Below are positions 1 through 64,000 of a stretch of DNA of 64,000 nt, piece by piece. A program made the translations under genes and the position numbers. Positions within the stretch are counted from its first letter, which is position 1, and every line of letters begins with the position of its first letter. Location: sequence record GQ981382. One strand, 5' to 3'. Origin of the DNA: Shigella phage SP18. The notes beneath the pieces were generated by a model. It made no database searches. It saw only the letters and a program-made list of their open reading frames with translations, and was not told where the DNA came from.

Positions 1-1
1 A

Positions 2-2236
2 TTATTCCTTATTGGCCGCTTCCACGGCCTTCATGATTTGAGCAACGTTCTGCACTTGTTCAGTTGACATGGCGTTACGGTTATATAAAAAGTGTGAAAC
101 AATTGGGTGATTCTTTTCAAATTCAAAAACCATTTTATCGCTTGTTACCGAAGCGTTTTTGGTCAGGTCGTCATAAATCTTATTACAAAGGACCAGCGTT
201 TCCTGCATGGTCTTATCAACCGTTCCACTGTTATATGCGTTATAAGCAAAGAACTTATTGAACTGCATTAGTTCGGCATAGTCAGTATTCACATCTTTCT
301 GAACATCTTTTGCATAAAAATACTTGAACATAAAATTCAGTTCTGCATATTCAGACAGGATAGGAATATAATAACGCGAACGGCTTGAAGCGGCAATGTA
401 CTGGTCCGCATCAACCGCATCAATCAATTCCACATAACGATTGACTGCAGCTTCAATCAGACAATCATACTGCGCCAGCTTGGTAACCTTTTTCTGAAGC
501 TGTGGACGAATAACACAGAATTCATTGATTTCCAACAGATTCGCCAGTTTGCACAATGTCTGGGTCCCGAAGGTCGTGGTGCCATATTCCTGATTCAACG
601 GGGAAATGCTACTGCGGTTAATGAATACAGCATAACCATCGATTTCCTCTGCATCAGCTGCACATGTAAATTCTTCAACAGACTGCCATTTGCCATTGGT
701 TTTAGTCCAACGAAGCAATGATGGAGTCTTTGACTTAACGCGGGCTTTCGGGTCAGCAACCGGAATCCAGTCTTTTACAAGGGCAGTCAGTTCAGACGTA
801 CGATAGATATTAACCGTATCGCCTTCAAATCGTTCCTGGAGTTGAACCATCAACCGTGTTTGAATTTCGCTGGTTGGGTCAACGAACAATAGACTACTAC
901 CTTGTACAGTCGGAACTTTACCGGATGCTTTGAGCTTTTTGGCTTTCGCGCTGGTGTCATACAGCATTGAACTGATACCACGAATCATCGCAATTCGCCC
1001 TTTAGCATCGTCAATAACAATATTCAAGGTATCATTATGAATACCAAACATGCTTGTCAGGCTTGCAGTATTCGTGTTCGAGCTTGAGTTACGCAGACGT
1101 TTCAGACGGGTGGTGCTATAGATATCATAGACAACCCCGGCATTAATAAGGTCTTTGTCCAGCTCGAACATTTCGTACATCTGATTAAAGGTCAATTGTG
1201 ATTTCGTAAATTTCGTTTCAACATTACGAGCTTTCAGAAAATTACGAGCTTCATAATTCAGATTCTGCAATTCGCGATACGTATGGCGGATACATTCTGA
1301 TTCCTGCCATTTCTTACAATCATCTTCCATGACCTTCTTATCAAGCGATTCAATACGTTCAACGATATTTGCGACCGTACGTTTGTCCAGTGATAATGCT
1401 TCGCGAGAAGGTGCAATATCCAACGAACCCATCGGGAACTTAATAAAGACAACATCATTTTTGGCAGTCATCCAGGTTTTCTTGGTGTAACCATCACCAA
1501 TCGGATAAACAATTCCGCCATAAATTGCATAAAGTCCATAACGTTCTGGACTGCTATAATTAATACGCGCTGGAGCATAGTAATCATCAAATTCCGGGAA
1601 GTATTCAATTTCGCCAGCGCCTTGCACTTCAGCCAGTCCAGCAAATGGACGCATGATATATGCAATCTCGTAGCGGAACTTACCGAAATCATTACTATCG
1701 ACCGGGACAACAACTTCAATCCCTGTGCGGTCACCAGGTTTCATTGGTTCGCTAAAGGTTGGCTTAATCTGTGGACCATCGCCGTCCATATAAGCGACAT
1801 AACCATTAACTTGTCCATCATGATATGAAATCAGGCTAAACGTCTCTGTATAACTGAACGGAGATTTAGAACCCAGACCAAAGCCACCAATAAAATCGTT
1901 GGATTCAGCCTTGGATGATGCAAAGAAACTGTTATACAAACCTGGAGTATTTTCATCACCACGAATCTGGAAATCACTCATACCCGGACCAAAGTCACGA
2001 CATACAAAACGTGGGTCCAGTTCACCAGGAGCTTGCACAATGAATTTATCCTGACAGCCATTGAGCATATGAGCATCAATCATATTGGTAATCAGCTCAC
2101 GAACAACCGCGCGCACCTTGTTTGTATAAAGGTCGCTGGTCAGAATCTTAAACACCTTTGGAGATGCCTGGATTGTGAATGCTGATGCCTTGGCACCATT
2201 ACCAAGGATTGCTTCCTTTTCAGTTTCTAAAATCAT
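2..2236 (-). CDS. rIIA: rIIA membrane-associated protein (protection against prophage-mediated exclusion), complete 744 aa
   Basis: N-terminal GHKL/HATPase-like motifs (ELITNMIDAH, GGFGLGSKSPFSY) and strong resemblance to T4 rIIA; first gene of the T4 map; stop codon at 2-4. Confidence 0.9.
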   Translation of the reverse strand: MILETEKEAILGNGAKASAFTIQASPKVFKILTSDLYTNKVRAVVRELITNMIDAHMLNGCQDKFIVQAPGELDPRFVCRDFGPGMSDFQIRGDENTPGLYNSFFASSKAESNDFIGGFGLGSKSPFSYTETFSLISYHDGQVNGYVAYMDGDGPQIKPTFSEPMKPGDRTGIEVVVPVDSNDFGKFRYEIAYIMRPFAGLAEVQGAGEIEYFPEFDDYYAPARINYSSPERYGLYAIYGGIVYPIGDGYTKKTWMTAKNDVVFIKFPMGSLDIAPSREALSLDKRTVANIVERIESLDKKVMEDDCKKWQESECIRHTYRELQNLNYEARNFLKARNVETKFTKSQLTFNQMYEMFELDKDLINAGVVYDIYSTTRLKRLRNSSSNTNTASLTSMFGIHNDTLNIVIDDAKGRIAMIRGISSMLYDTSAKAKKLKASGKVPTVQGSSLLFVDPTSEIQTRLMVQLQERFEGDTVNIYRTSELTALVKDWIPVADPKARVKSKTPSLLRWTKTNGKWQSVEEFTCAADAEEIDGYAVFINRSSISPLNQEYGTTTFGTQTLCKLANLLEINEFCVIRPQLQKKVTKLAQYDCLIEAAVNRYVELIDAVDADQYIAASSRSRYYIPILSEYAELNFMFKYFYAKDVQKDVNTDYAELMQFNKFFAYNAYNSGTVDKTMQETLVLCNKIYDDLTKNASVTSDKMVFEFEKNHPIVSHFLYNRNAMSTEQVQNVAQIMKAVEAANKE

Positions 2237-2243
2237 GTTTTTC

Positions 2244-2453
2244 TCACTTTATGTTACGTTTGATTAATTCTGCAACTTCAAGAAGTTCATCCTTTGTTGC
2301 GGCGTCTGAAGCTATTTTAATACGGATTTCTTTGAAGCGTTCTTTAAACTCTTCAGCTTCTCTTATATCAAAAAATCGTTGGATAACACGGTACTCTTTA
2401 TGGATAGCTTTATCAAACAGTTCCATATTAACTTTGAAGTTCGTCATTTCCAA
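2244..2453 (-). CDS. small hypothetical protein (rIIA.1 position)
   Basis: 69 aa ORF immediately downstream of rIIA on the same strand; positional analogy to T4 rIIA.1. Confidence 0.5.
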   Translation of the reverse strand: MEMTNFKVNMELFDKAIHKEYRVIQRFFDIREAEEFKERFKEIRIKIASDAATKDELLEVAELIKRNIK

Positions 2454-2712
2454 TCTCCTGTAATATTTTTCTCATACTACGCATGGTAGCTTTATGTTCT
2501 TGGTCATGGTATATCAATGCAAGGAGTGCTTCAATTCGCTCCTCAGGGACCTTCTGGCCAGCCTTAATGCTCATGGCTGTTGTTCTTACAGCTAATAAGT
2601 AACTTCGCTTCCTGTCGCTATCTGGGAGCTCCTGTACCTTCCTCAGGCCTGCTTCCATAATACACCGTGCGACATTTTGCAGATTAACTAAACTTCCGTC
2701 AGACATAATCAT
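2428..2712 (-). CDS. hypothetical protein
   Basis: 94 aa ORF, same strand, compact spacing; start uncertain (MIMSDG). Confidence 0.45.
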   Translation of the reverse strand: MIMSDGSLVNLQNVARCIMEAGLRKVQELPDSDRKRSYLLAVRTTAMSIKAGQKVPEERIEALLALIYHDQEHKATMRSMRKILQEIGNDELQS

Positions 2713-2762
2713 ATTTTCACCTCAAAGACATCTTAACACAATTTTTGTGGCTTGTACATAAT

Positions 2763-2791
2763 AAAAAGGTCTCCCGAAGGAGACCAAATTT
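2763..2791 (-). terminator. CUUCGG-tetraloop hairpin terminator (GGTCTCC-ttcg-GGAGACC plus U-tract)
   Basis: perfect 7-bp inverted repeat with cgaa/ttcg loop flanked by A/T runs. Confidence 0.55.
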
Positions 2792-2943
2792 TATTCTACT
2801 TTATAGACTTGACCATACGCCATGAAAGTTTCACCTTCCCAGGTTTCGCACGTGATTGTTACAAATTCTGCAAACAAAGGCTTTTTCTCTGCCCAGAGAA
2901 AACCATATTCACCGGTAGCGAGTGTAATCCAGTATTTAGTCAT
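2791..2943 (-). CDS. small hypothetical protein (~50 aa, below ORF-track cutoff)
   Basis: ATG preceded by GGAGA Shine-Dalgarno, ends at the terminator hairpin; coordinates hand-derived. Confidence 0.35.
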   Translation of the reverse strand: MTKYWITLATGEYGFLWAEKKPLFAEFVTITCETWEGETFMAYGQVYKVE

Positions 2944-2983
2944 ATTGTCTCCTAGTAGCGGGAGAATATTCTCCCACCTCTAT

Positions 2984-4816
2984 TTATAGCGTCGCATTCA
3001 TCCAATCTTTGCGCTGCTGGGAATCTTTACCGAATAGCATTTCGAACAGTTCTTTCCAGTTGTCGGGCAATTGAACAACTTCGAATACCGGTTCAAGCAA
3101 TACGCGTTTATACTCGGAATCTTCCAGAGAGCCAAGCCCCTTGATATATCGAATGGTATGCTTCGGAAGTTTATCCTTAGCTTCTTCATAGTCAGGAAGA
3201 GAATAGAACCATTCTTGTTTATCTTTGAGCTGCGCAATAATAACAGGAGTTTTCACAAAGCGAATTCGTCCTTCATGGAACAGTTCTGGCCAGTTACTGA
3301 AAAACGCCAATAATGACGGATAGATACTACCGACACCATCCACATCCGCATCTGTCATGATAGCAATGTTTCGGTAATTCATATTCTCGGCCGGTTGTCC
3401 AATCGTTAAACCAGTAATCGCACACACATCAAAGGCTTCAGCGTTCTTCATAACTTCAACAGCTTTCAAACCCCATGTGTTTTTAAACTTACCACGTAAT
3501 GGATAAGCACCTTGCAATTCACGGTCACGAACCTTGATAAATGGACCAGTTGCAGAATCACCTTCGGTCAGGAACAGAGTCGTTTCCAACTTATCATTGC
3601 CCCATTCGTTGGCCTTAATATGCTTCTGTACCTTGGCCTTTGAAGCTTTCTTATTTGCCTTAGTCTCTGCTGCTTTCTCTGCAGCCAATTTACGGGCTAA
3701 TGCAGCTTCAACAATCGGCATAATCAGCGGTTCATTTTTCAGAATAGCTTGCGCGATTTTCTTAGCATCAATCTTAATGTGATTTCGAATTTCACCAGCC
3801 GGAGAAGTCAATCGCTCCTTAGTCTGGGAATCAAATCGCATGTTGCTCATATCGCGGATGAACATAAGCATGGTGAGACATTCTTTAACTCGTGCCTTGG
3901 TCACCTCGATGCCTTTATATTTGCGCTTAATCGCCGGCTGAAGGTGTTCACAGATATCATCCATAACACATTCAACGTGGTGTCCGCCATTCTTTGTATG
4001 AATGTTGTTGACATAAGTCAGCTGACGGAAACCATCTGGGCTGGTCGTAAAGGCCATCGATACTGTATCAGTTTCCTGGATAACAACTTCGGTTCCGAAT
4101 TGCTTGGAGAACTTCTTGAAATTACCATCAACCTTTTTACCATTAAAGGTGAACTGAATATCCGGATAAACAACCGCGAGAGTCTGCAGACGGTCCAATG
4201 TAATATCCAGATAAATCTGGGACAGACTATTTTCTTCAAAGTGACTAAAATCTGGAACAAATATAACAGTTGTACCTTTGCCCTTAGATTTCTTGGTCGA
4301 CCAACCTTTGTTTTCCATACCGTTGGAGCAGTTAACGGTGATTTCATTTGCACCATCAGCGGTAATCCCTGTGAACAATACGGAGAAAATATTGGTCAGA
4401 GAAGACCCGACGCCATTCATCCCGCCAGTTTTACGTTCAGCATCATCGCCGAAGTTACCACCAGCTTTTGGAATAGTCCATGCTGCAACAGGGCCAGGGA
4501 TTTGTTCACCGTTTTGGTCTGTAACCATTGCTTGAGGAATACCACGACCATTATCAGAAACCGAAATCTGATTATCTTTAATTTGAACATCAATTTTATT
4601 GGCAAATTTAAAACTGGTGCGAATTGCTTCATCAACAGAGTTATCGATAATTTCATCAATCAGTTTTACAATACCAGGAACATAGCTTACGGACTTATAT
4701 TCACCAAACAAGAATCGCTCATGCGCTTCATTTGAACTGGAACCAATATACATCCCGGAACGTTTTTTGATATGCTCGACGTCCGAGAGTACTTTAATTT
4801 CATTATTAATCATCAT
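2984..4816 (-). CDS. 39: DNA topoisomerase II large subunit, fused 39+60 form (GyrB-like ATPase plus Toprim)
   Basis: 610 aa; GHKL ATPase motifs (IDNSVDEA, DNGRGIP, GGMNGVGSS), Toprim EGDSA and MTDADVDG; continuous ORF, no gene-60 split. Confidence 0.9.
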   Translation of the reverse strand: MMINNEIKVLSDVEHIKKRSGMYIGSSSNEAHERFLFGEYKSVSYVPGIVKLIDEIIDNSVDEAIRTSFKFANKIDVQIKDNQISVSDNGRGIPQAMVTDQNGEQIPGPVAAWTIPKAGGNFGDDAERKTGGMNGVGSSLTNIFSVLFTGITADGANEITVNCSNGMENKGWSTKKSKGKGTTVIFVPDFSHFEENSLSQIYLDITLDRLQTLAVVYPDIQFTFNGKKVDGNFKKFSKQFGTEVVIQETDTVSMAFTTSPDGFRQLTYVNNIHTKNGGHHVECVMDDICEHLQPAIKRKYKGIEVTKARVKECLTMLMFIRDMSNMRFDSQTKERLTSPAGEIRNHIKIDAKKIAQAILKNEPLIMPIVEAALARKLAAEKAAETKANKKASKAKVQKHIKANEWGNDKLETTLFLTEGDSATGPFIKVRDRELQGAYPLRGKFKNTWGLKAVEVMKNAEAFDVCAITGLTIGQPAENMNYRNIAIMTDADVDGVGSIYPSLLAFFSNWPELFHEGRIRFVKTPVIIAQLKDKQEWFYSLPDYEEAKDKLPKHTIRYIKGLGSLEDSEYKRVLLEPVFEVVQLPDNWKELFEMLFGKDSQQRKDWMNATL

Positions 4817-4838
4817 CTTTCCTCTTGTGTATGGAGGT

Positions 4839-4863
4839 ATTATAAGTCACATATTTTAAAGCA
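4839..4863 (-). promoter_or_regulatory. candidate MotA-dependent middle promoter upstream of gene 39 (MotA box TGCTTTA plus TTATAAT)
   Basis: minus-strand reading tttGCTTtaaaatatgtgacTTATAAT about 25 nt upstream of the gene 39 ATG; spacing slightly short of T4 consensus. Confidence 0.35.
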
Positions 4864-4864
4864 A

Positions 4865-4884
4865 AAAGGCCCGAAGGCCTTTTA
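4865..4884 (-). terminator. hairpin terminator (GGCC-cgaa-GGCC with flanking U/A tracts)
   Basis: inverted repeat aaaGGCCcgaaGGCCttt; between upstream gene stop and gene 39 promoter. Confidence 0.5.
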
Positions 4885-5280
4885 TTTGAATCGAAGCTGC
4901 TCTAACATTTTAATAGCTTGTAGGCGTCCGGCTTCAGTTTTAACCGTAATAATAACATCACCGCCGGTAACAACGATATCCTCTTTTGATTCCTGTTCGG
5001 TTATTTCAGAATCACATTCTGGAACTTCTTCAAAATATTTAAATTCATCACCAAAAATAAGACCGGTTCCATTACGACTATGGAAAGAAAATCCAGTCCC
5101 ATCGATAGTACTAAATTCCGTAACAACATTTGAATCCATCTTAGTGACTGAAAACTCTTTGGTGGTAACCAAATCAATGATAGAGGTTCCTTGTTGGTTC
5201 AAAATACTACCAGGCATACCGACATGTTTAAGGAAGCCATCTAAATCTTTAATGCAATAACTCTTTCCAATTTTAAACAT
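4882..5280 (-). CDS. hypothetical protein (goF/39.x region)
   Basis: ORF track 4882..5295 starts at a TTG; first ATG (MFKIGKSY) preceded by GAGGA gives 132 aa. Confidence 0.5.
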   Translation of the reverse strand: MFKIGKSYCIKDLDGFLKHVGMPGSILNQQGTSIIDLVTTKEFSVTKMDSNVVTEFSTIDGTGFSFHSRNGTGLIFGDEFKYFEEVPECDSEITEQESKEDIVVTGGDVIITVKTEAGRLQAIKMLEQLRFK

Positions 5281-5287
5281 AATATCC

Positions 5288-5548
5288 TCATTCAAATCGG
5301 ATGGTTGAATTTTTAAACAGCAATCCAGAACAAACAGTTCCTTTAACTTTCTTACCGGTTGGGCCTACGGCTGTAAAACCAGTATGCTGAAAATCATCTT
5401 CAGAGCAACCCAACCAGTTATATCCGGTGATTTGGATTTGCTCATAGCCGTTTGCATCTAATACCCGAATGGCATTATCTGCATCAGTACAACCAGCCAA
5501 TGAAACCGCCAGTACCAGTGCTGCAATAGAACGATTAATGTATTTCAT
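5288..5548 (-). CDS. small lipoprotein (signal peptide with lipobox LAGC)
   Basis: MKYINRSIAALVLAVSLAGC N-terminus; ATG with GAGGAA SD. Confidence 0.6.
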   Translation of the reverse strand: MKYINRSIAALVLAVSLAGCTDADNAIRVLDANGYEQIQITGYNWLGCSEDDFQHTGFTAVGPTGKKVKGTVCSGLLFKNSTIRFE

Positions 5549-5732
5549 AATTCCTCACTTAGTCAGCAGGTCGTAAAAACCGCCATTAACATGTTTAGGA
5601 GCCGAGACTAACCGAACAGCCAGCCGATGGCAATCAGGACAAACATCATTATCTCTTTCAGAGATTTTCTTGATTTTTTCGTATTCTTTCGCGCAGTCAT
5701 TGGATTGGCATTTGTAGTCATAAAGTGGCATG

Positions 5733-6107
5733 TTATTCCTTAAAATGTGCTTTCAACATCTGGTAAACGGTCCAGGCTTCAGAGTTATTAGAAATGGTGA
5801 TTTTAGCCAAAGGGAATTCGCTTGGTTCAAATGCTTCATCAGCGTCTTCGCATTCATCTTCAGTATCGTCATCTTTTTCTTCTTCAAAGAAACGACGCTC
5901 ATCTTCCTTTATGAATATTCTCTCCATTCCACCGGTCGAAAATTCTATCCGATATACATCACCACCTTCAATTCCGACTGGTCTAAATCCTTCACCATTG
6001 ATTATAGCATCAGCTATATTATCATTATCAGAGCATAACAAACGGAATCTGCTTTCAGCAACATTATCTTTAAAATAATACCATTTATCAGTTTCAAATT
6101 TCAACAT
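5733..6107 (-). CDS. hypothetical acidic protein
   Basis: track ORF 5733..6248 overlaps upstream gene; internal ATG (MLKFETDKWYYF) with AAGGAGA SD gives 124 aa. Confidence 0.45.
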   Translation of the reverse strand: MLKFETDKWYYFKDNVAESRFRLLCSDNDNIADAIINGEGFRPVGIEGGDVYRIEFSTGGMERIFIKEDERRFFEEEKDDDTEDECEDADEAFEPSEFPLAKITISNNSEAWTVYQMLKAHFKE

Positions 6108-6324
6108 GATAAGTCTCCTTCCAAAAATCTGTACCATCTTCTGATTCTTCGCGGAACAGCGCATAGCTAGGTAGTTCCGCACCTTCATACGCATACACAT
6201 AAATGATATCAGTTGTGCAAAGAAATTCATTGATATTTTTCTTAACAATCACTTTATCACTTTCAGCGGTTTCCCAGAACTCTTCAGCGGTCAGGGAAGT
6301 GGTCACACAATCTTCATTAAACAT
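6094..6324 (-). CDS. hypothetical protein
   Basis: 76 aa, ATG with GAGGAGA SD. Confidence 0.5.
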   Translation of the reverse strand: MFNEDCVTTSLTAEEFWETAESDKVIVKKNINEFLCTTDIIYVYAYEGAELPSYALFREESEDGTDFWKETYHVEI

Positions 6325-6339
6325 AATATTCTCCTCATT

Positions 6340-6359
6340 GATAGGGCAAAAACCCTATC
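6340..6359 (-). terminator. hairpin (ATAGGG-caaaaa-CCCTAT) downstream of motB
   Basis: inverted repeat between motB stop and next gene. Confidence 0.35.
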
Positions 6360-6370
6360 ATTTTTATAAT

Positions 6371-6862
6371 TTAGGCAAAATGAATATCAGCATACTCAAC
6401 GATAAAGCTCTCAGGAACAACCTTAAAGGTTCCAAGGAATACGATATTATACAGTTTGACACCTTCTTCAACCCACTGGTCGGTGATGTAACCAGACATA
6501 CTAGTGGTTTCATAAGTCGGACCGTACTTGCAATTGTATTCAAACGGTTTAGGTGAAACGAAAAAGACACCTTTACCTAATTTCCATTTAAAATCAACCC
6601 CAACATGAGACTGGTCAATGGTTTCAACTTCTTCAACTACTGGAGCGATGTATCCAGTAAATTCAGTTGATTCCAGGAATTTAGGATGTACATAAGCCAA
6701 TTGAGTTTCAGCATGACCATGTTTAGGAATAATACGCACTTTAACTTCTTTAATTCCACCTACTAAATTAGTGCGAAGACTCACAACCTCAACAAAACGA
6801 CCAGCAGCTTTAGAACGAGATTCTTTAGAAACACGTACAATATCACCTTCTTCAACTTTCAT
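6371..6862 (-). CDS. motB: MotB-like modifier of transcription
   Basis: 163 aa, position and size match T4 MotB (162 aa); called from memory of the T4 sequence. Confidence 0.65.
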   Translation of the reverse strand: MKVEEGDIVRVSKESRSKAAGRFVEVVSLRTNLVGGIKEVKVRIIPKHGHAETQLAYVHPKFLESTEFTGYIAPVVEEVETIDQSHVGVDFKWKLGKGVFFVSPKPFEYNCKYGPTYETTSMSGYITDQWVEEGVKLYNIVFLGTFKVVPESFIVEYADIHFA

Positions 6863-6905
6863 AATTTTCTCTCTTGATTAATAAGTTTATTCTCCAGTGG
6901 GGTCA

Positions 6906-6934
6906 TTATACTCTGACCCCAAGAGTTTGTACAC
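6906..6934 (-). promoter_or_regulatory. early promoter (GTGTAC -35, 18-bp spacer, TATAAT -10) driving motB
   Basis: minus-strand GTGTACaaactcttggggtcagagTATAATgacccc; matches the recurrent promoter cassette. Confidence 0.6.
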
Positions 6935-6941
6935 TTTAAAT

Positions 6942-7697
6942 TTAATTAAAAATTTCAACAACCATGGAACGTGGGACAACAGTAAATTCACCAGCATGGA
7001 CAACGTTCAGGAGTTCAACACCATCTTCAATCCACTGGTCTGTTACCCAACCACAAATGGAACTGTTAAATGGGCGTTTGATTTGAACTGGTTTACATAG
7101 CAAGTCAATAGGGTCACCCAGCTCGCTAACTTCTTTTAGCAGTACAGATTCACGCGGATAAAGGATAGCTTCAAGATTGTCACCTGATTCATTGACTGCA
7201 GTAAATTCAAAGATGCTTTGGTGATTGTGGTACTTAACTGTTTTAACGGTAAATGGAGCAAATCCAAAAATACCTTTCAGTACCCGCCAACCAGCATGCA
7301 TTGCGACAGTCTTTCCAAATTGACTATCATCTTCAATAAGCTGATAGGTTTTACCAACTTTGATAGGAGTTTCTTCAACTTCTTTGAAGAGTTCAATCTC
7401 AGCTTCATAAACCATAATTTTTTCTACTTCATTTGTATCAAGGCGACGTGCATGTAGAATATATGCTTTATCAAACCAGTTACTTTTTACAAAAGTTTCA
7501 ACAATAAATTCACCTTCGCCTAAAGCATCAGTCAGAGTATTATACCCAGAAACCATAGCTGCATTTTGAATAATAGGTTCAATCAGTTGATAAGTTTTGT
7601 TAATTTCAATAGTCATATTTTGTTTCTCAAGTTTTAATGGTTTAATTGGGCGAACATACATACTTACAACATCAAAGTCAATAAATTCTGGTTTCAT
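6942..7697 (-). CDS. MotB paralog with N-terminal extension
   Basis: 251 aa; C-terminal ~60 aa (GWVTDQWIEDGVELLNVVHAGEFTVVPRSMVVE) aligns with MotB C-terminus (GYITDQWVEEGVKLYNIVFLGTFKVVPESFIVE). Confidence 0.6.
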   Translation of the reverse strand: MKPEFIDFDVVSMYVRPIKPLKLEKQNMTIEINKTYQLIEPIIQNAAMVSGYNTLTDALGEGEFIVETFVKSNWFDKAYILHARRLDTNEVEKIMVYEAEIELFKEVEETPIKVGKTYQLIEDDSQFGKTVAMHAGWRVLKGIFGFAPFTVKTVKYHNHQSIFEFTAVNESGDNLEAILYPRESVLLKEVSELGDPIDLLCKPVQIKRPFNSSICGWVTDQWIEDGVELLNVVHAGEFTVVPRSMVVEIFN

Positions 7698-7954
7698 TAT
7701 GCAACCTTATTGAACATCGCCAGTTGATTAGGTTGTACAACCATAATTTCACGACGACCTTTTGTATTTGACACGTTCAGGTAGATGCCTTTGTTCATGT
7801 CTGTTTCTTTATCATATACCGCAATTTTATTGACAGTAAAGATTTTACCACGAATATTTGCAAATGCACATTCAAACGCTTTAGTCAGACCTGCTTCAGC
7901 AGCTTGAAGAGCGGACATTTCATATTGTTGGCCAATTTCAAAAGAAGTAATCAT
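7697..7954 (-). CDS. hypothetical protein
   Basis: track ORF extends through promoter leader (translating STTDEDNKM); true ATG after conserved leader gives 85 aa. Confidence 0.5.
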   Translation of the reverse strand: MITSFEIGQQYEMSALQAAEAGLTKAFECAFANIRGKIFTVNKIAVYDKETDMNKGIYLNVSNTKGRREIMVVQPNQLAMFNKVA

Positions 7955-7985
7955 TTTGTTGTCCTCATCAGTAGTTGATGAGATG

Positions 7986-8015
7986 ATTATGTCTCTTTCC
8001 ATTGACCTTGTACAC
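7986..8015 (-). promoter_or_regulatory. early promoter (GTGTAC -35, CATAAT -10) with conserved leader ATCAACTACTGATGAGG
   Basis: recurrent cassette; leader ends in GAGGA SD before ATG at 7954. Confidence 0.6.
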
Positions 8016-8021
8016 TACTTT

Positions 8022-8705
8022 TTATCGTTTTTTCGGTAAAGATAACGGGTCTGCATCTTCTTCGGAAGGAACTTCATCCAAACCAAGGGCATAGCGCTGG
8101 GCATACTTCAACATCAAAATATCTTTCGCGCAGTCATGTACCGAATCGTGCGCCACGAATCCATCTAAAGTCCCCTTTGGTAATGGAGTTTCACACATCT
8201 TACGGACGAGTGACAAGGCTTCGATGGCTGTCCTGATATCTCGCTGGTTCCAGAATACAACCGGCTCCAGGCCATAGGTATTCAATTCACGCTCAGGAAT
8301 CCCCTCATTGCGCTGTAGGTCGCGGATAAGGTCAACAAACAACGGGAAGTCAAAAGACATTCCCCGACACCACATAAGGCTTTCGTATTTGTTAATTCCA
8401 TTACCATTCAGATAGTCAATCGCCTGTTGGATACCGGTCAGAGTATCAACATCATGCGCAGAAGGGACCAGGTTAACACGTGCTTCGGTTGATTGTTTTT
8501 TCCACCAACCCATAGTTGTTGTGTCGAACAGCCGCTTACCTTTTTGATATTCAAGGCTGAACTTAATGCGTTTGCCGCGATTAACCAGAGTTTCGAATGA
8601 TTCTACAATAGCAGGGTCAGATTCAAATGTAATCAGGGCCAGGTCAATAACGGCTCCCTTCGAGCCGTTTCCCAGAGTTTCAAAGTCAATAATAGCATCA
8701 ATCAT
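8022..8705 (-). CDS. dexA: exonuclease A (DnaQ-like 3'-5' exonuclease)
   Basis: 227 aa, same length as T4 DexA; DFETLG exo motif. Confidence 0.8.
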   Translation of the reverse strand: MIDAIIDFETLGNGSKGAVIDLALITFESDPAIVESFETLVNRGKRIKFSLEYQKGKRLFDTTTMGWWKKQSTEARVNLVPSAHDVDTLTGIQQAIDYLNGNGINKYESLMWCRGMSFDFPLFVDLIRDLQRNEGIPERELNTYGLEPVVFWNQRDIRTAIEALSLVRKMCETPLPKGTLDGFVAHDSVHDCAKDILMLKYAQRYALGLDEVPSEEDADPLSLPKKR

Positions 8706-8937
8706 CGCACATCTCTTTTAATTTCTGAATTTCGCCAGCAACATAGTCGGAGATAAAAATCCCTGGCTCTTCATTGTTAAAATATTCAATCGCGGCCATA
8801 CGTTTCCGAATAAGATTCAGTTCCAGTAAAACGTAATTACTCTGCACGACGATAGTCGGATTATCTTCGAAAAATTCAACCGCGTCCTGAATACCATAGA
8901 TGAGATTATCTAAATCTTCTTTATGTACCTTATACAT
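8698..8937 (-). CDS. hypothetical protein (dda.1 position)
   Basis: ATG 2 nt after dda stop; about 79 aa. Confidence 0.45.
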   Translation of the reverse strand: MYKVHKEDLDNLIYGIQDAVEFFEDNPTIVVQSNYVLLELNLIRKRMAAIEYFNNEEPGIFISDYVAGEIQKLKEMCDD

Positions 8938-10258
8938 AATATGCGTCGTACCTCGCTCGTGTGATTCCAACATAAGCCAACTGGCTCGCTAATGAAGCTT
9001 CGGCCATATGGATGCATGGAGTATAGATGAATGCTTTGTCCACTGAAACGCCCTGGGCCTTGTGGATTGTACTAACCGGAAGAGCACGAACTTTCAAGAA
9101 GGTCCGGCGAGCTTTCCAGAAGTCTTTCCACTCTGGACGTTTACCAGCGGCTTTCATCTGTTTGTATGTGTCAGCAACTTTAGCCAGATATGCCTGGAAT
9201 TTCGGTTGCTGGTCTTCTGGTAAAACTTTAATGCGGTCAACCTGATATTCTTCATCTTCATCAATTGACTCAACTTCCAGGTCCCAGTAATTAATCACTA
9301 ACTGGTGCGATTCCCCTTTACAACGGAGAATGGTGGAAGTGTATTTGCAATCCTTGATGCGAACCAACTGACCATTATTAAAAATGGTTTCGCTGAATTT
9401 CTTACCTTCAAATTCCAGCTCTTTCATGTGTGGCTCTTGCATAACCAGGACTTCATACGGTAAAAATGCTTTATCCGTTTCATAGAGCTTGCGACGAATA
9501 ATATTATTCAGTTTTTCAACTGATTTATTCGTGTACGCGTACATCCTGTTTTCCATCAACATATCAGCATCTTTTACAATACCGAAATAGTTTACCATGA
9601 AATCCTTTAAAGCGGTTTGTGAGGTGAAACCCTGTACGCCATGGCCATCATACATACAGTCGCGGAACCAACCCCCATTACGAATTTCTGTCGCCACTTC
9701 AATGATAGGAGCATTGCTTCGCATGACCTCAGTCAGATGAATCTGTTTGAACTTAGGATGCGTAAAGAATGGGCTTATCTTTTGTTGTGTGCTTCCTGGG
9801 TCAACTGGCTGCAGCTGGTGCATATCACCAATCCCAAGAATAGTACACCATTCAGGAACAGAGTTACAAATAATCTTAAACAGAGACCCATCATACATAC
9901 TTGCTTCATCACAAACCAGAACATTACATTTTGACATGTCAGGCATTTCACGCTGTTCAAAAATGTTTTGGTCTTCATATGTGGTCGGGTTAATCTTCAG
10001 GATACTATGGATTGTATTCGCCGTTTGACCAGACAATTTAGATAGAACCTTTTTTGCCTGGTGAGTTGGTGCAGCAAGCACAATTCCCATAACTCCATTA
10101 CGCACTAAATGGTCAATGACAAATTTTGTCAGAGTAGTTTTACCTGTGCCAGCTGGGCCATTCAGAGTGATACATTCCCCCGAACGTCGCTGAATAGCTT
10201 CAGTGATATAATCAAAAGCTTCTTTTTGTCCTGTATTCAAGTCTTCAAATTTAATCAT
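8930..10258 (-). CDS. dda: Dda SF1B DNA helicase
   Basis: 442 aa; Walker A GPAGTGKTT; size and position as T4 Dda. Confidence 0.9.
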   Translation of the reverse strand: MIKFEDLNTGQKEAFDYITEAIQRRSGECITLNGPAGTGKTTLTKFVIDHLVRNGVMGIVLAAPTHQAKKVLSKLSGQTANTIHSILKINPTTYEDQNIFEQREMPDMSKCNVLVCDEASMYDGSLFKIICNSVPEWCTILGIGDMHQLQPVDPGSTQQKISPFFTHPKFKQIHLTEVMRSNAPIIEVATEIRNGGWFRDCMYDGHGVQGFTSQTALKDFMVNYFGIVKDADMLMENRMYAYTNKSVEKLNNIIRRKLYETDKAFLPYEVLVMQEPHMKELEFEGKKFSETIFNNGQLVRIKDCKYTSTILRCKGESHQLVINYWDLEVESIDEDEEYQVDRIKVLPEDQQPKFQAYLAKVADTYKQMKAAGKRPEWKDFWKARRTFLKVRALPVSTIHKAQGVSVDKAFIYTPCIHMAEASLASQLAYVGITRARYDAYYV

Positions 10259-10551
10259 GCCAATTTTACTCGCTTAACATATAAAGTATCTAAAACTAAT
10301 TTCAATTCTCGTGCGTGTTCTTCAGTAGGAAAAACTGTTTTTGTTTCACGCTTATCAAACCACCATTTTCTGGGAATATACCGTGTTTCAATACGTCCCA
10401 TGCGTAAATAGCGGTTTGTAGTATATGAATAGTTGGCAAGTTCATACTCTGCACCCGGTTTTGTGGTGTATAAGGTAACCTTTCCATCATACTCCAATGG
10501 GCGTTCAAAACCATCTTTATCTTTGTGAACTAGCACATATGCGTAGTACAT
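10255..10551 (-). CDS. hypothetical protein
   Basis: about 98 aa ORF overlapping dda start by 4 nt. Confidence 0.5.
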   Translation of the reverse strand: MYYAYVLVHKDKDGFERPLEYDGKVTLYTTKPGAEYELANYSYTTNRYLRMGRIETRYIPRKWWFDKRETKTVFPTEEHARELKLVLDTLYVKRVKLA

Positions 10552-10555
10552 CACA

Positions 10556-11302
10556 TTAACCTCTAATCAGTTTAAAAATTGACGCCTTCAAAGGCAGACC
10601 ACGTTTCAGTTTTAATTTACCAATAAAACCAATCTTCTCAAAACGCTCAAGACCTTGAATGATTTTATCATAGCAATCAAAAAGCGTTTCAGCATCAGTT
10701 AATTTCTTGGTAACTTTCCAGTCATTACCTTTGAGCAGGACGTTCAATTTAGTAAGCTCATGACCTTCCGCAACACGGGAACCATCAATGCGAGCCTTCA
10801 GAGCAACCATTTTTAATTGGTTTTCTTTGGACTGCTCTGATTTACTCATTTGAGCATAATGCTTAACGCGATTATCACGTTTATGCTGGATGTTCTTGAT
10901 ATGAGTATACGACTTTTTAATCTGTTCCCATTTCTCTGCAGTCAGATTTAACTTATCAATCTTCTTGGCGGATGGGCGCGCAATTTTTACAGCAACATCA
11001 TCGCGACGTTGTTTAAGCTCATCCAGGGACCAATCAGAACGCATGGTATTGTATTTCTTTTTAACAGGAATAACATTACCTTTGATATAACCAATATCAT
11101 TGTTAAAACGCTCTAATGATAACTTCTCACCTTCAATAGAGTTATTAAATGTCTCACCAGAATAAGCACAAACTTTTTGGTCAAGAATGTTAACCAGATA
11201 ATTGAAATCCAGGTTAAAGTCCTTACCGCGACGTTTAGCGGAAGCTTGAGTGTGTTCCAGACGACGTTTAACTTTCAGCGTTTTGGTTTTTGATAAAGTC
11301 AT
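10556..11302 (-). CDS. srd: Srd-like protein (T4 srd position)
   Basis: 248 aa basic protein between dda and modA, as T4 srd; assignment positional. Confidence 0.5.
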   Translation of the reverse strand: MTLSKTKTLKVKRRLEHTQASAKRRGKDFNLDFNYLVNILDQKVCAYSGETFNNSIEGEKLSLERFNNDIGYIKGNVIPVKKKYNTMRSDWSLDELKQRRDDVAVKIARPSAKKIDKLNLTAEKWEQIKKSYTHIKNIQHKRDNRVKHYAQMSKSEQSKENQLKMVALKARIDGSRVAEGHELTKLNVLLKGNDWKVTKKLTDAETLFDCYDKIIQGLERFEKIGFIGKLKLKRGLPLKASIFKLIRG

Positions 11303-11349
11303 GATATTTTTCTCATCTTACGGACGATTTGATAACTCAGTATGGATTC

Positions 11350-11378
11350 ATTATACACCATCCATTGGGTGTGTACAC
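11350..11378 (-). promoter_or_regulatory. early promoter (GTGTAC -35, TATAAT -10) upstream of srd
   Basis: GTGTACacacccaatggatggtgTATAATgaatccatactgag. Confidence 0.55.
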
Positions 11379-11458
11379 TACTTTTTGCCTTTAACGCTTT
11401 TATTTTTACTGTGTATAATGGTTCTAAGGTCTTTGGCCTTTTGTCAACCCAGAATACT

Positions 11459-12073
11459 TCAGTAAGAAAGAACGGAAAGATTCCATAATTTATAGTCTTC
11501 CCATCTATAAATGCTCTCAATAGAGTCCACGCGTAGCGTAGTTCCCGCAGGGAACATCATCTCATCTTCATCATTTACTAATTGCAAGTTTGAAGAACGA
11601 GTTATTTCAGGATATAGTCCATTGAACTCTTCAGGAGGTGCCGCACAAATCATTTTAAAAATCGCTTCCTGATAATCAAATGCGAATGGTGCATCATTAA
11701 TACAGAAAATATTTTTGGTTCCATAGAAGCTAAAGGAAGCAAAGTTACGCGCAACACTGAAATCTTTGGAGAAACTCATTACACGGTCAAACTCAATCGT
11801 AGCACCAACACATCCTACGGTTTCAAGATATGCCAAAGTTTTCTTAGAAATCCCGCGATATAACTTACCAGGCACAGCAGAAGTCAAATTCTTACGAATA
11901 ATTTTGTTCAAAGTTTCCTGGATAGTGTCTGGCTTATTTTCCATGCACTGCCAGAGTGTACTCTGTTCCAACTCAGAGTAAATTTCATCAATTTCAATCT
12001 GGGTATTTTCACGAAAATATTCACATTTAACTGCATTGATGTACTCTGCTAATTGGTGACTTGCGTACAGCAT
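11459..12073 (-). CDS. modA: ADP-ribosyltransferase ModA-like
   Basis: about 204 aa after trimming promoter leader; ART motifs (YRG, SFS, downstream acidic residues); A versus B label is positional. Confidence 0.65.
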   Translation of the reverse strand: MLYASHQLAEYINAVKCEYFRENTQIEIDEIYSELEQSTLWQCMENKPDTIQETLNKIIRKNLTSAVPGKLYRGISKKTLAYLETVGCVGATIEFDRVMSFSKDFSVARNFASFSFYGTKNIFCINDAPFAFDYQEAIFKMICAAPPEEFNGLYPEITRSSNLQLVNDEDEMMFPAGTTLRVDSIESIYRWEDYKLWNLSVLSY

Positions 12074-12104
12074 TTTATTATCCTCATCAGTAGTTGATAG
12101 GAAC

Positions 12105-12134
12105 ATATTAACGTGTCTTATTGCTCTTGTACAC
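12105..12134 (-). promoter_or_regulatory. early promoter with conserved leader, driving modA-like gene
   Basis: GTGTAC -35, TTAATAT -10, leader ATCAACTACTGATGAGG. Confidence 0.5.
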
Positions 12135-12678
12135 AGTCAAGAACATAATAATCACCAACAAATCCAGCATCAACTATCACGAATTTCTGGTCAACTGGAA
12201 CAAACCATTCAAGCTCAGAATCAATCATGTCCATGTATTCTTCACGTCTTAACGTTGCTGCCTGTTCGGAACCAGAAGCTGTATTGAAGAATTCCAGTGG
12301 AACATCAAGCGCGAGCTTACGCATTGCATCATGGTAACAAAAAGCTTTGGTCTGATTCAATCTGACGATAGTCCTAGTCACATATTCCATTGCAGCAAAA
12401 TCCCTGGCAATACCATAGTCTTCTGTAAAGGAGGTTATCCTTCCAAATTCAAAAGGTTTCATTGATTCTTTTGCTTCATCTAACAAATCAATCTCTTGCT
12501 GGGTAACCCCACGATACAAGACTGTATCAGGTACAGATAACCTTGACTTGATGATTGAGTTAACGTTTGAATGCAAGGTCTTATCGACTTTTGATGTGCG
12601 GCATTCAAATAATGAAGCTATCTCCATTTCACTAAATTTTAACTGGTTGGGTTCGGTATCAGATTTGATGATGTTCAT
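12118..12678 (-). CDS. modB: ADP-ribosyltransferase ModB-like
   Basis: 186 aa; ART motifs (LYRGV, SFT); paralog of adjacent modA-like gene. Confidence 0.65.
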   Translation of the reverse strand: MNIIKSDTEPNQLKFSEMEIASLFECRTSKVDKTLHSNVNSIIKSRLSVPDTVLYRGVTQQEIDLLDEAKESMKPFEFGRITSFTEDYGIARDFAAMEYVTRTIVRLNQTKAFCYHDAMRKLALDVPLEFFNTASGSEQAATLRREEYMDMIDSELEWFVPVDQKFVIVDAGFVGDYYVLDCVQEQ

Positions 12679-12734
12679 AATGGCCTCTCTGTTGTAAGAA
12701 AGACCATTATGTCATTAGGAGGGGAGTAAGTAAA

Positions 12735-12968
12735 CTACTTAAATACTCCAAGTGGGACGCCAAAGACTGCAATGTCTGCGGCCATGCCAATCGGAGATTG
12801 ATATGATGAGTAAGAACTTTTCGATTCTGTCGGGCGTTCGGCTTTAATTGTCTTGGATTCAGTCTTAATCCTTTGTAAGCGATTAATTTTTTGTTGCTCA
12901 ATTTCCTTATGAGCGTGTTTACGGTCGATATCCAGCGCCGATGTGGGAATATTTGTTAACCAGTTCAT
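12735..12968 (-). CDS. small hypothetical protein with SSYSSY motif
   Basis: start chosen at ATG overlapping upstream stop (ATGA); hydrophobic C-terminus. Confidence 0.4.
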   Translation of the reverse strand: MNWLTNIPTSALDIDRKHAHKEIEQQKINRLQRIKTESKTIKAERPTESKSSYSSYQSPIGMAADIAVFGVPLGVFK

Positions 12969-13144
12969 CGTTTCACCCATGGTGCCCATGGAGGTGGGTC
13001 GTCGTAATATGAGGCCAGGTCGCGCAGAACTTCCATTGGGAGACTAAAACCATGCTTCTGTATAATCGCATCAAGTTCGTCAACTAGGTCCACACGGGCT
13101 TCCGTAGGAGCTTTAGGCTCTTCAAAAAGTTCAAATAAATCCAT
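12965..13144 (-). CDS. small acidic hypothetical protein (~59 aa, below cutoff)
   Basis: hand-derived ORF filling gap between flanking genes with stop/start overlaps; coordinates approximate. Confidence 0.3.
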   Translation of the reverse strand: MDLFELFEEPKAPTEARVDLVDELDAIIQKHGFSLPMEVLRDLASYYDDPPPWAPWVKR

Positions 13145-13626
13145 TAGTAGCCACCGATAGGACCGTAACCATACATACGAGCACGCATTTTAGTATCTTG
13201 AATAGCTTCTTCTGTTAAAGTAAAGCGCAAGCCGATATCAAAGTGTTTCCAAATCTGACGTTCAACTTCAGCAAGGTCGTCGGTAGTGGAAATCAGATAT
13301 GTGCGACCTTTAAGGCGTTCAGTGGCCATTTTATCTCTATCTTTATAGAAAATGATATCTTCGCCATAAAGGTCCGGGTGACGATAGCCTTTGATATGCA
13401 GAGCTTCGGAAACAGTAAACGGACACCCTTCAGCCACATTAACGTTTTTGTTATGAAATACCTTCATCGTGACATTTTCTGGCATCGTCAGGTTCATTAA
13501 TTTTGTTTCCAACTCAGTAACCGAATCCATGCCATTGTAAACCATGATAAGACAAGCTGTAGCATCGTAAAGTCGTGTTTGTCCGGCAGAATCACGGACA
13601 TAGAATTCTAATTCGTATACTTTCAT
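13144..13626 (-). CDS. hypothetical protein (mrh region)
   Basis: 160 aa ORF, ATG start. Confidence 0.55.
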
Positions 13627-13772
13627 AATGATTTCCTCTTACCAACTAATGGACCATCAGGAACTTTATTTTCCTTGATGTACTTTTCATTTTCTTCCAT
13701 CATTTTACTGCCAATTTTCAAAAGCAAATCCAGTGCTTCTTTTGCCCGGCGTTCAGCCTCTTCTTGTGTCAT
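13626..13772 (-). CDS. small hypothetical protein (~48 aa, below cutoff)
   Basis: ATG with GGAGA SD overlapping upstream stop; coordinates approximate. Confidence 0.3.
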
Positions 13773-13963
13773 GATTTATCTCCGTAGATATCACGCATCA
13801 GTTTAAGCACAGCTCGTTCGGTCTTCTTTTCCTGCATAGCTTTAAGCCCTGTAGCAGCCCATTCTTCAGCTTCGCGCTGCATTTCTTCCTCGGCTCTGGC
13901 CACCCAGGAATCATCAATCCCTGGAGTAACCAACCAATCTTTAAGCCAACTTGTAATTCTCAT
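13769..13963 (-). CDS. hypothetical protein
   Basis: 64 aa, adjacent stop/start. Confidence 0.45.
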
Positions 13964-14320
13964 TTAATCACACGAGCTGGAAGACGAATCGCAGCTTCCT
14001 GAATCATAGGAGGAATAAGACGAATCACCAGTCCACGAACTGACGGCAGCAGCGACTACAATCGGAGTCATATCAATATGCGGTGTAGTATCGACATGGC
14101 TTGTAGAACGTCTTGAATCCAGATGCTCTTTTAACTTTTTAGAATTCAATGGTAATGCACCTGGTCCGACATTACCGGCTTTTTCTGGTTGGCGACGAAC
14201 TTCTTCCATCGTGCCATCACCCATGTAAACATATTCTCTTAGCTTGACATCTGGTAGGCTAACAGGAACCACACCTTCATTCGGTTTGGTCTTGAATAAA
14301 TTCTTGAGCCAACTAATCAT
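13964..14320 (-). CDS. hypothetical protein with Ser/Cys-rich C-terminal tail (SSYSSYDSGSCDSSSSSCD)
   Basis: 118 aa, ATG start. Confidence 0.5.
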   Translation of the reverse strand: MISWLKNLFKTKPNEGVVPVSLPDVKLREYVYMGDGTMEEVRRQPEKAGNVGPGALPLNSKKLKEHLDSRRSTSHVDTTPHIDMTPIVVAAAVSSWTGDSSYSSYDSGSCDSSSSSCD

Positions 14321-14514
14321 AGGAAACCTCGTTTAAATTCAACTTTACCATCATCACAACGGATTTCAATATTGAATTCTAAAGAATCATCATCGTGCAT
14401 CATGAACGAGTGCACGACAACCTCGTCAAACACACCCAGACCATACTTAAAATGCACATCATGGGCAATAACTTCATCTAAAGTTTTATTTGGTTTAATC
14501 CAACGGTTTAACAT
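14317..14514 (-). CDS. small hypothetical protein (soc.1 position)
   Basis: track ORF reads through the soc terminator; internal ATG after GGAGA gives 65 aa. Confidence 0.45.
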   Translation of the reverse strand: MLNRWIKPNKTLDEVIAHDVHFKYGLGVFDEVVVHSFMMHDDDSLEFNIEIRCDDGKVEFKRGFL

Positions 14515-14567
14515 AGTATTCTCCTCTGTAATTGAAATAATTATACCGCTTCTATTAAAAGCAAAAA

Positions 14568-14586
14568 GGGAACCCGAAGGTTCCCT
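14568..14586 (-). terminator. CUUCGG hairpin terminator downstream of soc
   Basis: GGGAACC-cgaa-GGTTCCC with flanking A/T runs. Confidence 0.6.
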
Positions 14587-14590
14587 ATAA

Positions 14591-14821
14591 TTAAACTCCT
14601 GGGGTAGGCGCAAACATCGCCGCGTTCTTAGTTCGCCAATCGGCTGCATCAGTCACTACAGTAGTATAGGCTGCAACGGCCGAAGGAAAAGTCTGATAAT
14701 GAGCATCCGCAATACGATGCTCGTTCGAATAGATTTCAAACGGAACTGATACTTCAACACCTTTAACTTCTTTACCTTCACCAGCTGGATGCGTAAAGGT
14801 TTTGATATTAACACCACCCAT
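14591..14821 (-). CDS. soc: small outer capsid protein Soc, copy 1 (76 aa)
   Basis: MGGVNIKTFTHPAGEGKEVKG...HYQTFPS; Soc-family, RB69-like by memory. Confidence 0.8.
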   Translation of the reverse strand: MGGVNIKTFTHPAGEGKEVKGVEVSVPFEIYSNEHRIADAHYQTFPSAVAAYTTVVTDAADWRTKNAAMFAPTPGV

Positions 14822-15056
14822 GATTAACTCCTGGGGTAGGCGCAAACATCGCCGCGTTCTTAGTTCGCCAATCGGCTGCATCAGTCACTACAGTAGTATA
14901 GGCTGCAACGGCCGAAGGAAAAGTCTGATAATGAGCATCCGCAATACGATGCTCGTTCGAATAGATTTCAAACGGAACTGATACTTCAACACCTTTAACT
15001 TCTTTACCTTCACCAGCTGGATGCGTAAAGGTTTTGATATTAACGAAACCACCCAT
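14808..15056 (-). CDS. soc: small outer capsid protein Soc, copy 2 (82 aa, one extra Phe codon, C-terminus reads through the repeat junction)
   Basis: near-identical to copy 1 at DNA level; ends ...PTPGVNHGWC because the junction lacks the copy-1 stop context. Confidence 0.7.
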   Translation of the reverse strand: MGGFVNIKTFTHPAGEGKEVKGVEVSVPFEIYSNEHRIADAHYQTFPSAVAAYTTVVTDAADWRTKNAAMFAPTPGVNHGWC

Positions 15057-15097
15057 GATTAACTCCTTTGTTGTTTAATTACAGGTGTATTTATAAC

Positions 15098-15616
15098 TTA
15101 ATAACCACGGTCCTGACGAGCAAAGTTCTCAGCATTTTTCAGGTAATACAATTTAAAGATTTCTTCTGCAGATAGACCAAGACCCTGGAACATATTCAGA
15201 ACAAAGTGCAGGATATCAATCATCTCGAATTTAATTTCGAGCTGGTCTTCAGGAGATAAATTATTAATCAGGGTTTGCTGCATTTCGCCATGTTGTGCTT
15301 TCCATGGTTTCCATACGGCCGAGGCAGCTTTCTCGCCATTGGACATACCGCCGAGAGAAGTCAGAAGTTCACGGAATTCGTCGTCAACATAATCTTTCTG
15401 GTTGCGAAGCCATGCAACAACATCGCCCGCGGTTGCCAATTCATCTGGATGTGCGTTATATTCTGGTTTTTCTGTAGCCAGACGAACCTGCAAAGATTTC
15501 TGCATATCAAGCATAATCTGCAGAGGGTCATCATTGCCTTTTAGGACATCATTATACGCATCTTGAGCTTTATCAACACCAGCAATCAGTTGAGAACACT
15601 CGTTAAAATGAGCCAT
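15098..15616 (-). CDS. 56: dCTP pyrophosphatase / dUTPase gp56
   Basis: 172 aa from MAHFNECSQL, resembling T4 gp56 N-terminus and length. Confidence 0.8.
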   Translation of the reverse strand: MAHFNECSQLIAGVDKAQDAYNDVLKGNDDPLQIMLDMQKSLQVRLATEKPEYNAHPDELATAGDVVAWLRNQKDYVDDEFRELLTSLGGMSNGEKAASAVWKPWKAQHGEMQQTLINNLSPEDQLEIKFEMIDILHFVLNMFQGLGLSAEEIFKLYYLKNAENFARQDRGY

Positions 15617-15654
15617 TATATTTTTCCTTATCAATTCATGTTGTTTGTATGTTA

Positions 15655-15680
15655 ATTATATCATATTGGTTTAAAGCATA
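15655..15680 (-). promoter_or_regulatory. candidate middle promoter (MotA box TGCTTTA plus TATAAT) upstream of gene 56
   Basis: minus-strand tatGCTTTAaaccaatatgaTATAAT; spacing about 11-12 nt. Confidence 0.3.
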
Positions 15681-15700
15681 AATACAAGAAAGGAGGATGT

Positions 15701-15898
15701 ATGCTCAAACTATCTAGTCTAATTCAAGCCATCAAAGGCAGTCGTAAGCGAACGATTCTGGTCCTTTCGATACTCTGTTTTGTTCTACTCTGGAATTTCA
15801 TTGTTGTCCCTATTGCATTGGCACATGGTGTTATATTGCCAGTCGTCGCGCTCGAATCAGTTGTAGATGTTTCACTAGCATTAATCGGCCTTATATAG
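15701..15898 (+). CDS. small hydrophobic (two-helix membrane) protein on the opposite strand
   Basis: 65 aa ORF with canonical AAGGAGG SD 6 nt upstream of ATG; sits in the 61-56 intergenic gap where T4 has dam. Confidence 0.45.
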   Translation: MLKLSSLIQAIKGSRKRTILVLSILCFVLLWNFIVVPIALAHGVILPVVALESVVDVSLALIGLI

Positions 15899-16006
15899 GT
15901 GGAACTTACTGGTTGTGCCTATCGCTGCAACACAAGGGGTGCACTTACCCCAGGTCACAATGGAACATATTCATTCCATCATCGGTTACTTTACCGGAAT
16001 CCCTTC

Positions 16007-17035
16007 CTAAACTTTTGCGTACTTCGAAAGTCGCATTCTCGCCATCAATCCTTGAGCAACGTTATCGGCCATATATGATTCGATTTGTTCAGGGGTTGCC
16101 CCTTCTGATTTAACCATCTCATTTATGTCTTTCGTATGCCATGGTGCATTGTCCCAGAACATAACAGCTTCGCCAGCTTCAACGAGCTTCTTCATACGTT
16201 TAATCGTATCCGGATGTCTTGGCTCGTTGTCCATTACCCATACTCTTGTTTCAGCATAAGGAACAGCTTCCAATGCCAATGTGCCACCGGTTATCGCAAT
16301 GCTGTTAGGGATAAACAAACTATCAATTGGACCTTCCATTACCCATACGCGTTTACGCTCATCAATCTTGTCTACTCCATAGACTTTGGAAGCTTCTGGG
16401 TGAGCTTTGATTGTGATATATTTTTGTGGTGCATCTTTGCGAAGAGCTCGTCCTTGGAAAGATTCGATTTCTTTTTTGCCGTTGAAGATAGGAATAACCA
16501 AGCGTGGCTCATTCGTTTCATTCTTATACGTCCCGGGATTAACGGAGTTAACTAATGCAGGCCATTTGTTTGTAAACCATAACCGGTTCCAAACATTGCT
16601 AGGAATACACCGACTTTTTACATACTTAATTATCGGATGTGCTTCTGGTAAAGTATCGAGTCTTTCACAAAAAGCAAGCTGCTCGATAACCGGAGTTTTT
16701 TCTGGTTCTTTCGGAGTTTCTGCAACTTCATTGCGCTGTCTGCCAAAGGCATTCTCCTTATACTTCTCAACCATATATTCCCGGTGTAAATCCGGCTCAA
16801 ACTCTTTTATGTATTTGCTTATATGCGTGGAGTAGTCACAGTTAAAACATTTCACGTAAACCGCGCCATCAGACGGATTGGTATACGCCCAGAATCGAGC
16901 TTTATGTGAATCTTTCTGGGAGTCGCCACAAACTTTACATCTGCAGTTTGCCTTAAATGTGCTCCCGGTGACTTCTCTATAACGTGGTTGATACGATAAA
17001 GCTCTGACTGCAAATTCTTTATCAATATATGACAT
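16007..17035 (-). CDS. 61: DNA primase gp61
   Basis: 342 aa, same length as T4 gp61; N-terminal Cys4 zinc ribbon (CRCKVCGD...CFNCDY) and Toprim core. Confidence 0.9.
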   Translation of the reverse strand: MSYIDKEFAVRALSYQPRYREVTGSTFKANCRCKVCGDSQKDSHKARFWAYTNPSDGAVYVKCFNCDYSTHISKYIKEFEPDLHREYMVEKYKENAFGRQRNEVAETPKEPEKTPVIEQLAFCERLDTLPEAHPIIKYVKSRCIPSNVWNRLWFTNKWPALVNSVNPGTYKNETNEPRLVIPIFNGKKEIESFQGRALRKDAPQKYITIKAHPEASKVYGVDKIDERKRVWVMEGPIDSLFIPNSIAITGGTLALEAVPYAETRVWVMDNEPRHPDTIKRMKKLVEAGEAVMFWDNAPWHTKDINEMVKSEGATPEQIESYMADNVAQGLMARMRLSKYAKV

Positions 17036-17067
17036 AGTTTCCTCATTTCAATGGCCCCGAAGGACCA

Positions 17068-17235
17068 TTATACTGTAGGTTTATCGTCTTTGTTCTTACG
17101 CTTTTTTGATGGGATTTGTTCAGGGCCTTTATTGACAACCACCCCGGAAGTGGTACCTGTTGCGGTATTAGTTGGGTTTCCACCTGCATCACCGGCAACC
17201 ATATCTTCGTTTATAAAATCTTTGAATGTTTTCAT
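17068..17235 (-). CDS. small protein (55 aa) with IP-like capsid-targeting N-terminus MKTFKDFINED and basic C-terminus
   Basis: ATG preceded by AGGGGG SD; N-terminus resembles MKTYQEFITE of the IP genes; hand-derived coordinates. Confidence 0.4.
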   Translation of the reverse strand: MKTFKDFINEDMVAGDAGGNPTNTATGTTSGVVVNKGPEQIPSKKRKNKDDKPTV

Positions 17236-17254
17236 AACACCCCCTTTCCGCTAT

Positions 17255-17446
17255 TTATACAACAAAGATAGCTTTATCACCATTTGCATCAGTCACTTCA
17301 TAAGTGTCTTCATGATACAACGGAATAATCCAGGTAACACCATCATCAGCGATAACATGGATTGCTTCTTGGTCTTGCGACACGATTTCATATTCTTCAA
17401 AAAGCTGGAAGACCGAAATCTTAGAGCCCGTACACATTGCACTCAT
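17255..17446 (-). CDS. hypothetical acidic protein
   Basis: 63 aa ORF. Confidence 0.45.
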   Translation of the reverse strand: MSAMCTGSKISVFQLFEEYEIVSQDQEAIHVIADDGVTWIIPLYHEDTYEVTDANGDKAIFVV

Positions 17447-17642
17447 ATTGTTCCCTTCTTTTAATCAATTGACGATGTGCCTTTTTAAGTTTACGAATCT
17501 GACGTTTAGTCGGTCGCGCAACGTAAGCTTGTGTAGTTACTCGTCCAAAAACACCATACTTAGGCGAAGGAGTATCAATAAAGACTTCCCACTGGCAAGA
17601 GTAACTATATATTGCTTTAGAGAATTGGGTCAAAACAAACAT
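17421..17642 (-). CDS. hypothetical basic protein
   Basis: 73 aa ORF. Confidence 0.4.
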   Translation of the reverse strand: MFVLTQFSKAIYSYSCQWEVFIDTPSPKYGVFGRVTTQAYVARPTKRQIRKLKKAHRQLIKRREQYECNVYGL

Positions 17643-17643
17643 A

Positions 17644-18003
17644 TTAACCTCGCTTCATGAAGGCATTAAAAATCTGGTCATCAATATCAGTAGGCGGTTC
17701 TTGAGCTTTGACCCAAGCCCCTTCCAGAATGTCATTTGCTTCAGTAGATATCATGACCCCAATTTCAGGGTTTCCGGTTATCCATACTGCACAATCGCGG
17801 ACATTCTTTTTATCAAATGGATAACCACGATTATCTTCACAAGGCCCATTCATTGTCATAAATGAACGAGCCTTTATGATAACATCATCTTTAACGATAA
17901 TATAACCAATCGCCTGATTATAACGAGGCTCACGAAATTCATAGTGAGCATTACCATTATTATTGCTCACCAGTTCAAAATTCAGAAAATTATAATAACT
18001 CAT
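17644..18003 (-). CDS. hypothetical protein with C-terminal DDQIFNAFMKRG tail
   Basis: 119 aa; shares about 40-bp 3' coding segment with the adjacent upstream gene. Confidence 0.5.
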   Translation of the reverse strand: MSYYNFLNFELVSNNNGNAHYEFREPRYNQAIGYIIVKDDVIIKARSFMTMNGPCEDNRGYPFDKKNVRDCAVWITGNPEIGVMISTEANDILEGAWVKAQEPPTDIDDQIFNAFMKRG

Positions 18004-18004
18004 A

Positions 18005-18445
18005 TTAATCTCGCTTCATGAAGGCATTAAAAATTTGGTCGTCAACTGAATATACAGGGGTTTCCAGAAGTTTCAAAAGACTGTTTTTAATGTACTTACC
18101 CGGGATACCCATATTAACAATACTGTCATTCAATTCATTATCAGGGTTGATGTCTTTAAATTCAAACCCATCAAATTCAACCTTGTCAGGAATACCATCA
18201 GCGAAAAAATAAACCAATTGGTGCATTGTATTGCGCGAAAATAATTTAGACTTGACCGCAATAAGTTCTTGCCAATGGTTTAATTCTTTGTTAAGAAGTT
18301 TATGAGCAAACGTAATTCTATTATCACTATCAACAAGAAAATAACCCAGGTATTGAATGGGTTCGTCGCTCCAAAACATCCTGTATGCTTGTGCATTTTG
18401 ATTTTTACAACGAAGTTTTTTGATAACTAGAGTTCTGTTAATCAT
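18005..18445 (-). CDS. hypothetical protein with C-terminal DDQIFNAFMKRD tail
   Basis: start trimmed to MINRTLVIKK to abut sp; about 146 aa. Confidence 0.5.
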   Translation of the reverse strand: MINRTLVIKKLRCKNQNAQAYRMFWSDEPIQYLGYFLVDSDNRITFAHKLLNKELNHWQELIAVKSKLFSRNTMHQLVYFFADGIPDKVEFDGFEFKDINPDNELNDSIVNMGIPGKYIKNSLLKLLETPVYSVDDQIFNAFMKRD

Positions 18446-18446
18446 T

Positions 18447-18740
18447 TTATTCACCTGTAACCCATTGAACAATCTTGCTGTTGTCAAATGAAGCATCGCA
18501 ATACAGAACATAGTTATACTGCATAACATCACCAGAAGTCAATTGGTCAGATACTTCTTTAACCATATCAGGACGGTCACGTTTAGTAATATTCATGATG
18601 TCAGCATAAATCTGATGTTCAACATCAGCCTGGTCAGCAGTCATGGACCACTCGCAAAGGTCTTTATCAAGTCCAGCAGTAACTGGAGCTGTGCCACATG
18701 ATGCTACGGTAAGAATTGCTGCGATTAATAACTTTTTCAT
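18447..18740 (-). CDS. sp: Spackle periplasmic protein (superinfection exclusion; inhibitor of gp5 lysozyme)
   Basis: 97 aa with signal peptide; DKDLCEWSMTADQ and MQYNYVLYCD motifs as in T4 Sp. Confidence 0.85.
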   Translation of the reverse strand: MKKLLIAAILTVASCGTAPVTAGLDKDLCEWSMTADQADVEHQIYADIMNITKRDRPDMVKEVSDQLTSGDVMQYNYVLYCDASFDNSKIVQWVTGE

Positions 18741-18768
18741 TTCAATCTCCTCAGTAGTTGATAGGGAT

Positions 18769-18798
18769 AATATACTGCATTATCCCTATGTTGTACAC
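18769..18798 (-). promoter_or_regulatory. early promoter (GTGTAC -35, TATATT -10) upstream of sp
   Basis: recurrent cassette with leader ATCAACTACTGAGG. Confidence 0.5.
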
Positions 18799-19002
18799 TT
18801 ATTTTTCGTTAGAACGATAATCATATTCAAAAACTTTATTGTCATTAACAAAGGCTTTAACCAGCGCATTATTCACTTCTGCATACTGCACTGTAACCCA
18901 TTCAATCATATTTTTGTCACTGACATCCAGCGCGGTTTCTTTGGTAAACATATTACCATTTTCAAACCAACCAATAAACACTACGTTCTCTAATTTATAC
19001 AT
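18799..19002 (-). CDS. dmd: Dmd antitoxin-like protein (inhibitor of host RnlA/LsoA toxins)
   Basis: 67 aa; VVFIGWFENGNMFTKE...VQYAEVNNALVKAF closely resembles T4 Dmd. Confidence 0.75.
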   Translation of the reverse strand: MYKLENVVFIGWFENGNMFTKETALDVSDKNMIEWVTVQYAEVNNALVKAFVNDNKVFEYDYRSNEK

Positions 19003-19320
19003 TTAGATTTCCTCACAAAACGCCCATGCGGCGTGATAAACTGTTGCGCCTTTAGTGTCATTTAAACAAACCACGTCAACAGGTGCAATCACACGATAAA
19101 GACGGGGTTCTCCTCCATATGAGCGAGCTGCTCTTCCTGCATAGATACGCGCCAAACCAATATCTTCAGTAAAAAACACACGCCCTAAATTTTTCTTACG
19201 CCCAACTTCTGACAAAACGCCAGTTGCATCAGGAGGACAAAGCATATTTTGGATTCCAGCATTAGAGCTTGACCCATGATAATAAACTTTGTATTCTGCC
19301 TTGCAATCAATGGTTTTCAT
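19003..19320 (-). CDS. hypothetical protein
   Basis: 105 aa ORF, stop/start abutting dmd. Confidence 0.5.
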   Translation of the reverse strand: MKTIDCKAEYKVYYHGSSSNAGIQNMLCPPDATGVLSEVGRKKNLGRVFFTEDIGLARIYAGRAARSYGGEPRLYRVIAPVDVVCLNDTKGATVYHAAWAFCEEI

Positions 19321-19364
19321 TTTATTCTCCAGTAGTTGATAGGGTCATTATAACATAAGAAAAA

Positions 19365-19379
19365 GGGGCTGTAAGCCCC
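19365..19379 (-). terminator. hairpin terminator (GGGGC-tgtaa-GCCCC plus U-tract)
   Basis: inverted repeat with flanking A/T runs. Confidence 0.5.
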
Positions 19380-19388
19380 TTTGTTCAC

Positions 19389-19691
19389 TTACGCCAACTC
19401 ATAGTTGTGCATAGTCAGACAACGAATTTTCCCAGTAGTTGGGTGCATAACAGTCACACTAATTGTGTAATCATCACACACGTTAACAAAAGGTTCGGCG
19501 ATAACATATACTGCCCCACCTGCCAACAGGTATTCACGAAGAGAGCTGCGAACAGATGAAGGTTGAACATCGCTTTTGAGCTTTATTAATTTACCAGTTT
19601 GAATGCCTGATGCGATAAGAGCAGCACAGTTTTCATCACGGCGAGCGAATTGTCCAAAATAGTAACGATTCATGTCGGTTTGATTAAACAT
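19389..19691 (-). CDS. hypothetical protein
   Basis: 100 aa ORF. Confidence 0.5.
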   Translation of the reverse strand: MFNQTDMNRYYFGQFARRDENCAALIASGIQTGKLIKLKSDVQPSSVRSSLREYLLAGGAVYVIAEPFVNVCDDYTISVTVMHPTTGKIRCLTMHNYELA

Positions 19692-19740
19692 ATGGTTTTC
19701 CTTTTAACAGTTGGTTTATTGTGTAACTCAGTATGGAATC

Positions 19741-19770
19741 ATTATGTCCTAAGACAAGGGGCTTGTACAC
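19741..19770 (-). promoter_or_regulatory. early promoter (GTGTAC -35, CATAAT -10) with ATACTGAGTTAC leader
   Basis: second cassette subtype, also seen at 11.35, 47.5, 48.1 and 61.9 kb. Confidence 0.55.
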
Positions 19771-20018
19771 TATTTTAATTCATTAATTAAATGAAAATCT
19801 TGTGCATTGAAAGTAATGAAAAAATAATCATTCCCTTCAACTGAAGCATGACAGGCAACACTACACCAGCGCCTTGCTCTGTTCAAGGAGCAATCCAAAA
19901 TTTTAAAAGGCTTCAGACCAACAATGGCAGCTGTTCTTTTATTATGCTCACAAATATCAGCATACTTTTGGAGAGCTTCTTCAGATTTGAACTGGTAATG
20001 CACATTAACTAATAACAT
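19770..20018 (-). CDS. hypothetical Cys-rich protein
   Basis: 82 aa single-gene unit bounded by promoter-terminator cassettes on both sides. Confidence 0.5.
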   Translation of the reverse strand: MLLVNVHYQFKSEEALQKYADICEHNKRTAAIVGLKPFKILDCSLNRARRWCSVACHASVEGNDYFFITFNAQDFHLINELK

Positions 20019-20049
20019 TTTATTATCCTCATCAGTAGTTGATGGGATA

Positions 20050-20079
20050 ATAGTACACCCTTTTTATGGTGATGTAAAC
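20050..20079 (-). promoter_or_regulatory. early promoter (GTTTAC -35, TACTAT -10); about 55 bp near-identical to the cassette at 51.8 kb
   Basis: GGTTTACatcaccataaaaagggtgTACTATtatcccatcaactactgatgagg. Confidence 0.55.
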
Positions 20080-20092
20080 CTCTAAAATGAAA

Positions 20093-20106
20093 AAGACCCG
20101 AAGGTC
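20093..20106 (-). terminator. CUUCGG hairpin terminator downstream of gene 41
   Basis: AGACC-cgaa-GGTCT with flanking A/T runs. Confidence 0.55.
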
Positions 20107-20107
20107 T

Positions 20108-21547
20108 TTAGAATTTCATTTGAGCAGCAAGGTCGTCCAGGTCGCTCCTGTTGACCCTGGTTTGTCTATTCATTTCAGCCTGGCGATTCATCTCACCGGT
20201 GGCTTCTTTAACCGTAGGGCCTTGTTTAGGAGCTGAATCATCATCAACCTCGTACCAGCGCTGATTGCCTTTCTTAACACCCATCTTGAATTTATTATAG
20301 TAGTTCTTATCGCCATAACGAGACTTAAGCTGTTTGATTAACTGTAGACCCATTTGAGCGAATTCTTCGGTCTCAACAACACCCAACATAAAGTCAGCCG
20401 TGTGAGCAATACCAAAGGATTCTGCGATGTCAGCCATATCAATCTCAGCTGCAACGTTCGCACCCCTGGTTGTCTGCGCTGCAGTCCACAGGACCACATT
20501 TTTCTCAACAGCCAGACCACGAAGTTCTTCTGCAACCATCTTAATCAGGCCGTAACTGTTTTCGGTAAACGTTTTCAGTCTTGAGCTTGCACAGATTGCC
20601 AGGTAGTCAACAATAATCACATCCGGCACAAATCCTTGCTTCAGTTTGTATTCATTCAGCAATGCACGGAAGGTATCCGCATGAGCACCGCCAGTTGGAT
20701 ATTGTTTTATCTTCAGAGTCCCAAGAGTCCCGGAAGCACGCCATTTTTCCATCTTAGCTTTATATTCCGCCCATGATATATGACCTTCATCAATATCATC
20801 CAGAGATACATCCAGCAAGTTGGCATCAATACGTTTGGCACATACTTCTTCAGCCATTTCCATGCTTATATAAAGCACATTATGACCAGTCTGAAGATAG
20901 TCAGCCGCTAACGAACAAAGTCCAAGGGATTTGCCGACGTTCGTCCCGGCCAGTAAAACGTTCTCTGTACCGTACTCAACCCCACCCTTTGTGATTTTAT
21001 TCAGGATGTTAATACGGAACGGAACCTTCTTCGATTTGTTCAGATAAGTCTGGAATCGAGCTTCGTAATCGTTTAACCAGTCATGGCCCAAAGCGGAGTC
21101 AAAACAGATAGACAATGCGTCGCGCATGATGTCGGGGATAGCACCAATATCCGGGATTCGTTTATCACGTTTATCTTTCGGAAGTTCGGCATTACTCTGG
21201 ATTTCGATAATCCTGGATGTGGCATTGAACATCGCAGACTTCTGCACATACTTCTCGGTTTCTTTAACCAACCATTCCTGGTCTTCTGGAGTATCGGCCA
21301 GGACTCCTAAGAGTTTCTTTGTGCCTTCATATTCGACTTCAGAAAGGTCAGAACTGTCGAGCGCGATATCAAGTGCAGTCTTAGTTGGTACCGCTTGATA
21401 TTCTTTTACGTGTTCGTTAATCGTATTAAAAAGAGTCTTCGCGGGACCCTTTTCAAAATATGTGTTATTCAGATACGGCCAGACTTTAACAAAATATTCC
21501 TTGTTAAAGAGTAGCTGGGATAAAATAGTTTCTACCACTTCCACCAC
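20108..21547 (-). CDS. 41: replicative DNA helicase gp41 (DnaB-like)
   Basis: 479 aa; strong identity to T4 gp41 throughout (Walker A GTNVGKS, LYISMEMAEEVCAKRIDAN). Confidence 0.95.
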   Translation of the reverse strand: MVEVVETILSQLLFNKEYFVKVWPYLNNTYFEKGPAKTLFNTINEHVKEYQAVPTKTALDIALDSSDLSEVEYEGTKKLLGVLADTPEDQEWLVKETEKYVQKSAMFNATSRIIEIQSNAELPKDKRDKRIPDIGAIPDIMRDALSICFDSALGHDWLNDYEARFQTYLNKSKKVPFRINILNKITKGGVEYGTENVLLAGTNVGKSLGLCSLAADYLQTGHNVLYISMEMAEEVCAKRIDANLLDVSLDDIDEGHISWAEYKAKMEKWRASGTLGTLKIKQYPTGGAHADTFRALLNEYKLKQGFVPDVIIVDYLAICASSRLKTFTENSYGLIKMVAEELRGLAVEKNVVLWTAAQTTRGANVAAEIDMADIAESFGIAHTADFMLGVVETEEFAQMGLQLIKQLKSRYGDKNYYNKFKMGVKKGNQRWYEVDDDSAPKQGPTVKEATGEMNRQAEMNRQTRVNRSDLDDLAAQMKF

Positions 21548-21876
21548 CTCTTTTTCATTTTAATTTTATCAATTTCATCTTGTATTTGCATTGTAACACA
21601 CTTTTCTACATGCACAGCAAGCTCCGCTTTGCGGTCTTCAGAAGGGGTGCCGAAATCAACTGAAACTTTTCCAGATGGTTCAATTTTAATTCCGGTTACG
21701 TACACAATGTGACTGGACCCATCAGGGAGTGATAACAGAATTTCCTGCCGTACAGTTCCCATGGATTGCCGGATAATCTCCAAACTTTTTTCGTAGTAAG
21801 GTACAGAAGGAGCCTTAGCTCCCTCCGCATCTTTCTCGAAATTATCTAAATCAGATAAATCGATATCATTCATCAA
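21532..21876 (-). CDS. 40: gp40-like protein (head vertex assembly chaperone position)
   Basis: 114 aa between 41 and uvsX as in T4; positional. Confidence 0.5.
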   Translation of the reverse strand: MMNDIDLSDLDNFEKDAEGAKAPSVPYYEKSLEIIRQSMGTVRQEILLSLPDGSSHIVYVTGIKIEPSGKVSVDFGTPSEDRKAELAVHVEKCVTMQIQDEIDKIKMKKRWWKW

Positions 21877-23044
21877 GGTCTTCCATCATATCTAAATCGT
21901 TTTCGATATCTGCCGCAGACGGTTTTGTCTTACCTTCAGGAGCAGTGTATTTTTCAACCTTGGAGGCAATAAGCGCATCAACTTCGGCATCAACAACAGC
22001 ATTGCTATCGATTGCACCCAGTTGGTAATGGCGTTTGATTGCATCACGGAAAGGTTCGTGCTTGAACAGCGGGCCCCAGAATTCGGTGCAGTTAGTATCT
22101 TTTGCGCGCCATGATTTTTCTTCGCGGACCATTTCACCGGTCTCAACATCAAGATATTCACGGTTATACCAACCAACTTTTGGTTTCACCACAAATCCGA
22201 TTTCCATTGCCATATCAAGCAGGCCAGAATACGGGTCAATACCCCCATCGAATTTTACATCAATGAAGAATTTACTTTTCTCTTTGACCATACGAGATTT
22301 TTCGGCGTTCAGAACAAATTGGAAGCCTTCAAGTTCTTTACCAGTTTCTTTAATCTGGCGTTTGCCGATAATGAATACGGTGTCTGCGGAATACATAACA
22401 CCTGTACCACCGGTCATAACGGTTTTGCTATACATCTCAATCGTCTCGATTGTATGGTTAACCGCGACACAAGGAATATCCTTGATGCTAAAATACGGGG
22501 TAACAATACGGAACAGAGATTTCAGGGATTTAGCACGAGTCATATCACCAACAACTTTTTCGTTCATCGCATCTTCTGTTTCTTTTTTCGACGCCATGTT
22601 ACCGATTGAGTCAATAAAGATAATGACTTTTTCACCACGCTCAATTGCTTCAAGCTGGTTAACCATATCAACTTTCAATTGTTCAACCGACTGGATTGGT
22701 GTATGGATAACACGCTCCGGGTCAACTTTCATTGCACGAAGATATGCTTCTGTGATACCAAATTCTGAATCATAGAACAAACAGATTGCATCGGGGTATT
22801 TGTTCATATATGCAGAGACCATCGTTAAACCCATATTGGATTTAAAGTGTTTTGACGGACCAGCAAAAATAGTCAAACCTGACTGCATACCACCATCTAG
22901 TGCACCGCTGATTGCAATGTTCAGCATCGGGATTTTTGTACGAACTACATCTTTATCATTAAAGAACTTGGACTTGGTAAGAGTCGCAGTCATTTTGGAT
23001 GTAGAAGCTTTAATCAAACGGGATTTCAAATCTGCAATAGACAT
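21866..23044 (-). CDS. uvsX: UvsX recombinase (RecA/Rad51 family)
   Basis: 392 aa; near-colinear with T4 UvsX (Walker A GPSKHFKSN). Confidence 0.95.
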   Translation of the reverse strand: MSIADLKSRLIKASTSKMTATLTKSKFFNDKDVVRTKIPMLNIAISGALDGGMQSGLTIFAGPSKHFKSNMGLTMVSAYMNKYPDAICLFYDSEFGITEAYLRAMKVDPERVIHTPIQSVEQLKVDMVNQLEAIERGEKVIIFIDSIGNMASKKETEDAMNEKVVGDMTRAKSLKSLFRIVTPYFSIKDIPCVAVNHTIETIEMYSKTVMTGGTGVMYSADTVFIIGKRQIKETGKELEGFQFVLNAEKSRMVKEKSKFFIDVKFDGGIDPYSGLLDMAMEIGFVVKPKVGWYNREYLDVETGEMVREEKSWRAKDTNCTEFWGPLFKHEPFRDAIKRHYQLGAIDSNAVVDAEVDALIASKVEKYTAPEGKTKPSAADIENDLDMMEDLDE

Positions 23045-23129
23045 TCATTTTTTCCATAGGCACCATTATATTTTTCTCACAGGTTTAAGATAGGATAATT
23101 ATATCACTGTATTTTTAGAGCAATTAATG

Positions 23130-23633
23130 TTAGTTAATACCTTGGCGTGCTTTCTCTTTAGCTATACATTTATTAATATAGCTCAGACGGTTTTGAGCAG
23201 AACGCTGATACATATCGCGGTACTCATTAGCTTTTGGAGAACCCGTCTCCGCCGCCTGATAAGCTTCCGCGCGCATGATGTTTATCTGCATATTGATGTA
23301 TGACATGCAGACCTGCGAAATCTGGTTAACAGTATCCAGGTCATTTTGTCGCTTGGTTTCTGCTTCCAGCTTGGCAATGATTTCGTCATGCTTCGCAGCT
23401 TGCTCGCGTTTGTACTCAATTTCTTGTTGAGCATATTTCGCGCAGTTGTTTCCACATTGATTGTTGTCGCGTTTGTAGATAAGTCCAGTACCACCTTTGA
23501 AATCAAAGGAACCATTATGCACCCGACGGTCGGCAGCAATTCGCGCTTTACCAATCTCGTTGGCATTAACAACATCACCCTGGTAAGCACAACCAGATAG
23601 CAGCATAACAGCTGCGATAGCTAACTTTTTCAT
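23130..23633 (-). CDS. lipoprotein of unknown function, coiled-coil rich
   Basis: signal peptide plus lipobox MKKLAIAAVMLLSGC; track ORF extended upstream. Confidence 0.55.
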   Translation of the reverse strand: MKKLAIAAVMLLSGCAYQGDVVNANEIGKARIAADRRVHNGSFDFKGGTGLIYKRDNNQCGNNCAKYAQQEIEYKREQAAKHDEIIAKLEAETKRQNDLDTVNQISQVCMSYINMQINIMRAEAYQAAETGSPKANEYRDMYQRSAQNRLSYINKCIAKEKARQGIN

Positions 23634-23783
23634 TGTATTTTCCTCAATTAAAACATTCATAGCGGGCTTGGAGCCCCAAAAATACCCAACCCAAAATTAA
23701 AGTTGGAATCATATGTGGAGTCATTATTGCCCAGTAGATTGACATACTAAAAAATGCAATCAGTACAATAATTGTAATTATCT

Positions 23784-24026
23784 TCATTTTGCTTCCTTGA
23801 TGATAATTACTTGTGCGTTTGATTTACGTTCAGCAACGAGTGCCCAGATAAATGCAATAAACCATCCGACCATTGTCCAACCTAACAGGAGGTTAACAAA
23901 GAAGATTCCGCAATTACTTTTGGTTCCACGCAGTAGCGCGATAATCCACGGCAGAAAATATGCCAGTGCAGCCAGGAAGAAAGAACCTGCACCAAGAACA
24001 ACAGTACCCGCAATTAATGTTTCCAT
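23784..24026 (-). CDS. small two-TM membrane protein (possible Imm-like, immediately upstream of gene 43)
   Basis: 80 aa highly hydrophobic; T4 imm occupies this position; assignment tentative. Confidence 0.5.
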   Translation of the reverse strand: METLIAGTVVLGAGSFFLAALAYFLPWIIALLRGTKSNCGIFFVNLLLGWTMVGWFIAFIWALVAERKSNAQVIIIKEAK

Positions 24027-24095
24027 TTTAATATCCTTAAGTTATTCATCAGTTGATGGGGTAATCATACGGCAATCCATTGCCGTTGTAAACAC

Positions 24096-26810
24096 TTAAA
24101 AGTCAAACATATCAAAAAGAGTTGCTTTCTTTTCGTAATCAACCTTAGCTGCTTCAGAGAAACCTGTTAATGGCTTAACAAAAGTCTTCTGGAACAGTGT
24201 GTTGTAGTCCATCCACTGCAAGACTTGGTCACGAATTTCAATCGGGAGTTCAATCCCTGACGGCCATGCAATCACAGTTTCACCAAACGGGTTGCCGACT
24301 TTAAGAGGAAGTACATACACCTTTTCCCCTTCCATGATTTGCGGAACAGTCTTCAGACCTTTAGTTGCACGCATATATGCAAGCACACCTTTGATATGAG
24401 CCGGACACTTAAATCCAGGGAAACCGCCTTCATTATATTTCTGGATGTTGTTAACCGATGATACACCTGCGATGGTCATGTAGTTAAGCTCATTAAATTC
24501 CTTATTGAATTCCTTGAAGTATGTCTGCAGAGATTCTTCACCTTCTTGCAGCATACGGCGGATACATTCTTTCAGAGCTTTCTGACATGCCTTTGGAGTA
24601 CTCGACTTTTGAGTTTCCAGACCCATGATTTTCAGTTTCGGAACCGCATATCGTGTGCCTTCCATATCGTACACGTTCAGCGCATAACGCTTCTTCGCCG
24701 TCCAGAATCCACCCACACCTTTAGAACCCAGCGGAGGACATGCAATCGCCTCACGGTCCATAAACATAAGGTGCTGTTTGTTGTTCATGTATTCAGCCAG
24801 CTCACGGAAAGCTTTATCGATTGCCGGTTCCAGACGGTCTTTCGCAAACTTGTCCATGAAGTCAACCAGGTGGTTTGTATCACGGAATTTAGATTCGCCA
24901 CCAACCTTTTTAATCAGGTTATCGCACTGGATATAAATGGAGTCAGTATCGCCATAGAACACATAAGTTTCACCGCTTGTCCCACAAACACTATCGAAGT
25001 ATTCGTTAACTTTACGCTCAATCCACTGCAATGCAAGTTGTCCGAAAGATGTAATCGCGGTTGCATTTCGCAGGTCAAAGTAACGGAACCAGATATTACC
25101 CAGAGCGCCATAACAACTGTTGATAAGCAGTTTACGGTTAATCTGTGCGGTCATGCCTGCAACTTCTTCCATCTGCGCTTTGTACAACATACCATTCAGA
25201 ACTGTTTGATTCAGACCATGTAAGGTTGTTTTCATATTGTCATCAAAGTCATGACGATAATCAACTTCAGGCTCGGTTGTACCAGTTCCTGGATTACGCA
25301 GAGCTTCCTTAATCAGTTCACCATTACGTTGAGCCGCAAGCATATAGCCTTTGTGCTCTTTACGCTGATTAAACACCTTGGTGACTTCTGTCGGAATAAT
25401 ACCCGCAACATCTTTAAAATACATCATACCATTTGGAGCACAACTAAATGTATCAGATGGACGGTCAGCAGTTCCTGCGATGTATTCGTACATCGGCGCT
25501 GGTGCAAATGACCCGGCAATCGTTTCTGGACTGATGTTAATCTGTCGGATGATGCTCGGATACAGAGATGTTAAGTCACAGCTCATAACGTATTTGTATG
25601 CGTTCGGAATCGGTTCCTTAACAAATGCACCAGGGAACGATTGGCGAACATGTGATTTGGTTTCCGGAATGACTTTGTTTTGAGTCTTCAGGCTGTTAAA
25701 GATAATCGCATCCCAAGTTTTGATTGGGCTGAATACAGACTGAATCTGCATTTTTGCATAATAACCCATTGACTGGCTCAGGTTAATAAACTGCCGCTTA
25801 CGGTCAATCTGCACAACACGATAAACGTCGATGATGTTATAAGAAATATACCGCTGGTGATTTGATTCACGCAGTTTAGAAATCGGGCCATCATACGGGA
25901 GTTTACCAACACCCAGTTCAGATTCCGCAACATAATCCAACGAATAAGACGGTTGGTTTGTGAAGCTGAACTTTTTATACAGGTCCAGATAATCCAGAAC
26001 AGAGATACCCAGAATCTGAATGATTTCTTGTTCTTCACCAAAGCCGTTGTTAATGACTTTAACTTTTGTACGACGATGTGGGCTCAGACGTTTTGCCGTA
26101 GCTTCACCAAATACATTTTTAAGGCGGTTGTAGATATATGGAATATCAAACTTCTCGATGTTCCAACCAGTTAACATAACCGGAGTTTTCTCGTTCCAGA
26201 ATACCAAATACTGCTGGAGCATTTCTTCTTCTGAATCGAAAGCCATATAAACAATTTTTTCCAGGATTTCTTCCGGGACTTCATCACCACCATCTTCCTG
26301 CAGCTTAGCAGCAATATCAATAGACCATTGCTCCACAGTGGCGTATGGTGAGCCCAAAAGGTCAAAGACATAGAATTTATCGTCTACCGAATCATAGTGC
26401 GTCAGGGCATCAATAGGGTGACGTGCTTCAGACGGTTCAGGAAACCCATCAGGAGATGTCACCTCGATATCGAAGTTAGCAACACGGATTTTACTTGAAT
26501 CATATTTGATTTCGTGTGGGTAACGGTCGGACAAGTATGCGAGTTTAAAGTCGTCCATACCCATAGCTTCGAGACCCATGTCATTCATTCGCTTCATCCA
26601 CTGGGATGCATCACGCATGGAATCGAATTCTTTTTTCACACAACCTTTATTATAGATGTCTGTATACTTTGCAGCTTGGTCTTCGCGGGCGTGCATAAAC
26701 AAGCATGGAGCATAAGGGATTTCACGAACACGTTCATGACCATTCTTGTCAATATATCGTTCGAGCAGATTGTCACCGATTTGTTCGATAGTTAAATAAA
26801 ATTCTTGCAT
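24096..26810 (-). CDS. 43: DNA polymerase gp43 (family B, 3'-5' exonuclease plus polymerase)
   Basis: 904 aa; exo motifs FDIEV and YNIIDV, polymerase motifs DLTSLYPSII, KILINSCYG, YGDTDS; RB69-like by memory. Confidence 0.95.
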   Translation of the reverse strand: MQEFYLTIEQIGDNLLERYIDKNGHERVREIPYAPCLFMHAREDQAAKYTDIYNKGCVKKEFDSMRDASQWMKRMNDMGLEAMGMDDFKLAYLSDRYPHEIKYDSSKIRVANFDIEVTSPDGFPEPSEARHPIDALTHYDSVDDKFYVFDLLGSPYATVEQWSIDIAAKLQEDGGDEVPEEILEKIVYMAFDSEEEMLQQYLVFWNEKTPVMLTGWNIEKFDIPYIYNRLKNVFGEATAKRLSPHRRTKVKVINNGFGEEQEIIQILGISVLDYLDLYKKFSFTNQPSYSLDYVAESELGVGKLPYDGPISKLRESNHQRYISYNIIDVYRVVQIDRKRQFINLSQSMGYYAKMQIQSVFSPIKTWDAIIFNSLKTQNKVIPETKSHVRQSFPGAFVKEPIPNAYKYVMSCDLTSLYPSIIRQINISPETIAGSFAPAPMYEYIAGTADRPSDTFSCAPNGMMYFKDVAGIIPTEVTKVFNQRKEHKGYMLAAQRNGELIKEALRNPGTGTTEPEVDYRHDFDDNMKTTLHGLNQTVLNGMLYKAQMEEVAGMTAQINRKLLINSCYGALGNIWFRYFDLRNATAITSFGQLALQWIERKVNEYFDSVCGTSGETYVFYGDTDSIYIQCDNLIKKVGGESKFRDTNHLVDFMDKFAKDRLEPAIDKAFRELAEYMNNKQHLMFMDREAIACPPLGSKGVGGFWTAKKRYALNVYDMEGTRYAVPKLKIMGLETQKSSTPKACQKALKECIRRMLQEGEESLQTYFKEFNKEFNELNYMTIAGVSSVNNIQKYNEGGFPGFKCPAHIKGVLAYMRATKGLKTVPQIMEGEKVYVLPLKVGNPFGETVIAWPSGIELPIEIRDQVLQWMDYNTLFQKTFVKPLTGFSEAAKVDYEKKATLFDMFDF

Positions 26811-26874
26811 TTGGTTTCCTTTATAGTCGAGTGATTGACTTTTGTTTTATGACTTGATGCTATTATACTACAAA

Positions 26875-26889
26875 AGGGACCGAAGTCCC
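26875..26889 (-). terminator. CUUCGG hairpin between regA region and gene 43
   Basis: GGGAC-cgaa-GTCCC followed by U-tract on the minus strand, about 60 nt upstream of the gene 43 ATG. Confidence 0.5.
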
Positions 26890-26895
26890 TTTGCT

Positions 26896-27111
26896 TTAAA
26901 TTTCTATTGTACGACGTTCGATGGTCGGATTACCATTTTCATCTTTAGTTCTAACCATAGCCTGGAAGACTCTCTGCCCAGGATGTAATAATTTATTGAG
27001 TTCCTTTTGAAATTCTATTTGAAGTTCTTCGGAAAGGTCAAAAATAGTTTGAGTTGGGGAAAGTCCGTATACTTCTTTAAGGCGTTCACATGTTTCAATT
27101 TCATGCTTCAT
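26896..27111 (-). CDS. small hypothetical protein
   Basis: about 71 aa from MKHEIETC, start overlapping regA stop. Confidence 0.4.
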   Translation of the reverse strand: MKHEIETCERLKEVYGLSPTQTIFDLSEELQIEFQKELNKLLHPGQRVFQAMVRTKDENGNPTIERRTIEI

Positions 27112-27112
27112 A

Positions 27113-27481
27113 TCAATTACCAATTGTATATTTGGCTACGAGCTTCCAGTCGTCTTTTTGTTTGAAGGAGATAACACGGAAGTTGTTTGTTACTGCGAAC
27201 AATTCATTATGCTCTTCTTCTTTGATAGCAATTAAGCCCCAGTCTTCAAGCAGTTGGGCGATGGAATCACGGCGCTGATAGTCTTCGCCGTCAATATCAA
27301 CCTGACGACCATCCATGCGCAGCATTTCTTTGAAGTGAACAATATAATAATGACCTTGCTTCTGGAGGATGTGGCAGCTCTGGTACAGCACACGGTCTTT
27401 ATTATTTGCGATACCCATACGGGTCAGAGTTTCTTTAACTTTCAGGAAGTCTTCAGGTTGCTTTAATGTAATTTCAATCAT
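27113..27481 (-). CDS. regA: RegA translational repressor
   Basis: 122 aa, same length as T4 RegA and highly similar from memory. Confidence 0.85.
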   Translation of the reverse strand: MIEITLKQPEDFLKVKETLTRMGIANNKDRVLYQSCHILQKQGHYYIVHFKEMLRMDGRQVDIDGEDYQRRDSIAQLLEDWGLIAIKEEEHNELFAVTNNFRVISFKQKDDWKLVAKYTIGN

Positions 27482-27482
27482 T

Positions 27483-28061
27483 TTACCATTCCAATATTTG
27501 TTTTTTAATTTCTTTTTGTTCTTTCACATTACTGGTAACGGTCTTTAAGAATTCATCCGTCACCAGACCTTTTGTCTTTTTCAAAACATCTTTAAGACTA
27601 CCTTTGACTTTCAATGTTTCCATATACATCAAAGCATCATCTGCATTAATTGTATAATATTTCATCAAAAGCTTTAACACAAGCTGGACGTTGACTACAT
27701 CCGGTTCAGCCTTCGCCCATTTGCCATAACGCTTGCCTTGTGGAACCGCATGCAGCAAATAATTATAATGCTGTTGGTCTGTTAATCCAGAACCGATTAA
27801 GTTCATCACGTTCACCTGCATGATGCAATCGACATGTTGACTCAAGGCATTGTCCAGCCAGAATTTATTGTAGTTTTCCGATTGAATCAGGTTCCGTGGT
27901 TTTTTGCTAACGGTTATGTCGTTAAGAATCGCGAACAATTCATTTTCTGCTTTCTCTTTGTATGAATCGGACAATTCCTGAATTTTGTTAAAGTCGCGTG
28001 ATTTCCACGCAACTTCATGTTCGTTTAATTGAACGTCATCATCAAAGAGACTTACAGCCAT
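27483..28061 (-). CDS. 62: clamp loader small subunit gp62
   Basis: 192 aa; ends LKKxxLEW like T4 gp62. Confidence 0.85.
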   Translation of the reverse strand: MAVSLFDDDVQLNEHEVAWKSRDFNKIQELSDSYKEKAENELFAILNDITVSKKPRNLIQSENYNKFWLDNALSQHVDCIMQVNVMNLIGSGLTDQQHYNYLLHAVPQGKRYGKWAKAEPDVVNVQLVLKLLMKYYTINADDALMYMETLKVKGSLKDVLKKTKGLVTDEFLKTVTSNVKEQKEIKKQILEW

Positions 28062-29029
28062 TTCATTTCCCCAGCCAGTTGAGCAAACAGATAAGTCAAG
28101 TGAACTTCGGTATTGGCCGCAATGCCATGGTACTGATTATTCTCACCTACAATCTCATACATGCGGATGATACTTGCACCAGTCAGTTTGCCATACATTT
28201 CATCAGCCAGCTTTGCAATGAAGCTTGAATAATCATTTGCATGCTTAGGAGCCAGACCACGAAGAACTTTAAAGTTACGGTCCTTAAGGGCATCAATCAC
28301 ATCATCAATTGGCGTGCGATTGTTTGTCACGATACTCAGAATACCAGAATCGATAACACCCTTTGCAGAGTAACGGTCAAGCTCGTTAATTGTCTTACGC
28401 AGGTCCGGGAAGTTATGCTTAACCAGAGCAGCAACAACTTTCAGGTCTTCGATTTCAACGCCTTCATTTTTACATATCGCAACTGCACGATGAATCATTT
28501 CTTTCATCATGGTAGTCTGGTCAGCCGGGGTTGATTCGCCGAACTTAATGACACGACAACGAGACTGCAACGGAGTAATGATGCCATCGATATTGTTCGC
28601 GGTCATAATGATTGAACAGTTGCTTGAATAAGCTTCCATAAAGCTACGGAGATGTCGTTGTGATTCAGCCAGACCTGCACGGTCAAACTCATCGATAACG
28701 ATTACCTTGCGGCGACCTTCGATTGATTTGGATGATGCAAAGCGAGTCAATTCATTACGCACAAAGTCAATTCGGCAATCGGAGCCGTTAACAAACAGCA
28801 TATCAGAATTCGTATCTGCGCACATAGCTTTTGCAACTGTTGTCTTACCAGTACCAGGGGAACTACTGACCAGAATCAAGTTAGGAATCAAACCTTTTTT
28901 AACAATCGCCTCTAATGTTTCTTTATCATGAGCCGGGAGAATACACTCTGATAATGTACCTGGGCGGTATTTTTGTTCCCACATGAAGTCGGATTCGTTG
29001 ACTGTCAAACCGTTAATTACTGTTGTCAT
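28052..29029 (-). CDS. 44: clamp loader large subunit gp44 (AAA+)
   Basis: track ORF begins at a TTG; ATG at MTTVINGL gives about 325 aa; Walker A SSSPGTGKTT, box VIVIDEFDR; near-colinear with T4 gp44. Confidence 0.9.
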   Translation of the reverse strand: MTTVINGLTVNESDFMWEQKYRPGTLSECILPAHDKETLEAIVKKGLIPNLILVSSSPGTGKTTVAKAMCADTNSDMLFVNGSDCRIDFVRNELTRFASSKSIEGRRKVIVIDEFDRAGLAESQRHLRSFMEAYSSNCSIIMTANNIDGIITPLQSRCRVIKFGESTPADQTTMMKEMIHRAVAICKNEGVEIEDLKVVAALVKHNFPDLRKTINELDRYSAKGVIDSGILSIVTNNRTPIDDVIDALKDRNFKVLRGLAPKHANDYSSFIAKLADEMYGKLTGASIIRMYEIVGENNQYHGIAANTEVHLTYLFAQLAGEMKWL

Positions 29030-29066
29030 TATTATTTTCCTCATATTAGTTTCTACTTTGTACTCC

Positions 29067-29084
29067 ATGGGGCCGAAGCCCCAT
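29067..29084 (-). promoter_or_regulatory. intercistronic CUUCGG hairpin between genes 45 and 44
   Basis: ATGGGGC-cgaa-GCCCCAT, perfect 7-bp stem; possible attenuator or RNA stability element. Confidence 0.45.
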
Positions 29085-29087
29085 TTA

Positions 29088-29783
29088 TTAATCTTGGAAT
29101 TCGTGGCTAGAGCCTTGTTCCATTGCAATCACATAGCTTGCTTGTGTACCTTCAAACTTCGTAGCAAATTTATCATCTTTCGCCCAAAGCATAACACGGT
29201 AATCAGCCGGAATCATTTTCATATTCAGTTTGTTAATGATAAATTTGAACGCTGCATCGCCTTCGTAATCGCCACACACCAGGGAATACAATGGACGCGC
29301 CAATTCTTTATCTTCGAGCTGGTTATAACCATGGATAACAATCTTACCGTCTTTGTTGGTGATTGCAAAAGTATCCAGAGACAAACCACCAGCCACACGC
29401 AGAAGCTGCTGCAGGTCACTGCCTTTCAGGTCGAAGATAACCTTAGCTACCGGGAAAGGAATCTTCTTAGCAGGGAACACGATAGTGCTCGGGTCAGCCG
29501 CAGGCCAGTGAATCGTTGAACGTTGGTCTTTGATAATGATATTTGATGCGTCTTCAGCCAGAGATACTTCAGCTTGGTCAGTTACCAGGCCCAGGATACT
29601 TAAGAAGCCGTTCAGGTCATAAATCGCAGCTTCAAAGTCAATTGTATCATTGATTTCGGATTCGCCATATGACGCTCCAGTTACAGAACGAGTCAGGATG
29701 GTATTGCCTGGTTTAAGCATAATGCCAGAGTAGATGGAGGTGAAGTTTTTCAAAACTGCGATAGTGTCTTTAGAGAATTTCAT
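29088..29783 (-). CDS. 45: sliding clamp gp45
   Basis: 231 aa; colinear with T4 gp45 (LKNFxxIxSGIMLK, IxWPAADPST). Confidence 0.9.
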   Translation of the reverse strand: MKFSKDTIAVLKNFTSIYSGIMLKPGNTILTRSVTGASYGESEINDTIDFEAAIYDLNGFLSILGLVTDQAEVSLAEDASNIIIKDQRSTIHWPAADPSTIVFPAKKIPFPVAKVIFDLKGSDLQQLLRVAGGLSLDTFAITNKDGKIVIHGYNQLEDKELARPLYSLVCGDYEGDAAFKFIINKLNMKMIPADYRVMLWAKDDKFATKFEGTQASYVIAMEQGSSHEFQD

Positions 29784-29813
29784 TTAATTACCTTTTATTC
29801 AAATCAAAATTAA

Positions 29814-30245
29814 TTAAGCAACAACTGCCATTTGTTTGCGGATAGCTTCTGGAAGAGATTCAATATACTCTGGAAGTTGCGCAGCAATAATAGAACCAGC
29901 TTGCACCAGATGGTCGTCAGAGTTAACACAGTAATCATCTTCAAGACGTTCGGAACCGTCACGGTCGATAACCAGTTTAGCACCAGCAGCCAGTGAATCG
30001 TTGTAATGACGTTGCATCAGTTCAATCCACTTATCAGATACATCAGTATCGATAACACCATACAACATGAATTTAACTTCTTGCGGCAGAGACTGCAGAC
30101 GGGTGGCAGATACTTCATCACACGCCAGGACCCAGGATTTGCGGATGCGGTTTTGGTTATGTGGGTTGGCGTCGGTGCGGATGGTTTTAACTTGGATATC
30201 TTTAGCAGTTACGTTGTTCATAATATTCTCTCTATTCATTATCAA
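29814..30245 (-). CDS. rpbA: RpbA-like RNA polymerase-binding protein (positional)
   Basis: 143 aa immediately upstream of gene 45 as T4 rpbA; start uncertain. Confidence 0.45.
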   Translation of the reverse strand: MIMNRENIMNNVTAKDIQVKTIRTDANPHNQNRIRKSWVLACDEVSATRLQSLPQEVKFMLYGVIDTDVSDKWIELMQRHYNDSLAAGAKLVIDRDGSERLEDDYCVNSDDHLVQAGSIIAAQLPEYIESLPEAIRKQMAVVA

Positions 30246-30437
30246 TTAATCAAAGTATTCATATGCGAACCAGGCTTTGTGTCTGTTCGCGATTATTTTA
30301 ACATATTCTTCACCGAAAGCGTTTTGTAAGTCACGTTCAGTAACAAGGTGTTCATCTTTCGAAAAGGTATTAACTAACACATACCGTTTAATTTCAGGGA
30401 CAGCCAGTAAATGCTGCCCGGTTAAGAAGTCAGCCAT
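30246..30437 (-). CDS. small hypothetical protein (45.2 position)
   Basis: about 63 aa from MADFLTGQ, avoiding overlap with gene 46. Confidence 0.4.
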   Translation of the reverse strand: MADFLTGQHLLAVPEIKRYVLVNTFSKDEHLVTERDLQNAFGEEYVKIIANRHKAWFAYEYFD

Positions 30438-30471
30438 AATAGCCTCTATTATAACATCCTTGTTTAAAGCA

Positions 30472-32166
30472 TTATTCCATAACAGTGAATCGACCAACTT
30501 TTTTCATCTGGAGATGTTGCCCGTATGCTTCCGGGTCATGGTCTCGGTGACTGATAATAAAGATGTTGGTGTCTTCCAATTTGTTCAGGATGGTAGCAAT
30601 TGCTTTAACACCCTCTACATCGGTGGCCGAGTCAAAAACTTCATCCAGAATCAAGGTGTTAATATTAACACCAGATACTTTCGCAGCAATATCACGCCAT
30701 GTAAACAGCAATGCAATATCGATACGAGCTTTTTCACCCTGGCTAAATGATGCATAGCTGAAGTCTTCACGTCCACGAGATTTAATCGTTTCGTTGAACT
30801 CTTCATCTAACGTAAAACTATAATCAGCTTCCATAACTTTAAGGTAAGCGTTTATCTGCTTATTAAAGATAGGAATATATTTCTTAATAATCGCACCTTT
30901 GATACCGGAATCTTTCAACATATCCGTTAGGATGCCACGTTGATATTTTTCCATCACAAGGTCAGATTTCTGTTTGACTATTTTATCAAGCTGGTCTTGA
31001 AGCATTTTAATGTCTGCTGCATGGTCGATGAATTCTGACTTAGCTTGCTCGATTAATGCTTTAACCTTTTTAGCTTTTTCGACAGTCTGGACTAAGGTTT
31101 GTTTCTTAGTTTGAATGTCTTGAGCTATTGTACGTTGTTTTTGTCTTGCAGCAGAATACGCATCAAATTGCTCCTGAACAGCGTTCTGGCGAGCTTTATG
31201 GTTATCAGCTGATACATTACATTCTTCAATCTTTGACTCAATCCTGGCGACAATGGGGTCTCCTGGATGCAACTGACTGGCACAAGTCTGACAGCAACCA
31301 CCTTTCTCGTACAGACCAACAACCTTTCGGTAATCGTCTATCTTCGACTTAATCAGGAATGATTCCTGCTTTAACTTCGTGAGTTCATGCTCAGGGTCTT
31401 CTCCCAAGATTATCTCAGTCAGTCTTGTCGTTGCTTCTTCGATAGTCGTTTTGATTCCACGTGCTTCTGTGGCAAGTTCATCATACATCGTTTGCAGCCG
31501 CAACAGATTATCACCTGATAATTTTCTTTGACGGTCTTCGTTGTCCTGATAGATTTTAATCTGTTGAACAATCCCGTCATGCTGCACATCCATCACCTGG
31601 ATTTGACTATTGACTTCGCGGATAAGAGATTTGTTCAGCTTATCCATATCGGCCAGTACAGAAACCTCTAAAAGGTCTTCGACAAGTTTTCTTCTTGCAG
31701 GAGTGGATAGGCCCATAAAAGGGGTATATCCAGCTGTGCCGAGTACGACAATCTGTTTGAAGCTCGCATAGGACATTCCGATGAGCTGTTCAAATTCCGC
31801 TTGGAAGTCTTTACTGCTGGCAGATTCATCAAGACGTTTACCGCCACAAGAGATTTCAAAAACATTGGGTTTTTGCCCGCGTTTGATATAGTATTCTTTT
31901 CCATCATATTCCATCCACAATTCAACGAGCATATCTTTTTTGTTGCTCGAGTTAATCAGCTGGCCTTTCTTTACATCACGAAAAGGCTTACCGAACATAG
32001 CAAAGGTAACCGCTTCAAGGAACGTAGATTTACCCGCGCCATTCTTACCGGTGACCAGAGTTTTTTGGACTTTATCCAGTTCAACAGTAATCGGTTGAGC
32101 ACCAACCGACATAATATTTTTATAGATAACTTTCTTAAGCTTAAAAGTCTTCATCGTAATAAGCAT
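30472..32166 (-). CDS. 46: recombination/repair ATPase gp46 (Rad50/SbcC-like)
   Basis: 564 aa; Walker A GKNGAGKST, long coiled coil, CxxC zinc hook, C-terminal LILDEVFD. Confidence 0.9.
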   Translation of the reverse strand: MLITMKTFKLKKVIYKNIMSVGAQPITVELDKVQKTLVTGKNGAGKSTFLEAVTFAMFGKPFRDVKKGQLINSSNKKDMLVELWMEYDGKEYYIKRGQKPNVFEISCGGKRLDESASSKDFQAEFEQLIGMSYASFKQIVVLGTAGYTPFMGLSTPARRKLVEDLLEVSVLADMDKLNKSLIREVNSQIQVMDVQHDGIVQQIKIYQDNEDRQRKLSGDNLLRLQTMYDELATEARGIKTTIEEATTRLTEIILGEDPEHELTKLKQESFLIKSKIDDYRKVVGLYEKGGCCQTCASQLHPGDPIVARIESKIEECNVSADNHKARQNAVQEQFDAYSAARQKQRTIAQDIQTKKQTLVQTVEKAKKVKALIEQAKSEFIDHAADIKMLQDQLDKIVKQKSDLVMEKYQRGILTDMLKDSGIKGAIIKKYIPIFNKQINAYLKVMEADYSFTLDEEFNETIKSRGREDFSYASFSQGEKARIDIALLFTWRDIAAKVSGVNINTLILDEVFDSATDVEGVKAIATILNKLEDTNIFIISHRDHDPEAYGQHLQMKKVGRFTVME

Positions 32167-32404
32167 CCTTGATACATGATTCAGCCATATGGATTAATGT
32201 CTCTGGAGTATCATCTTCCATTACATTAAAGCTAAATTCCACGGCCCAATCGGTGACTACATAGACTTTGATAAGTTGACCAGTTTCCCGGTCAGTGATA
32301 GCTTCAAACCAATACTTAATAGTATTCGGTTGATTATCGTCGTCAACCACATCACATTCGCGGATATGCTCAAGCCCCGCTTCATTAAAATCATAAAGTC
32401 TCAT
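32141..32404 (-). CDS. hypothetical acidic protein between genes 47 and 46
   Basis: 87 aa ORF with overlapping stop/start. Confidence 0.5.
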   Translation of the reverse strand: MRLYDFNEAGLEHIRECDVVDDDNQPNTIKYWFEAITDRETGQLIKVYVVTDWAVEFSFNVMEDDTPETLIHMAESCIKDAYYDEDF

Positions 32405-33420
32405 GGTTGCACCTCAAGATATAATTTGTTGGCCAATGCTTTGAGAGCTTTTGATTCTTTCTCATTGGCGTCAGGTAATGCATCGATATATTCTGCCATC
32501 ATATCTGTTAAGCGTTTTATGTCTAACTCTTCATCAGAGTCTGACGTATCAACACTGTTATCAACCTTATTGACAACACGCAATTCGTGCACACGCTTTT
32601 CTAATTCAGATTCGAACTTGGTCAGGTCTTTATCGACTTTTTCTACAATAACACGGACCGATAAGTCTTTGAAGTCGTCGTAGTTAATAGTTTCGTTTGG
32701 ATAGAAAATCTTCCGATGCCAGGTGGTTTCATTCGGAATAAATTTCATCTCTTCGGTTTCGGTATCAAATTCCCAGAACCCGCGTGGGTCGTTCTCATCA
32801 CCTGCTGTTAATGTCCATGGTGTTCCTATGTACTTAACGTTTGCAGCTTCTGAAATGGTATGGAAGTGACCAGACCAAACTTGCTTGTACTTCTTAAGGA
32901 AATCAGGCTCAAGTCCGTGGGATTTCAATCCTTTATAGAAATAAAACCCGGTTAATTCCCAGTGACCGATGCAATATTCAGCACCAGAAGTTTTGATATG
33001 TTGGTGAATGTCAGTTGCGTTCTCGTCACACATCCATGGAATCATATCAATCTGACAACCGTCAAAATCAACAGTCGTTGGCTTATCGTAGATTTTAACA
33101 TGGTCATACTTATTCAGGAGTTCAGTGATAGCATTAGGATGAATCTTATTCTTCAGATTCATGTCATGGTTCCCGACTATCGTGTGCATAGTAATTCCTG
33201 CTTCACGAAGGAGTTCCATAATCTCACGGCTGAATTCCATCGTCTTATGCGTTACGGCCTTACGGACGTCAAAAATATCGCCATATTGAATCCAGACTTT
33301 AATCCCATTCGCTTTGGAATATGCAATCGCCTGTAAAATACCATCGCGTTGAATGTTTTGAGCCCATGGGTCGTCAGCTTTGACACCTAAGTGCCAATCA
33401 CCTAAATTTAAAATTTTCAT
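32401..33420 (-). CDS. 47: recombination nuclease gp47 (Mre11/SbcD-like phosphoesterase)
   Basis: 339 aa from MKILNLGDWHLG; phosphoesterase motifs GDxHxG, GDIFD, GNHD. Confidence 0.9.
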   Translation of the reverse strand: MKILNLGDWHLGVKADDPWAQNIQRDGILQAIAYSKANGIKVWIQYGDIFDVRKAVTHKTMEFSREIMELLREAGITMHTIVGNHDMNLKNKIHPNAITELLNKYDHVKIYDKPTTVDFDGCQIDMIPWMCDENATDIHQHIKTSGAEYCIGHWELTGFYFYKGLKSHGLEPDFLKKYKQVWSGHFHTISEAANVKYIGTPWTLTAGDENDPRGFWEFDTETEEMKFIPNETTWHRKIFYPNETINYDDFKDLSVRVIVEKVDKDLTKFESELEKRVHELRVVNKVDNSVDTSDSDEELDIKRLTDMMAEYIDALPDANEKESKALKALANKLYLEVQP

Positions 33421-33563
33421 AAGCCAAGCACCGTTATCGCAATGCAAAATAAAATTATTGAAATGAACCCGTCAGGAGTGGAAAAGAATCCTATCCAACA
33501 AGCTCGTGTGAATGTATAGAATGCCATGAATAGCACGACATATCCTAAAAATAATTCCATATG
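33417..33563 (-). CDS. small hydrophobic membrane peptide (~48 aa, below cutoff)
   Basis: ATG after GAGGAGAAC SD; TGA overlaps gene 47 ATG; coordinates approximate. Confidence 0.35.
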   Translation of the reverse strand, partial: HMELFLGYVVLFMAFYTFTRACWIGFFSTPDGFISIILFCIAITVLGL

Positions 33564-33610
33564 TTCTCCTCAGTTGGTTCATTTTATCATCCCGAATATA
33601 AAGCAAAAAA

Positions 33611-33627
33611 GGAAGCACTAGGCTTCC
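33611..33627 (-). terminator. hairpin (GGAAGC-actag-GCTTCC) with flanking A/T runs
   Basis: inverted repeat in the 47-upstream region. Confidence 0.4.
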
Positions 33628-33947
33628 TTTCCAATTAATACACCGTACAGAGGTTCGTGAGAAGACCTGAACTTGATAGGCTTATAGGTAATAGTACCTT
33701 CATTTTCTGCTTTAATGCGAGCGGCTTCAAATTGAAGTATCATCTCATTTTTGTCAGATTTAATCTTATCAAAATCCGTCGAATTCGTCATTCATACAGC
33801 CTCTTAAAAATCAGGATGTTCGTCTTGAAATATATTACCCAATCGTTTTAATTCATCAGAAGTAAGAATATCTACATCATCAATAGCCATAATATGCCTC
33901 TTAAACTTTTTCGTATTCGTCTTTCATTAGCCAACCTGTCCATGTTA

Positions 33948-34148
33948 TCATCTCTGCCACCACTTCTTAAGTTGATGAGAATCAACCCAAACCTTGGCTA
34001 CAGGCTCAATCTTAAAAATACCATCAGAATATTGGCCCATCATTTTGTATTCGGTTTCGGTCTGCTTAATACAGATATTACCGTATGAGCGAAGTCTGAA
34101 AGCGGCTCCAATAAGAAGCCGTTTAAAAGGTTTATTTACTAATGCCAT
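33948..34148 (-). CDS. hypothetical protein
   Basis: 66 aa ORF. Confidence 0.4.
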   Translation of the reverse strand: MALVNKPFKRLLIGAAFRLRSYGNICIKQTETEYKMMGQYSDGIFKIEPVAKVWVDSHQLKKWWQR

Positions 34149-34443
34149 TTACGATTTCCCAAATTTGTTTGCGAGTAGAATCCCACATCAACTTAATCAG
34201 GTCTTCCGTAACGGGTTGGCGGTAAATCCCACGCAGTTTAACTAAAGCGTATTTGTATGCTTCAAAATTGTTTTCCAGCACTGCGCCTTGAGCATGCTTA
34301 TTCAGTCGTGCAATTTCACGAGCATTCTTTTTCAGAATCTTCGCTGCTTGACTGGTTGCTTCAAGTGCGTTCGCTTCTTCGAGACGTTCCTGTGCTTCTT
34401 CAATCTGCTTATCGGTCAGTTGAGAAATATCTGGAGCTTGCAT
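34132..34443 (-). CDS. hypothetical protein
   Basis: 103 aa ORF. Confidence 0.5.
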   Translation of the reverse strand: MQAPDISQLTDKQIEEAQERLEEANALEATSQAAKILKKNAREIARLNKHAQGAVLENNFEAYKYALVKLRGIYRQPVTEDLIKLMWDSTRKQIWEIVNGISK

Positions 34444-34444
34444 A

Positions 34445-34696
34445 TTAATCCTTGGGAGTTAACTCAATTGTAAAATATAGATTAGCATTATCCACATGAT
34501 AACGGTAATCAACGTTATTATCCGGTGAAGTAAATTCCAGATTCCGGACGTTTAAAGGGTCGATATCAATTGGAAGACCTTTTATGTCTCGCAGATAAAG
34601 TTTAATGAAATATGGGAGCGCAGTAAAGTCTTCCTCGATTTTATCTAAAAAATCGGTAATATCAAATTGATGTTTCATATAAAAAATCCAAATCAC
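34445..34696 (-). CDS. hypothetical protein
   Basis: 83 aa ORF abutting gene 55. Confidence 0.45.
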
Positions 34697-35219
34697 CTTC
34701 TTTATCTTTGGCGCTCTTATCAGACCCTGGCGCTTTAACTAAAGAGGATTCGTACTGTGTCATTTTGTCATAGATGTCCTGGATAAATGTTTCATCAGCC
34801 AGAGCCACCATATCGTCATCACGTGAATCGTATACGTTATGGACGAAGTAGCTATATTTCTTTGCCATTTCTTTACGTTCTTTTTTGATACGCTGAACGA
34901 AAGCATTGAAGCAAGCCATTGTTATGTAAGCATGTGGATTATCGTATTTTGTTTCGTCGAAGTTGTGAAGACCTTTTATTGCGGCCTCAATTCCGTCTGC
35001 TATCATTTCTTGCTTCCAGGATTGGGTATATCCGGAGAAGTTGAAACGTTTGCTAAGACCTTCGGCTATAAGCATAATCGCCAGACCAATAACATCGTTC
35101 TGGCGAATAATTTTGTTCGGGTCGGTGTTCGCATTCAGCTTCTGTTTCCACTCCGAAATAGCTTTCAAAAGCTCTTTATTATTTACATAGTTATTCTTGG
35201 TTAATTTAATTTCGTTCAT
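34662..35219 (-). CDS. 55: late-transcription sigma factor gp55
   Basis: 185 aa, same length as T4 gp55; position downstream of 47 region. Confidence 0.8.
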
Positions 35220-35267
35220 ATCGCCTCACTTAGTATATGAATATTATATCATCCTTAATACAAAGCA

Positions 35268-35534
35268 TTAGCGAAGTAAACAGTACGCCTGAAAGACCTT
35301 CTCCATAATTGCCTTAAATTCATGGATGTCAATATAAGGGATAACCTCGGCATCACTAATGAATTCCATCAGACGGTCATGCTCGTTGCGGTATTGTCCT
35401 TCATTCAACATGCCGATATGGGACTCCCACGAGCCATACCCTTCTACGTGTGGGAAGAATGTTATTTTCATGAATTCATCCACCCAAAACGTTCCCAGGT
35501 CCTGGATGGATATCATTGTATGATTGATGTGCAT
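35268..35534 (-). CDS. hypothetical protein
   Basis: 88 aa ORF. Confidence 0.45.
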   Translation of the reverse strand: MHINHTMISIQDLGTFWVDEFMKITFFPHVEGYGSWESHIGMLNEGQYRNEHDRLMEFISDAEVIPYIDIHEFKAIMEKVFQAYCLLR

Positions 35535-35821
35535 CAGTACACCAATTGAGCAGCTTCTAAAACATCATCAAGCTTATCAAACTGGTCAATATAATCAATC
35601 CCACCAACTTCATCTTTAGCATACAACCAATATTGGTGGAATTCATATTCAATAATAAAGTGGTCACCTTCAATCTGGAGAACCCCATCACCATTAAATT
35701 GAACTGCATAACCCGTAAAGCGGACATCATTCAGGAGTTCTTCTTTCATAGTAATCATTTCCAAGTTTTTATCGTAATTAGAGAGTTTTATTTTAATCAT
35801 TAAGATAATCCTCAAATTCAT
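35534..35821 (-). CDS. hypothetical protein
   Basis: 95 aa ORF. Confidence 0.45.
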   Translation of the reverse strand: MNLRIILMIKIKLSNYDKNLEMITMKEELLNDVRFTGYAVQFNGDGVLQIEGDHFIIEYEFHQYWLYAKDEVGGIDYIDQFDKLDDVLEAAQLVY

Positions 35822-36047
35822 TTAATGTCATACCTTCGTTCCATGCTGTTTTCAGGTGCGGCATTCTGTTATACGTCGGCTCCGAGCTTATAGGAAATAT
35901 CCTGAAATCGCGATTACTTCCACCAAGCATATTGGCAGCTTTTATAATAGTTTCACTTTTATTCATTATAGTTGTACGTTGAACACCATGAATAAATGGA
36001 CCTTTAAAAACAATTATGGCTGATACACCTTCTGGTAAATTATTCAT
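35793..36047 (-). CDS. hypothetical protein
   Basis: 84 aa ORF. Confidence 0.45.
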   Translation of the reverse strand: MNNLPEGVSAIIVFKGPFIHGVQRTTIMNKSETIIKAANMLGGSNRDFRIFPISSEPTYNRMPHLKTAWNEGMTLNEFEDYLND

Positions 36048-36370
36048 TTCGCACCCTTAATAATTTTCAGGTCAACAAAACCTTTCTTGCGCTGGGAATT
36101 CATACGCTTGATAGCTTTATCAGAAACTTCTTTGTTTTCACGCGGAAGCGGCAGACCAAACGCTACTACATCAAATTCATTCAGGATATACTGGACAAGG
36201 CTTTCACGAATACGCGCTTTACCCATTGTCTGACCTTCTGCAATAATCAACTTCTGTACATCGCCTTCCCACTGGTCCAGAATCTCAGGGGTAACGAAAC
36301 CAGATTTCATCAGAGTGTTAACTTTAGCAAATGCGAAATTAGTGATGATGTTAGTGATAGATGCAGTCAT
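36044..36370 (-). CDS. hypothetical protein
   Basis: 108 aa ORF. Confidence 0.5.
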   Translation of the reverse strand: MTASITNIITNFAFAKVNTLMKSGFVTPEILDQWEGDVQKLIIAEGQTMGKARIRESLVQYILNEFDVVAFGLPLPRENKEVSDKAIKRMNSQRKKGFVDLKIIKGAK

Positions 36371-36442
36371 GATATATTCCTCAGTCTCATTAAATTAAAA
36401 TTTTATTATCCTAGGGTCATTATACCATGACCCCGTTGGTTT

Positions 36443-36688
36443 TTACTGCGCTTTAGCGCCTTTCCAGCCTTCGTACATCATTGCAACGGATAAAAGCAAT
36501 GCGCCTTCGCATGCAGCATACTTATTATTCCAAAACCAGTTCAGAAAAACTTCATCCTCAATGCCAGAGTGTTTCATGTTCTGGAAAAATTTGGCACGTT
36601 CTTCTGCAATACGTTGTGACAATTTAGATTGTGGATTCATTTTAAATTTTCCAGTTACCGTTTTCATCAATAAATTCAATCCAGTCAT
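36443..36688 (-). CDS. hypothetical protein
   Basis: 81 aa ORF. Confidence 0.45.
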   Translation of the reverse strand: MTGLNLLMKTVTGKFKMNPQSKLSQRIAEERAKFFQNMKHSGIEDEVFLNWFWNNKYAACEGALLLSVAMMYEGWKGAKAQ

Positions 36689-36773
36689 TTACTGACCACT
36701 TGGTTGTATCGCCTTTTGGAGCAGAATTTAAAGCGTATAATCCTTGTTTAAAAAGCATTCGTTTGATATTCAT
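36642..36773 (-). CDS. small hypothetical protein
   Basis: track ORF extends upstream into neighbour; ATG at MNIKRMLFKQ gives about 43 aa. Confidence 0.3.
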   Translation of the reverse strand: MNIKRMLFKQGLYALNSAPKGDTTKWSVNDWIEFIDENGNWKI

Positions 36774-36780
36774 GTTTTCC

Positions 36781-37074
36781 TCAGCTGTAACGATAGCACT
36801 CGTTTGATTTACGTTTTGCAACACGGTGAGAAGTATTATAATCAAAATCATCCTCAACGTATACATCTTTTTTCAACTGACGAACTTCTTTACGCAGTTG
36901 ACGATTCATCTCATTCTTGACTTCTGAATCAACGCCACGCATACGCTTCCATTTGTCTGAACGGAAGATATTTTCTTCAACTTGTTCCTGACTTACACCA
37001 TCAGGCGCCTGACGACGCCCTGAATAATAAAAATCTTTTACAGACAATTCTTTGCGACGAATAGTTTTACCCAT
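36781..37074 (-). CDS. hypothetical basic protein
   Basis: 97 aa ORF. Confidence 0.45.
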   Translation of the reverse strand: MGKTIRRKELSVKDFYYSGRRQAPDGVSQEQVEENIFRSDKWKRMRGVDSEVKNEMNRQLRKEVRQLKKDVYVEDDFDYNTSHRVAKRKSNECYRYS

Positions 37075-37076
37075 AG

Positions 37077-37331
37077 TTACCTCAGCAGTTTGTATCCAAT
37101 AAGCTTTTTAATGTACTGGATATCTTTGACATCCAAATCCAACTTAAGGTCTTTCAGACGGTCACCCAGGGTCAAAAAGGTTACATGTTTCCAATTCTTC
37201 ACTGAGCAACAATAAGTCTTAGGCCCATTTGCAATTTCAATATTTTTATCTGTGACGGTGATAAAAATCAAACGTTCATCATCAAGATTAAGGGTGGCGA
37301 CATTTTTCATTGAATGTAATTTCAGGCTCAT
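37077..37331 (-). CDS. hypothetical protein
   Basis: 84 aa ORF. Confidence 0.45.
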   Translation of the reverse strand: MSLKLHSMKNVATLNLDDERLIFITVTDKNIEIANGPKTYCCSVKNWKHVTFLTLGDRLKDLKLDLDVKDIQYIKKLIGYKLLR

Positions 37332-37510
37332 AATTTAGGTCCTTTTGCAACTGTATTGAACAAGCTACGGTCACACACCATCAACGGAGCATCAGGCCAT
37401 TTCAAAGGACGATACCATACATCTTGGTCCGTCACTTTGGTTACTTGCACAGGATAGCCATTTACTGAATAATACTGGTCGGCTTTAATTTCTTTATCTT
37501 CAATAACCAT
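37328..37510 (-). CDS. small hypothetical protein
   Basis: about 60 aa after trimming promoter leader (STTDEENKM). Confidence 0.45.
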   Translation of the reverse strand: MVIEDKEIKADQYYSVNGYPVQVTKVTDQDVWYRPLKWPDAPLMVCDRSLFNTVAKGPKL

Positions 37511-37541
37511 TTTGTTTTCCTCATCAGTAGTTGATGGGATA

Positions 37542-37571
37542 ATGATACACCGTTCAAAGGGGCTTGTACAC
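37542..37571 (-). promoter_or_regulatory. early promoter (GTGTAC -35, TATCAT -10) with ATCAACTACTGATGAGG leader
   Basis: recurrent cassette immediately downstream of nrdH. Confidence 0.5.
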
Positions 37572-37577
37572 CCCTTT

Positions 37578-37895
37578 TTAATCTTCAATTAAGTCCTGGT
37601 CATACCCCAGGGATATCAGTTTTGTTTTAAAGGCAGGAATATTTGTCATTTTTTCATCATTGACAAAAATCACTGGGTAACGAATGTTAAGGGTAGGATA
37701 TCCAGCACGCTTAGCCAAAGACACGATTAATGGCCTGTCATAAGCGATTTCAGAGCCTTGTTTGTTAAGGACTGAATAGAATGTATAAGGAAGGTTTAAG
37801 GAGCCCAGAAGGCTCCTGACGTGCATACAACCTGGGCATCGACCGACTTCTTCGGGGATACCATAGATTTCAATCTTAGTCGAGTTTTGGTCCAC
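37578..37895 (-). CDS. nrdH: glutaredoxin-like protein NrdH
   Basis: 105 aa; CPGC redox motif; adjacent to nrdG/nrdD as in T4. Confidence 0.7.
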   Translation of the reverse strand: MDQNSTKIEIYGIPEEVGRCPGCMHVRSLLGSLNLPYTFYSVLNKQGSEIAYDRPLIVSLAKRAGYPTLNIRYPVIFVNDEKMTNIPAFKTKLISLGYDQDLIED

Positions 37896-38175
37896 AGGAA
37901 ATCACTCCTTGGTAGTTCCAGGTTTTAATAACTTCTTCATCGCTGGCAGTTGCGTACGGGACATAAACCTGAATAAGGAAACCCGTGTCATCGAAAGAGA
38001 AATAAACCGTCGGTTTGATTCCATGAATCTCAGACAATGCATAGATGTCTTTAAGGTCTTCTTCCTTACCGACAAAGAATTCCGGGTCCAGGTCACAGTC
38101 GTGGAAGTACCATTCATCACCGAACTTGTCCCATGCGGTCCAATTAGTAGCTACATATTCTTCAAAACGTTTCAT
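37876..38175 (-). CDS. hypothetical acidic protein
   Basis: 99 aa ORF. Confidence 0.5.
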   Translation of the reverse strand: MKRFEEYVATNWTAWDKFGDEWYFHDCDLDPEFFVGKEEDLKDIYALSEIHGIKPTVYFSFDDTGFLIQVYVPYATASDEEVIKTWNYQGVISCGPKLD

Positions 38176-38411
38176 TCTTTCACCTTCAGCATTTTTGCAA
38201 TGGTACTATGAATAGTCTGGATTCTTTTGTTGAATTCAGAGCTTTCGAGGCCAGGATTGGTGCTTAACCAACCGATAATAACAAACAGCAAACCAAACGG
38301 GATAGCCAGAATAAGCAGACAAACGATGAACAACACAAGCGTTATGTTTGCCAGAATATCTGCTGTAGCATTACGAAATTTATTCATATTTACCCTTAAT
38401 TGATTAACCAA
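38172..38411 (-). CDS. small membrane protein
   Basis: 79 aa with one strongly hydrophobic segment. Confidence 0.5.
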   Translation of the reverse strand: MVNQLRVNMNKFRNATADILANITLVLFIVCLLILAIPFGLLFVIIGWLSTNPGLESSEFNKRIQTIHSTIAKMLKVKE

Positions 38412-38501
38412 GCATTGATAAACACTAAACTATACTGCGAATAAAATTCTGGACCAAAACGAAAAATCATATCATTTATAGTATCCATAATGTAATTCAA
38501 T

Positions 38502-38972
38502 TTAATCATGTTTCCACACCCCATCGGTATTTGACCAAAGTCGCTGATTATCTGACCCTCGCCACAGTTTTTTGGTCGGAAGATTTTTCTCATACTTCCC
38601 ATCAATAATAACATCAACATATTTAAGCATTTCTAGTTGTTTAATATCTTCAAACTTATATCCCGTCCACATCCAAATGCTTTTATTGGGATAAAGATTT
38701 TTAATAGTTTGAACCACAGAGTGAATAACATCTCGGTTATCAGGATAGAGAGGGTCTCCTCCGGTTATAGTTAATCCTTCTATATAATCATTATTCAAAC
38801 ATTCAATTAATTGTTCTAGTGTTTTACCAGTAAATGGAACACCATTTCTAGCATTCCATGTTGATTTATTATAACACCCTTCGCATTTATGCAAACAACC
38901 TGTAACGAAAAGAACGACCCTACAACCAGGGCCATTCACAAAATCACAAGGATAAATTCTATCATAATTCAT
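38502..38972 (-). CDS. nrdG: anaerobic ribonucleotide reductase activating protein NrdG (radical SAM)
   Basis: 156 aa as T4 NrdG; CxxxCxxC radical-SAM cluster motif (CLHKCEGC). Confidence 0.85.
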   Translation of the reverse strand: MNYDRIYPCDFVNGPGCRVVLFVTGCLHKCEGCYNKSTWNARNGVPFTGKTLEQLIECLNNDYIEGLTITGGDPLYPDNRDVIHSVVQTIKNLYPNKSIWMWTGYKFEDIKQLEMLKYVDVIIDGKYEKNLPTKKLWRGSDNQRLWSNTDGVWKHD

Positions 38973-40786
38973 TGATGTTTAACCCTATGCATGATTTCTT
39001 TATTTTTGCCGAGATTAAATCCACGTTCGTTCGGATTCCCCAAATAGCCGCATGTTCTTCTTATTGTGTTCATCTTTTTAGGGTCAGTTTCTCCACAAAT
39101 AGAACAAACAAATCCGTTTTCAGTAGGAGTCATTTCATGGGTACTTCCACACGTAAAACATTTATCTACTGGCATATTAACACCAAAATAATCTAAATGT
39201 TGTGCAGCATAATCCCATACAGCCTCAAGACCTTTTAAGTTATTTTTCATATCAGGAAGTTCAACATAAGAAATGTGACCACCTGTTGCAATGAAATGAT
39301 ACGGTGCTTCGCGAGAAATCTTTTCAAACGGAGTAATATTTTCTTCTACTGAAACGTGGAAACTATTAGTGTACCAGCCTTTATCAGTAACATCTTTTAC
39401 ACTTCCATATTTTTCGGTATCAAGTTTACAGAAGCGATAGCACAGGTTTTCAGCAGGAGTAGAATACAAACTAAAAGCAAATCCGGTTCTTTCAGTCCAC
39501 TGCTTAAGACGAGCATTCATTTTAGTCAAAATTTCTTGTCCAATATCACGACCGACAAGAATATTCAATTCGTGAATACCAATGTATCCTAAGGACACTG
39601 AACTTCTACCGTTTTTAAATAACTCAATTATATCGTCATCGGGTTTAAGACGAACCCCGAATGCACCTTCTTGATAAAGAATAGGAGCAACAGTCGCTTT
39701 AACTCCTTTTAAGGAACTAATTCTACACATCAAAGCTTCAAAACATAAATCCATTCGCTCATTGAACAATTCAGTAAATTTCTGTTCATTGAACTGTGTT
39801 CCAATATAAGAATCTAATGCAATGCGAGGAAGATTCAGTGTTACAACACCAAGATTATTACGTCCATCAAGAATTTCATTACCAGTCGAATCTTTCCATA
39901 CGCCCAAGAAACTACGACAACCCATTGGAGAAACAGGAATAGATGAACCAGTGATAGCTTTGTTATTCTTAGCTGAAATGATATCAGGATACATTCTTTT
40001 GCTTGCACACTCTAAAGCAAGCTGCTTAATATCATAGTTTGGGTCGTCTTTATAAAGATTAACACCTTCTTCAACGAACATAACAAGTTTAGGGAAAATA
40101 GGAGTTATCCCATCACGACCAAGACCTTTAATACGATTTTTCAGAATTGCTTTCTGAATCATTCGTTCGGTCCAGTCAGTTCCGGTACCAAATGTAATTG
40201 TCACAAAAGGAGTCTGACCATTTGAGCTAAAGAGAGTATTTACTTCATATTCATAAGCTTGGAATGCATCGTATACGTCTTTTTCTGTTTTAGATTGGGC
40301 ATAATTCAACGCATCAGTGATTTGCCATTTTTCCGCGTCCTCAATATGTTTCGCATAGGTACGTTTAACATAAGGAGAAAGTACTTTATCTACATTCGCA
40401 AAAGTCGTTCCGCCATATTGATGGGAAGCAACCTGCGCAGTAATTTGTGCCATAATTGCAGTAGCAACACTGATTGATTTAGGAGTTTCAATCTGTGCAT
40501 TACCGAGTTTAAATCCGTTCTCAAGCATTCCTTTTAAATCTACTAAACAGCAATTAGTAAATGGAAGAGCAGGGGAATAATCAATATCATGGAAATGAAT
40601 AATTCCGCTTTCATGTGCTTTCATAATAAAAGACGCGACCATATTTTTGGCAATATGTTTAGATACAATACCAGCCATAAGGTCACGTTGAGTTGGAAAA
40701 ACACGAGAATCTTTATTAGCATTCTCGTTTAAAAGGTCTTTATTAGTTTTATGAATCAATCCTTCAATTTCGTTTTCAATTGTCAT
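38969..40786 (-). CDS. nrdD: anaerobic ribonucleoside-triphosphate reductase NrdD, uninterrupted
   Basis: 605 aa as T4 NrdD; C-terminal glycyl-radical region and CxxC zinc motifs; no intron. Confidence 0.9.
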   Translation of the reverse strand: MTIENEIEGLIHKTNKDLLNENANKDSRVFPTQRDLMAGIVSKHIAKNMVASFIMKAHESGIIHFHDIDYSPALPFTNCCLVDLKGMLENGFKLGNAQIETPKSISVATAIMAQITAQVASHQYGGTTFANVDKVLSPYVKRTYAKHIEDAEKWQITDALNYAQSKTEKDVYDAFQAYEYEVNTLFSSNGQTPFVTITFGTGTDWTERMIQKAILKNRIKGLGRDGITPIFPKLVMFVEEGVNLYKDDPNYDIKQLALECASKRMYPDIISAKNNKAITGSSIPVSPMGCRSFLGVWKDSTGNEILDGRNNLGVVTLNLPRIALDSYIGTQFNEQKFTELFNERMDLCFEALMCRISSLKGVKATVAPILYQEGAFGVRLKPDDDIIELFKNGRSSVSLGYIGIHELNILVGRDIGQEILTKMNARLKQWTERTGFAFSLYSTPAENLCYRFCKLDTEKYGSVKDVTDKGWYTNSFHVSVEENITPFEKISREAPYHFIATGGHISYVELPDMKNNLKGLEAVWDYAAQHLDYFGVNMPVDKCFTCGSTHEMTPTENGFVCSICGETDPKKMNTIRRTCGYLGNPNERGFNLGKNKEIMHRVKHQ

Positions 40787-41256
40787 TTTAAACTCTTTCT
40801 AAGCTGCTTCTTAAATGAAGCCATTAATTGTGTTTTGGTGTCAGATTCATTATAAGTCATACCATTCAAAAGCATTTCCCGAATCATTTCTTCTTTTCCC
40901 AGGCGACCGAACTCTTTGGCTTTGTCTGTTACAAAATTGGGGTGAATATTGTTTTCGGTATAATCAGATTTCAGATAGACAAGCAAACTCTCTAACCATT
41001 CCAGGTAGTCAACATCGCGACTTTTTAGACCCGAACGGCTGAACTTATGCTTCATTTGTCCTTCTGTTCCATTGCACAGATTGCATAGTAACCCGCGAAC
41101 CTTACCGGCTTTTGGTCCGTTCAATTCGTGGTCATGGTCAAGATGGTTGGCCTGAACATCAGAGTCCAAATCACGGTGGCAAATTGGACACTTACCAGCT
41201 TGTGCATCATAAAGTTTTTGTTTTTCTTCTTTGTATAATTTGCCAGTCAACAACAT
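40783..41256 (-). CDS. 49: endonuclease VII (Holliday junction resolvase) gp49
   Basis: 157 aa as T4 endo VII; N-terminal Cys zinc site and His-rich nuclease motif (HLDHDHELNG). Confidence 0.85.
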   Translation of the reverse strand: MLLTGKLYKEEKQKLYDAQAGKCPICHRDLDSDVQANHLDHDHELNGPKAGKVRGLLCNLCNGTEGQMKHKFSRSGLKSRDVDYLEWLESLLVYLKSDYTENNIHPNFVTDKAKEFGRLGKEEMIREMLLNGMTYNESDTKTQLMASFKKQLRKSLK

Positions 41257-41261
41257 AATAA

Positions 41262-41290
41262 AACCCTTACCATTATTAGATAAGGGTATT
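41262..41290 (-). promoter_or_regulatory. hairpin sequestering the gene 49 Shine-Dalgarno (ACCCTTA-loop-TAAGGGT)
   Basis: 7-bp perfect inverted repeat whose 3' arm (TAAGGGT) lies 6-12 nt upstream of the gene 49 ATG. Confidence 0.5.
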
Positions 41291-41386
41291 TATTAATATC
41301 CTAATAGTTTAGCAGTGCAACTTAGCACTAACAACAATCCGAATAAAGCAACTCCGGCCCAAAATACCGTAATAAGAGCATCCATA

Positions 41387-41563
41387 TCAGACCCCGTAGA
41401 ACGAGCGATGCAAACGTTTAAATTGACGAATCATCTTTTTAGTAGGACGGGTATATAATCCTACACAGGTGGCCATAAACTGGTCAGTAGGGCTTCCTTT
41501 GATAAGAAGTTTCCAGACCTTGTCACCGTTTAACTTTTCGGTATAGACTAATGCAGTTTTCAT
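41387..41563 (-). CDS. small basic hypothetical protein (~58 aa, below cutoff)
   Basis: ATG overlapping upstream stop (TAATG); hand-derived. Confidence 0.35.
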   Translation of the reverse strand: MKTALVYTEKLNGDKVWKLLIKGSPTDQFMATCVGLYTRPTKKMIRQFKRLHRSFYGV

Positions 41564-41832
41564 TAAACAATCCTAAAACAAGGATAATGGCATTCAACGT
41601 TACCATTATCAATTATCATATACTCAGTGATACAGGTCCATGACCCTTCAATTTCTATGGTATCAAAAAGGTATTCATCTGTTTCAACAACGTCCCAAAC
41701 ATTACATTCAACGTCAGGGTCAAAACGTTGTCTTAACGCATGGATAACATCACCATTTTTAAATCCTGCGTCTTGAAGCTCTTTCATAAAACCTGATTGA
41801 GCAGCATGAATATTAACAATTTCTAAAAACAT
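41563..41832 (-). CDS. hypothetical protein
   Basis: 89 aa ORF. Confidence 0.5.
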   Translation of the reverse strand: MFLEIVNIHAAQSGFMKELQDAGFKNGDVIHALRQRFDPDVECNVWDVVETDEYLFDTIEIEGSWTCITEYMIIDNGNVECHYPCFRIV

Positions 41833-42005
41833 TAAAAGACCTCATCAGAAAAGCGGAGTTGGGCTTCAAGCCAATGAATGTAGTCAGCTGCAGCAAAAAT
41901 TAAAGCAGATTCTTCATCGGGTAACTTACGAGAATCTGACAATTCGTAAAGCGAATGCTCAATCAGACGGCCTTTATGGCGGCCAACTTCAATTTTGGTA
42001 CTCAT
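41832..42005 (-). CDS. small hypothetical protein (~57 aa, below cutoff)
   Basis: stop overlaps downstream ATG (TAATG); hand-derived. Confidence 0.3.
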   Translation of the reverse strand: MSTKIEVGRHKGRLIEHSLYELSDSRKLPDEESALIFAAADYIHWLEAQLRFSDEVF

Positions 42006-42122
42006 ATCCAAACCCCATATCGATTAAATCATTGTTTGAAGGTTCATTATAATCTATTTCGGAATCGTTGTAAACAGGTTCCTCTGGCTCGACAGTTTCC
42101 CATCGAGCGGTATACCATGGTT

Positions 42123-42443
42123 TTATAGCGTAATCCATTCTCTGATAGTTTGGGTTACGACACGTTCTTGGAGCTTAACCAGTTCAACAGTCGGGACCAT
42201 ATGGTCCCAGTCAGTATGATAAGAGCCGGTACGAGTTTCGTTTACAGCCACATGCACATTATGTTTTTTGCTGAAATAAATTGCCTGGCGATATTGGTAT
42301 TTGCCGGTTTGTGTCCATTCGCCTAATTCAACCGGAACCAGGTAGTCCGAAAATTCAAACTCGTATGATTCAGTAAACGCATCATGGTCTTCAATGATTT
42401 CGCTTAAAACAGCATCAACATCTAATTCATTTTCAATAGTCAT
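42123..42443 (-). CDS. hypothetical protein
   Basis: 106 aa ORF. Confidence 0.5.
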   Translation of the reverse strand: MTIENELDVDAVLSEIIEDHDAFTESYEFEFSDYLVPVELGEWTQTGKYQYRQAIYFSKKHNVHVAVNETRTGSYHTDWDHMVPTVELVKLQERVVTQTIREWITL

Positions 42444-42748
42444 TGGTCACTCCAATAGCTTGATACTTCAAAATCAGGCTCGCCGTTTTCCCAGTACCAA
42501 GGACCAACCGGATGCCAATCACCATGCTTATCTTCTTCATATTCTTCAGATTCAAGCCCAACGTATTGCCATTGGACTTCATAAGCAGTGCCGCCGATTA
42601 CAACAGTGTTCTCACCATATGGATTAGCCACAGCAAAGTCAATACCTTCTGCTTTAGCCAGCCAAACCATATATTCGTATAGCTTATATTCCAGGTCATC
42701 TTCGGTACCATCACCTAGAAAAATGGTTTGTTCGTTTAATTCAATCAT
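42440..42748 (-). CDS. hypothetical acidic protein
   Basis: 102 aa ORF. Confidence 0.5.
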   Translation of the reverse strand: MIELNEQTIFLGDGTEDDLEYKLYEYMVWLAKAEGIDFAVANPYGENTVVIGGTAYEVQWQYVGLESEEYEEDKHGDWHPVGPWYWENGEPDFEVSSYWSDQ

Positions 42749-43081
42749 AATTCCACCATAAATTCAAATAGCTGGTCACGTACACAAGTATCAGTCCAAC
42801 CCCATTCGTTGGCTTCTTCTTTTAACCAATCCGGGAGATTTGCCAATACGGTTTCTTTACTAGGCGCAGGAGTATCAAACTCTCTTGCGCAGGTTTCATA
42901 AGCTTTATCAAATTCGGTCATTTAAAGTTCCAGAATGAAGCACCAACCAGAAATAAAGGCCAACAAATCATAGACGTCAGCCACCAGCAAAAGTCACCTG
43001 CACCGAAATCATCTAATTTAGCTAGGGTCTTAGCATAACCAATACCGATGATAAGATACAAAACACCCAACAATAATTCAA

Positions 43082-43345
43082 TCATTTAAAATAAGCTCGC
43101 AGTTGGTCGAAGCCACCAATATGACTTCCATCAGGGGCAAATACCTGTGGCATGGTCAAACCAATTTGAGATTCACGACCAAGCGCAACCAGGAGTTGAG
43201 CAATCTTCTCATCATCAAACACACCTTTTTCAGGCATAACGTTAATGAATTCGTAAGGTTGTTTTTTAACGTCAAGTAAACGTTTTGCATTGTCACAGAA
43301 AACGCAACGATGAATGTTTGAATCGTAGCCATATACTTTAAACAT
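43082..43345 (-). CDS. nrdC: thioredoxin/glutaredoxin NrdC
   Basis: 87 aa as T4 NrdC; CVFC redox motif. Confidence 0.8.
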   Translation of the reverse strand: MFKVYGYDSNIHRCVFCDNAKRLLDVKKQPYEFINVMPEKGVFDDEKIAQLLVALGRESQIGLTMPQVFAPDGSHIGGFDQLRAYFK

Positions 43346-43346
43346 A

Positions 43347-43604
43347 TTATTCCTTAATTCCTAATACTTGTTTGAAGGTCTCAGTATAATCGGAGTATTG
43401 ACCGGTTTGTTCTTTATGTTTGACCATAATACCATAAACTTCTGAACGCATATTATTATATGAACGAGTTAAAGCAGATTTCAATACTGAATAACTATCC
43501 GGAAGTTTACCGTGTTCTTTATAATAGGCCAGAGTTAATTCACGGACCGCCTTATCAGCAGTCTCAAGATATTCTTTACGCTTTGCCATTTTCTTCTCGC
43601 TCAA
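43347..43604 (-). CDS. hypothetical protein
   Basis: 85 aa ORF. Confidence 0.5.
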
Positions 43605-43869
43605 ATTTGTGTTTGCAATGTCTGCATTTATAACGAAGATTACTAGTCTGCCAATGGACTAACTGGACCTGTTCAGTTCCACATTCTGGACAGTTTGGAA
43701 CGCTCTTAGAAGCACGTTCCCGGCGGCGAACCATAGCCATTACCATATCCCAATCAGGAACCTGACTATAATCATCAGTCCAGTTTATAAGACCTTTATT
43801 AACCCCCGCTGCGGGGGTCCATTCTGGAAATGCAGTTTCTGCAATATCTTCAGCTAAACGTTGTTTCAT
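43576..43869 (-). CDS. hypothetical zinc-ribbon protein
   Basis: 97 aa; CPECG...CRHCKHK Cys4 motif. Confidence 0.5.
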
Positions 43870-44855
43870 TTCAGCAGCTCCAGAGCCTGTTCCAGTTTAT
43901 CCAGACGATTAGTTGATTCTTCCCAAAGTCGCTTGGCTTTGGTATAGTCTTCAGTTGCCTTTTTATTAACAGCAAGAGCTTCATTATACGCCGTTTCCAG
44001 GGCAACAATTTCAGGCGCTTTTTGTTTCACCGGCTCGTTGTTCAGATTATCAATCAGGTCTTCAAGGGTGGTTTCTTGTGGTGCATTCATAATTTCCTCA
44101 CTTTTCTTTTTATAAATTTCTGCAACAGTTGGTTGTTTTGCACATTTAACTTCGTGTAATGTCACCACAATTTTCCAACCTTTCCAACCATGAGCACTGG
44201 TGATAGGGTCTACTTTAATTTTTTCAACAGTGCGCATATAGTTAAGGGCACACTGCATCTGTGAAGTAAGCGTGCTCGCAGCATCAAGATACTTTTTGAC
44301 ATTTTCTGGAGTAGCTACTGGAGTAAAGAACTCATGCTTAACTGTAATAATTACCTGGTTTTCCCCAGACTCTTTAACCTTGACCATGTGCTCAGCCAAA
44401 TGGGAGATAGTGCGATAATCACCATCCATCAATTTTGTCGCTGATTTTATGATAGACATTTTGTTATCTCTGAATTCACGCGCCCAGCGATGGGCGAATT
44501 CAGAAACAGTATAGCCTTGTTTATCAAGGTAGTATTTTTCAACGTCACCAAACCAATGATAGCCAATTGTACCTTTGCCGCGGTTGGATTCAACACCAAA
44601 CTTATGAAGAAGGTCTTTATTAACCAGGTATGACAGGACTCGGGAACCTTTAAAAGTTTTCTTGATATCATCGTTACCTGCACGACTCGCAATAGTTGCA
44701 ATGTCTTTCTTGAAGCGACCAGATGCAACAATCGTCGAGTCAATCTGATTTAACCAGAAATTGATAATCGAAAGGATAGACAATTCACCTGTTAATGGTT
44801 TTACTTTTGCGTCGATAGTGGTGTTAAAGGCCTGGATATATTCGTTACGTGTCAT
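43866..44855 (-). CDS. hypothetical protein (329 aa)
   Basis: long ORF with coiled-coil C-terminus; no recognised motif. Confidence 0.55.
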   Translation of the reverse strand: MTRNEYIQAFNTTIDAKVKPLTGELSILSIINFWLNQIDSTIVASGRFKKDIATIASRAGNDDIKKTFKGSRVLSYLVNKDLLHKFGVESNRGKGTIGYHWFGDVEKYYLDKQGYTVSEFAHRWAREFRDNKMSIIKSATKLMDGDYRTISHLAEHMVKVKESGENQVIITVKHEFFTPVATPENVKKYLDAASTLTSQMQCALNYMRTVEKIKVDPITSAHGWKGWKIVVTLHEVKCAKQPTVAEIYKKKSEEIMNAPQETTLEDLIDNLNNEPVKQKAPEIVALETAYNEALAVNKKATEDYTKAKRLWEESTNRLDKLEQALELLK

Positions 44856-44913
44856 AGTGTTCTCCTCATAAAGTAGGAATTCATTATACTCCCTCCATCC
44901 TTGGAAGTAAACA

Positions 44914-45291
44914 TTATTTTAATGCTAAAATCGCCGCCTGCAATTTATTGCGTTGTGTTTCCATGTTCTTGATGCGATTCAGAACATCCTGGATACCCTT
45001 TTTCTCATCTTCAATCAGACCATTTAAGCGGTTGACTGATTCCTGGATAGCATCAGCATGATGTTTCTCAATAGGCTTCATTGATGGGTTAAAGATTCCA
45101 AGAGAGCTAGCCGGTTTGACTTTCCATTGGTACATATTTTTAACGTCCAGCGGTGAAATAGGCTGTGTTTTATATTGACCTGCAAATGCTGGACCATATG
45201 ATGCGGATGATGCGATAGGGGTACGTTCTGTCATTTCTGGTTCCTTTTTCTCCTGATAAGGAGCGTAAGACAAAAGATATTCTTTAGTCAA
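44914..45291 (-). CDS. hypothetical coiled-coil protein
   Basis: 125 aa ORF. Confidence 0.5.
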   Translation of the reverse strand: MTKEYLLSYAPYQEKKEPEMTERTPIASSASYGPAFAGQYKTQPISPLDVKNMYQWKVKPASSLGIFNPSMKPIEKHHADAIQESVNRLNGLIEDEKKGIQDVLNRIKNMETQRNKLQAAILALK

Positions 45292-45305
45292 TTTAATATC
45301 AATGG

Positions 45306-45818
45306 TTATAGTTTTAAGGAATTTTCCGTTTGGTGGATATAATTTGTATCTTCTTCAAACGTGTATGCTTCAACAGCATGGCGCATATAAAACAGCGCAA
45401 TACCCATAACCTCTTTAAAGGTATCACAAAGAGCAACATCACCCTTGGTGGTTGGCTTGAACTTAATCTGCACACCATCATTCTTGATATTGATAATCAA
45501 GTTACTGGAGGTAAAATTATAGTTCTTGATGTTAACTGGAGCTTTACGAATACGAAGTCCAGCTGCCAGGATTTCCTTGATACTCTTACGAACTGTGACA
45601 CCAAACAAAAACGCAGGGCGGCGGCAGTAATCATTCAGAGAGTTAATTCTTACAATACGTTGACCATACCCCTGGGTGGCAGAACCAGATTTGATTTTGC
45701 CAAAGTTAACCAGAGAATTCATCGCAATAAGACGGGTTGCACGTCCTTCACGCTGTTCAAATCGAGAATATTCTTTACGTGTTTTAATGTTCATATCAGA
45801 GTCCAAATAATTTTTCAT
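45306..45818 (-). CDS. hypothetical protein
   Basis: 170 aa ORF. Confidence 0.5.
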   Translation of the reverse strand: MKNYLDSDMNIKTRKEYSRFEQREGRATRLIAMNSLVNFGKIKSGSATQGYGQRIVRINSLNDYCRRPAFLFGVTVRKSIKEILAAGLRIRKAPVNIKNYNFTSSNLIINIKNDGVQIKFKPTTKGDVALCDTFKEVMGIALFYMRHAVEAYTFEEDTNYIHQTENSLKL

Positions 45819-46011
45819 AGAGTTTAGCGATAGGCCACAGAATTAGCATACATAACCAGGCAAAGCAAAATACTGGCCATACAAATGTAATGAATACCGC
45901 ATCATAGCTTGATTCAATTTTAACCGGGTTCCATGCGCCTGTTTTATGCGCAATCAAAGCAGTAATAAATCCTATCACAAGATAAGCAAGAATAAAACCA
46001 ATAATTTCCAT
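45796..46011 (-). CDS. small two-TM membrane protein
   Basis: 71 aa, hydrophobic. Confidence 0.5.
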   Translation of the reverse strand: MEIIGFILAYLVIGFITALIAHKTGAWNPVKIESSYDAVFITFVWPVFCFAWLCMLILWPIAKLYEKLFGL

Positions 46012-46013
46012 AA

Positions 46014-46859
46014 TTAATCCTTAAGAAGATTTAGGATATCGATATATTTCTGACGTTCAGCCTTGGCTTTAGCATTCAGACCGGAGAGTCGGAAAATCTC
46101 ATCATCTTGTTGTTGAATTGTAACATTCAAGCAAGTAAGCAAATTGCTAAAATACTCAATCTGGACTTGATGCTTCTCATTGCTTCGCACTGGAACAGGT
46201 TCCATTTTAGGAGCTTGTTCTGAAGAGTCTTCAGCCAGGTCTTTAATTTTATAAAGTTTAATACGCTGACCTGCTCCAGTTTCGGCATCACCAAAACTAA
46301 GAACACCGTGCTGTTCTAATTCAGACAAGGCCAATCGGAGATGGAACTTCCAGTTGTCGTATTGACATCCACTGTAATGGGAAATGGTATACTCATTTTC
46401 ATTTCTGGGGTGGTTAACAATACTAAAGATAATCCAATCACCCGAACCATTGGTCTTAAAGGTCATTTGTTTATCTTGACCTTTTGCAAGGCGAGCACCA
46501 AGAGCCAGTAAACGTCGTTGGTTGGCATGAAGGTCTTTAACCACTTCATCAAACGTCATGGTGCTAATCGCACGACCATAAAGGTCGTAACCTTTGTTAT
46601 AATTTTTAAGAATAATTCTGGCATTAGCACGAGACAACATACCTGTTTTACGAAGAGTTTTCATGACTCGGTCTTCTAACGTAAACGAACCTTTAGTCTT
46701 GTCAAAGATTTTAGTGAAGTCATTTTTAACAGTACAAACATTGAACTTGTCCCACATCATATATAGAACCTTTTCAACCACATCTTTAGTGCTTGGAATA
46801 CTGTTAAATTTAACAACTTTTTTAACTTCAGAACGAATTTCATTAATTGCTTGTGACAT
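46014..46859 (-). CDS. hypothetical protein (281 aa)
   Basis: long ORF, no recognised motif. Confidence 0.55.
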   Translation of the reverse strand: MSQAINEIRSEVKKVVKFNSIPSTKDVVEKVLYMMWDKFNVCTVKNDFTKIFDKTKGSFTLEDRVMKTLRKTGMLSRANARIILKNYNKGYDLYGRAISTMTFDEVVKDLHANQRRLLALGARLAKGQDKQMTFKTNGSGDWIIFSIVNHPRNENEYTISHYSGCQYDNWKFHLRLALSELEQHGVLSFGDAETGAGQRIKLYKIKDLAEDSSEQAPKMEPVPVRSNEKHQVQIEYFSNLLTCLNVTIQQQDDEIFRLSGLNAKAKAERQKYIDILNLLKD

Positions 46860-46922
46860 AATAATTTCCTCAATAGATTAATCAAAGGTCAGAACCATTA
46901 TACCATCCTTGGTATAAAGCGT

Positions 46923-47447
46923 TTATGCGAGAACCGTCTTTAAACGCTCTTCAAACTTCTGAAGGAGTACCTGGCGCTCTGCTCTTTGTTTGGTATAGGT
47001 TTCAATACGCTCTGAAGTGAGATTGTATTGTTCATTAACTGATTCCCTCATGAATTCAGGAATCTCTTTACACGCCTTGATTTCATTGAACTTATCAAGC
47101 ACCGCTTGTTGTTCAGCAATCAGACCATCATAATATTGGATATCTGATTTGATGTTTTGTACATCAGATTCAGTAGGCATATTTTTCTTTGCTCTTGTCG
47201 CTTGATATTCTGCATTAGTCTCTCTTGACCAGAACAAAGAACGGTTTTTGTTGGTGTTTTTATACACATCAACAATACCAACTGAATCAACAGTCACAAT
47301 CCAGTTCCAGGCGTTTTTATAAGTCTGACCACCTGATACTGTAATCTCACCTGCACAAGCAACATCATTAAAGAACTTACTTTGTGCTTCTGATTTAAAA
47401 TTACCATTATTGTAATTAATCAGATTAAAGATTGATTTGGCTTCCAT
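46923..47447 (-). CDS. hypothetical protein
   Basis: 174 aa ORF downstream of promoter cassette. Confidence 0.55.
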   Translation of the reverse strand: MEAKSIFNLINYNNGNFKSEAQSKFFNDVACAGEITVSGGQTYKNAWNWIVTVDSVGIVDVYKNTNKNRSLFWSRETNAEYQATRAKKNMPTESDVQNIKSDIQYYDGLIAEQQAVLDKFNEIKACKEIPEFMRESVNEQYNLTSERIETYTKQRAERQVLLQKFEERLKTVLA

Positions 47448-47483
47448 TTTATTCTCCAGTATTTGGTAACTCAGTATGGGAAC

Positions 47484-47513
47484 ATTATACGTTTATCCCC
47501 ATACTATGTACAC
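47484..47513 (-). promoter_or_regulatory. early promoter (GTGTAC -35, TATAAT -10); near-identical copy at 48.06 kb
   Basis: GTGTACatagtatggggataaacgTATAATgttcccatactgagttacc. Confidence 0.6.
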
Positions 47514-47515
47514 AT

Positions 47516-47818
47516 TTAATTAAAAGTTCTTTCAGTATTTTCACCGCTGAACCAGACGCTCTTAACGGCTTGCTGTGCGCGATGGAGCTGCTCTGCCATA
47601 TAAACACCAAGGGCCTCAGCTTTACGCGTCCTGTGGGCTTCTGCGGCGACCATTTGCAGCTTATCCATCATGATAAGAGCTTTACATTTCTCCTTCAGAG
47701 CATATCGCTTCTTCTCTTCTGGAGTTTTGACCATTCCTCTTAACTTGTGCATTTTCAGCTTAAAATGGTCAGCAGATTTCAGACATGCCTCAATCATGTC
47801 AAGTTCATACTTTTTCAT
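47516..47818 (-). CDS. hypothetical basic protein
   Basis: 100 aa ORF. Confidence 0.5.
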   Translation of the reverse strand: MKKYELDMIEACLKSADHFKLKMHKLRGMVKTPEEKKRYALKEKCKALIMMDKLQMVAAEAHRTRKAEALGVYMAEQLHRAQQAVKSVWFSGENTERTFN

Positions 47819-47824
47819 AATTCC

Positions 47825-48019
47825 TCACTTGCGACGACGTTTTGGTAATGGCATTGCTTTACCTGCAGGGGTCAAAGTCACACGCAAAGCATTACCAATA
47901 CCAAGGGATGCTTTAACCAGACCTTTGGCTTTTAACTCACCAAATGCTTGACGTTGTTCAGGGTCACGAGTGTTAACCATCAGACCTTTTTCACCAGCAG
48001 CTTTGATTAATTCTAACAT
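47825..48019 (-). CDS. small hypothetical protein
   Basis: 64 aa ORF between two promoter cassettes. Confidence 0.45.
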   Translation of the reverse strand: MLELIKAAGEKGLMVNTRDPEQRQAFGELKAKGLVKASLGIGNALRVTLTPAGKAMPLPKRRRK

Positions 48020-48060
48020 TTTATTCTCCGTTTGTTTATTTGGTAACTCAGTATGGGAAC

Positions 48061-48090
48061 ATTATACGTCTATCCCCATACTATGTACAC
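48061..48090 (-). promoter_or_regulatory. early promoter (GTGTAC -35, TATAAT -10), paralogous cassette
   Basis: GTGTACatagtatggggatagacgTATAATgttcccatactgagttacc. Confidence 0.6.
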
Positions 48091-48333
48091 TACTTTATAT
48101 AATTTTTAATATCAATCCTGCCCTGGTAGTGCTTGGCAGTTTCCTTCATCTTTTCTATGTCGATACCAACAATCACCTCACATGATTGACTTCCATGATG
48201 GCGTTTAAAATGTTCAATCGCTTCTTCTCGCGTTTGTTTGGATACGCGAGGTCTCATATGATTCATAATGGCTCCTTAGTAAAAATTCATTATGCATCAA
48301 CAGAGACAAGTTTGTACACCTTTAAAATAAAAA

Positions 48334-48349
48334 GGACCCCGAGGGGTCC
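48334..48349 (-). terminator. hairpin (GGACCCC-gag-GGGTCC) with flanking A/T runs
   Basis: inverted repeat downstream of the nucleotidyltransferase region. Confidence 0.45.
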
Positions 48350-48592
48350 TTAGATTGCACTCCAAAAATTATGGAATCTTATAGTATTGATAGCCCAGTT
48401 AACAAACCTGCGAGTTTGCTTGGAAGTTGGTTTACATGTGTACTTGATATTGACCCGACGCCCAGTTTCCCGACAGACCGCTTCGAGATACCAGCGCCGA
48501 CCTTTATTGGGTCTTCCATATGATAAGAAGACCTTGATTTCCTGGTTATCGATAATAGGAATTGTGGTTGTCAAGATATACCTCTTCAACAA
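48350..48592 (-). CDS. small basic hypothetical protein
   Basis: 80 aa ORF overlapping 3' end of upstream gene by 47 nt. Confidence 0.4.
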   Translation of the reverse strand: MLKRYILTTTIPIIDNQEIKVFLSYGRPNKGRRWYLEAVCRETGRRVNIKYTCKPTSKQTRRFVNWAINTIRFHNFWSAI

Positions 48593-49556
48593 ACTTGTCC
48601 CAGAACTTCATGTCCACCTTCTCAGGCATACCATTCTTAGCGGCCCAGATAGCATTAGTTTCGACTTCATCAACGATAGCTTCAAGTTCGGCCTGCACAT
48701 CTTTAAAAGCATGAAGCCCTTGTTTGATTTCAAGGATAAATGGTGCTGTACGTAAAGGATATTGGAGGTCGCCAGTCATATAGATTTCCTTCAACTGGTA
48801 TCCAGCCCGATAAGCATGGCTCAGAGCTTTCCAGTCGATACCTTCATTAGCTTCAGCCTTACGAGCGCGCTCGCCATATTCCGCATCGAGCTTATTCAGA
48901 GATTGCTTGAGCTCGATTAAAGACAAGGTGGTTTGGTACTTACGTCCAAGAACAGTATAGAACGTTTGAGGACCAGTTTTCTCGTGGTTATGGAATACCC
49001 ATTCACAAAACTCGTTTTCAGGGAGTCTGTGTTTGATATCTTCTACCTTAGTTCGACGTTGCTTAGTCGAACCGTCTTCTTGATAATCGACCCACTGTTC
49101 AGGAATCTGGTTAACGATTGCCAGTACACCACGTAGAGCGGCCAGTCGAGAACCTTTAACACCATATTTGGAAGCTTGCTTACGGACATACCCCAAATAG
49201 GCTTTCATGTTGGTTGTATAGAACCGCGAACGGTTATCCTGAATAAACTTCCATACATCTGGTAAATCGGATTTGACAACCAGGTCAGCCGGTGTGTGAA
49301 TCATGTCCAGGGCAACGGTTTCGCCATCGGCTGCCAGTTTAAAGAAATATTTCAGACTATAAAGTTCATGGTCAACATCATCTTTTGTATTTTTGGTAGC
49401 CGTGTTATTCGTGTTCAGGTTTGTATGGTTCATCGCGGTTCCGAGCAGGATATCTCGCGGATGAGGAACGAAGATTTCTTTAAAATCAACATCAGATTCC
49501 GGAGTACTTGTTCCATAAAGGTGGGAGCCAAAATATCCCTTCATAACAGTTCTCAT
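48546..49556 (-). CDS. predicted nucleotidyltransferase (Pol-beta-like NTase fold)
   Basis: N-terminal YFGSHLYGTSTPESDVDF fits the NTase motif hG[GS]x9-13DhD; start chosen at MRTVMKGY (about 336 aa). Confidence 0.55.
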   Translation of the reverse strand: MRTVMKGYFGSHLYGTSTPESDVDFKEIFVPHPRDILLGTAMNHTNLNTNNTATKNTKDDVDHELYSLKYFFKLAADGETVALDMIHTPADLVVKSDLPDVWKFIQDNRSRFYTTNMKAYLGYVRKQASKYGVKGSRLAALRGVLAIVNQIPEQWVDYQEDGSTKQRRTKVEDIKHRLPENEFCEWVFHNHEKTGPQTFYTVLGRKYQTTLSLIELKQSLNKLDAEYGERARKAEANEGIDWKALSHAYRAGYQLKEIYMTGDLQYPLRTAPFILEIKQGLHAFKDVQAELEAIVDEVETNAIWAAKNGMPEKVDMKFWDKFVEEVYLDNHNSYYR

Positions 49557-50005
49557 TTTTTGTCCTCGAAGTGGATTACAGGGCACATCTTAGATTTACG
49601 AGCTTTAATGTATTGAATAACGATGTTTTCTTTAGTTTCCTTTCCTTCACGTTTGGCTAGAATACGTTGCCATTCCTTTTCTTCTTTACGTAAATCATAC
49701 CAGGACCATAAATTCATTAGACCATACATTAAACCAAATGCTACCGCCAGAATAAGAGCCAGTGTAGCTAGTCCTAAAATAAACCCTAAACCTAAACCAA
49801 CCGGGGTACTTAATACAAAGAAATGCTCTAATACACCAGCCCCCGCGACAGTGAATCCAAAAACCACACTACCGATAAAAATGGCACAAACAAAACAGGC
49901 CCAAACCATTTTCCAAAAGTAAGCACACAATGAGTGTGGACGAGAATGGCGGTCATAAAATTTATCGTGGAAACGAGCATGCCAAGAGTTTGCATTGATA
50001 ATCAT
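49553..50005 (-). CDS. membrane protein (multiple TM helices)
   Basis: 150 aa with long hydrophobic stretches. Confidence 0.55.
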   Translation of the reverse strand: MIINANSWHARFHDKFYDRHSRPHSLCAYFWKMVWACFVCAIFIGSVVFGFTVAGAGVLEHFFVLSTPVGLGLGFILGLATLALILAVAFGLMYGLMNLWSWYDLRKEEKEWQRILAKREGKETKENIVIQYIKARKSKMCPVIHFEDKK

Positions 50006-50015
50006 AATATTTTCC

Positions 50016-50576
50016 TTAAGAGTTCATAGTTGGGATAACCGAGTTCAGATAAGAGACTAAAACTTTTAGCTCGTCTTTAGTAAATACAACTTCACTTTCA
50101 CCGTCATGTCTTTGGACAATGGACAACAAGTCACGGCCGTTATGTTGATACACAGTCAGTTCAGTATTATAATCTAATTCCTCTTCATCGCCTTCAAACG
50201 TTTCGCTAGATCGAATCAGTGCGTCTTGACCAGGGACTTTCCATTCAACTTCTGGCTTGCATTCTTCCTGGAACAGTTTGAAAATACAATCAAAGAATTT
50301 ATCAGAATCGCTGATGCTCAGACATTTTTCATCTGTTTCAATATTAAACCCAGCGTCGTGCTTATAAATGCGAGCACATACATCGTCGGTAATATCAAAT
50401 ACACCACTAAAACTACCGTTAAGATATTCATCTTTATCCAAAACCATTAAATCATAAAGTGGTTTAATATCAGCGATAGTCAGTACGATTTTATCGTCTT
50501 CTTGACAAAGCTCAATTGCGTTATTAACTACTTCAGCGGTCAGTTCGCCAAACAATTCAGTTGTTTCAATAATCAT
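50016..50576 (-). CDS. hypothetical acidic protein
   Basis: 186 aa ORF. Confidence 0.55.
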   Translation of the reverse strand: MIIETTELFGELTAEVVNNAIELCQEDDKIVLTIADIKPLYDLMVLDKDEYLNGSFSGVFDITDDVCARIYKHDAGFNIETDEKCLSISDSDKFFDCIFKLFQEECKPEVEWKVPGQDALIRSSETFEGDEEELDYNTELTVYQHNGRDLLSIVQRHDGESEVVFTKDELKVLVSYLNSVIPTMNS

Positions 50577-50586
50577 TTTCTGTTCC

Positions 50587-50877
50587 TCAACGGTTATGTT
50601 TTAAAATACTATAAAGCGCTTCTACTTGGCTTGCATCCAGGTAAATAACATCATCATCTTGCTCAATGGAAATCCCGCCAGTATTACCTTTAACAAAATT
50701 ACATTCGCACACTTCAACTGGGCGGTATACGTCACCAACTGGATGCTCAGGCTCCAGAACAATCACACCATTTTCAGAATTACCACTTGGGTCATATAAC
50801 ATTACAGTTTCCTCGCTAACCATGAAAAGAATAAACCAATTAAAACAGGCCCTACAGCCATTGTTAACCAAGCCCAA
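50587..50877 (-). CDS. hypothetical protein
   Basis: 96 aa ORF. Confidence 0.45.
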   Translation of the reverse strand: MGLVNNGCRACFNWFILFMVSEETVMLYDPSGNSENGVIVLEPEHPVGDVYRPVEVCECNFVKGNTGGISIEQDDDVIYLDASQVEALYSILKHNR

Positions 50878-50893
50878 GGTTCAAGATAGTAAA

Positions 50894-51151
50894 TCATCTC
50901 ATGCTCCTGTGCCAGCAATTTCGTGGCTCACGTTTAAAAATTTTGTCGTGCATTGATTGACAACCAACACAATATATCACACCTTTAATCGCTTGTCTCC
51001 GCGCTTCAGGAATTTTTTCGTCGCAGTCAAAACAGAATTCAGCAGACTCCCTTTCAACTGCAACTTGCGCTCTCGCATGGGTGATAGCGGCTTGGACAAC
51101 CGCTTCCATCTCTAACTGTTCAGCACCATCTTTTGCAAATCCAACAGCCAT
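50894..51151 (-). CDS. DksA/TraR-family C4 zinc-finger protein
   Basis: 85 aa; CFDCDEKIP...CVGC C4 motif typical of TraR/DksA. Confidence 0.55.
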   Translation of the reverse strand: MAVGFAKDGAEQLEMEAVVQAAITHARAQVAVERESAEFCFDCDEKIPEARRQAIKGVIYCVGCQSMHDKIFKREPRNCWHRSMR

Positions 51152-51333
51152 TATTCTTTCAACTCATTCAGATACTCAACCAAGGCTGCTTTAGAGTTAG
51201 CCAAATCTCGTTTACACTGTTCTATTCCAGAATATGAATAACCTTCACAATATTCAACAGCCAGGTCATTGGATGCATTTTCAATGTGCCAGGCGAGTTT
51301 GATAATTTTTTCAATCTGTTCAGTAGTTAACAT
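51151..51333 (-). CDS. small hypothetical protein
   Basis: 60 aa ORF. Confidence 0.4.
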   Translation of the reverse strand: MLTTEQIEKIIKLAWHIENASNDLAVEYCEGYSYSGIEQCKRDLANSKAALVEYLNELKE

Positions 51334-51337
51334 AATA

Positions 51338-51574
51338 TCACCAGTATTTTTTGATGGTAGAAATTAATTCTTGGACTTGAGTGTTCTTCAGCTTGCACCC
51401 ACAACCTTTTAAGGTGTCTTTAAGGAGCCATGGTTCCTTGAGCTCGTCCTTTTCCAGGCGGATTCTATATCCTCTGTAATCAGCAAATATGCTTCCGTCA
51501 TCAAATATCTTAATTTCAAGAATATGATTATTGGTTTCATATTCCAATGAAACCATGGTATTTGTAAGTTTCAT
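51338..51574 (-). CDS. hypothetical protein
   Basis: 78 aa ORF. Confidence 0.45.
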   Translation of the reverse strand: MKLTNTMVSLEYETNNHILEIKIFDDGSIFADYRGYRIRLEKDELKEPWLLKDTLKGCGCKLKNTQVQELISTIKKYW

Positions 51575-51777
51575 TATTCCACCACATATGATAATGAGAA
51601 AATTGCTGATGAAAGATGGGTAGCATCTTCTTCACACAGTTCAAATGGAGCTTTCTGTAAGAGTTCAACCACTTCTTCATCAGTGGCACTGTCCATAAAG
51701 ATTGCATAATCATTAAGATAGATAACAACCTCATCACCAGTATTAACTGCATCAATCTTGATATTTTTAATTCTCAT
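51574..51777 (-). CDS. small hypothetical acidic protein
   Basis: 67 aa immediately downstream of promoter cassette. Confidence 0.5.
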   Translation of the reverse strand: MRIKNIKIDAVNTGDEVVIYLNDYAIFMDSATDEEVVELLQKAPFELCEEDATHLSSAIFSLSYVVE

Positions 51778-51805
51778 TGTGTTCTCCTCAGTAGTTGATG
51801 GGATA

Positions 51806-51835
51806 ATAGTACACCCTTTTTATGGTGTTGTAAAC
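51806..51835 (-). promoter_or_regulatory. early promoter (GTTTAC -35, TACTAT -10), near-identical to cassette at 20.05 kb
   Basis: GGTTTACaacaccataaaaagggtgTACTATtatcccatcaactactgaggag. Confidence 0.55.
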
Positions 51836-51878
51836 CCCCTAAATGAAAAAAGGTCCACCCGAAGGCAGACCTTTTGAA

Positions 51879-52262
51879 TTACTCTAATGTTAACAGATAC
51901 TTAGTCTGAAAGAAAACTCCAACGATATCGTCCAGGGTCGATTGAATAGCCTTGGGTACAACTTTATAGACTCTTTCCGAGCTTTTAATCATTTCATCTA
52001 AAAACAAAATTGTATCTTTCGGCAAGTCCGAGGCGGACGGTAATGCAGCTTTGTATTGTTTCCCGCTGTAACCTAACCATTGCTCACTGAACTGGTCGAG
52101 TGGACCTTGGATTTCTGTGAAGTAGAAATCATAAGCTTTATGGCGGGCGTAACTTTTGGTTTCAAGATGGGCGGACTTAAAATAAGCCAAAGAGACTAAC
52201 AACCACCCAATATATGAATCCACCTCAGACCCACGACCCGTTACGAAATCATCAAATTTCAT
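51879..52262 (-). CDS. hypothetical protein
   Basis: 127 aa ORF. Confidence 0.5.
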   Translation of the reverse strand: MKFDDFVTGRGSEVDSYIGWLLVSLAYFKSAHLETKSYARHKAYDFYFTEIQGPLDQFSEQWLGYSGKQYKAALPSASDLPKDTILFLDEMIKSSERVYKVVPKAIQSTLDDIVGVFFQTKYLLTLE

Positions 52263-52545
52263 CTTCCAATTTTACCTTCATTAATTTAGCGTACTCTCTC
52301 GCCGCAGCTTTACCATCGCTTTTGCAGGTAATTTCAGTTTCGCATTGGCTTTTGTTGTTCCATTCAGTCTTGATAAACGCCCAGAACTGTTCGGATTGGT
52401 GTACGCTTGGTTCTTTGAATTGCGAATAAATCTTCATCGCACTATCTGCATATTGGGTAAACTTCCCATCTGTTGCAGAGGACAGATTTGGACCTAAACA
52501 GCCCAGGATTATTAGACTTAATGAAAGTCCTCGAATAAGGTCCAT
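52252..52545 (-). CDS. lipoprotein of unknown function
   Basis: 97 aa; signal peptide with lipobox LGC. Confidence 0.5.
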   Translation of the reverse strand: MDLIRGLSLSLIILGCLGPNLSSATDGKFTQYADSAMKIYSQFKEPSVHQSEQFWAFIKTEWNNKSQCETEITCKSDGKAAAREYAKLMKVKLEDEI

Positions 52546-52617
52546 AAGGACTCCTATTGTTGGTCATGATTACGCTTTGCAGCCTTAACATAGCGGAATA
52601 CTAGTTAGTAACTGTAT

Positions 52618-52893
52618 TTATAGACGTTTAAAATTAAAGCAGTACTCTGAAAATAAACCTGCAAAATTACGTTCAACCCAGACCCGTTGTTTTGGACTGG
52701 TGACCGTTGACAAATAGTATGCTTGTTGCAGGCTTATTCCGTTTTTATTGGGGCACTCTTTGTTGAACGAGTGATAGGTACTTGCAACGATTTCGACTTC
52801 GCGCTCATACCTTTCCTGGTCCTGTTGCATAGGAACAAAAACCAAAACCAGGAATATCAAAATAGAGATATACGTCCAAACCTTGTATACCAT
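52618..52893 (-). CDS. membrane-anchored hypothetical protein
   Basis: 91 aa with N-terminal TM helix. Confidence 0.5.
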   Translation of the reverse strand: MVYKVWTYISILIFLVLVFVPMQQDQERYEREVEIVASTYHSFNKECPNKNGISLQQAYYLSTVTSPKQRVWVERNFAGLFSEYCFNFKRL

Positions 52894-52900
52894 GTGAACC

Positions 52901-53473
52901 TCAGCTTGTTAATTCGAGCCAATGTTTTCTGCACAAAGATACGTACGATTCATTCCCACCGACCAATACTTGCTCGCCGTCCTTTACAGCAGCACCGTCG
53001 ATTACTCGAGCGGTCATGGTTGCTTTCCGGCCGCAATGGCAGACGCCCTTTAATTCAACCAGTTTATCCGAAATAGCCAGAAGTCTGGCCGAACCGGGAA
53101 ATAATTGACCCCGAAAATCTGTTCTTAACCCGTAACACATAACGGGGATATTGTAATTATCAACCACTTGAGCTAACTGGTCAATTTGCTCTGGTAACAA
53201 AAATTGAGCTTCATCGACCAGGACACAATGGATATCCTTTTGAGACTCGGCCCATTTATAGAATTCAAACAGGTTCATGTCGGCCGTTACCAGGTTTGCT
53301 TCCTGGCTAATACCGATGCGTGATTTAATTTCGCCTTCCGAGTCCCGATTATCAATAACAGGTTTTAGCAAAAGCACACTCATTCCACGCTCTTTATAGG
53401 AATAAGCTGCAGTCAGCAATGAAGCTGTTTTGCCTGCATTCATTGCTGCGTAATGATAAATTAAACTCGCCAT
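52901..53473 (-). CDS. tk: thymidine kinase
   Basis: 190 aa; P-loop MNAGKT, VDEAQF box and C-terminal zinc-ribbon cysteines. Confidence 0.9.
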   Translation of the reverse strand: MASLIYHYAAMNAGKTASLLTAAYSYKERGMSVLLLKPVIDNRDSEGEIKSRIGISQEANLVTADMNLFEFYKWAESQKDIHCVLVDEAQFLLPEQIDQLAQVVDNYNIPVMCYGLRTDFRGQLFPGSARLLAISDKLVELKGVCHCGRKATMTARVIDGAAVKDGEQVLVGGNESYVSLCRKHWLELTS

Positions 53474-53482
53474 ATCACCTTC

Positions 53483-53668
53483 TTAAAGCGTATTCACATA
53501 AGCTATTAATTCGTTTTCTTTCGCATCAAATCGATTAGCAAATTCTTCCTGATGTTCGGCATCTATTGGACCGTATTCATCATAAAAGGCGTTTGCTTCT
53601 GTATGCTCATCCAAAAGCTCATGGATAAGCTCAAATAATCTACTTTTCTGACTAATGCTTAAACTCAT
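53483..53668 (-). CDS. small hypothetical acidic protein
   Basis: 61 aa ORF. Confidence 0.4.
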   Translation of the reverse strand: MSLSISQKSRLFELIHELLDEHTEANAFYDEYGPIDAEHQEEFANRFDAKENELIAYVNTL

Positions 53669-53892
53669 TTCGGTTCCCCATATCGCACAAATTTAGGATG
53701 TTCGCAATAACCAGAATGAAAACCTTCACCCTTATGATTGGAACACCCTTTATTGGAACAGTACCACCAGTAATCATATTCGCAATTCATTTCATCGTTG
53801 CATAAAGCTGCGATTACTGGCCATTCACATTTTTCACATTTGGCCGTTTTAAGAATTCGGGCTTGGCTCATAACCATTGCACCTTTAAGCAA
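53665..53892 (-). CDS. small Cys-rich zinc-binding-like protein
   Basis: 75 aa with about 9 cysteines (CEKCEW...CSNKGCSNH...CEHP). Confidence 0.45.
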   Translation of the reverse strand: MLKGAMVMSQARILKTAKCEKCEWPVIAALCNDEMNCEYDYWWYCSNKGCSNHKGEGFHSGYCEHPKFVRYGEPK

Positions 53893-54080
53893 TATTCTTC
53901 TACGTGCTGTTTACGTTTATTTTTATCTATAAAAGTATATTCAACATATTCACCGATATACCATTTATCAGTGTTGTGTTGACTTTTTATAGGACATTTG
54001 GTTACTCGAGTTTCGGTCCAGCGTCGAATAATTTCCGCTTTGTTTTTAGGGTCAAACGGATGTGGGTAATGTGCTTTCAT
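53868..54080 (-). CDS. small hypothetical protein
   Basis: 70 aa ORF. Confidence 0.4.
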   Translation of the reverse strand: MKAHYPHPFDPKNKAEIIRRWTETRVTKCPIKSQHNTDKWYIGEYVEYTFIDKNKRKQHVEEYCLKVQWL

Positions 54081-54531
54081 AATCCACCACTATTAAATCA
54101 ATGTCAGGAGTAAACATATCAATTAATTGAGATACCTTATCCCAATCACCACCAGCAATACCACAACCAATACGTGGAATATAAATTACCGGTTTAAACA
54201 AAAGGGTTTCTGCTTGTAGATTTAATTCTATCATACAATTTACTAAAGCGCCATAATCAAGATTAGGGCCTGGTTCGTATTGCGTATACAAGTTATAGCA
54301 CATGCCAAAACCTGTAGGCTTATGTTTAAAAACAATAGACATATCGCCTAATTTATCACGAGAACCGTATTCAGTAGTGGTTTTATCTATTTCTAAAACT
54401 TTTGGATAAGCCTTCGCCAACTGTCCAGCTACACCGGAACCCATTGTATGAAAGCAGTTGCAACCATGTGCAATAATATTGCCTTGAAGAAAGAGGGCGA
54501 CGATATCGCCCTTAATATACTGGGTAATCAT
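54052..54531 (-). CDS. macro-domain protein (ADP-ribose binding/processing fold)
   Basis: 159 aa; glycine-rich signatures (HGCNCFHTMGSGVAGQL; IGCGIAGGDW) typical of macro domains; called by eye. Confidence 0.55.
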   Translation of the reverse strand: MITQYIKGDIVALFLQGNIIAHGCNCFHTMGSGVAGQLAKAYPKVLEIDKTTTEYGSRDKLGDMSIVFKHKPTGFGMCYNLYTQYEPGPNLDYGALVNCMIELNLQAETLLFKPVIYIPRIGCGIAGGDWDKVSQLIDMFTPDIDLIVVDYESTLPTSV

Positions 54532-54887
54532 TTAGAGTTCAATCCTCTATTATATGAATCCACTAACCTGTCAACCATACTGGTGCAGGCCGCCTTGTAT
54601 TTTGCACTTGATAGAATGCAATCCATTTCAAATAATTTCTTTTCATATTTGTTGGATAATACATTCTTTTTCAAAAGCGTATGTTCAACATCATTTTGAC
54701 CATCTTTATAGGCTGCGGTGAGCTTGGCACTGAACTGGATTATACAATCCACATTGCTTGCTGCGCAATAATCTTTAGCCGTCCTCGTTGCATATTCTAT
54801 GATGCTGTTGTTGTCGTCGCTCTGTACTGAAGCTATTCCTCCCATGCTGAATACTAACCCTATGACTAAAGTGATAACTCTTACCAT
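54528..54887 (-). CDS. secreted/periplasmic protein (Vs position)
   Basis: 119 aa with cleavable signal peptide. Confidence 0.5.
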   Translation of the reverse strand: MVRVITLVIGLVFSMGGIASVQSDDNNSIIEYATRTAKDYCAASNVDCIIQFSAKLTAAYKDGQNDVEHTLLKKNVLSNKYEKKLFEMDCILSSAKYKAACTSMVDRLVDSYNRGLNSK

Positions 54888-54889
54888 TT

Positions 54890-55432
54890 TTAATCCACCG
54901 TTTTTAATAGGCCTCGTGATTTTAAGTAGTTAGCTTTTTCTAGGACCTGTGAAGCATACTTATTACCAGCTTTCACATTCCATCCTGCGTTATATGATGA
55001 TAGCGTTTTTCTTATATCCCCCTTATGAATATTCAACCAGTATGAAAGCTCAATATAAGCCCAGCGTGCACTGTTCTCTCTCTTGCTTATCATCTTGATT
55101 ATTTCTTTATCTGTCATTGTCCACCCAACCTGTTTCACTCGTTCGCGTACGGTTGGAAGATAATTTTGGAATATACCATATGCATGATGCTTATCTTTAT
55201 TTAATCCAGTATTAACCCCAGCAGAACTTTCCTGCCAGGTTAAACCAGCCATGATATATCCCAAACCATTACGTTGGTGTGGATTTTCTTTGTACTTGCC
55301 ATTTTTCTGGAACTGTTCTCCAAACGCATAAGCATATTGAAGGTTCTCCATTTGTTCATTACTGAAAGTAGGCTCTACGCTATGGGCAGACATACTAACT
55401 GTCAATAGTAAGGTGGCGATTACTTTTTTCAT
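54890..55432 (-). CDS. secreted lysozyme-like / lytic transglycosylase-like protein (tentative)
   Basis: 180 aa with signal peptide; weak SLT-like E-S ... GIFQ motifs. Confidence 0.45.
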   Translation of the reverse strand: MKKVIATLLLTVSMSAHSVEPTFSNEQMENLQYAYAFGEQFQKNGKYKENPHQRNGLGYIMAGLTWQESSAGVNTGLNKDKHHAYGIFQNYLPTVRERVKQVGWTMTDKEIIKMISKRENSARWAYIELSYWLNIHKGDIRKTLSSYNAGWNVKAGNKYASQVLEKANYLKSRGLLKTVD

Positions 55433-55442
55433 GAATTCCCCA

Positions 55443-55901
55443 TTAGATATAAATCACTTTTGTGCTAATTTTTCCTTCCAGACGATTAGAGTTAACAAAC
55501 GCCATACGACAACACATGGTTGGAGACTTCCCAGGAATAGCTGGATTAACTGTCATTCCTAACCATAGGTTCTTGTCTGTGATTTCCAGACGAAGTGGAC
55601 GGTAGTTCACATTCGGGTCAATTTGTGCTTCAACTTCCGGGAGTGGTTTCATCTCCAGGAATTCAACGATTTCTTTTACATGTGGTGTGATTTTTCCAAA
55701 CAAGTCAAAAACATATTGTTCATCAATTTCACGTTGGATTGCACGGTCCAATAGGTGTGGACTGTACTTAATGAAGAATACTTCAAGGCCTGCTTCTTTA
55801 CAAGCCTTGTTGATAGCATTATTAATTTTGAGGAACTCCGTTTCAAAAATGCGACGAAGTTTATTGCGGCGAATGTAAACACTTGAATCGATAGTAGTCA
55901 T
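55443..55901 (-). CDS. regB: RegB sequence-specific endoribonuclease
   Basis: about 152 aa from MTTIDSSVYIRRNKLRR; HLLDRAIQREIDE and YRPLRLEITDKNLWLG match T4 RegB. Confidence 0.85.
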   Translation of the reverse strand: MTTIDSSVYIRRNKLRRIFETEFLKINNAINKACKEAGLEVFFIKYSPHLLDRAIQREIDEQYVFDLFGKITPHVKEIVEFLEMKPLPEVEAQIDPNVNYRPLRLEITDKNLWLGMTVNPAIPGKSPTMCCRMAFVNSNRLEGKISTKVIYI

Positions 55902-55928
55902 GATTATCTCCTTTTGTTTGATGGGATA

Positions 55929-56537
<609 letters not shown>

Positions 56538-56541
<4 letters not shown>

Positions 56542-56771
56542 TTCACTTCCTCGCCAGTTGCGATATCATATTCTACCAAACGAAGGCCTTCAGTCCAACC
56601 TTGCACGGAGATATAGGTAGACGGGTAAATCATTTCTTTACCATTCCACCGACCGCCATCCCAGACTTCCAGAAAGTCTTGTTCACCTGGTCCATTAAAC
56701 CATTCAACAAATCTTTTCAGAGCTTCATCAGAGCCTTCAATTGTCAATTTAGACATATTTTTTCCAGTCAC
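56538..56771 (-). CDS. hypothetical protein
   Basis: 77 aa ORF. Confidence 0.45.
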
Positions 56772-57045
56772 TAATTAATCGCACATCCTGGTCATAGGTC
56801 AGGAGGCTACGAGTGATAATACCCTTACACGGTCCAGAAATAAATTCCAGAGTAAAGTAAGGAACCTGTTTCATTAATCGGATACTTGGAGCATGACATC
56901 TAAAACGAGAGCCCTTAAAGGGCCCTGACATGAATACATATTCTAATGGATAGAAATAAGCATATTCAAAATTTGTAGTAAGGTCCTCTCTTCGGACCTT
57001 ACGTGAGAAATAACAGAACTCAAAAAGTTCTTCATCAGTCATCAT
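56749..57045 (-). CDS. hypothetical protein
   Basis: 98 aa ORF. Confidence 0.45.
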   Translation of the reverse strand: MMTDEELFEFCYFSRKVRREDLTTNFEYAYFYPLEYVFMSGPFKGSRFRCHAPSIRLMKQVPYFTLEFISGPCKGIITRSLLTYDQDVRLISDWKKYV

Positions 57046-57569
57046 TGCATTCCTATCACAAAGAACAGTGGCAGAGGTTTAGAACCTTGGCACATAAATT
57101 TATTCATCATTGTCTGATAAGCTTCATAGAACTTATCCATCGCTGGTAGGCGAATAGGCTCTTCAATAATAATCAATAATCGGGTAACAGACAGTCCACG
57201 ATATTTGTGAAAATGATCTTCATCTAAAAATGAACGAACAGTATCATATACAACAAAACCAGGTCGTTCAACATTAAGATGTGGCTGTGCTTTAGAAACC
57301 CGCTTTATTATATCACAGATTTCTCGTGAGCGATGCGAAGAACTCGACATAACAATCACATCATTACCTTTGGAAACCCAATCCGCAGCAAACTGTGCAA
57401 TGGCACTTGTTTTACCTGTTTGTCGCCCACCGTCAAGTCTCAGAGTGCCAAACTCTTGCATTCTTGAAGCGGGTTCATACCAGGTGTATTGGTCTGAATC
57501 TAAACGTTCAATGGCGCGTTCAGCGAAGGCGTGCATTAAGGTTAGATAAATGGGAGTTAAAAATTTCAT
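57042..57569 (-). CDS. P-loop NTPase of unknown function
   Basis: 175 aa; Walker A GGRQTGKTS and Walker B-like LLIIIEEP. Confidence 0.55.
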   Translation of the reverse strand: MKFLTPIYLTLMHAFAERAIERLDSDQYTWYEPASRMQEFGTLRLDGGRQTGKTSAIAQFAADWVSKGNDVIVMSSSSHRSREICDIIKRVSKAQPHLNVERPGFVVYDTVRSFLDEDHFHKYRGLSVTRLLIIIEEPIRLPAMDKFYEAYQTMMNKFMCQGSKPLPLFFVIGMQ

Positions 57570-57730
57570 AATTGTCTCTTAGTTGGTGGGGCCGTTCCTT
57601 GGCACATAATTCATCCATGTATCCGTATGTAAACCCTTTACCGCACTTGGGCTCGACCTTATTACAGGTAGGGAAAGGTCCATCACTCAGAGGACGCGAC
57701 GTTCATGAGGAGAGGGCCGGCTTGCCTTTA

Positions 57731-58030
57731 TTAGAAAGAACCAGAGCCTTTAATTGTGTTCTGGCGACCTTTATTTTCTAATTCAGAATGGTCAATTTCA
57801 TATGCTTGTGCTACACCAAAAGCCTTTTTAACTTTAGCTAAAGAACCTTTAGATGTAACAATATTAAAAGTATTACCTTTGGTAAAATCAACCAAATCCA
57901 CTTGTACACCTTGTTTACCGAGGCTTGCGACAATAGCATCAACATATTGTTGGTCTAAATTGCCCTGGACTCCAATTTGGAATGCTTTAGGAGCTTTAGC
58001 TTCTGTGATAAATTCTTGATAAGTTTTCAT
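57731..58030 (-). CDS. internal protein (IP) with capsid-targeting sequence, cargo of unknown function
   Basis: 99 aa; N-terminus MKTYQEFITEA matches the T4 IP capsid-targeting/cleavage motif; own early promoter. Confidence 0.7.
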   Translation of the reverse strand: MKTYQEFITEAKAPKAFQIGVQGNLDQQYVDAIVASLGKQGVQVDLVDFTKGNTFNIVTSKGSLAKVKKAFGVAQAYEIDHSELENKGRQNTIKGSGSF

Positions 58031-58055
58031 TTATTCTCTCCAAGTTGATGGGATA

Positions 58056-58084
58056 ATTATGCACTATCCCATCAAAAAGTAAAC
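58056..58084 (-). promoter_or_regulatory. early promoter (GTTTAC -35, CATAAT -10) for the first IP gene
   Basis: GTTTACtttttgatgggatagtgCATAATtatcccatcaacttggagagaataa-ATG. Confidence 0.55.
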
Positions 58085-58086
58085 AG

Positions 58087-58350
58087 TTATGCTTTACCGC
58101 CAGAAACAATACCAAAGGTCTCAAAGTCCCATTCAATATCGTCAACATCAACTTTCTTACCAGCAACCACGAATGCGATTTCGCGACGTTTTGCATAGGT
58201 GACAATTTCTTTACCGTCACCACCAAAGAAAGAATAACCATTGCGCTTCATGGTGCCAAAGTCTTCAGCATCACCAGCAAACGCGCGGACTTTAAAGGAA
58301 CCGGCAGGAGCTTTAGTAGATTCAGTAATAAATTCTTGATAAGTTTTCAT
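58087..58350 (-). CDS. internal protein (IP) with capsid-targeting sequence, cargo of unknown function
   Basis: 87 aa; N-terminus MKTYQEFITES; 13 nt downstream of the preceding IP gene. Confidence 0.7.
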   Translation of the reverse strand: MKTYQEFITESTKAPAGSFKVRAFAGDAEDFGTMKRNGYSFFGGDGKEIVTYAKRREIAFVVAGKKVDVDDIEWDFETFGIVSGGKA

Positions 58351-58363
58351 AATGTCTCTTTAA

Positions 58364-58678
58364 TTACTCTTTAGGGAAATCGCGCAAAAACGCATCATAA
58401 AGTTTATTACCAATGCGACGGAATGCTTTTGCCGCATGAACGTTATCCGGATTTGCAATTTTAATTTGCATTACATGACTACCGGCCCATGATTTGGCTT
58501 CATCATAATAGCCTTTAATTTCTTTAATAGTCTTACGTTTTCCGCCAGGACCATCAACAGTAATTTTCCACGAACCGGTGCTTGTTTCACTTGGTGGGGT
58601 TAATTGTTCAATCCAGACATAACCGCCTTCAACACGTTTTTGGGTAGATTCAGTAATAAATTCTTGATAAGTTTTCAT
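58364..58678 (-). CDS. internal protein (IP) with capsid-targeting sequence, cargo of unknown function
   Basis: about 104 aa from MKTYQEFITEST; track ORF extends through promoter leader. Confidence 0.7.
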   Translation of the reverse strand: MKTYQEFITESTQKRVEGGYVWIEQLTPPSETSTGSWKITVDGPGGKRKTIKEIKGYYDEAKSWAGSHVMQIKIANPDNVHAAKAFRRIGNKLYDAFLRDFPKE

Positions 58679-58708
58679 TTTATATTCCATTGTTTGGTTG
58701 ATAAAATC

Positions 58709-58738
58709 ATTATACAACCTTTTTAGTTAAGCGTACAC
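58709..58738 (-). promoter_or_regulatory. early promoter for the IP operon; -35 GTGTAC lies inside the denV C-terminal codons
   Basis: GTGTACgcttaactaaaaaggttgTATAATgattttatcaacc. Confidence 0.5.
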
Positions 58739-59143
58739 AGCTTTCCCATAGTATTTGTACCAGGTAGGCTTTTGAGAAATTTTCTCATTCAGTCTGGCTT
58801 GACTGATTTTAATTGACCAGATTGATGGTTGATAATCATTCTTCCATTCATCAGGAATATCATTTAAATCTTGGGTAGAAATATCTTTTATGTTAAACCC
58901 TCGCTTTAAACATTCCGCAATAAGTTCTTGATGACGGTTTTTAAGGAACAAAAGTTTATCATAAAAGAAGGTGACATGACCAGTCCCTAGAAGAAAAGAT
59001 GATGGGATTTTAAAGTCAGAAACCTTTTTACCATTTTGTACATGCTTACGAACAGCACCAAAAACGCGAGGAAGCTCACGATATTCAGCCATAAGATGTT
59101 GGTCAGCAAGTTCAGATACCAGAGTTAAATTAATGCGAGTCAT
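58727..59143 (-). CDS. denV: endonuclease V (pyrimidine-dimer DNA glycosylase)
   Basis: 138 aa; [35 protein letters not shown] near-identical to T4 DenV N-terminus. Confidence 0.95.
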
Positions 59144-59169
59144 GTTTGTTCTCCGTAGTTGATAGGGTC

Positions 59170-59199
59170 ATTATAACCCTACCATTTGGAGATGTACAC
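59170..59199 (-). promoter_or_regulatory. early promoter (GTGTAC -35, TATAAT -10) upstream of denV
   Basis: GTGTACatctccaaatggtagggtTATAATgaccctatcaactacggaga. Confidence 0.55.
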
Positions 59200-59687
59200 T
59201 AATATGCGTCAAAAGTTCCAGTACGGAAAGTTTCGATAACTCGTTTGGCTCGGTTCGGAGTCTGGACTTTATACCATCTCGAGTCGGCCAGTTCCTTAGC
59301 GGCGGCTTCCCATGATTTAGCCTTCAGCAATCGCATACCCTTAGGAAAACCAGCAACACCAGCAACACCCATCTGGAATACCATATTAATGAGCGCACAC
59401 CGACGGACTTCATCCAGTACATCATAAACAGGTTTTAAGACAGGATGCCTCAAGATTCCAGCTTTAGCCTTTTCGACCGAACGGTTAAACAGTGTTTCAG
59501 CTTCGTGCTGGGTTATACGGCCATTACAGACACGACCCATGAGCTTGTCGAGCTCGGCACGAGCAACATCTTTTGATGGGTTCTTAGTTATCAGTTGCCC
59601 GATACCAATGGTCCAAAAGCCTTCGGTATCTTTATACAAATCCAACTTACAACCTTCATCTATGCGTAACATTTCGAATATATTCAT
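59199..59687 (-). CDS. e: lysozyme (endolysin) e
   Basis: 162 aa; [12 protein letters not shown] and catalytic region [13 protein letters not shown] as in T4 lysozyme. Confidence 0.95.
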
Positions 59688-59713
59688 AATACCCCCTTAT
59701 ATAGGGGTATTTA

Positions 59714-60172
59714 TTATCCGAAAATTTGAGTCAGTACCTTATACATCGATTTGCCCATCACGTACTGCCATTGGCTCGGTTTAATCAGAGCAAACGCATC
59801 AAACTCTGGGACCGAACTGCCATCCGGGAAGGTATGATAGGCAGAGCATTTACTATGTCTGAACTGCTCATGCTCGACCGGAACCGTGTACAAAAACAGG
59901 TGAAGGTTTTTATTATCTGAATAACGGAACTCACCGAGGTCTTTTAAGAATGCTGGGTCATATTGGGTAAACCCGGTTTCTTCTTCGGTTTCACGGATAG
60001 CAGCTTCAATCGGGGATTCATCAGCTTCAACATGACCCTTAGGGATGTCCCATTTGTGCGCAGGCATACCTGGTTTACGAGAACCGGTCACACGACCCAT
60101 GAATAACTCTTTATCTTCAGTCATGAAAATAATGCCAGCAGATAATTCTTTCACCTTGTTTTTCTTACTCAT
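59714..60172 (-). CDS. nudE: Nudix hydrolase NudE
   Basis: 152 aa; Nudix box GHVEADESPIEAAIRETEEETG; position after e. Confidence 0.85.
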   Translation of the reverse strand: MSKKNKVKELSAGIIFMTEDKELFMGRVTGSRKPGMPAHKWDIPKGHVEADESPIEAAIRETEEETGFTQYDPAFLKDLGEFRYSDNKNLHLFLYTVPVEHEQFRHSKCSAYHTFPDGSSVPEFDAFALIKPSQWQYVMGKSMYKVLTQIFG

Positions 60173-60401
60173 CGTCTCGTTTCCATGATTGGTTAAAAAT
60201 ATCGCTCATTAAAAATTCAAGTCTATTTTCCAATGAAGGGCTTTCACTATCAGAAACTTGAATCATATAATCAGAAATAGGTCGGAACATATCCAAGTCG
60301 CTTTCTAAATCTTCTTTGATTTTCTCTTCTGATGTTCCGGTGTCATAGGAATACAGATAAGAATCACACGACTCAGATTTAATATAAATTGCAATACTCA
60401 T
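60165..60401 (-). CDS. small acidic hypothetical protein
   Basis: 78 aa ORF. Confidence 0.45.
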   Translation of the reverse strand: MSIAIYIKSESCDSYLYSYDTGTSEEKIKEDLESDLDMFRPISDYMIQVSDSESPSLENRLEFLMSDIFNQSWKRDDE

Positions 60402-60982
60402 TTACGGCATTCCTCAATAAAAGAATTTAATGTATTTTTCTTAGCGATATCGTCGTATACCTTTTTAACTTTAGAAATACGAAAAGGTACTTCAATAGTC
60501 ATAGTCCATAAAAATGATGCAATAAGTCCAACAGCAGCAGAAGAAATGCACGCGCCCATTACAGCCACAGGCGCTTCATTTTTACCTGTCAGGAAAAACC
60601 ACAGGATTGGTAAAAATAAGATTCCAGACCAAGCATAAAACCTGGAACAAATTAACTTATCAAATTCATCTTTCCAGGTACGAAATCCATATTTCTTGCT
60701 ATAAGAAATTAATGGGTCGGGCGTCTGTTCTTTGAGTGGTTCTGGTTGATACCCATTAATGATGTATCCCATTTTATATTCCTTAATTAAAAGCTCTTTC
60801 ACATGACGATTGCATCGCGACCAATCAACATTTTCCACCTTGATTCCTTCATCACCATCATCAAGGTTCGCCCAATATTTTTTGGTAATCATAAATTCAT
60901 CTCTTGATACAATTATACCTGCATTTTCTGCCCGACGGATGAAGTTTACATCAACACCCATACAACCAGGTTCATACAGCAT
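60398..60982 (-). CDS. membrane protein (soluble N-domain plus two TM helices)
   Basis: 194 aa ORF. Confidence 0.55.
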   Translation of the reverse strand: MLYEPGCMGVDVNFIRRAENAGIIVSRDEFMITKKYWANLDDGDEGIKVENVDWSRCNRHVKELLIKEYKMGYIINGYQPEPLKEQTPDPLISYSKKYGFRTWKDEFDKLICSRFYAWSGILFLPILWFFLTGKNEAPVAVMGACISSAAVGLIASFLWTMTIEVPFRISKVKKVYDDIAKKNTLNSFIEECRK

Positions 60983-61668
60983 TACCAGCCCTCCATAGGA
61001 AATTCCAGATATACTTGAGCATTAACGCGGATTTCATTGGTGATTTTATTAACGCGGTCAGTTTTACGAGATACACGACCAAACCAGCGCCAACCATTAC
61101 CAACTGTTTTTGTTCCAGTATGCCAGGTCTGCCAGTTGAATTCACACAACGTGCGGTCAGGAGCTTCTTGAACTAAAAGTTCACCCGCCTTGATTTTTTC
61201 CAGAACTTCCTGGTGCCACTGGCGATAGATAAGTTCGCCATCAGGAATCTGACTGAATTCTGAAGTTCCCAGAGCAAAATGAGTAGGGCAAACAGAAGCG
61301 TTAACCAGACCCAGGATGTGTTCAGAATGGTAACGAGGGTTATCATAATCAGGTTGTCCTGCTGTAATAAAATGTTGTCCTGCTGGAATATCTGGACGTG
61401 GTACATCATCATGGTGATACCCAGGGATAGCAGGATACCAACCAGGCATCAACATATGGACGCGAGAGTCAAATACAACATCACGATTGGTCCAGTCCAG
61501 TGGTAATGCAGCAATAAAGCTACGGGTAATTAAACCGCCTTTATCCCAGGCAAAACTTAAATCACAATTAAAGAACATCGGTTCATTTTTGATTTCGTCA
61601 TTACTGACATATTGAGCAAATTGACCAACTTCACGCATTTGACTATTAAAAGTTTTTGAGCTATTCAT
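60982..61668 (-). CDS. hypothetical protein, His/Asp-rich (possible metal-dependent enzyme)
   Basis: track ORF 274 aa overlaps upstream gene; ATG at MNSSKTFNSQ gives about 228 aa; HHDD...H cluster. Confidence 0.45.
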   Translation of the reverse strand: MNSSKTFNSQMREVGQFAQYVSNDEIKNEPMFFNCDLSFAWDKGGLITRSFIAALPLDWTNRDVVFDSRVHMLMPGWYPAIPGYHHDDVPRPDIPAGQHFITAGQPDYDNPRYHSEHILGLVNASVCPTHFALGTSEFSQIPDGELIYRQWHQEVLEKIKAGELLVQEAPDRTLCEFNWQTWHTGTKTVGNGWRWFGRVSRKTDRVNKITNEIRVNAQVYLEFPMEGW

Positions 61669-61678
61669 GATATTTTCC

Positions 61679-61903
61679 TCAGTATTCTTCATCATATTCA
61701 AAGTCTTCATCAAACTCGGGTTCCAGAGAAATTTCTTCTTCTGGGTGGAATTCACAAGGGAAATATTCCACTTCACCACAATCGGCGTCATAGGACTGGA
61801 AATCAATTTGGATTACGGTTTCGGATACAACAATAACTTCAGCAACCAAGTCACCTGCAATTTCCATTCCAACTTTAACATCTTTAGCTTTGATAGTATT
61901 CAT
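61679..61903 (-). CDS. small acidic hypothetical protein
   Basis: about 74 aa from MNTIKAKD following GGAGAATAAA leader. Confidence 0.5.
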   Translation of the reverse strand: MNTIKAKDVKVGMEIAGDLVAEVIVVSETVIQIDFQSYDADCGEVEYFPCEFHPEEEISLEPEFDEDFEYDEEY

Positions 61904-61937
61904 TTTATTCTCCAATTTGGTAACTCAGTATGGAATC

Positions 61938-61967
61938 ATTATGCACTGACTCCATACTGATGTACAC
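61938..61967 (-). promoter_or_regulatory. early promoter (GTGTAC -35, CATAAT -10) with ATACTGAGTTACC leader
   Basis: recurrent cassette. Confidence 0.55.
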
Positions 61968-61969
61968 AC

Positions 61970-62929
61970 TTATTTTGTGAAAGGACGAATTAAATGTTGG
62001 TTAGCCTTAAAGCGTTTAACATAGTCTTCGCGCCCCAGGGTGTTGTACATATTAACCACTTCCTGGTAATGTTCCCAGGCATACTCACGGAACCATCCAG
62101 ACGTAATGGAGGTGCAGACTTTTTCCAGCGCAATATGGAAGCTCACAGATGGAGAGATATTGAACTCATTAGGAACCTGCGAACGCTCCAGAGCGAGCAC
62201 ACATGCTTCTTCATAAACCCCTGCCAGTTTAATAACATCAGGGAGCGCTTCAAATTTTTCACGCGAGGTCATGACTTCTGAATCATCCTTCATATAGAAC
62301 TTATATGCAGGCTTATCAGCAAGCGCCACGGCCTCGTGGATGGAGTCATGGTCAAGGGTATAGATTGTATCATTAAAGAAAGTTTTCTTGCCCACGTCTA
62401 GTTTAGGGTGACTGTATGACAGTGTTTCTGTCTGACGATGCAGCATGATTTTCTGCAGTTCATCATTAAGAACAATACCCTTATTGCGAAGGTAATTAAT
62501 ATGACTCATGGTCTTCAGGAAGAATGGATTGTTCTTCAGGTAACGATGAGACAATTTGATTGCCAAACAAATATCAGGGGTCGCCCAGTAAAAACCAGAT
62601 AGACGGTCTCTCTGAATATTTGCCTTCGCATATTTGAGCAGACGATAACTGGAGGTAAAATCTTCGTCTTGAAGCTCATCAGTCAACTCACGAACACTTG
62701 TCAGTGCGCGGACGATGTACGCTTCAAAATAGGTTTCTTTACCATTGTGCATACATTTAAAAGCTTGAACATCTGGGTTATCCACATGCACGTGCTGCCC
62801 CATCATCTGGGTTTTAAAACTGTTCCAAGAACCCTGGTCAGCGATAAAGTCCCAATCAGAGTTTTCAATTTTCTGACTTTCAATCAGACCAGCGTTATGT
62901 AATGCACGAGAACCAATAACTAACATCAT
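61970..62929 (-). CDS. hypothetical protein (319 aa)
   Basis: long ORF; no confidently recognised motif. Confidence 0.55.
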   Translation of the reverse strand: MMLVIGSRALHNAGLIESQKIENSDWDFIADQGSWNSFKTQMMGQHVHVDNPDVQAFKCMHNGKETYFEAYIVRALTSVRELTDELQDEDFTSSYRLLKYAKANIQRDRLSGFYWATPDICLAIKLSHRYLKNNPFFLKTMSHINYLRNKGIVLNDELQKIMLHRQTETLSYSHPKLDVGKKTFFNDTIYTLDHDSIHEAVALADKPAYKFYMKDDSEVMTSREKFEALPDVIKLAGVYEEACVLALERSQVPNEFNISPSVSFHIALEKVCTSITSGWFREYAWEHYQEVVNMYNTLGREDYVKRFKANQHLIRPFTK

Positions 62930-62942
62930 AATATTTTCCTCA

Positions 62943-63110
62943 TTAGTAAAGACGAGTTACTTCATATTTTCCAAGTGCCGATTTTTTCGCTTCAATTCGT
63001 GAGGCAGCAAGATTGGCGGCCTCTAGTGAAGAAAATTGAACCACTTGAGAAGTATTCTGTCTTACTCCGCCTTGCGGGTGAGTGACAAAAACAATAAGAA
63101 CATTATACAT
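62943..63110 (-). CDS. small hypothetical protein (~55 aa, below cutoff)
   Basis: ATG after GAGGA SD; stop abuts next gene SD; hand-derived. Confidence 0.4.
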   Translation of the reverse strand: MYNVLIVFVTHPQGGVRQNTSQVVQFSSLEAANLAASRIEAKKSALGKYEVTRLY

Positions 63111-63120
63111 AATATTTTCC

Positions 63121-63321
63121 TCAAATAATACCGTATGCGTAAATATCTTTTTTAATGCAGGAAACTACTTCTTCCAGAGAATCACAAACACGTTCTGTGA
63201 CGCCTGCGTAATCACCACTGATGGTTACTTTAATGCCATCAGAAACTTCCTGGAGATTAACCTCCAGTTGGTTGACTTTGGCTTCGTTCAGAACTTTGAT
63301 TAATTCGTTTGCGATAGACAT
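63121..63321 (-). CDS. small acidic hypothetical protein
   Basis: 66 aa ORF. Confidence 0.45.
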   Translation of the reverse strand: MSIANELIKVLNEAKVNQLEVNLQEVSDGIKVTISGDYAGVTERVCDSLEEVVSCIKKDIYAYGII

Positions 63322-63385
63322 TTTTATTCTCCTGTTCTGATAACGTGATTGTCATCAGTTGATAGGAGTATAGTAACACAGTTTT

Positions 63386-63730
63386 TTAGACTTGTATACT
63401 GCTTCTACAATATTCTAAAAATAATTTATCGTTGTCTACCTTATCCCAACGACGACAAGATGGATTCCAGACCAGAGCGTTGTCACCACAACCATTGAGT
63501 TTAAAATGGTCGTAGTACATAACTATATGCCTGGTTTCGTCACTGGAGAACCCCGGTATAGGTTCTCCGTGGGTGTGATACCTATGATGATGCATTGAGA
63601 GGTCGCATTTGTAAAACATCTCACGTTTACCGCGAACGAACAAGAAAGCTTGCCCATTCATATAGAATTCTTTATCTGTTTTCAAAAGATATTTGAATAC
63701 CGAATCTTTATGCATAATTCCTCCTACCAC
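63386..63730 (-). CDS. hypothetical His/Cys-rich protein
   Basis: 114 aa; HHHRYHTH and Cys cluster; start uncertain. Confidence 0.45.
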   Translation of the reverse strand: MVGGIMHKDSVFKYLLKTDKEFYMNGQAFLFVRGKREMFYKCDLSMHHHRYHTHGEPIPGFSSDETRHIVMYYDHFKLNGCGDNALVWNPSCRRWDKVDNDKLFLEYCRSSIQV

Positions 63731-63745
63731 ATCCTTGTGATTAAA

Positions 63746-63973
63746 TTATTTTCCTAACGAAATGCGAGTAGGTTTTTTACCGAAATATTCTTCATAGGAA
63801 CCATCTAAACGACCCGCTTTAGACCGACAATACGAATCATACTTTTTGTAATAAGTCAACTCGGTATTGTAACGTGGATGTCTATCAGCCATAATAATAC
63901 TTAACGGCCAACCTTTGGCGTAATCACGAAGACCATTTATTTTACGAATATATCTTTTCTTTAATTTTAACAT
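63746..63973 (-). CDS. small basic hypothetical protein
   Basis: 75 aa ORF. Confidence 0.4.
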   Translation of the reverse strand: MLKLKKRYIRKINGLRDYAKGWPLSIIMADRHPRYNTELTYYKKYDSYCRSKAGRLDGSYEEYFGKKPTRISLGK

Positions 63974-64000
63974 GAACTTGGGTACCAGATTTTACCATCG

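Follow-up and report, generated by a model that had tools for sequence, protein, structure and literature searches.

Two genes that follow one another in the phage DNA analysed here (a single stretch of 64,000 nucleotides, referred to below as the window) encode proteins of 251 and 163 residues, and the question raised by this locus is what relates them. An earlier note had described the pair as tandem paralogs that arose by duplication and divergence of a host-nucleoid or transcription modifier. Our answer, to which we attach a probability of about 85%, is that the interval holds the T4-type early genes motB.1 and motB in their Gaprivervirus form, the products of which share a C-terminal barrel and carry unrelated heads, in a family apparently shaped by module shuffling. 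The relation between MotB and MotB.1 and the LSm-like N-terminal domain of the latter are already published. Son et al. (2021, Viruses 13:84; PMC7827196), whose alignment covered 102 phage homologs, described a common C-terminal domain with differing N-terminal domains in MotB and MotB.1, found both genes in 40 other genomes and proposed duplication of one gene from the other; their Table S4 includes the Gaprivervirus MotB.1 proteins of SP18, VR7, VR20, VR25 and VR26. The N-terminal domain of MotB.1 was assigned by Kim et al. (2025; PMC12152347) to an LSm-like family that also contains GoF and Frd.2. As the motB/motB.1 pair is published, the finding of tandem paralogs is a rediscovery, and what is added here is the anatomy of the N-terminal region of about 192 residues, its contrast with the KOW domain of MotB, the acidic shared domain with its apparently SH3-like order and an extra G in the T4 reference sequence.

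The window comes from a Gaprivervirus, a T4 relative of the VR7/SP18/CJ20 type. Over the region 4800-8100 the Escherichia phages PSD2001 and CJ20 are 97% identical at the nucleotide level, and the proteins of VR7 and VR25 are 84-93% identical to those encoded there; the MotB of Shigella phage SP18 is 100% identical to the 163-residue protein, while proteins of UPEC01 and VR25 are 93-99% identical to the 251-residue one, the gene for which is called MotB.1 in the existing annotation of VR7. According to the ORF map all genes in the motB part of the window lie on the minus strand (Table 1), and the order dda-dexA-...-motB.1-motB-cef-goF-39 is common to the window, VR7 and T4. The 251-residue ORF was correctly placed by the earlier note directly upstream of motB in the direction of transcription, and motB.1 sits upstream of motB in T4 too, where the order is dexA - motB.2 - motB.1 - motB - cef - goF; no homolog of T4 motB.2 was found in the 64-kb window. 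The start codon of motB.1 overlaps the stop codon of the 101-residue ORF upstream of it (TAATG).

Table 1. Genes, protein domains and spacer elements in the motB part of the window (positions in the window; aa, residues of the protein named).
Feature	Position	Strand	Evidence or remark
gp39 topoisomerase subunit	2984-4816	-	Pfam/PHROGs
137-aa GoF-like ORF	4882-5295	-	phrog_622 link
39.1 lipoprotein	5288-5548	-	Pfam/PHROGs
39.2 zinc ribbon	5555-5731	-	Pfam/PHROGs
goF	about 5733-6104	-	Pfam/PHROGs (phrog_622 link)
cef	6094-6324	-	Pfam/PHROGs
motB CDS, 163 aa + stop, T4-type early DNA-binding protein	6371-6862	-	Pfam PF17613, PHROG 1671 (E = 1.4e-66)
MotB C-terminal domain (aa 86-163)	6374-6607	-	BLAST core aa 119-156, nt 6395-6508
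MotB acidic linker, predicted disordered (aa 67-85)	6608-6664	-	pLDDT <50 at 68-84; net charge -5
MotB N-terminal KOW/SH3-like barrel, basic (aa 1-66)	6665-6862	-
Conserved hairpin GGGGTCA-N8-TGACCCC around -10 box	6899-6920	-	RNAalifold
motB sigma-70/T4-early-type promoter-like site, TGTACA-17-TATAAT	6905-6933	-	10/12 match
motB.1 CDS, 251 aa + stop	6942-7697	-	PHROG 2333, E = 4.6e-79
MotB.1 C-terminal domain (aa 193-251)	6945-7121	-	BLAST core aa 211-248, nt 6954-7067
MotB.1 domain B (aa 110-192), second LSm-like barrel, homologous to A	7122-7370	-
MotB.1 domain A (aa 28-109), LSm-like/SH3-like alpha+beta barrel, KIT06 type	7371-7616	-	pLDDT ~80-88
MotB.1 leader (aa 1-27), motif IDFDVVSMYVxPxKPL	7617-7697	-	pLDDT <50
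101-aa ORF	7697-8002	-	ORF map
dexA	8022-8705	-	Pfam/PHROGs
dexA.1-like	8698-8973	-	Pfam/PHROGs
dda	8930-10258	-	Pfam/PHROGs

The C-terminal domains of MotB and MotB.1 are homologous, as the earlier note had claimed. BLASTP aligns the two cores listed in Table 1 with 20/38 identities, 29/38 positives, no gaps and E = 1e-12; the Smith-Waterman score of the two proteins is 119, against 32.5 +/- 5.3 (maximum 70) for 2000 shuffles (z = 16); and when family profiles built from 40 MotB.1 and 50 MotB homologs were compared over the C-terminal part with hhalign, the probability was 99.3% (E = 6.3e-21, 51 aligned columns). The profile match pairs residues 95-158 of MotB with 200-250 of MotB.1 and places in MotB, relative to MotB.1, a 13-residue insertion that follows the first strand and precedes the conserved core. 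On the 251-residue protein the Pfam motB model reaches 35.5 bits (gathering cutoff 25), although over residues 211-247 only (profile positions 118-154). The confident extent of the shared module is therefore small, only about 51-59 residues, with the core consensus G[WY][VI]TDQW[VI]E[DE]GV[EK]L[LY]N[VI]V...VVP, and this domain is the best-conserved part of both families. That the similarity is due to chance or composition, a reading that could appeal to a BLASTP alignment of just 38 or so residues, is refuted by these E-values and the shuffling test, by the Pfam score above the gathering cutoff and by the agreement of the predicted strand patterns.

The module occurs in exactly two copies in the window; marginal matches at 18799-19002 (E = 0.03) and 30246-30497 (E = 0.01, with a domain A HMM) look like chance. 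When the C-terminal profile was run against 1.84 billion representative proteins just 35 matched at E<=0.001 (about 30 of them shorter than 250 residues), so the module is narrowly distributed, and this exhaustive search brought up no new context beyond small Tevenvirinae-like proteins. Several long multi-stretch proteins (P0259, P0260, P0263-P0265 and P0268) gave only weak matches to this profile.

The structural comparison suggested by the earlier note also came out in favour of a shared domain. In AlphaFold2 (AF2) models of moderate confidence (pLDDT 78 for MotB and 74 for the 251-residue protein), from which the order of secondary structure elements was read, both proteins show the same five-strand C-terminal pattern, in which a short helix separates strand 4 from strand 5. 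The strands fall at 98-110, 116-132, 135-142, 145-150 and 154-157 in MotB (pLDDT 82-94) and at 203-206, 214-224, 227-234, 237-242 and 246-248 in MotB.1, the helix preceding the last strand in each. Some 85-95 residues of MotB are without counterpart in MotB.1. Outside this domain the two proteins are differently built. PF17613 spans MotB from residue 2 to 162 (profile 2-161, E = 2.6e-51), which makes the 163-residue protein a member of that family including its KOW-like N-terminal domain, modelled as a five-strand barrel at residues 8-65 and followed by the disordered linker. The 251-residue protein does not match PF17613 along its length; it carries the MotB C-terminal domain and is not a MotB ortholog. 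It has instead the features that mark MotB.1, namely the DPxDLL...GWVTDQWIEDGVELLNVVHAG C-terminal core, an N-terminal domain that is not KOW and a gene lying between dexA and motB.

The N-terminal part of MotB.1 consists of a leader followed by two LSm-like barrels in tandem, which are homologous to each other. The homology of domains A and B is supported by a Smith-Waterman z of 11.5 (none of 2000 shuffles reached the score), by hhalign (probability 99.1%, E = 6.8e-19, 34% identity over 80 columns) and by the finding of domain B with a domain A HMM at i-E = 7.6e-17. The AF2 elements run in parallel, with E35-38, H46-59, E63-71, E78-85, E91-97, H98-103 and E104-107 in domain A, and E117-120, H131-144, E149-157, E162-169, E174-179, H181-186 and E187-190 in domain B, and the model has the N-terminal bent five-stranded antiparallel beta-sheet (small barrel) that characterizes the LSm-like family. 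Domain A is about 65% identical to the 180-residue Tequatrovirus MotB.1 and weakly matches the GoF-like family phrog_622 (E = 0.004). As candidate relatives of the MotB.1 N-terminal domains we also tried the 101-residue and 137-residue ORFs, the GoF of the window and T4 GoF, all of which were not significant by hhalign. Nor did hhalign relate the MotB.1 N-terminal domains to that of MotB (probability below 1%). The earlier note's 'extension of about 150 residues' has consequently to be corrected in two respects, in that about 192-200 residues are without counterpart in MotB and in that MotB has an unrelated N-terminal domain and a linker of its own. Statements describing a tandem-barrel architecture for MotB.1 were not found in PMC7827196 or PMC12152347, the only papers of the library searched in which motB.1 is named.

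The leader motif is conserved yet predicted to be disordered, and its position relative to the LSm domains is mobile; residues D7, D9 and P20 are invariant in 40 MotB.1 homologs, and in RB69-type and KOW-type relatives the motif stands directly before the C-terminal domain. The idea that the leader represents a displaced version of the first strand of the MotB C-terminal domain (the segment 'HVGVDFKW') was rejected (hhalign probability 0.3%, and the leader is disordered in the AF2 model).

The relatives of MotB.1 combine these modules in many ways. The T4 type (143 residues in re-sequenced T4) joins an LSm-like N-terminal domain to the C-terminal domain; the KIT06 type (180 residues) has a short N-peptide, leader, domain A and C-terminal domain; P0095 (165 residues) has leader, domain B and C-terminal domain; and the window protein has leader, A, B and C-terminal domain. 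In P0008 and P0252 (about 247 residues) a third N-terminal domain precedes leader, A and C-terminal domain, in the RB69-like P0253 (164 residues) the leader lies between an LSm-like N-terminal domain and the C-terminal domain, and in P0247, P0249, P0250 and P0255-P0257 (157-199 residues) a MotB-like KOW domain is followed by the leader and a C-terminal domain of the MotB.1 type. Because residues 112-251 of the window protein are collinear with intact T4 MotB.1 (47% identity, E = 2e-35) and P0095 is 62% identical to its B plus C-terminal part, the 251-residue form appears to combine a KIT06-type 'leader + A' unit with a 'B + C-terminal domain' unit of the P0095/T4 type. This variety of combinations argues for module shuffling rather than simple whole-gene duplication and divergence, so that the family looks to have been built around the C-terminal domain by shuffling and not only by tandem duplication. 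Duplication and divergence, as put forward by the earlier note, thus has the support of a proposal in print (PMC7827196), but the unrelated N-terminal domains and the varied combinations of modules favour shuffling.

The T4 and RB69 reference sequences of motB.1 both carry frameshifts in the shared domain. In the T4 reference (NC_000866.4, identical to AF158101.6) motB.1 contains an additional G near position 7325 (GGATTGGAAGATGG vs GGATTGAAGATGG), as a result of which the annotated protein ends ...GWVTDQWIGRWR at a stop codon in the middle of the shared core, at 119 instead of 143 residues, with the rest of the domain encoded in the +1 frame. When aligned, the re-sequenced T4 genomes MT984581 and KJ477684 lack the extra G, and in MT984581 MotB.1 is annotated and translated as 143 residues with the domain intact; about 12 further T4-type records (T4 isolates, RB55 and RB59) match at 99.3-99.8% and are, to judge from match lengths, mostly one base shorter. 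The constructs of Kim et al. (2025) derive from NC_000866.4 and their MotB.1 is quoted as 13.8 kDa (PMC12152347), which is the 119-residue form, and the T4 MotB.1 construct in their RNA reporter assay appears to be this truncated form. The truncated reference annotation therefore bears on how the published MotB.1 experiments are read, and a frameshift in motB.1 is mentioned in neither PMC7827196 nor PMC12152347. In the RB69 reference motB.1 contains two frameshifts in the C-terminal domain. What Son et al. list as a '29-aa Category 3 peptide' is the out-of-frame tail of RB69 motB.1.

Frameshifts in two reference genomes, together with the report that deletion of T4 motB.1 has no laboratory phenotype (PMC12152347), might be taken to mean that motB.1 is a decaying, functionless duplicate in which the similarity to motB survives as a relic. 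We consider this very unlikely. The T4 'frameshift' is absent from the two re-sequenced T4 genomes aligned, the further T4-type records described above mostly score one base shorter, and intact homologs of the RB69 type exist, among them P0253. By tblastn 747 phage records match the MotB.1 query, 383 of them covering at least 80% of it, and 25 of the 39 invariant columns among 40 MotB.1 homologs lie within residues 195-236, these 25 residues being conserved across proteins with N-terminal domains no more than about 35% identical. This pattern of conservation points toward purifying selection on MotB.1.

The two genes are separated by a spacer of 79 bp. It contains a promoter-like site for motB that aligns with the T4 intergenic GTTTACA...TATAAT, and a hairpin for which RNAalifold on five phages gave 7 pairs, two of which show compensatory changes (in T4 the arms are GGGACCA/TGGTCCC). 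Both compensatory changes separate the window phage from T4.

What the heads and the shared domain might do is suggested by charge and fold. Net charge and pI were computed over 50 MotB and 40 MotB.1 homologs, a crude measure in that DNA could still be bound through a local basic patch of an otherwise acidic domain. The mean net charge is +5.5 (pI about 10) for the KOW head of MotB, -5.4 (pI 4.6) for its linker and -2.6 (pI 5.7) for its C-terminal domain, and -4.2 (pI 4.4) for the C-terminal domain in MotB.1; whole MotB.1 proteins range from -5 to -17, that of the window being at -13 (pI 4.9). The KOW domain is the sole basic part across both proteins. As to fold, the helix of an OB fold follows strand 3 and precedes strand 4, while the SH3-like pattern consists of four meander strands, a short helix and then strand 5. 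The position of the C-terminal helix in both AF2 models corresponds to the SH3-like order, as an order of secondary structure elements and not as a 3D topology. A search of PDB sequences with the MotB profile gave no match at E<=1.

It is for MotB of T4 that functional data exist. T4 MotB binds DNA tightly and non-specifically, copurifies on DNA with H-NS and StpA, alters H-NS footprints, de-represses H-NS-silenced genes (75 host genes), is toxic and raises burst size two-fold (PMC6070864, PMC7827196). The earlier note's host-nucleoid modifier is thus supported as far as T4 MotB goes, but a role in the nucleoid or in transcription is putative at most for MotB.1, the T4 deletion of which has no phenotype. 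On account of the distribution of charge across the families we tentatively propose a division of labour, possible in our view although short of probable, in which the basic KOW head would supply the DNA affinity of MotB and the shared acidic domain would be a common protein-contact or oligomerization module, or perhaps one with a structural role alone. In that case MotB.1 would present the same partner with a head of another kind, LSm-like and perhaps binding RNA or protein, and would not be a second non-specific DNA binder.

The alternative that survives best is that the shared domain is itself a DNA-binding OB fold of the cold-shock type, so that MotB and MotB.1 would both be nucleoid modifiers, the N-terminal domains tuning specificity or partners. 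Son et al. (2021) assigned the MotB C-terminal domain to a cold-shock-like OB fold by HHpred, through the C-terminal OB folds of eIF5A, and considered that either MotB domain could bind DNA (PMC7827196); its standing as the best-conserved part of both families fits such a role as well. We nevertheless find this unlikely, though deserving of consideration, as the domain is acidic across both sets of homologs, the predicted strand order is SH3-like and the matches to EF-P/eIF5A may involve the SH3-like domain I of those proteins, the matching query domain not having been reported. With the shared module acidic, 'DNA-binding' becomes the less likely half of the 'DNA- or partner-binding module' of the earlier note, and the partner half remains.

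The division of labour between heads and shared domain could be taken one step further, to the rather improbable case in which the shared acidic barrel is an adaptor that acts on a common partner (H-NS/StpA, or through pairing of MotB with MotB.1), the KOW head being used for DNA and one or two LSm-like barrels for RNA. Were this so, phages of the subfamily would bring exchangeable heads for nucleic acid binding to a single host target, and the double-LSm MotB.1 would serve for RNA as MotB does for DNA; the negative published assays of T4 MotB.1 would also be uninformative, because the form used was without most of the shared domain. Charge and strand order together suggest that DNA binding be sought in the KOW head and the partner in the shared domain, for which the architectures of the relatives and of the double-LSm protein itself provide natural domain-swap constructs.

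Set beside known systems, the 163-residue protein is a full-length ortholog of T4 MotB, with the KOW-like N-terminal domain, the linker and the conserved C-terminal domain; its identity to P0188, a T4-type representative, is about 58%, and genomic position and early promoter are alike. It differs in overall charge, the window MotB having a net charge of -3 and a pI of 6.0 in contrast to the pI of 9.2 of T4 MotB (PMC6070864), and so is not basic overall. In the GoF family, of which Frd.2 is also a member, an effect on RNA was seen with the mutant GoF(D25Y) only, wild-type GoF being without strong effect and T4 MotB.1 being without effect in the RNA reporter (PMC12152347), and in our hhalign profile tests the sequence link of the MotB.1 N-terminal domains to GoF or Frd.2 was not significant. 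[quoted passage not shown] From the T4 and KIT06 types of MotB.1 it differs in length and in having two N-terminal barrels in addition to the leader. T7 gp5.5 and T4 Arn are reportedly early proteins of phages that antagonize silencing by H-NS, and some such proteins are acidic; the window MotB.1 is likewise acidic, and the likeness of the MotB/MotB.1 pair to these proteins is one of functional analogy only.

Alignment of motB.1 from the T4 reference genome (NC_000866.4) with the same gene in two re-sequenced T4 genomes (MT984581 and KJ477684) revealed a single additional G (GGATTgGAAGATGG) in the reference that is present in neither of the others. As annotated, the reference MotB.1 is a protein of 119 aa terminating inside the MotB-like core (GWVTDQWIGRWR*), the C-terminal module common to MotB and MotB.1, and translation of MT984581 motB.1 gives a 143-aa protein in which this shared domain is intact. 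In about 12 other T4-type records motB.1 appears one base shorter, as judged by match score, one-by-one alignment being confined to MT984581 and KJ477684. Published experiments on MotB.1 cite the reference coordinates and the 13.8-kDa (119-aa) protein (Kim et al., 2025; PMC12152347). The same C-terminal domain is broken by two frameshifts in the RB69 reference, where a separately annotated 29-aa ORF is its out-of-frame tail; this peptide was placed in ‘Category 3’ by Son et al. (2021; PMC7827196). An unbroken RB69-like homologue of MotB.1 (P0253) is 164 aa long, and motB itself is full-length in RB69, in two tandem copies.

Features of the motB region and of the T4 and RB69 motB.1 genes (window coordinates unless an accession is given)
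Feature	Coordinates	Strand	Remarks
GoF-like 137-aa ORF	4882-5295	-	phrog_622; extra paralog adjoining gene 39
goF	5733-6125	-	phrog_622
Hairpin GGGGTCA-N8-TGACCCC	6899-6920	-	spacer between motB.1 and motB
MotB.1 leader (aa 1-27)	7617-7697	-	conserved motif IDFDVVSMYVxPxKPL
101-aa ORF	7697-8002	-	phrog_17795, a family without assigned function
T4 reference motB.1	NC_000866.4 5292-5651	-	compared with MT984581 310-741 and KJ477684
RB69 motB.1 region	NC_004928.1 1658-2154		two frameshifts in C-terminal domain

The leader of MotB.1 is disordered in the AlphaFold model, and D7, D9 and P20 of its motif are invariant (n = 40 homologues). In other relatives the motif lies immediately N-terminal to the C-terminal domain, and the N-terminal domain that precedes it is of the LSm-like type in some and of the KOW type in others. 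These features suggest a short linear motif with a separate function. The two MotB.1 barrels may be among four LSm-like domains encoded in a 3-kb stretch, in which the 39.1/39.2 genes are flanked by the two GoF-like genes (the Pfam FRD2 match of the 137-aa paralog is weak, E = 0.011).

In the motB.1 transcript the spacer hairpin could represent a 3′ structure; its loop and 3′ arm take in the −10 box (TATAAT) of the early-type motB promoter. At the corresponding place T4 has GGGACCA/TGGTCCC, and thus two pairs are altered on both sides with pairing kept.

No motB.2 homologue was found anywhere in the 64-kb window; the 101-aa ORF, whose stop overlaps the motB.1 start (TAATG), sits between dexA and motB.1, where T4 has motB.2. 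The MotB proteins also differ in whole-protein charge: that of the window (6374-6862, minus strand) is slightly acidic (net −3, pI 6.0), with only the KOW head carrying basic charge, offset by the acidic linker, whereas T4 MotB has been described as highly basic (pI 9.2; PMC6070864).

Follow-up and report, generated by a model that had tools for sequence, protein, structure and literature searches.

Two almost identical soc genes lie head-to-tail in the genome of Shigella phage SP18, and they raise the question of whether the pair is a genuine gene duplication and, if it is, how and when it arose and what became of the two copies. We examined it within a window of 64,000 nucleotides, the whole stretch of DNA analysed, which a DNA search placed in the genus Gaprivervirus at ~97% identity to phages 212, P896, CJ20 and DK-13; the window coordinates are the genome coordinates of VR20. 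The soc pair is flanked on the same strand by mrh.2 below and by gene 56 (dCTPase; 15098-15616) above, the product of which matches dUTPase_2 in Pfam, and the order mrh.2 - soc - gene 56 is as in relatives. Each of the six relatives that we fetched has one soc. We refer to the upstream and downstream copies of SP18 as soc-A and soc-B, and their features are collected in Table 1.

Table 1. Features of the soc-A/soc-B region in SP18, with the corresponding intergenic loci of relatives.
Feature	Coordinates	Strand	Basis or remark
T4-type late promoter box TATAAATA	15088..15095	-	position kept in six relatives aligned
Whole tandem repeat	14594..15067	-	repeat search, Tandem Repeats Finder, direct reading
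Unit A, 235 nt	14833-15067	-	repeat search
Unit B, 232 nt	14601-14832	-	repeat search
AGGAGTT copy 1: soc-A Shine-Dalgarno region, left repeat boundary	15061..15067	-	direct reading, alignment
Novel junction, single AGGAGTT: Gly76-Val77 codons of soc-A and Shine-Dalgarno region of soc-B	14826..14832	-	
Third copy of the 7-nt microhomology AGGAGTT	14594-14600	-	direct reading
soc-A, 82 aa, MGGFVNIKTF...PTPGVNHGWC	14808..15056	-	ORF translation; deposited ADO19371.1
Phe4 codon TTC of soc-A	15045..15047	-	alignment; missing in soc-B between 14812 and 14813
soc-A/soc-B overlap, 14 nt, ATGGGTGGTGTTAA	14808..14821	-	soc-B start and soc-A stop, in different frames
soc-B, 76 aa, MGGVNIKTF...PTPGV and stop	14591..14821	-	ORF translation; deposited ADO19370.1
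Intrinsic terminator after soc-B: stem 14567-14586, then TTTTTGCTTTT	14557..14586	-	conserved in relatives
soc / gene 56 intergenic loci in relatives	L001 1167-1448; L003 1183-1607; L008 14718-14999		

Direct reading and a repeat search agreed on a direct tandem repeat whose units of 235 and 232 nt stand head-to-tail, with no foreign sequence at the junction. Each unit is exactly one cistron, from ribosome-binding site to stop. Two blocks are 100% identical between the units, one of 219 nt (14594-14812 and 14826-15044, spacing 232) and one of 20 nt (14813-14832 and 15048-15067, spacing 235), so that the units differ solely by the 3 nt at 15045-15047, present in unit A and absent between 14812 and 14813 in unit B. 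Tandem Repeats Finder placed the repeat at 14594-15067, with a period of 232, 2.0 copies, 98% matches, 1% indels and a score of 923, and together with the repeat search it found the soc pair to be the sole sizeable tandem repeat within the 64-kb window. The sequence-only reading of this locus had described two direct repeats of ~232 and 235 bp, each with a complete soc, an upstream copy that reads through the junction to end in ...PTPGVNHGWC, and a terminator hairpin after the downstream copy only; the repeat search and ORFs bore out the first, ORF translation the second, and the hairpin at 14567-14586 (-) the third.

Other repeated sequences in the window are of different kinds. At 57731-58717 (-), three adjacent ORFs (99, 87 and ~104 aa) all begin MKTYQEFITE(A/S) and then diverge completely; the 43 nt that their 5' ends have in common show 81-84% identity and recur every 320-328 nt, and the three are either old tandem paralogues or carriers of a shared N-terminal module. 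The adjacent ORFs at 17644-18003 and 18005-18532 (-) have a common C-terminal end (DDQIFNAFMKRG / DDQIFNAFMKRD), with 45-nt 3' segments (17640-17684 and 18001-18045) that are 93% identical. Such older, diverged tandem paralogues indicate that events of this type sometimes persist. Dispersed repeats of 50-77 nt occur at 7948-8024, 12067-12149, 20012-20094, 24042-24108, 37504-37586 and 51784-51850, and a further two, at 47460-47513 and 48037-48090, are 98% identical; on the minus strand these dispersed repeats look like T4-type early promoter and leader cassettes (GTTTACA/GTGTACA ... TATTATCCCATCAACTACTGATGAGGA).

Both soc products matched the Soc family. Pfam PF16855 scored the two copies at 64.3 and 62.1 bits (cut-off 27), PHROG 1715 matched both (E = 1e-38 and 3e-37), and RB69 Soc (PDB 3IG9) aligned at 93% identity (E = 5e-45), matches that identify both as Soc small outer capsid proteins. 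An exact-sequence look-up finds them deposited as such, ADO19370.1 (76 aa) and ADO19371.1 (82 aa), each on one contig and in SP18 only. Neither product is wild type: soc-A encodes the ancestral Soc (MGGF...PTPGV) with a read-through tail, NHGWC, and soc-B (ATG 14819-14821, stop 14591-14593, -) encodes the wild type minus Phe4. The C-terminal peptide is thus NAAMFAPTPGVNHGWC in soc-A as against NAAMFAPTPGV in soc-B, and the tail brings the only Cys of the soc-A protein. The 96-aa ORF listed at 14591-14881 arises mechanically, by extending soc-B upstream through an alternative frame of the first copy.

The two departures from wild type affect different parts of the protein. Position 4 of Soc is Phe or Tyr in all homologues aligned (29/29), and the N-terminal strand motif (F/Y)VNIKTF is intact in soc-A and lacks its aromatic residue in soc-B. 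In an AlphaFold model (mean pLDDT 78), residue 4 opens strand 1 (residues 4-9), and residues 80-82 of the soc-A tail are disordered (pLDDT < 50). Soc C-termini naturally vary in length in the homologue alignment, and both Soc termini are surface-exposed and accept large fusions without loss of capsid binding (PMC3708895); by analogy with these variable, fusion-tolerant termini, the NHGWC tail of soc-A is therefore probably harmless. Another small tandem duplication, this one inside soc, was seen in P0035, a 97-aa Soc homologue of an unrelated lineage on a 173,535-bp ENA contig, which has a 15-aa in-frame internal tandem duplication (SDAHRIAGAHYQIFP twice) when aligned with P0044 (82 aa).

We aligned both SP18 copies with five relatives for age and polarity. 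The sequence-only reading had noted a single in-frame 3-nt difference between the copies, which stands, and had taken it for an insertion in the upstream copy, which is reversed here. Because all relatives aligned read ATGGGTGGTTTCGTT (MGGF) at the soc 5' end and residue 4 is aromatic in every homologue, the alignment assigns the indel as a deletion of the Phe4 codon in soc-B and not as an insertion in soc-A. The proposal that the event was very recent fits the substitutions: relative to the nearest relatives, DCP80 and 212, the two copies share all seven (7/7), and there are none between the copies. Since seven substitutions are shared and none separates the copies, the alignment indicates that the duplication is far younger than the split from the closest genomes known (~3% divergence), or that the copies are being homogenised.

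Several local causes for the changes were considered and set aside. Error-prone synthesis would cluster substitutions at the junction, and the seven differences from DCP80 and 212 are spread along the gene. A slippage origin of the TTC deletion would call for a flanking direct repeat, and there is none to explain it; templating by a quasipalindrome found no support on manual inspection, in which the right arm of the junction hairpin was not an exact complement of the left. Restoring TTC changed the predicted folding energy of the 111-nt context from -34.6 to -32.1 kcal/mol, a gain from the deletion of only ~2.5 kcal/mol that is too small to make a case for selection.

The boundaries of the repeat point to how it arose. 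The 7-nt AGGAGTT occurs once at the junction and once at each outer boundary, with flanks that differ on both sides. On the soc strand the left boundary reads ...ACAAAGGAGTT-AATCATGGGTGGTTTCGTT..., the right boundary ...CCCCAGGAGTT-TAATTATAGGG..., and the junction ...CCCCAGGAGTT-AATCATGGGTGGT, continued after the 3-nt gap by GTT...; the sequence diagnostic of the soc-soc junction is ...CCCCAGGAGTTAATCATGGGTGGTGTT.... At breakpoints drawn at random 232-235 nt apart in the SP18 genome, microhomology of at least 7 nt has a probability of P = 0.0008-0.0012. Relatives have the same Shine-Dalgarno side; because their soc 3' ends read CCAGTAGTT (Pro-Val-Val) or GATATTGTT, the microhomology is lineage-specific. 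Over the last 85 nt of soc, exactly two bases differ between SP18 and ten relatives (97.6% identity); against the relatives aligned they are ACG>GCG (T71A) and GTA>GGA (V76G), two C-terminal substitutions unique to SP18 Soc. The second of these, a T>G change, renders the end of soc identical to its own ribosome-binding site.

From these observations we consider it probable, though well short of assured, that the tandem duplication in SP18 is genuine and very recent, that microhomology mediated it, and that it is near-neutral and transient. In the SP18 lineage a T>G change (GTA>GGA, Val76Gly) would have turned the last soc codons into AGGAGTT, which is also the Shine-Dalgarno region of the gene, 235 nt further upstream. 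Through these two 7-nt sites, on sister or concatemeric genomes, illegitimate recombination or a template switch would then have duplicated a segment of exactly one ribosome-binding site and one coding sequence. The product would be a bicistronic late operon consisting of late promoter, soc-A, soc-B and terminator. At the junction soc-A would have lost its stop and gained five codons (NHGWC) before a stop 11 nt inside soc-B, and soc-B would have kept its Shine-Dalgarno sequence, ATG and original stop. Loss of the Phe4 codon from soc-B may have come afterwards or in the same event, and would fit relaxed constraint on a redundant copy.

The net effect would probably be near-neutral, with somewhat more Soc and two slightly altered isoforms. 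T4-type phages recombine at very high rates, and identical repeats of 219 nt should readily collapse or expand; the array should thus be unstable, its copy number falling or rising by recombination between the repeats. The simplest explanation for its fixation in the stock that was sequenced is a bottleneck at plaque purification.

Tandem duplication has precedents in T4, in the rII region and, reportedly, in the Hp17 amplifications of genes 16-18 ascribed to Wu, Wu and Black in 1991. The closest comparison is the T4 dmd-tifA amplification (Srikant et al. 2022, PMC9391042), with which the soc pair shares head-to-tail repeats in a T-even genome. The T4 segmental amplifications have boundaries at 'short (typically 6-10 bp) regions of microhomology', direct repeats to be compared with the 7 bp of the soc pair, and leave one microhomology copy between neighbouring repeats (PMC9391042). 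The anatomy of the soc junction matches this T4-type microhomology-mediated duplication. In both cases ancestors or close relatives are single-copy and the repeat is expected to be unstable. However, the T4 amplifications arose under laboratory selection, span 0.5 kb to several kb, often reach ~10 copies and are accompanied by compensating deletions (PMC9391042), whereas the soc pair has two 232-nt units in a natural isolate under no known selection, and its addition of 0.14% to the genome is too little to need compensation. The K3L 'accordions' of poxvirus (Elde et al. 2012, as cited in PMC9391042) are a case of transient tandem copy gain and share the concept of dosage and extra mutational targets after which one copy changes; they differ in virus and recombination machinery.

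Single-copy Soc of RB69 and T4 (PDB 3IG9/3IGE, 5VF3), a capsid clamp, belongs to the same family, PF16855, and is encoded at the same genomic position. Unlike RB69 and T4, SP18 has two soc cistrons, one with the NHGWC tail and the other without the strand-1 aromatic residue. T4 soc likewise has a TATAAATA late-promoter box and an inhibitory leader hairpin, and the terminator after soc is conserved in Gaprivervirus and Dhakavirus relatives.

One late promoter and one terminator flank the soc-A/soc-B pair. The pair has a single TATAAATA box, placed beyond the repeat in the interval that separates the gene 56 stop from the first soc; because the function of this box is known from T4, it would by analogy act as a late promoter. 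The terminator has an 8-bp stem with five G-C pairs and a TTCG loop, followed by TTTTTGCTTTT, and a hairpin search found no terminator-like hairpin between soc-A and soc-B. In each copy GGAG sits 7 nt ahead of the ATG. Folding predictions differed with the transcript: in the read-through context the soc-A AUG was paired (CACCUGU with AUGGGUG; unpaired probability 0.03-0.06), and in a transcript starting just past the late promoter it was free (unpaired probability 0.68-0.97). T4 soc has an inhibitory structure at its translation initiation region in longer transcripts (PMC3014915), and the predicted soc-A leader structure matches it. By these predictions soc-A is probably translated from the late transcript, as the single gene normally is.

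Translation of soc-B would probably take a different route. In the predicted fold CAUGGGUGGUGU pairs with the 3' end of soc-A (GCGCCUACCCCAGG), leaving the Shine-Dalgarno sequence and AUG of soc-B partly sequestered, in a start hairpin of -20.3 kcal/mol (75-nt fold) that is no strong outlier against shuffled sequences (z = -1.55). The soc-A stop (14808-14810) is 11 nt downstream of the soc-B ATG, and the geometry of the 14-nt overlap suits translational coupling. Because ribosomes on soc-A would traverse the hairpin and stop 11 nt past the soc-B AUG, coupling to soc-A is the likeliest route and probably accounts for most soc-B translation.

Upstream of the pair, the site between soc and gene 56 is variable among Gapriverviruses. 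SP18 has no extra ORF in 15057-15097. An extra ORF is absent also from YenP8 and VR20, the VR20 gap being ~180 bp with nothing annotated; a 93-aa ORF (MARLNKRQLKKARKK...) stands there in UPEC01, 212 and DCP80, and two ORFs in VR25. These additional ORFs were considered as old soc paralogues and rejected, since neither the 93-aa ORF nor the VR25 pair has any Soc similarity and tblastn found one soc per locus. One of the two VR25 ORFs bears the annotation 'similar to T4 Soc' but is no homologue of Soc.

We searched for tandem soc outside SP18 and found none among 409 phage records, IMG/VR, JGI metagenomes and GTDB. In a phage collection that does not include the SP18 record itself (NC_014595 / GQ981382), tblastn with Soc gave 410 places in the 409 records, the extra one in DCP80, and a 161-nt junction query matched 67 phage records, always as two pieces from opposite ends of a single soc. 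A degenerate pattern, defined as a soc 3' end followed by a soc start within 8-38 nt, recovers the SP18 window and returned nothing in IMG/VR, JGI metagenomes or GTDB genomes; the exact SP18 junction was likewise not found in IMG/VR. The single-copy ancestral soc 3' end (...PTPGV) was also missing, in a pattern search, from IMG/VR and the metagenomes, as was the ancestral 77-aa Soc protein from a collection of 15 billion proteins. No independent contigs encoding the 82-, 76- or 96-aa ORFs are on record, and we found no discussion of the SP18 soc duplication in the accessible literature.

Two records were examined as further tandem-soc genomes and rejected. DCP80 (PQ671644.1), a 'complete genome' of 140,978 bp, has its second soc place together with rIIA at both 38143-40377 and 43541-45775 in inverted orientation; the arrangement is not tandem, and the aberrant 141-kb record resembles a misassembly that contains a large duplication in inverted orientation. 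Escherichia phage 04086 (OR842557.1), in which the query spanned 1111 bp, has a single soc; the record is poorly annotated, with soc unannotated and gene 56 split into two CDSs, which suggests frameshift errors in the deposited sequence.

Three other explanations of the pair were weighed. The best of them, which we nevertheless judge unlikely, accepts the duplication as real and has it kept by selection, for a higher Soc dose or for co-assembly of two isoforms, the pair then being newborn paralogues at the outset of their divergence. The advantage could lie in fuller occupancy of capsid sites, or in stability at alkaline pH or heat; as isoforms, soc-A could present its Trp/Cys tail on the capsid surface, or Phe4-less soc-B could have altered binding. 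Selection would account for the repeat being the consensus sequence although identical repeats of 219 nt should vanish quickly, but a bottleneck at plaque purification would suffice to fix a neutral duplication. That neither copy is wild type, so that each might be needed, has to be set against the zero substitutions between the copies and the dispensability of Soc in the laboratory (PMC3708895). Isometric T4 heads are not Soc-saturated (occupancy 0.4-0.6; PMC9958956), SP18 Soc has the two unique C-terminal substitutions T71A and V76G, and the window has other tandem paralogues that are older and have diverged; yet the soc pair is unique among 409 Soc-type genomes and absent from the metagenome and IMG/VR scans, with no sign of persistence or recurrence. 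A bolder form of this idea, in which the pair is a selected, heritable two-isoform Soc, a newborn paralogue pair whose coupled soc-A and soc-B co-assemble and alter capsid stability or surface chemistry, seems to us distinctly improbable; in this form, too, the event would have been enabled by a point mutation that made the last codons mimic the Shine-Dalgarno sequence of their own gene.

The second explanation is an assembly or finishing artefact, in which, for instance, a contig end would have been joined wrongly, a read would have been chimeric, or a polymorphism would have been resolved in series, the true soc being single. In circularly permuted phage genomes the re-joining of contig ends is known to produce artefactual tandem duplications, the relatives are all single-copy, and the pair rests on a single data source, with neither isoform in any independent assembly. 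The assembly is moreover an old one: SP18 was sequenced by 454 pyrosequencing in ~2010 (Kim et al. 2010, as summarised in PMC3694061), and the reads then obtained may have been too short to cover the 474-nt repeat from end to end. The novel junction, however, must have been in the reads and is nonexistent in a single-copy genome; the 7 nt shared are far too short for an assembler join, and blunt overlaps show at least 7 nt of microhomology only ~0.1% of the time. An assembly overlap would have blunt, arbitrary boundaries and identical copies, and the soc repeat has neither: its copies differ by a 3-nt deletion that lies 13 nt from the junction, and so on the same reads, and that is not a homopolymer-length error. 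Elsewhere in the assembly frameshifting indels are not in excess and there is no further duplication; a comparison with phage 212 (94-98% identity) gave 30 small, mostly compensated indels in 38 kb. The sequence-only reading had left the choice between a real event and an artefact open, and the microhomology, the non-identical copies and the clean assembly now make a blunt overlap unlikely; for the artefact in all its forms we see only a small chance.

The weakest explanation, a larger accordion-like amplification of at least three soc units, on the model of T4 tifA or Hp17, collapsed to two by the assembler, draws on the many copies that T4 amplifications commonly reach (PMC9391042) and on inner units that would be of the identical, TTC-deleted junction type and so collapse in a short-read assembly, but it is most improbable given a genome size of 170,605 bp that is typical for the genus, no known selective pressure for high Soc dosage, and a sequence that requires no more than two units.

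For the preferred reading, a recent and near-neutral duplication through microhomology, the mechanism and the Soc family are already known, and both CDSs were already deposited as soc in SP18. What is new is the proposed origin through the V76G Shine-Dalgarno mimic, the polarity of the indel, and the recognition that neither copy is wild type. The pair brings no new mechanism or system, and with Soc dispensable in the laboratory its significance is modest. It does carry a warning for annotation, as both genes are plainly 'small outer capsid protein' in SP18, the name-giving reference of Gaprivervirus sp18. If real, it is a clean natural example of gene-copy creation in T-even phages, in which a single point mutation would have created a 7-nt microhomology through which one functional cistron was duplicated exactly, and it shows the state straight after duplication, with a tail on one copy and a conserved residue lost from the other.

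Follow-up and report, generated by a model that had tools for sequence, protein, structure and literature searches.

The small plus-strand reading frame between genes 56 and 61 of Shigella phage SP18 is a genuine conserved gene that is probably transcribed late and is predicted to encode a single-pass protein of the inner membrane; beside it lies the remnant of a tandem paralogue that was probably redundant. The window that we analysed is a stretch of 64,000 nucleotides from this phage (record GQ981382), and we refer to the reading frame as ORF1. As a sequence feature ORF1 is ordinary, since databases already list it as a conserved hypothetical protein, identical to deposited proteins. For its role we put forward a more tentative idea. 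It may serve a so far unrecognised late function of the T-even phages, in which a conserved WN...P...G...P motif would bind or modulate a specific envelope protein of the phage or the host.

The small gene and its family

The features of the locus are collected in Table 1. An earlier, sequence-only reading of this DNA had placed a 390-bp gap between genes 61 and 56, and the boundaries that it gave, 15617-16006, are exact. They run from the ATG of gene 56 (15616, minus strand), whose dCTPase product begins MAHFNECSQ..., to the stop codon of gene 61 (16007, minus strand). The same reading had described a hydrophobic frame of 65 residues behind an AAGGAGG Shine-Dalgarno (SD) sequence, and had called it the only convincing plus-strand gene of the window. 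Both descriptions hold. The frame is present, and its status as a gene is backed by a match to the family phrog_2024, by its occurrence in 712 phage records and by the pattern of selection. We scanned every plus-strand ORF of 50 codons or more, and ORF1 alone has an ATG and an SD without overlapping a minus-strand gene. Its product is MLKLSSLIQAIKGSRKRTILVLSILCFVLLWNFIVVPIALAHGVILPVVALESVVDVSLALIGLI, with Kyte-Doolittle means over 19 residues that peak at 2.7, for residues 18-41. The sequence of the gap is 100% identical to that of Escherichia phage DCP80 and, in the aligned parts, 87-99% identical to other Gapriverviruses.

Table 1. Features in and around the gap between genes 56 and 61 (positions are those of the window)
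Feature	Position	Strand	Details
Gene 56 (dCTPase/dUTPase)	15098..15616	-	left flank, divergent from ORF1
MotA-dependent middle promoter of gene 56	15655..15681	-	box TTATGCTTTA 15681->15672, 11-nt spacer, TATAAT 15660->15655
Candidate gp55-type late promoter CATAAATA	15677..15684	+	consensus TATAAATA at -13 to -6
Shine-Dalgarno AAGGAGG	15690..15696	+	4 nt 5' of the ORF1 ATG
ORF1, small membrane protein gene (predicted)	15701..15898	+	ATG 15701, TAG 15896-15898; 65 aa; phrog_2024
Deletion junction GTGGAACT	15899..15906	+	from the alignment with nine congeners
ORF2 remnant	15900..16010	+	36 C-terminal codons and stop, WNLLVVPIAATQGVHLPQVTMEHIHSIIGYFTGIPS*; no start codon or SD; pseudogene
Gene 61 (DNA primase)	16007..17035	-	right flank, convergent with ORF1 and the ORF2 remnant

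The ORF1 protein matches the phrog_2024 profile from end to end (E=1.2e-26, residues 1-65 on profile positions 1-65 of 65). This is the RB32ORF030w / VR7ORF033w (VR7_gp033) family, pVOG VOG1982, and it is labelled hypothetical protein. The T4, Moonvirus and Klebsiella-phage types match the same profile, as does the ORF2 type described below. In phage VR7 the counterpart of ORF1 is annotated as VR7ORF033w, "similar to RB32 ORF030w", and the proteins of Escherichia phages P896 and DCP80 are 100% identical to that of ORF1. Our assignment of ORF1 to the family rests on the full profile match, a length within the range of 62-73 aa, the core W-N-x4-P-x5-G-x3-P and the position at gene 61. The literature searches returned no paper on the family, the name ORF030w included.

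The family is widespread among T4-like phages of enterobacteria. With tblastn it was found in 712 phage records, and in 687 of these the match covers at least 80%; scans for related loci with single sequences gave 11 loci. A profile search of 5.8 billion proteins collected 117 clusters (clustering at 90% identity) of 41-73 aa, most of them 62-69 aa, and those cluster members whose source is named all come from T4-like enterobacterial phages or enterobacterial assemblies. HMMER, run exhaustively against 1.84 billion representatives, found nothing beyond this T4-like enterobacterial group; it yielded only four matches, one of which is a spurious 449-aa repeat protein (P0037), and the family is therefore a narrow one.

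ORF1 is intact in all nine congeners compared. Among these genomes the variable sites fall 19/5/23 on the three codon positions, and pN/pS lies at 0.2-0.6 in most pairs. As far as substitutions can tell, this pattern is what one expects of a hydrophobic protein on which purifying selection acts. Between genera the identity drops to 26-35%, with the frame, the length, the SD and five invariant residues kept, and an AGGAGG-like SD is retained 5' of the homologues at all loci compared. A chance reading frame, in an AT-rich spacer left behind by the loss of dam, would suit a short ORF that has no Pfam domain and lies in an interval that holds dam in T4. However, chance is ruled out by the 712 phage records (the dam-bearing T4 among them), the phrog_2024 match, the purifying selection and the retention of both the SD and a promoter motif, and we give it practically no weight. 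The comparisons indicate that ORF1 is a genuine conserved gene of the T-even phages, neither a chance ORF nor a substitute for dam.

Gene order, dam and a truncated second copy

The relationship with dam needs some correction. The sequence-only reading had described ORF1 as an ORF where T4 carries dam. The T4 record does have dam in the 56-61 interval, but the swap that this wording implies did not survive the comparison, as T4 carries dam plus a small homologue. This homologue has 66 codons and 52% identity to ORF1, lies between dam and 61 on the plus strand (NC_000866, 17738-17938) and shares 4 nt with the end of gene 61. With both genes present in T4, ORF1 is excluded as a dam replacement. 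T4 Dam and ORF1 have only their map interval (56-61) in common, without homology, and T4 Dam gave no tblastn match in the 64-kb window at E<=1.

The T4 ORF resembles ORF1 in its length (within one residue), in its SD (AAAGGAGG), in being convergent with gene 61 and in having a late-type motif upstream, the T4 form of which is GATAAATA, 21 nt from the ATG. The two differ in that dam stands between the T4 ORF and gene 56 with its middle promoter, whereas ORF1 lies back-to-back with that promoter. The annotation of NC_000866 omits the T4 homologue. In a collection of 15 billion proteins we found no NCBI accession for the exact T4 protein; near-identical proteins in other Tequatroviruses are annotated as hypothetical. 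As the T4 copy is missing from RefSeq, expression and knockout screens that are based on annotation would overlook it.

Comparison of the 61-56 gap across phages, a check that had been proposed along with the sequence-only reading, found the family gene kept against the 3' end of gene 61. The two genes stand tail-to-tail in Tequatro-, Mosig-, Dhaka-, Gapriver-, Moon- and Kanagawavirus and in the T4-like phages of Klebsiella. In most genera the family gene abuts gene 61, usually with a 4-nt overlap of the stops (23 nt in Kanagawavirus Q7622). It is not beside gene 61 in Serratia phage CHI14 or in an Acinetobacter phage. What stands between the small gene and gene 56 is far more variable: dam in T4, a homing endonuclease gene in fPS-2, a MazG-like gene in Moonvirus and Kanagawavirus, and nothing in Mosigvirus, Dhakavirus and Gaprivervirus. 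Because the small gene is kept beside gene 61 whatever separates it from gene 56, dam is, on these maps, an extra cassette inserted between the two, and the small gene has been conserved as the ancestral occupant beside gene 61. Comparative work on the 56-61 interval should take this corrected order into account. The interval lies in a hypervariable region of accessory genes, where sp (spackle) is found too.

ORF1 departs from the typical member of the family in one respect. In most genera a single copy overlaps gene 61, whereas in SP18 what is left of a second copy, ORF2, lies between the two genes. The 108 bp between ORF1 and gene 61 are a truncated paralogue, not spacer. Residues 28-66 of the ORF2 protein of phage VR26 align to 15891-16007 with 90% identity (E=2e-20), and the end of the remnant overlaps that of gene 61 by 4 nt. 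An intact ORF2 of 66 aa, which matches phrog_2024, is present in VR26, P479, UPEC01 and TH15, and in Dhakavirus, Kanagawavirus and the Klebsiella phages the only copy is ORF2-like. In SP18 a deletion of 97 bp between two copies of the 8-mer GTGGAACT has taken the start of ORF2 and its N-terminal half (about 30 codons). Both copies of the 8-mer are present in the four phages with an intact ORF2, and the corresponding alignment columns, 284-380, are gapped in the SP18 window only. The sequence-only reading had overlooked the truncated paralogue in 15899-16010.

ORF2 is broken in five of the congeners, SP18 included, and in five different ways. Besides the SP18 deletion there is a +1 frameshift in VR7, a stop at codon 2 with a 2-bp deletion in VR20, the same stop at codon 2 with a 26-bp deletion in RZ, and in EAWsc9 the loss of the ATG together with deletions of 2 bp and 80 bp. 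Since ORF2 has decayed by five routes while ORF1 is always intact, the pattern suggests that the two Gaprivervirus paralogues are redundant and that selection keeps one intact copy.

The ORF2 remnant also contains a terminator-like hairpin (15936-15951, minus strand), the stems of which are the codons of the invariant Gly and Pro. We treat it as a by-product of the coding sequence and not as an established terminator.

Back-to-back middle and probable late promoters, and transcription of the gap

Late promoters of T4 consist of TATAAATA at -13 to -6 (PMC1524935), and a candidate of this gp55 type precedes ORF1. Within the 64 kb the plus strand has the heptamer ATAAATA just once, at 15678 and 16 nt before the ATG; the count expected is about 12 from base composition and 8.1 +/- 2.7 from a Markov-1 model. 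On the minus strand there are six, including sites just upstream of e, 49, soc and 61.1. The genes e, 49 and soc have late promoters in T4, and as the minus-strand sites precede them, the motif is predictive in the SP18 genome. ORF1 is like soc, e and 49 in having a TATAAATA-like box shortly 5' of an SD and ATG, amid early and middle genes. The difference is that these three lie on the minus strand with the early genes, and ORF1 is the only such case on the plus strand.

The motif recurs upstream of the relatives of ORF1 in each of the seven other genera examined, in one of them as a near match. In Tequatro-, Mosig-, Dhaka-, Gapriver- and Kanagawavirus and in the Klebsiella phages, NATAAATA lies 16-22 nt 5' of the first family gene. 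The Gaprivervirus form is CATAAATA, 16 nt from the ATG; the T4 type has GATAAATA at 19-21 nt, the Mosigvirus, Dhakavirus and fPS-2 type AATAAATA at 21-22 nt, and Kanagawavirus and the Klebsiella phages the perfect TATAAATA at 19-20 nt. Moonvirus has a near match, ATTAAATA, at 15 nt. The T4 motif has no MotA box adjacent to it, so the motif is not merely the A/T-rich flank of a middle promoter.

Two details of the box are unusual for a late promoter. One is the C at -13. The T at this position is the least conserved of the late promoter (PMC2988020, PMC1524935), and its documented common variant is A. The other is the predicted start near 15690, which would leave a leader of 11 nt with the SD at its extreme 5' end. 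On sequence grounds we nevertheless regard CATAAATA at 15677-15684 as very likely the gp55 late promoter of ORF1. As ORF1 is apparently the only "late"-strand gene in a 64-kb block of early and middle genes, it would make a clean case for the study of gp55 promoters with a base other than T at -13. The late-promoter motif had been overlooked in the sequence-only reading. In our searches of the literature we found neither Ribo-seq of T4 nor a TSS map.

The same reading had proposed a MotA-box middle promoter for gene 56 on the minus strand, and this is borne out by a consensus box, 11 nt of spacer and a TATAAT. The MotA consensus is (a/t)(a/t)(a/t)TGCTTtA, 12 +/- 1 bp upstream of a good sigma-70 -10 element (PMC2988021). 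Box and spacing fit it exactly, and the minus strand has six strict matches in all. It aligns with the T4 promoter upstream of 56, which RefSeq ties to oriA; priming of oriA from a MotA promoter has been described in T4 (PMC3016281). The suggestion that ORF1 and the gene 56 promoter are transcribed convergently has to be dropped, as the arrangement is divergent, the two lying back-to-back with base 15678 in common. Convergence with ORF1 is limited to the transcripts of gene 61. In SP18 the ATAAATA adjoins the A/T-rich flank of the opposite-strand MotA box. Its presence may in part be a by-product of the middle promoter, although the arrangement in T4 speaks against this.

If ORF1 is transcribed late, gp55-RNA polymerase would start from CATAAATA, the very short leader would begin at the SD, and the transcript would continue antisense into gene 61. 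This raises the question of whether the locus acts mainly at the level of RNA, with the protein secondary. Late antisense transcription into gene 61 could shut off or process the primase mRNA, or the gap could serve as terminator, spacer or oriA-promoter sequence. At some T4 loci either strand is transcribed, each at its own time (PMC2988020), a terminator on the minus strand is annotated in the fPS-2 record within the 5' end of the ORF, and the overlap of the family gene with the stop of gene 61 leaves genomes with a single copy no room for a terminator. However, the folding of the gap RNA differs little from that of shuffled sequences (z ~ -1 on either strand), and the gap has no match in Rfam. 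Furthermore, the conservation of amino acids alongside synonymous turnover, the invariant residues and the retained SD and ATG are marks of selection on a protein. An antisense effect may coexist with coding but would leave the coding signature unexplained, and we consider a mainly RNA-level role unlikely.

The predicted membrane protein and its possible role

The product of ORF1 is predicted to be a single-pass protein of the inner membrane with its N-terminus inside and its C-terminus outside, and with a transmembrane helix at about residues 18-41. An AlphaFold2 model built from an alignment of 43 sequences (pLDDT 79.9) has helices at residues 3-13, 15-41 and 51-62 and a loop at 42-50. The topology is predicted from the charges: among 15 sampled members the N-terminal segment carries +1 to +7 and the C-terminal segment 0 to -2, and a basic N-terminus with a neutral to acidic C-terminus points to the N-in/C-out orientation. 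A short, basic, amphipathic N-terminus would then lie in the cytoplasm, and a hydrophobic, slightly acidic tail of about 24 residues in the periplasm. For a membrane peptide of 65 aa, AlphaFold2 is a weak guide to the loop and the C-terminal helix, and the C-terminal segment might insert as a second short helix.

In 43 diverse members W31, N32, P37, G43 and P47 are invariant, which gives the pattern W-N-x4-P-x5-G-x3-P. This block, together with E/D52, is predicted to sit where the helix ends on the periplasmic side and in the juxtamembrane loop. Searches for remote relatives pointed to no function. Structural neighbours in BFVD are family members only, there are none by fold in the PDB, and the profile search returned noise only. 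The ORF1 protein has no Pfam match at E<=10, and its matches in NCBIfam are noise. A lipoprotein or spanin was considered and rejected on the alignments, where Cys26 is not conserved and has no lipobox context. A type I toxin of the Hok or Ldr kind was likewise rejected; a single member out of 43 touches Ldr_toxin at E=0.1, which is noise.

A small, hydrophobic and presumably late phage protein naturally brings holins to mind. ORF1 is like the small holins (class II/III and holin T) in size, in having a transmembrane helix and in its probable late expression; at least one transmembrane domain, as holins require, is predicted. A holin or pinholin would oligomerise late and permeabilise the inner membrane, and the Asn in the middle of the helix could drive such oligomerisation. 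Two public records do use the name ("holin family protein" in EAWsc9 and the UniRef entry "Holin" for OE5505). However, the labels of the EAWsc9 record are unreliable, since it also has "ovule protein" and "conjugal transfer protein" for T4 genes. ORF1 has no sequence or profile similarity to phage holins, and no holin family of Pfam (at E<=1) or NCBIfam is matched by it or by the 43 members, which match no other Pfam family either. The C-terminus, HGVILPVVALESVVDVSLALIGLI, has a net charge of -2 and is hydrophobic where a holin would have a charged hydrophilic tail, and the charged patch is N-terminal instead. The AlphaFold2 model has just one helix of membrane length.

Nor is ORF1 linked to an endolysin. 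Its neighbours encode a primase and a dCTPase, and some 44 kb separate it from the endolysin gene e, which starts near 59.69 kb. T4 requires holin T for lysis, and T-even phages have the antiholins RI and RIII. Because lysis of T4 needs holin T, the ORF1-family protein is not a sufficient holin. For want of a family match, of the right C-terminal character and of linkage to a lysis cassette, we reject the holin identity, which we consider very improbable; the protein does not look like a free-standing hole-former.

We instead favour, tentatively, a late single-pass micro-protein that binds a partner in the membrane and so affects a step related to the envelope or to lysis. In this model the Asn in mid-membrane and the conserved interfacial motif would mediate helix-helix contacts with the partner. 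Late in infection, the most plausible outcome of such binding would be the tuning of a process related to the envelope or to lysis. Candidate partners would be the holin/antiholin/spanin machinery or a membrane-acting defence effector.

The main alternative to the lysis or envelope reading is a late protective factor, acting in superinfection exclusion or as an anti-defence protein, that would block, at the inner membrane, a membrane-acting abortive-infection effector of the host or a prophage, or the DNA of an incoming phage. The predicted N-in/C-out topology with a conserved motif at the periplasmic face would suit such a protein. So would the fast divergence into subtypes (the T4 type, the "MGTIFYQIWKL" type and the Moonvirus type), the gain and loss of tandem paralogues, which is typical of accessory genes in an arms race, and the hypervariable accessory neighbourhood with sp. 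On the other hand, the ORF1 protein matches none of the PADLOC-associated families. Its candidate promoter is of the late type, whereas imm and sp, known exclusion genes of T4, are early. We rate a protective role as rather unlikely, although it overlaps with the partner-binding model.

If the partner-binding model is true, the ORF1 protein would be a new player in the control of T4 lysis or in late-stage protection. That one paralogue is always kept suggests a membrane function that is selected and yet redundant.

Family members and their public names

The reference genome of T4 carries an unannotated member of phrog_2024, the family of small predicted membrane proteins to which ORF1 belongs. 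It encodes 66 aa, and no NCBI accession was found for its exact sequence. Other members have been deposited as "DNA packaging ATPase" or "dCTP pyrophosphatase" (see the table), and the wrong names on family members are annotation errors that propagate. The name "holin", given to members in EAWsc9 and in UniRef OE5505, is without support.

Of all records, that of Escherichia phage DCP80 (PQ671644.1, L026 among the compared loci) comes nearest to the gap; it is only 140,978 bp long and is matched by the gap query in two places. Around the locus its genes are arranged differently from those of the other Gapriverviruses, with RNA ligase and endonuclease II lying near the primase. This record looks rearranged or mis-assembled.

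Features of the window and of compared loci
Feature	Location	Strand	Remark
T4 family member	NC_000866 17738-17938 (L003 4739-4939)	plus	66 aa
UPEC01 family member	L013 691-891		misnamed
dhaeg family member	L027 1926-2126		misnamed
Klebsiella phage SAKp28 family member	protein P0095		misnamed
segF, VR7 and T4	L001 1321-1992; L003 2607-3281		homing endonuclease gene
soc direct repeat	window 14594-14812; 14826-15044		219 nt, 100% identical, spacing 232 nt
soc-gene 56 junction	window 15057-15097		segF missing
Hairpin GGGGTGCACTTACCCC	window 15936-15951		GC-rich
Gene 61.1	window 17068-17235	minus	small gene of the primase cluster
Perfect box TATAAATA	window 17251-17258	minus	16 nt 5' of the 61.1 ATG
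Second perfect box	window 2987	minus	ahead of an ORF whose product begins MTKYW
Third perfect box	window 52621		no obvious start codon close by

The soc duplication and the absence of segF

The small outer capsid gene, soc, is present in the window as two tandem copies. An 801-bp query covering the repeat spanned only 569 bp in all of the relatives listed, and these therefore have a single soc, so the duplication is unique to the window genome. The doubling must have arisen very recently, or else it is an artefact of assembly. In T4 and VR7 segF sits between soc and gene 56, whereas in the window soc directly adjoins gene 56.

Other candidate signals and stretches without minus-strand ORFs of at least 60 aa

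Full-consensus matches to the gp55-type late promoter occur elsewhere in the window. Because one lies immediately upstream of gene 61.1, its sequence suggests a candidate late promoter for this gene as well.

Minus-strand ORFs of at least 60 aa are absent from window 2752-2989, 33657-33851 and 47970-48353, where the only plus-strand ORFs are TTG- or GTG-initiated and unconvincing.

The hairpin, which was marked as resembling a minus-strand terminator 3' of gene 61, falls within the ORF2 remnant, the truncated second tandem paralogue of ORF1. It may be a by-product of the coding sequence, since its stems are the invariant Gly and Pro codons; even so, it might act on gene 61 transcripts.

What the first reader, a model, noticed from the sequence alone, without database searches (positions are those of the whole stretch)
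17068..17235. Unannotated 55-aa ORF with IP-like capsid-targeting N-terminus next to the primase gene
A sub-threshold ORF with a strong SD (AGGGGG) encodes MKTFKDFINEDMVAGDAGGNPTNTATGTTSGVVVNKGPEQIPSKKRKNKDDKPTV. The N-terminus follows the IP pattern M-K-T-[FY]-x-[DE]-F-I-x-E, and the rest is Gly/Thr-rich then strongly basic, which would suit a DNA-associated packaged peptide. It lies about 40 kb from the IP locus.
Basis: inference. Interest (0 to 1): 0.5.

Follow-up and report, generated by a model that had tools for sequence, protein, structure and literature searches.

The report
Capsid N-terminus mimic, gene 61.1
This 55-codon ORF is the known but uncharacterised T4-type gene 61.1; its product copies the part of the major capsid protein that the head protease cuts and that later locks capsid subunits together, so it is probably a small processed head peptide, which nobody has yet tested.

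Summary
The ORF is real: 17068-17235, minus strand, 55 aa, with AGGGGG 4 nt before the ATG. It is under strong purifying selection (median dN/dS 0.07). It is not new or unannotated. It is gene 61.1 of T4-type phages (phrog_1823), annotated in T4, VR7 and P896, always just upstream of primase gene 61.

The IP-like N-terminus is real and specific. In the 64-kb window only the three IP genes and this ORF match the motif. In the whole T4 genome only IPII, IPIII and gp61.1 do.

The larger result is that residues 2-38 align without gaps to major capsid protein gp23 residues 55-91. That stretch covers the gp21 maturation site (LTE|AE) and the 26-residue "N-fist". A PDB-wide profile search finds only gp23 (E 6e-7). 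Most other T4-like phages carry a 150-165 aa form: an unrelated N-domain followed by the same module.

A TATAAATA late-promoter consensus lies 16 nt upstream of the ATG here, but not in T4.

Best reading (about 0.4): a gp21-processed, head-associated peptide. There is no direct evidence. In T4 the transcript is early, the protein was not detected, and knock-down had no fitness effect. "Strongly basic" overstates a short Lys/Arg cluster.

The parts
17068..17235 (-). Gene 61.1, 55 codons plus stop: MKTFKDFINEDMVAGDAGGNPTNTATGTTSGVVVNKGPEQIPSKKRKNKDDKPTV
   Evidence: ORF list. phrog_1823 E 1.3e-30. Annotated orthologues in VR7, P896 and T4. Median dN/dS 0.07.
17206..17235 (-). Codons 1-10, MKTFKDFINE: a CTS-like, gp23-propeptide-like segment ending in the putative gp21 P1 glutamate (E10)
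   Evidence: The motif occurs only in the 3 IPs and this ORF in the window, and only in IPII, IPIII and gp61.1 in T4. It aligns with gp23 55-65..AFGSFLTE. E10 is invariant in the family alignments.
17128..17205 (-). Codons 11-36, DMVAGDAGGNPTNTATGTTSGVVVNK: module homologous to the gp23* N-fist (gp23 residues 66-91)
   Evidence: BLASTP against VR7 gp23: 43% identity over 37 residues, no gaps, E 6e-8. The module HMM hits 63 of 74 gp23 N-termini and no other window ORF. The PDB-wide profile search finds only gp23. N-fist boundaries from PMC7136217.
17071..17127 (-). Codons 37-55, GPEQIPSKKRKNKDDKPTV: conserved G-P-E, then a Lys/Arg cluster (KKRKNK, 17089-17106), then a variable tail
   Evidence: G37, P38, E39, K44 and K45 are invariant. 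Tail net charge is +3 here and 0 in T4.
17240..17245 (-). Shine-Dalgarno AGGGGG, 4 nt before the ATG
   Evidence: Read from the sequence.
17252..17259 (-). TATAAATA, the T4 late-promoter consensus, 16 nt upstream of the ATG; it overlaps the stop codon of the upstream ORF (17255-17446)
   Evidence: One of only 4 copies in the window (8.5 expected), all on the coding strand just upstream of genes; two of the others precede soc-like and rI-like genes. Kept in VR7-, JS98- and RB69-type loci, absent in T4-type loci. Function is inferred, not shown.
17049..17070 (-). 9-bp hairpin with a UUCG tetraloop (UAAUGGUCC-UUCG-GGGCCAUUG) that starts in the 61.1 stop codon, between 61.1 and the gene 61 ribosome site
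   Evidence: -19.3 kcal/mol for the 71-nt segment, z -3.4. A hairpin at this place is found in most lineages, with a T-run in some, and is absent in T4.
16007..17035 (-). Gene 61 (DNA primase), the conserved downstream neighbour
57731..58678 (-). Comparators: three internal-protein genes (57731-58030, 58087-58350, 58364-58678), each starting MKTYQEFITE

Best explanation
[quoted passage not shown] The copy comprises the last ten residues of the gp23 propeptide, the Glu-X cleavage site, and the 26-residue N-fist. A short Lys/Arg cluster follows.

Shown:
- It is a conserved gene under purifying selection.
- Its homology to gp23 59-98 is specific.
- Its first ten residues carry the determinants reported for the internal-protein capsid-targeting sequence.
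- The Glu three residues before [AGS]-G-D is kept throughout the family.
- In this phage a late-promoter consensus sits directly upstream.

Inferred:
- The protein is made late (as well as by early read-through).
- It enters the prohead by the contacts with the scaffolding core that hold the gp23 N-terminus and the IP targeting sequences there.
- The prohead protease gp21 cuts it after Glu10.
- This leaves a 45-residue peptide (DMVAGD...KPTV) that stays with the head.

Where that peptide ends up is open. It could be inside with the DNA through its Lys/Arg cluster, or docked where an N-fist docks. In the 150-165 aa forms of other T4-like phages, the roughly 100-residue N-domain would play the propeptide or targeting role that the decapeptide plays here. 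The role is accessory, not essential.
For: - Identity and selection.
- CTS-like N-terminus: unique outside the IPs in the window and in all of T4. Positions 4, 7, 8 and 10 fit the determinants summarised in PMC9026906.
- gp23 homology: BLASTP E 6e-8, 43% over 37 residues, no gaps. The module HMM hits 63 of 74 gp23 N-termini at E 1e-7 to 1e-10 (Z = 1e5) and nothing else in the window. It hits only gp23 among 7 head proteins of VR7, E 3e-11. The PDB-wide search returns only T4 gp23, residues 59-98, E 5.8e-7.
- The matched span is the propeptide end plus the N-fist, residues 66-91. In the prohead this region is disordered, lies inside the shell and probably contacts the scaffold.
- The Glu aligned with gp23 Glu65 is invariant in the two mixed short- and long-form alignments, A1 of 16 and A3 of 20 sequences. 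In the 33 long forms (A2) it is nearly invariant, with one apparent exception that looks like an alignment shift. By eye, nearly all of the 34 distant representatives read also keep a Glu (rarely Asp) at that register; some read E-A-E-[IV]-S-G-D exactly like gp23.
- Modular long forms: N-domain, then cleavage-type site, then the same module.
- TATAAATA 16 nt upstream, in a window where the other three copies precede 39.1-like, soc-like and rI-like genes. It is conserved in three short-form clades with different upstream genes.
- AF2 predicts no fold for the module on its own, as expected for a segment that becomes ordered only on a partner.
Against: - No direct evidence of cleavage or packaging anywhere.
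- In T4 the 61.1 transcript is classed early and the protein was not detected (PMC9697503 Table S2). ipII and ipIII transcripts are also classed early there.
- T4 has no TATAAATA near 61.1.
- 61.1 does not appear in the main text or held supplements of a T4 virion mass-spectrometry paper.
- CRISPRi-ART knock-down of T4 61.1 had no fitness effect.
- JS98-type orthologues have V7 and M8 (MKSFKEVMNE), and long forms have no CTS-like N-terminus.
- At least 10 phage contigs that hold a match to the MKTYQEFI-coding pattern still carry the long form, so the decapeptide is not simply what CTS-using phages use.
- P3 of the putative site is not always hydrophobic in distant members.
- The gene sits among early genes, and its neighbours in T4 include counter-defence genes (dmd; 61.4 and 61.2 from my recollection of published work).
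- The gp23 match does not reach significance in a 1.84-billion-protein search (no gp23-sized hit at E <= 1e-3). Its significance rests on targeted and PDB-scale searches.
Confidence: 0.4

Rival explanations
1. A cytoplasmic mimic or decoy of the nascent gp23 N-terminus. Made early, gp61.1 would occupy a factor that handles or senses the first quarter of gp23. Candidates are GroEL/gp31, EF-Tu, or a host defence sensor of capsid protein (Lit-type, or CmdC of CmdTAC). It would either prepare the cell for gp23 synthesis or blunt capsid-triggered abortive infection. It would never enter the head.
For: - The same gp23 homology.
- In T4 the transcript is early, with early neighbours.
- The N-terminus of gp23 targets fusion proteins to GroEL (PMC3012670).
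- About 100 N-terminal residues of gp23 stabilise EF-Tu binding around the Gol region (PMC3014915).
- gp23 triggers CmdTAC through the chaperone CmdC, and no gp23 escape mutants were obtained (PMC11618068).
- Dispensable on a laboratory host, as accessory counter-defence genes are.
Against: - The family is conserved in sequence and in position across phages of Escherichia, Klebsiella, Salmonella, Edwardsiella, Acinetobacter, Aeromonas, Proteus and Vibrio, and under strong purifying selection. That pattern suits a phage-internal partner better than a host-specific arms race.
- The homology stops at about gp23 residue 98-100. As I recall, the Gol core lies downstream of this, so gp61.1 would lack it.
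- The invariant Glu at the cleavage register and the CTS-like decapeptide have no obvious use in this model.
- A late-promoter consensus is present in this phage.
Confidence: 0.25
2. A replication-linked accessory of the primase/helicase. The conserved position next to gene 61 and the Lys/Arg cluster would reflect DNA or primosome binding, and the likeness to gp23 would be an old borrowed segment with no present link to heads.
For: The position immediately upstream of gene 61 is conserved from T4 to KVP40. A Lys/Arg cluster is present. Timing is early in T4.
Against: - A hairpin, in some lineages with a T-run like a terminator, separates 61.1 from gene 61 in most lineages, so the two are not obviously one unit.
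- Gene order is conserved throughout T4-like core regions anyway.
- This model does not explain the conservation of exactly the gp23-like residues (G-D, N-I-A, G, T-x-G-A, G-P) and of the cleavage-register Glu.
- No nucleic-acid-binding or primase-related family matched.
Confidence: 0.1
3. A decaying remnant of a duplicated gene 23 fragment with no function of its own.
For: It is small, shows no knock-down phenotype, and the protein was not detected in T4.
Against: Median dN/dS is 0.07 with saturated synonymous sites between clades. Twelve or more columns are invariant in the short- and long-form family alignments. There is a good ribosome site. The gene is kept in a syntenic position in distant genera.
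Confidence: 0.03

Closest known systems
T4 gene 61.1 family (phrog_1823; long form phrog_2086)
   Same: Same gene: 69% identical to T4 gp61.1 and 96% to VR7 gp61.1, in the same position upstream of primase gene 61.
   Different: This copy has two private substitutions at conserved positions (I24T, A32V). Unlike T4, it has a TATAAATA upstream and a UUCG hairpin downstream. The family has no assigned function: it is listed as unknown in the CRISPRi-ART gene table, and searching 'gp61.1' found only two papers. One lists it in a gene table; I did not open the other.
T4 internal proteins IPII/IPIII (and the IPs of this window) with their 10-residue capsid-targeting sequence
   Same: N-terminal decapeptide MKT[FY]x[DE]FIxE, with aromatic residues at 4 and 7, Ile at 8 and Glu at 10. 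7/10 identical in T4 and 6/10 in the window, and unique to these proteins genome-wide.
   Different: No similarity after residue 10. The first 30 nt are only 22/30 identical and the upstream DNA is unrelated, so this is not a recent cassette exchange. It lies outside the IP locus. Packaging, cleavage and injection are undemonstrated. JS98-type orthologues deviate at positions 7 and 8.
[quoted passage not shown]
   Same: 43-53% identity over 29-40 residues without gaps, with the same conserved positions, across all the T-even, pseudo- and schizo-T-even lineages examined.
   Different: No HK97-fold body; the protein ends about 17 residues after the N-fist-like part. A Lys/Arg cluster replaces the hydrophobic N-arm (GPAVMGMVRRAIP). 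The database label 'major capsid domain-containing protein' is therefore misleading.
Small prohead core proteins processed by gp21 to internal peptides (gp67, gp68, gp22 fragments)
   Same: Small size, predicted gp21 processing, and a possible fate as an internal peptide (established T4 knowledge).
   Different: No sequence similarity. Those genes lie in the late head gene cluster, and gene 22 is essential. 61.1 lies among early genes and is dispensable.

Membership tests
gp61.1 family (phrog_1823) | Sequence match to the family profile over its whole length | tested here: met
   E 1.3e-30, profile positions 1-52 of 54. 94-96% identity to annotated gp61.1 of VR7-type phages.
gp61.1 family (phrog_1823) | Position immediately upstream of primase gene 61, same strand | tested here: met
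   32-nt gap to gene 61. Same arrangement in T4, KVP40 and most of the related loci parsed.
CTS-bearing internal proteins of T-even phages | N-terminal ~10-residue targeting sequence with the determinants at residues 4 and 7 (targeting) and 8 and 10 (processing) | tested here: met
   F4, F7, I8, E10. The motif is otherwise found only in IP genes in the window and in T4. This is a match by sequence only.
CTS-bearing internal proteins of T-even phages | Encapsidation in the prohead core, cleavage by gp21, injection with the DNA | not testable with these tools
   No virion data for this phage. No mention in the T4 virion MS paper. Protein not detected in T4-infected cells.
CTS-bearing internal proteins of T-even phages | Location in the variable IP locus near e/denV/57B, with the conserved 5' gene end shared between IP genes | tested here: not met
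   About 40.5 kb from the IP locus. The 5' coding end is only 22/30 nt identical and the upstream DNA is unrelated.
CTS-bearing internal proteins of T-even phages | Expression late in infection (late promoter) | tested here: inconclusive
   TATAAATA lies 16 nt upstream here and in VR7/JS98/RB69-type loci. It is absent in T4, where the transcript is classed early. No transcript data exist for this phage.
Major capsid protein gp23 (HK97 fold, T4 type) | HK97-fold body (A and P domains, E-loop) | tested here: not met
   Only 55 residues. The homology covers gp23 59-98 only. AF2 gives no fold (pTM 0.16).
Major capsid protein gp23 (HK97 fold, T4 type) | Maturation site L/I-x-E| followed by the N-fist sequence | tested here: met
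   FINE|DMVAGD... aligns with FLTE|AEIGGD.... Cleavage itself was not tested.
Substrates of the prohead protease gp21 | Cleavage C-terminal to Glu after a short motif (I/L at P3) | tested here: inconclusive
   I-N-E here. The Glu is invariant or nearly so in the family alignments and kept in nearly all distant members read. P3 is hydrophobic in most but not all distant members. The motif is short, and reviews note few determinants. No biochemical test.

The most novel reading that the evidence does not exclude
gp61.1 is a free-standing N-fist. After gp21 removes its decapeptide, the 45-residue peptide docks on the capsid lattice in place of, or in competition with, a gp23 N-fist. It could for example fill sites where no neighbouring N-fist is available, such as around the portal, where the N-fists of five gp23* subunits are disordered. 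It could also tune expansion, head length or Soc binding, with its Lys/Arg cluster reaching the DNA. That would be a new class of capsid accessory: a detached arm of the capsid protein encoded as its own gene and conserved across the T4-like phages of Proteobacteria examined here.
Probability: 0.1. Interest if true: 0.75.

Novelty: new variant of a known kind. Interest (0 to 1): 0.5.

Why it matters
T4 head assembly is one of the best-studied assembly pathways, yet this small gene has no assigned function and is kept across the T4-like phages of Proteobacteria examined here.

If its product is targeted and cut like the internal proteins, the set of gp21 substrates and packaged peptides is larger than listed. 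The T4 targeting decapeptide, used to load foreign proteins into heads, would then have a natural relative outside the IP locus.

If it works as a detached N-fist, or as a decoy of the gp23 N-terminus, it would show a new way for a phage to modulate capsid maturation, or to modulate host factors that recognise capsid protein.

Both readings can be tested directly in T4 with existing genetics, mass spectrometry and cryo-EM maps.

Tried and rejected
- Pfam and NCBIfam scans of the short and long forms found nothing.
- AF2 of a long form: mean pLDDT 65, a helical N-domain at 81-88, and the module below 50. Foldseek against the PDB gave no match at E <= 0.001. AF2 of the window protein gave pTM 0.16. 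Structure therefore gave no functional lead.
- I looked for the long form's N-domain elsewhere in the window and among the VR7 head proteins. It is absent.
- I tested whether each phage's gp61.1 tracks its own gp23. Own-pair identity is 15.5/29 against 15.1/29 for cross pairs, permutation p about 0.01, with a few lineage-specific shared residues (L038, L051). This is weak and confounded by phylogeny, so I do not rely on it.
- I tested whether the short CTS-like form is confined to phages that use the MKTYQEFI targeting sequence. 13 of 19 short-form contigs hold the pattern, and 14 if a sister contig of the same genome bin is counted. At least 10 long-form contigs hold it too, so there is no clean replacement story.
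- Recent recombination with an IP gene is rejected: 22/30 nt identity and unrelated upstream DNA.
- The profile search of 1.84 billion proteins found only 63 representatives and no gp23-sized protein at E <= 1e-3. The gp23 link is significant only at genome or PDB scale.
- Literature: 'gp61.1' retrieves two papers, one a gene-table listing and one not opened. 'N-fist' retrieves three structural or review papers on T4, and none of the passages read mentions a paralogue. The HIDEN-SEQ preprint and the T4-related genomes review do not mention 61.1.
- The sigma-70 promoter scan gave nothing specific for 61.1.

Full report
WHAT IS THERE

The ORF lies at 17068..17235 on the minus strand and encodes exactly the 55 residues quoted. 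AGGGGG (17245-17240) lies 4 nt before the ATG. The window comes from a VR7-like T-even phage (genus Gaprivervirus). The 2.1 kb around the ORF is 98.8% identical to phage P896 and 94% to VR7.

In VR7 the same ORF is annotated as '61.1, gp61.1 conserved hypothetical protein'. In P896 it is a hypothetical protein. In T4 it is gene 61.1 (NP_049649.1). It matches phrog_1823 over its full length (E 1.3e-30). So the ORF is real but not new.

The local gene order on the minus strand is dmd .. sp .. 61.2-like (two copies) .. 61.4-like .. ORF036c-like .. 61.1 .. 61 (primase) .. 56.

Orthologues in VR7-, JS98-, T4- and PEi20-type phages give a median dN/dS of 0.07 over 84 pairs, with synonymous sites saturated between clades. 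It is therefore a translated gene under purifying selection.

THE IP-LIKE N-TERMINUS

Among all ATG-started peptides of at least 25 aa in the window, the pattern MK[TS][FYW]x[DEQ][FY][ILV]x[EDQ] occurs four times: in the three internal-protein genes (57731-58678, all starting MKTYQEFITE) and in 61.1. I fetched the whole T4 genome and repeated the scan. Of 2326 peptides, only IPIII, IPII and gp61.1 (MKTFKEFIKE) match, and a looser pattern adds nothing.

A review of Mullaney & Black 1996 states that residues 4 and 7 of the IPIII targeting sequence matter for targeting and residues 8 and 10 for processing (PMC9026906). The window protein has F4, F7, I8 and E10.

The likeness ends at residue 10. 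The IPs give no hit to a profile of the rest of gp61.1. The first 30 nt are 22/30 identical to the IP genes and the upstream DNA is unrelated, so this is not a recent cassette swap.

THE STRONGER SIGNAL: A COPY OF THE gp23 MATURATION SEGMENT

Some records label this ORF 'major capsid domain-containing protein'. Following that lead, BLASTP of the 55-mer against VR7 gp23 aligns residues 2-38 with gp23 55-91. There are no gaps, identity is 43%, and E is 6e-8:

- gp61.1: KTFKDFINE|DMVAGDAGGNPTNTATGTTSGVVVNKGP
- gp23: EAFGSFLTE|AEIGGDHGYDATNIAAGQTSGAVTQIGP

The bar marks the known gp23 maturation cut, Glu65|Ala66 in T4 numbering.

Three further searches support the link:
- An HMM of the gp61.1 module hits 63 of 74 gp23 N-termini from diverse T4-like phages (E 1e-7 to 1e-10 at Z = 1e5) and no other ORF of the window.
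- Among seven VR7 head proteins it hits only gp23 (E 3e-11).
- A family profile searched against every PDB chain returns only T4 gp23: 6uzc residues 59-98 at E 5.8e-7, and mature gp23* at E 2e-5.

The matched part after the cut is the 'N-fist', gp23 residues 66-91 (PMC7136217). In the prohead this segment is disordered, lies inside the shell and probably touches the scaffold. On expansion it moves outside, contacts four subunits and helps form the Soc site (PMC9958956 and PMC9546572).

There are two caveats. In a search of 1.84 billion proteins the family has only 63 representatives, and gp23 does not reach E <= 1e-3. The more distant cyanophage-type gp23 proteins, whose N-fist region differs, are not matched.

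FAMILY ANATOMY

Related loci and protein searches show two main forms.

T-even-type phages (T4, VR7, JS98, RB69-like, PEi20) have the 52-56 aa form. Most other T4-like phages have a 123-166 aa form, in which an unrelated N-domain of about 100 residues is followed by the same module. These include KVP40 and relatives of RB49, RB43, KP15 and S16, as well as Acinetobacter, Aeromonas and Proteus phages. An example of the junction is ..EIFEALPLFE|DMVAGDSGGSVQNIASGTTTGAITNKGPEQIPAKRKRIK.

The N-domain has no Pfam or NCBIfam match. It is predicted to be helical, and Foldseek finds no relative. It is absent from the window.

The conserved residues are the Glu three residues before A-G-D, then G-D, G, I-A, G, T, G and G-P, and two lysines. 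The Glu is invariant in the mixed short- and long-form alignments. It is nearly invariant among the 33 long forms, where the one exception looks like an alignment shift.

Distant short forms again begin MKxFxx[FL][IVM]. Some read E-A-E-[IV]-S-G-D exactly like gp23.

AF2 gives no fold for the module, alone or in the long form.

EXPRESSION SIGNALS

TATAAATA, the T4 late-promoter consensus (established T4 knowledge), lies at 17259-17252, 16 nt upstream of the ATG. The window holds only four copies (8.5 expected), all on the coding strand just upstream of genes. The other three precede a 39.1-like gene, a soc-like virion protein gene and an rI-like lysis-inhibition gene.

The element is kept at the same distance in VR7-, JS98- and RB69-type loci, although the RB69-type loci have different upstream DNA. 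One-mismatch variants occur before many long forms. T4-type loci lack it.

A 9-bp UUCG-loop hairpin begins in the stop codon (17070-17049; z -3.4). A hairpin at this place is found in most lineages, sometimes with a T-run, and is absent in T4. In this phage 61.1 thus looks like a small unit of its own, with a late promoter and a 3' hairpin. This is inferred, not shown.

EVIDENCE FROM T4 EXPERIMENTS

- In the time-resolved omics study the 61.1 transcript is 'early' and the protein was not detected. ipII and ipIII transcripts are also 'early' there, with 'late' proteins (PMC9697503 Table S2).
- In the CRISPRi-ART screen 61.1 is 'Not Fit' (score -0.84, p 0.93) and of unknown function (PMC11879866 supplements).
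- A T4 virion mass-spectrometry paper does not mention it in its main text or held supplements.
- I found no paper that discusses the gene's function.

INTERPRETATION

The best-supported reading (about 0.4) is that gp61.1 mimics the gp23 N-terminus in order to use the same machinery. It would bind the prohead core as the gp23 N-terminus and the IP targeting sequences do, be cut by gp21 after Glu10, and leave a 45-residue N-fist-like peptide with a Lys/Arg cluster in or on the head. In long forms the N-domain would be the propeptide. The role would be accessory.

However, 'strongly basic, DNA-associated' is weak: the net charge of the predicted product is +2 here, -2 in T4 and +5 in KVP40.

The main rival (about 0.25) is an early cytoplasmic mimic that engages factors recognising the nascent gp23 N-terminus. 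These could be GroEL/gp31 or EF-Tu or capsid-sensing defences such as CmdTAC. Broad, syntenic, strongly constrained conservation argues for a phage-internal partner instead.

A primase-linked role (about 0.1) rests only on gene position. A dead remnant is excluded by the selection analysis.

Two supporting ideas did not hold up well. Covariation of gp61.1 with the gp23 of the same phage is weak. Long forms coexist with MKTYQEFI-type IP genes in at least 10 contigs.

VERDICT

The gene is known. What appears undescribed is its double likeness, to the IP targeting decapeptide and, more extensively, to the gp23 cleavage site and N-fist. That likeness gives direct, cheap experiments in T4.

Noticed in passing
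window 14594-14812 and 14826-15044: A perfect (100%) 219-nt direct repeat with 232-nt spacing duplicates most of the soc-like gene (phrog_1715, virion structural protein), giving two tandem soc-like ORFs (14591-14881 and 14808-15056). It is either a very recent duplication or an assembly artefact.
   Followed up: partly
window 17049-17070 (-); related loci L006-L054: UUCG-tetraloop hairpin starting in the 61.1 stop codon. In most lineages the sequence after the stop reads T(A/G)ATATAATGG followed by a hairpin, sometimes with a T-run. That looks like a terminator plus a -10-like element for gene 61. T4 itself has neither, with only 2 nt between 61.1 and 61.
   Followed up: partly
window 2988, 15095, 17259, 52622 (all minus strand): Only four TATAAATA copies occur in 64 kb (8.5 expected from composition). 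None lies on the non-coding strand, and each sits just upstream of a gene start (39.1-like, soc-like, 61.1, rI-like). This suggests selection against stray late promoters.
   Followed up: partly
window 17644-18003 and 18005-18532 (-): Two adjacent ORFs (119 and 175 aa) end with the same motif DDQIFNAFMKR[GD], as does T4 gp61.2 (..DDQIFNAFMNRG). They appear to be paralogous 61.2-type genes in tandem.
   Followed up: no
window 17164-17166 and 17140-17142 (codons 24 and 32 of 61.1): This copy has two private substitutions, I24T and A32V, at positions that are nearly invariant in the family and identical in gp23 (N-I-A, S-G-A-V). Close relatives (VR7, P896, VR20/25/26) keep Ile24, and all but VR26 (Thr32) keep Ala32.
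   Followed up: no
proteins P0154, P0163, P0171 and locus L031 (2710-3447): Some metagenomic relatives of 149-251 aa carry a further C-terminal domain after the Lys/Arg cluster. It begins M(N/T)E(V/M)xxF(K/C)(Q/A)F(V/M/Q)(E/T), a second IP-like N-terminal motif, as if a downstream gene with its own targeting-type start had been fused.
   Followed up: no
window 58364-58717 (-): The mechanical ORF call for the first IP gene starts at a TTG (117 aa). The ATG at 58678 gives the conserved MKTYQEFITE start (104 aa) and is the likely true start.
   Followed up: no
public records (UPEC01, UPEC07, dhaeg; UniRef names): gp61.1 orthologues and long forms are variously named 'major capsid domain-containing protein', 'Major capsid protein', 'exonuclease', 'methyltransferase' or 'DnaB-like helicase' in different records. 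The capsid names reflect the 40-residue gp23-like module, and the others look like annotation spill-over from neighbouring genes.
   Followed up: partly
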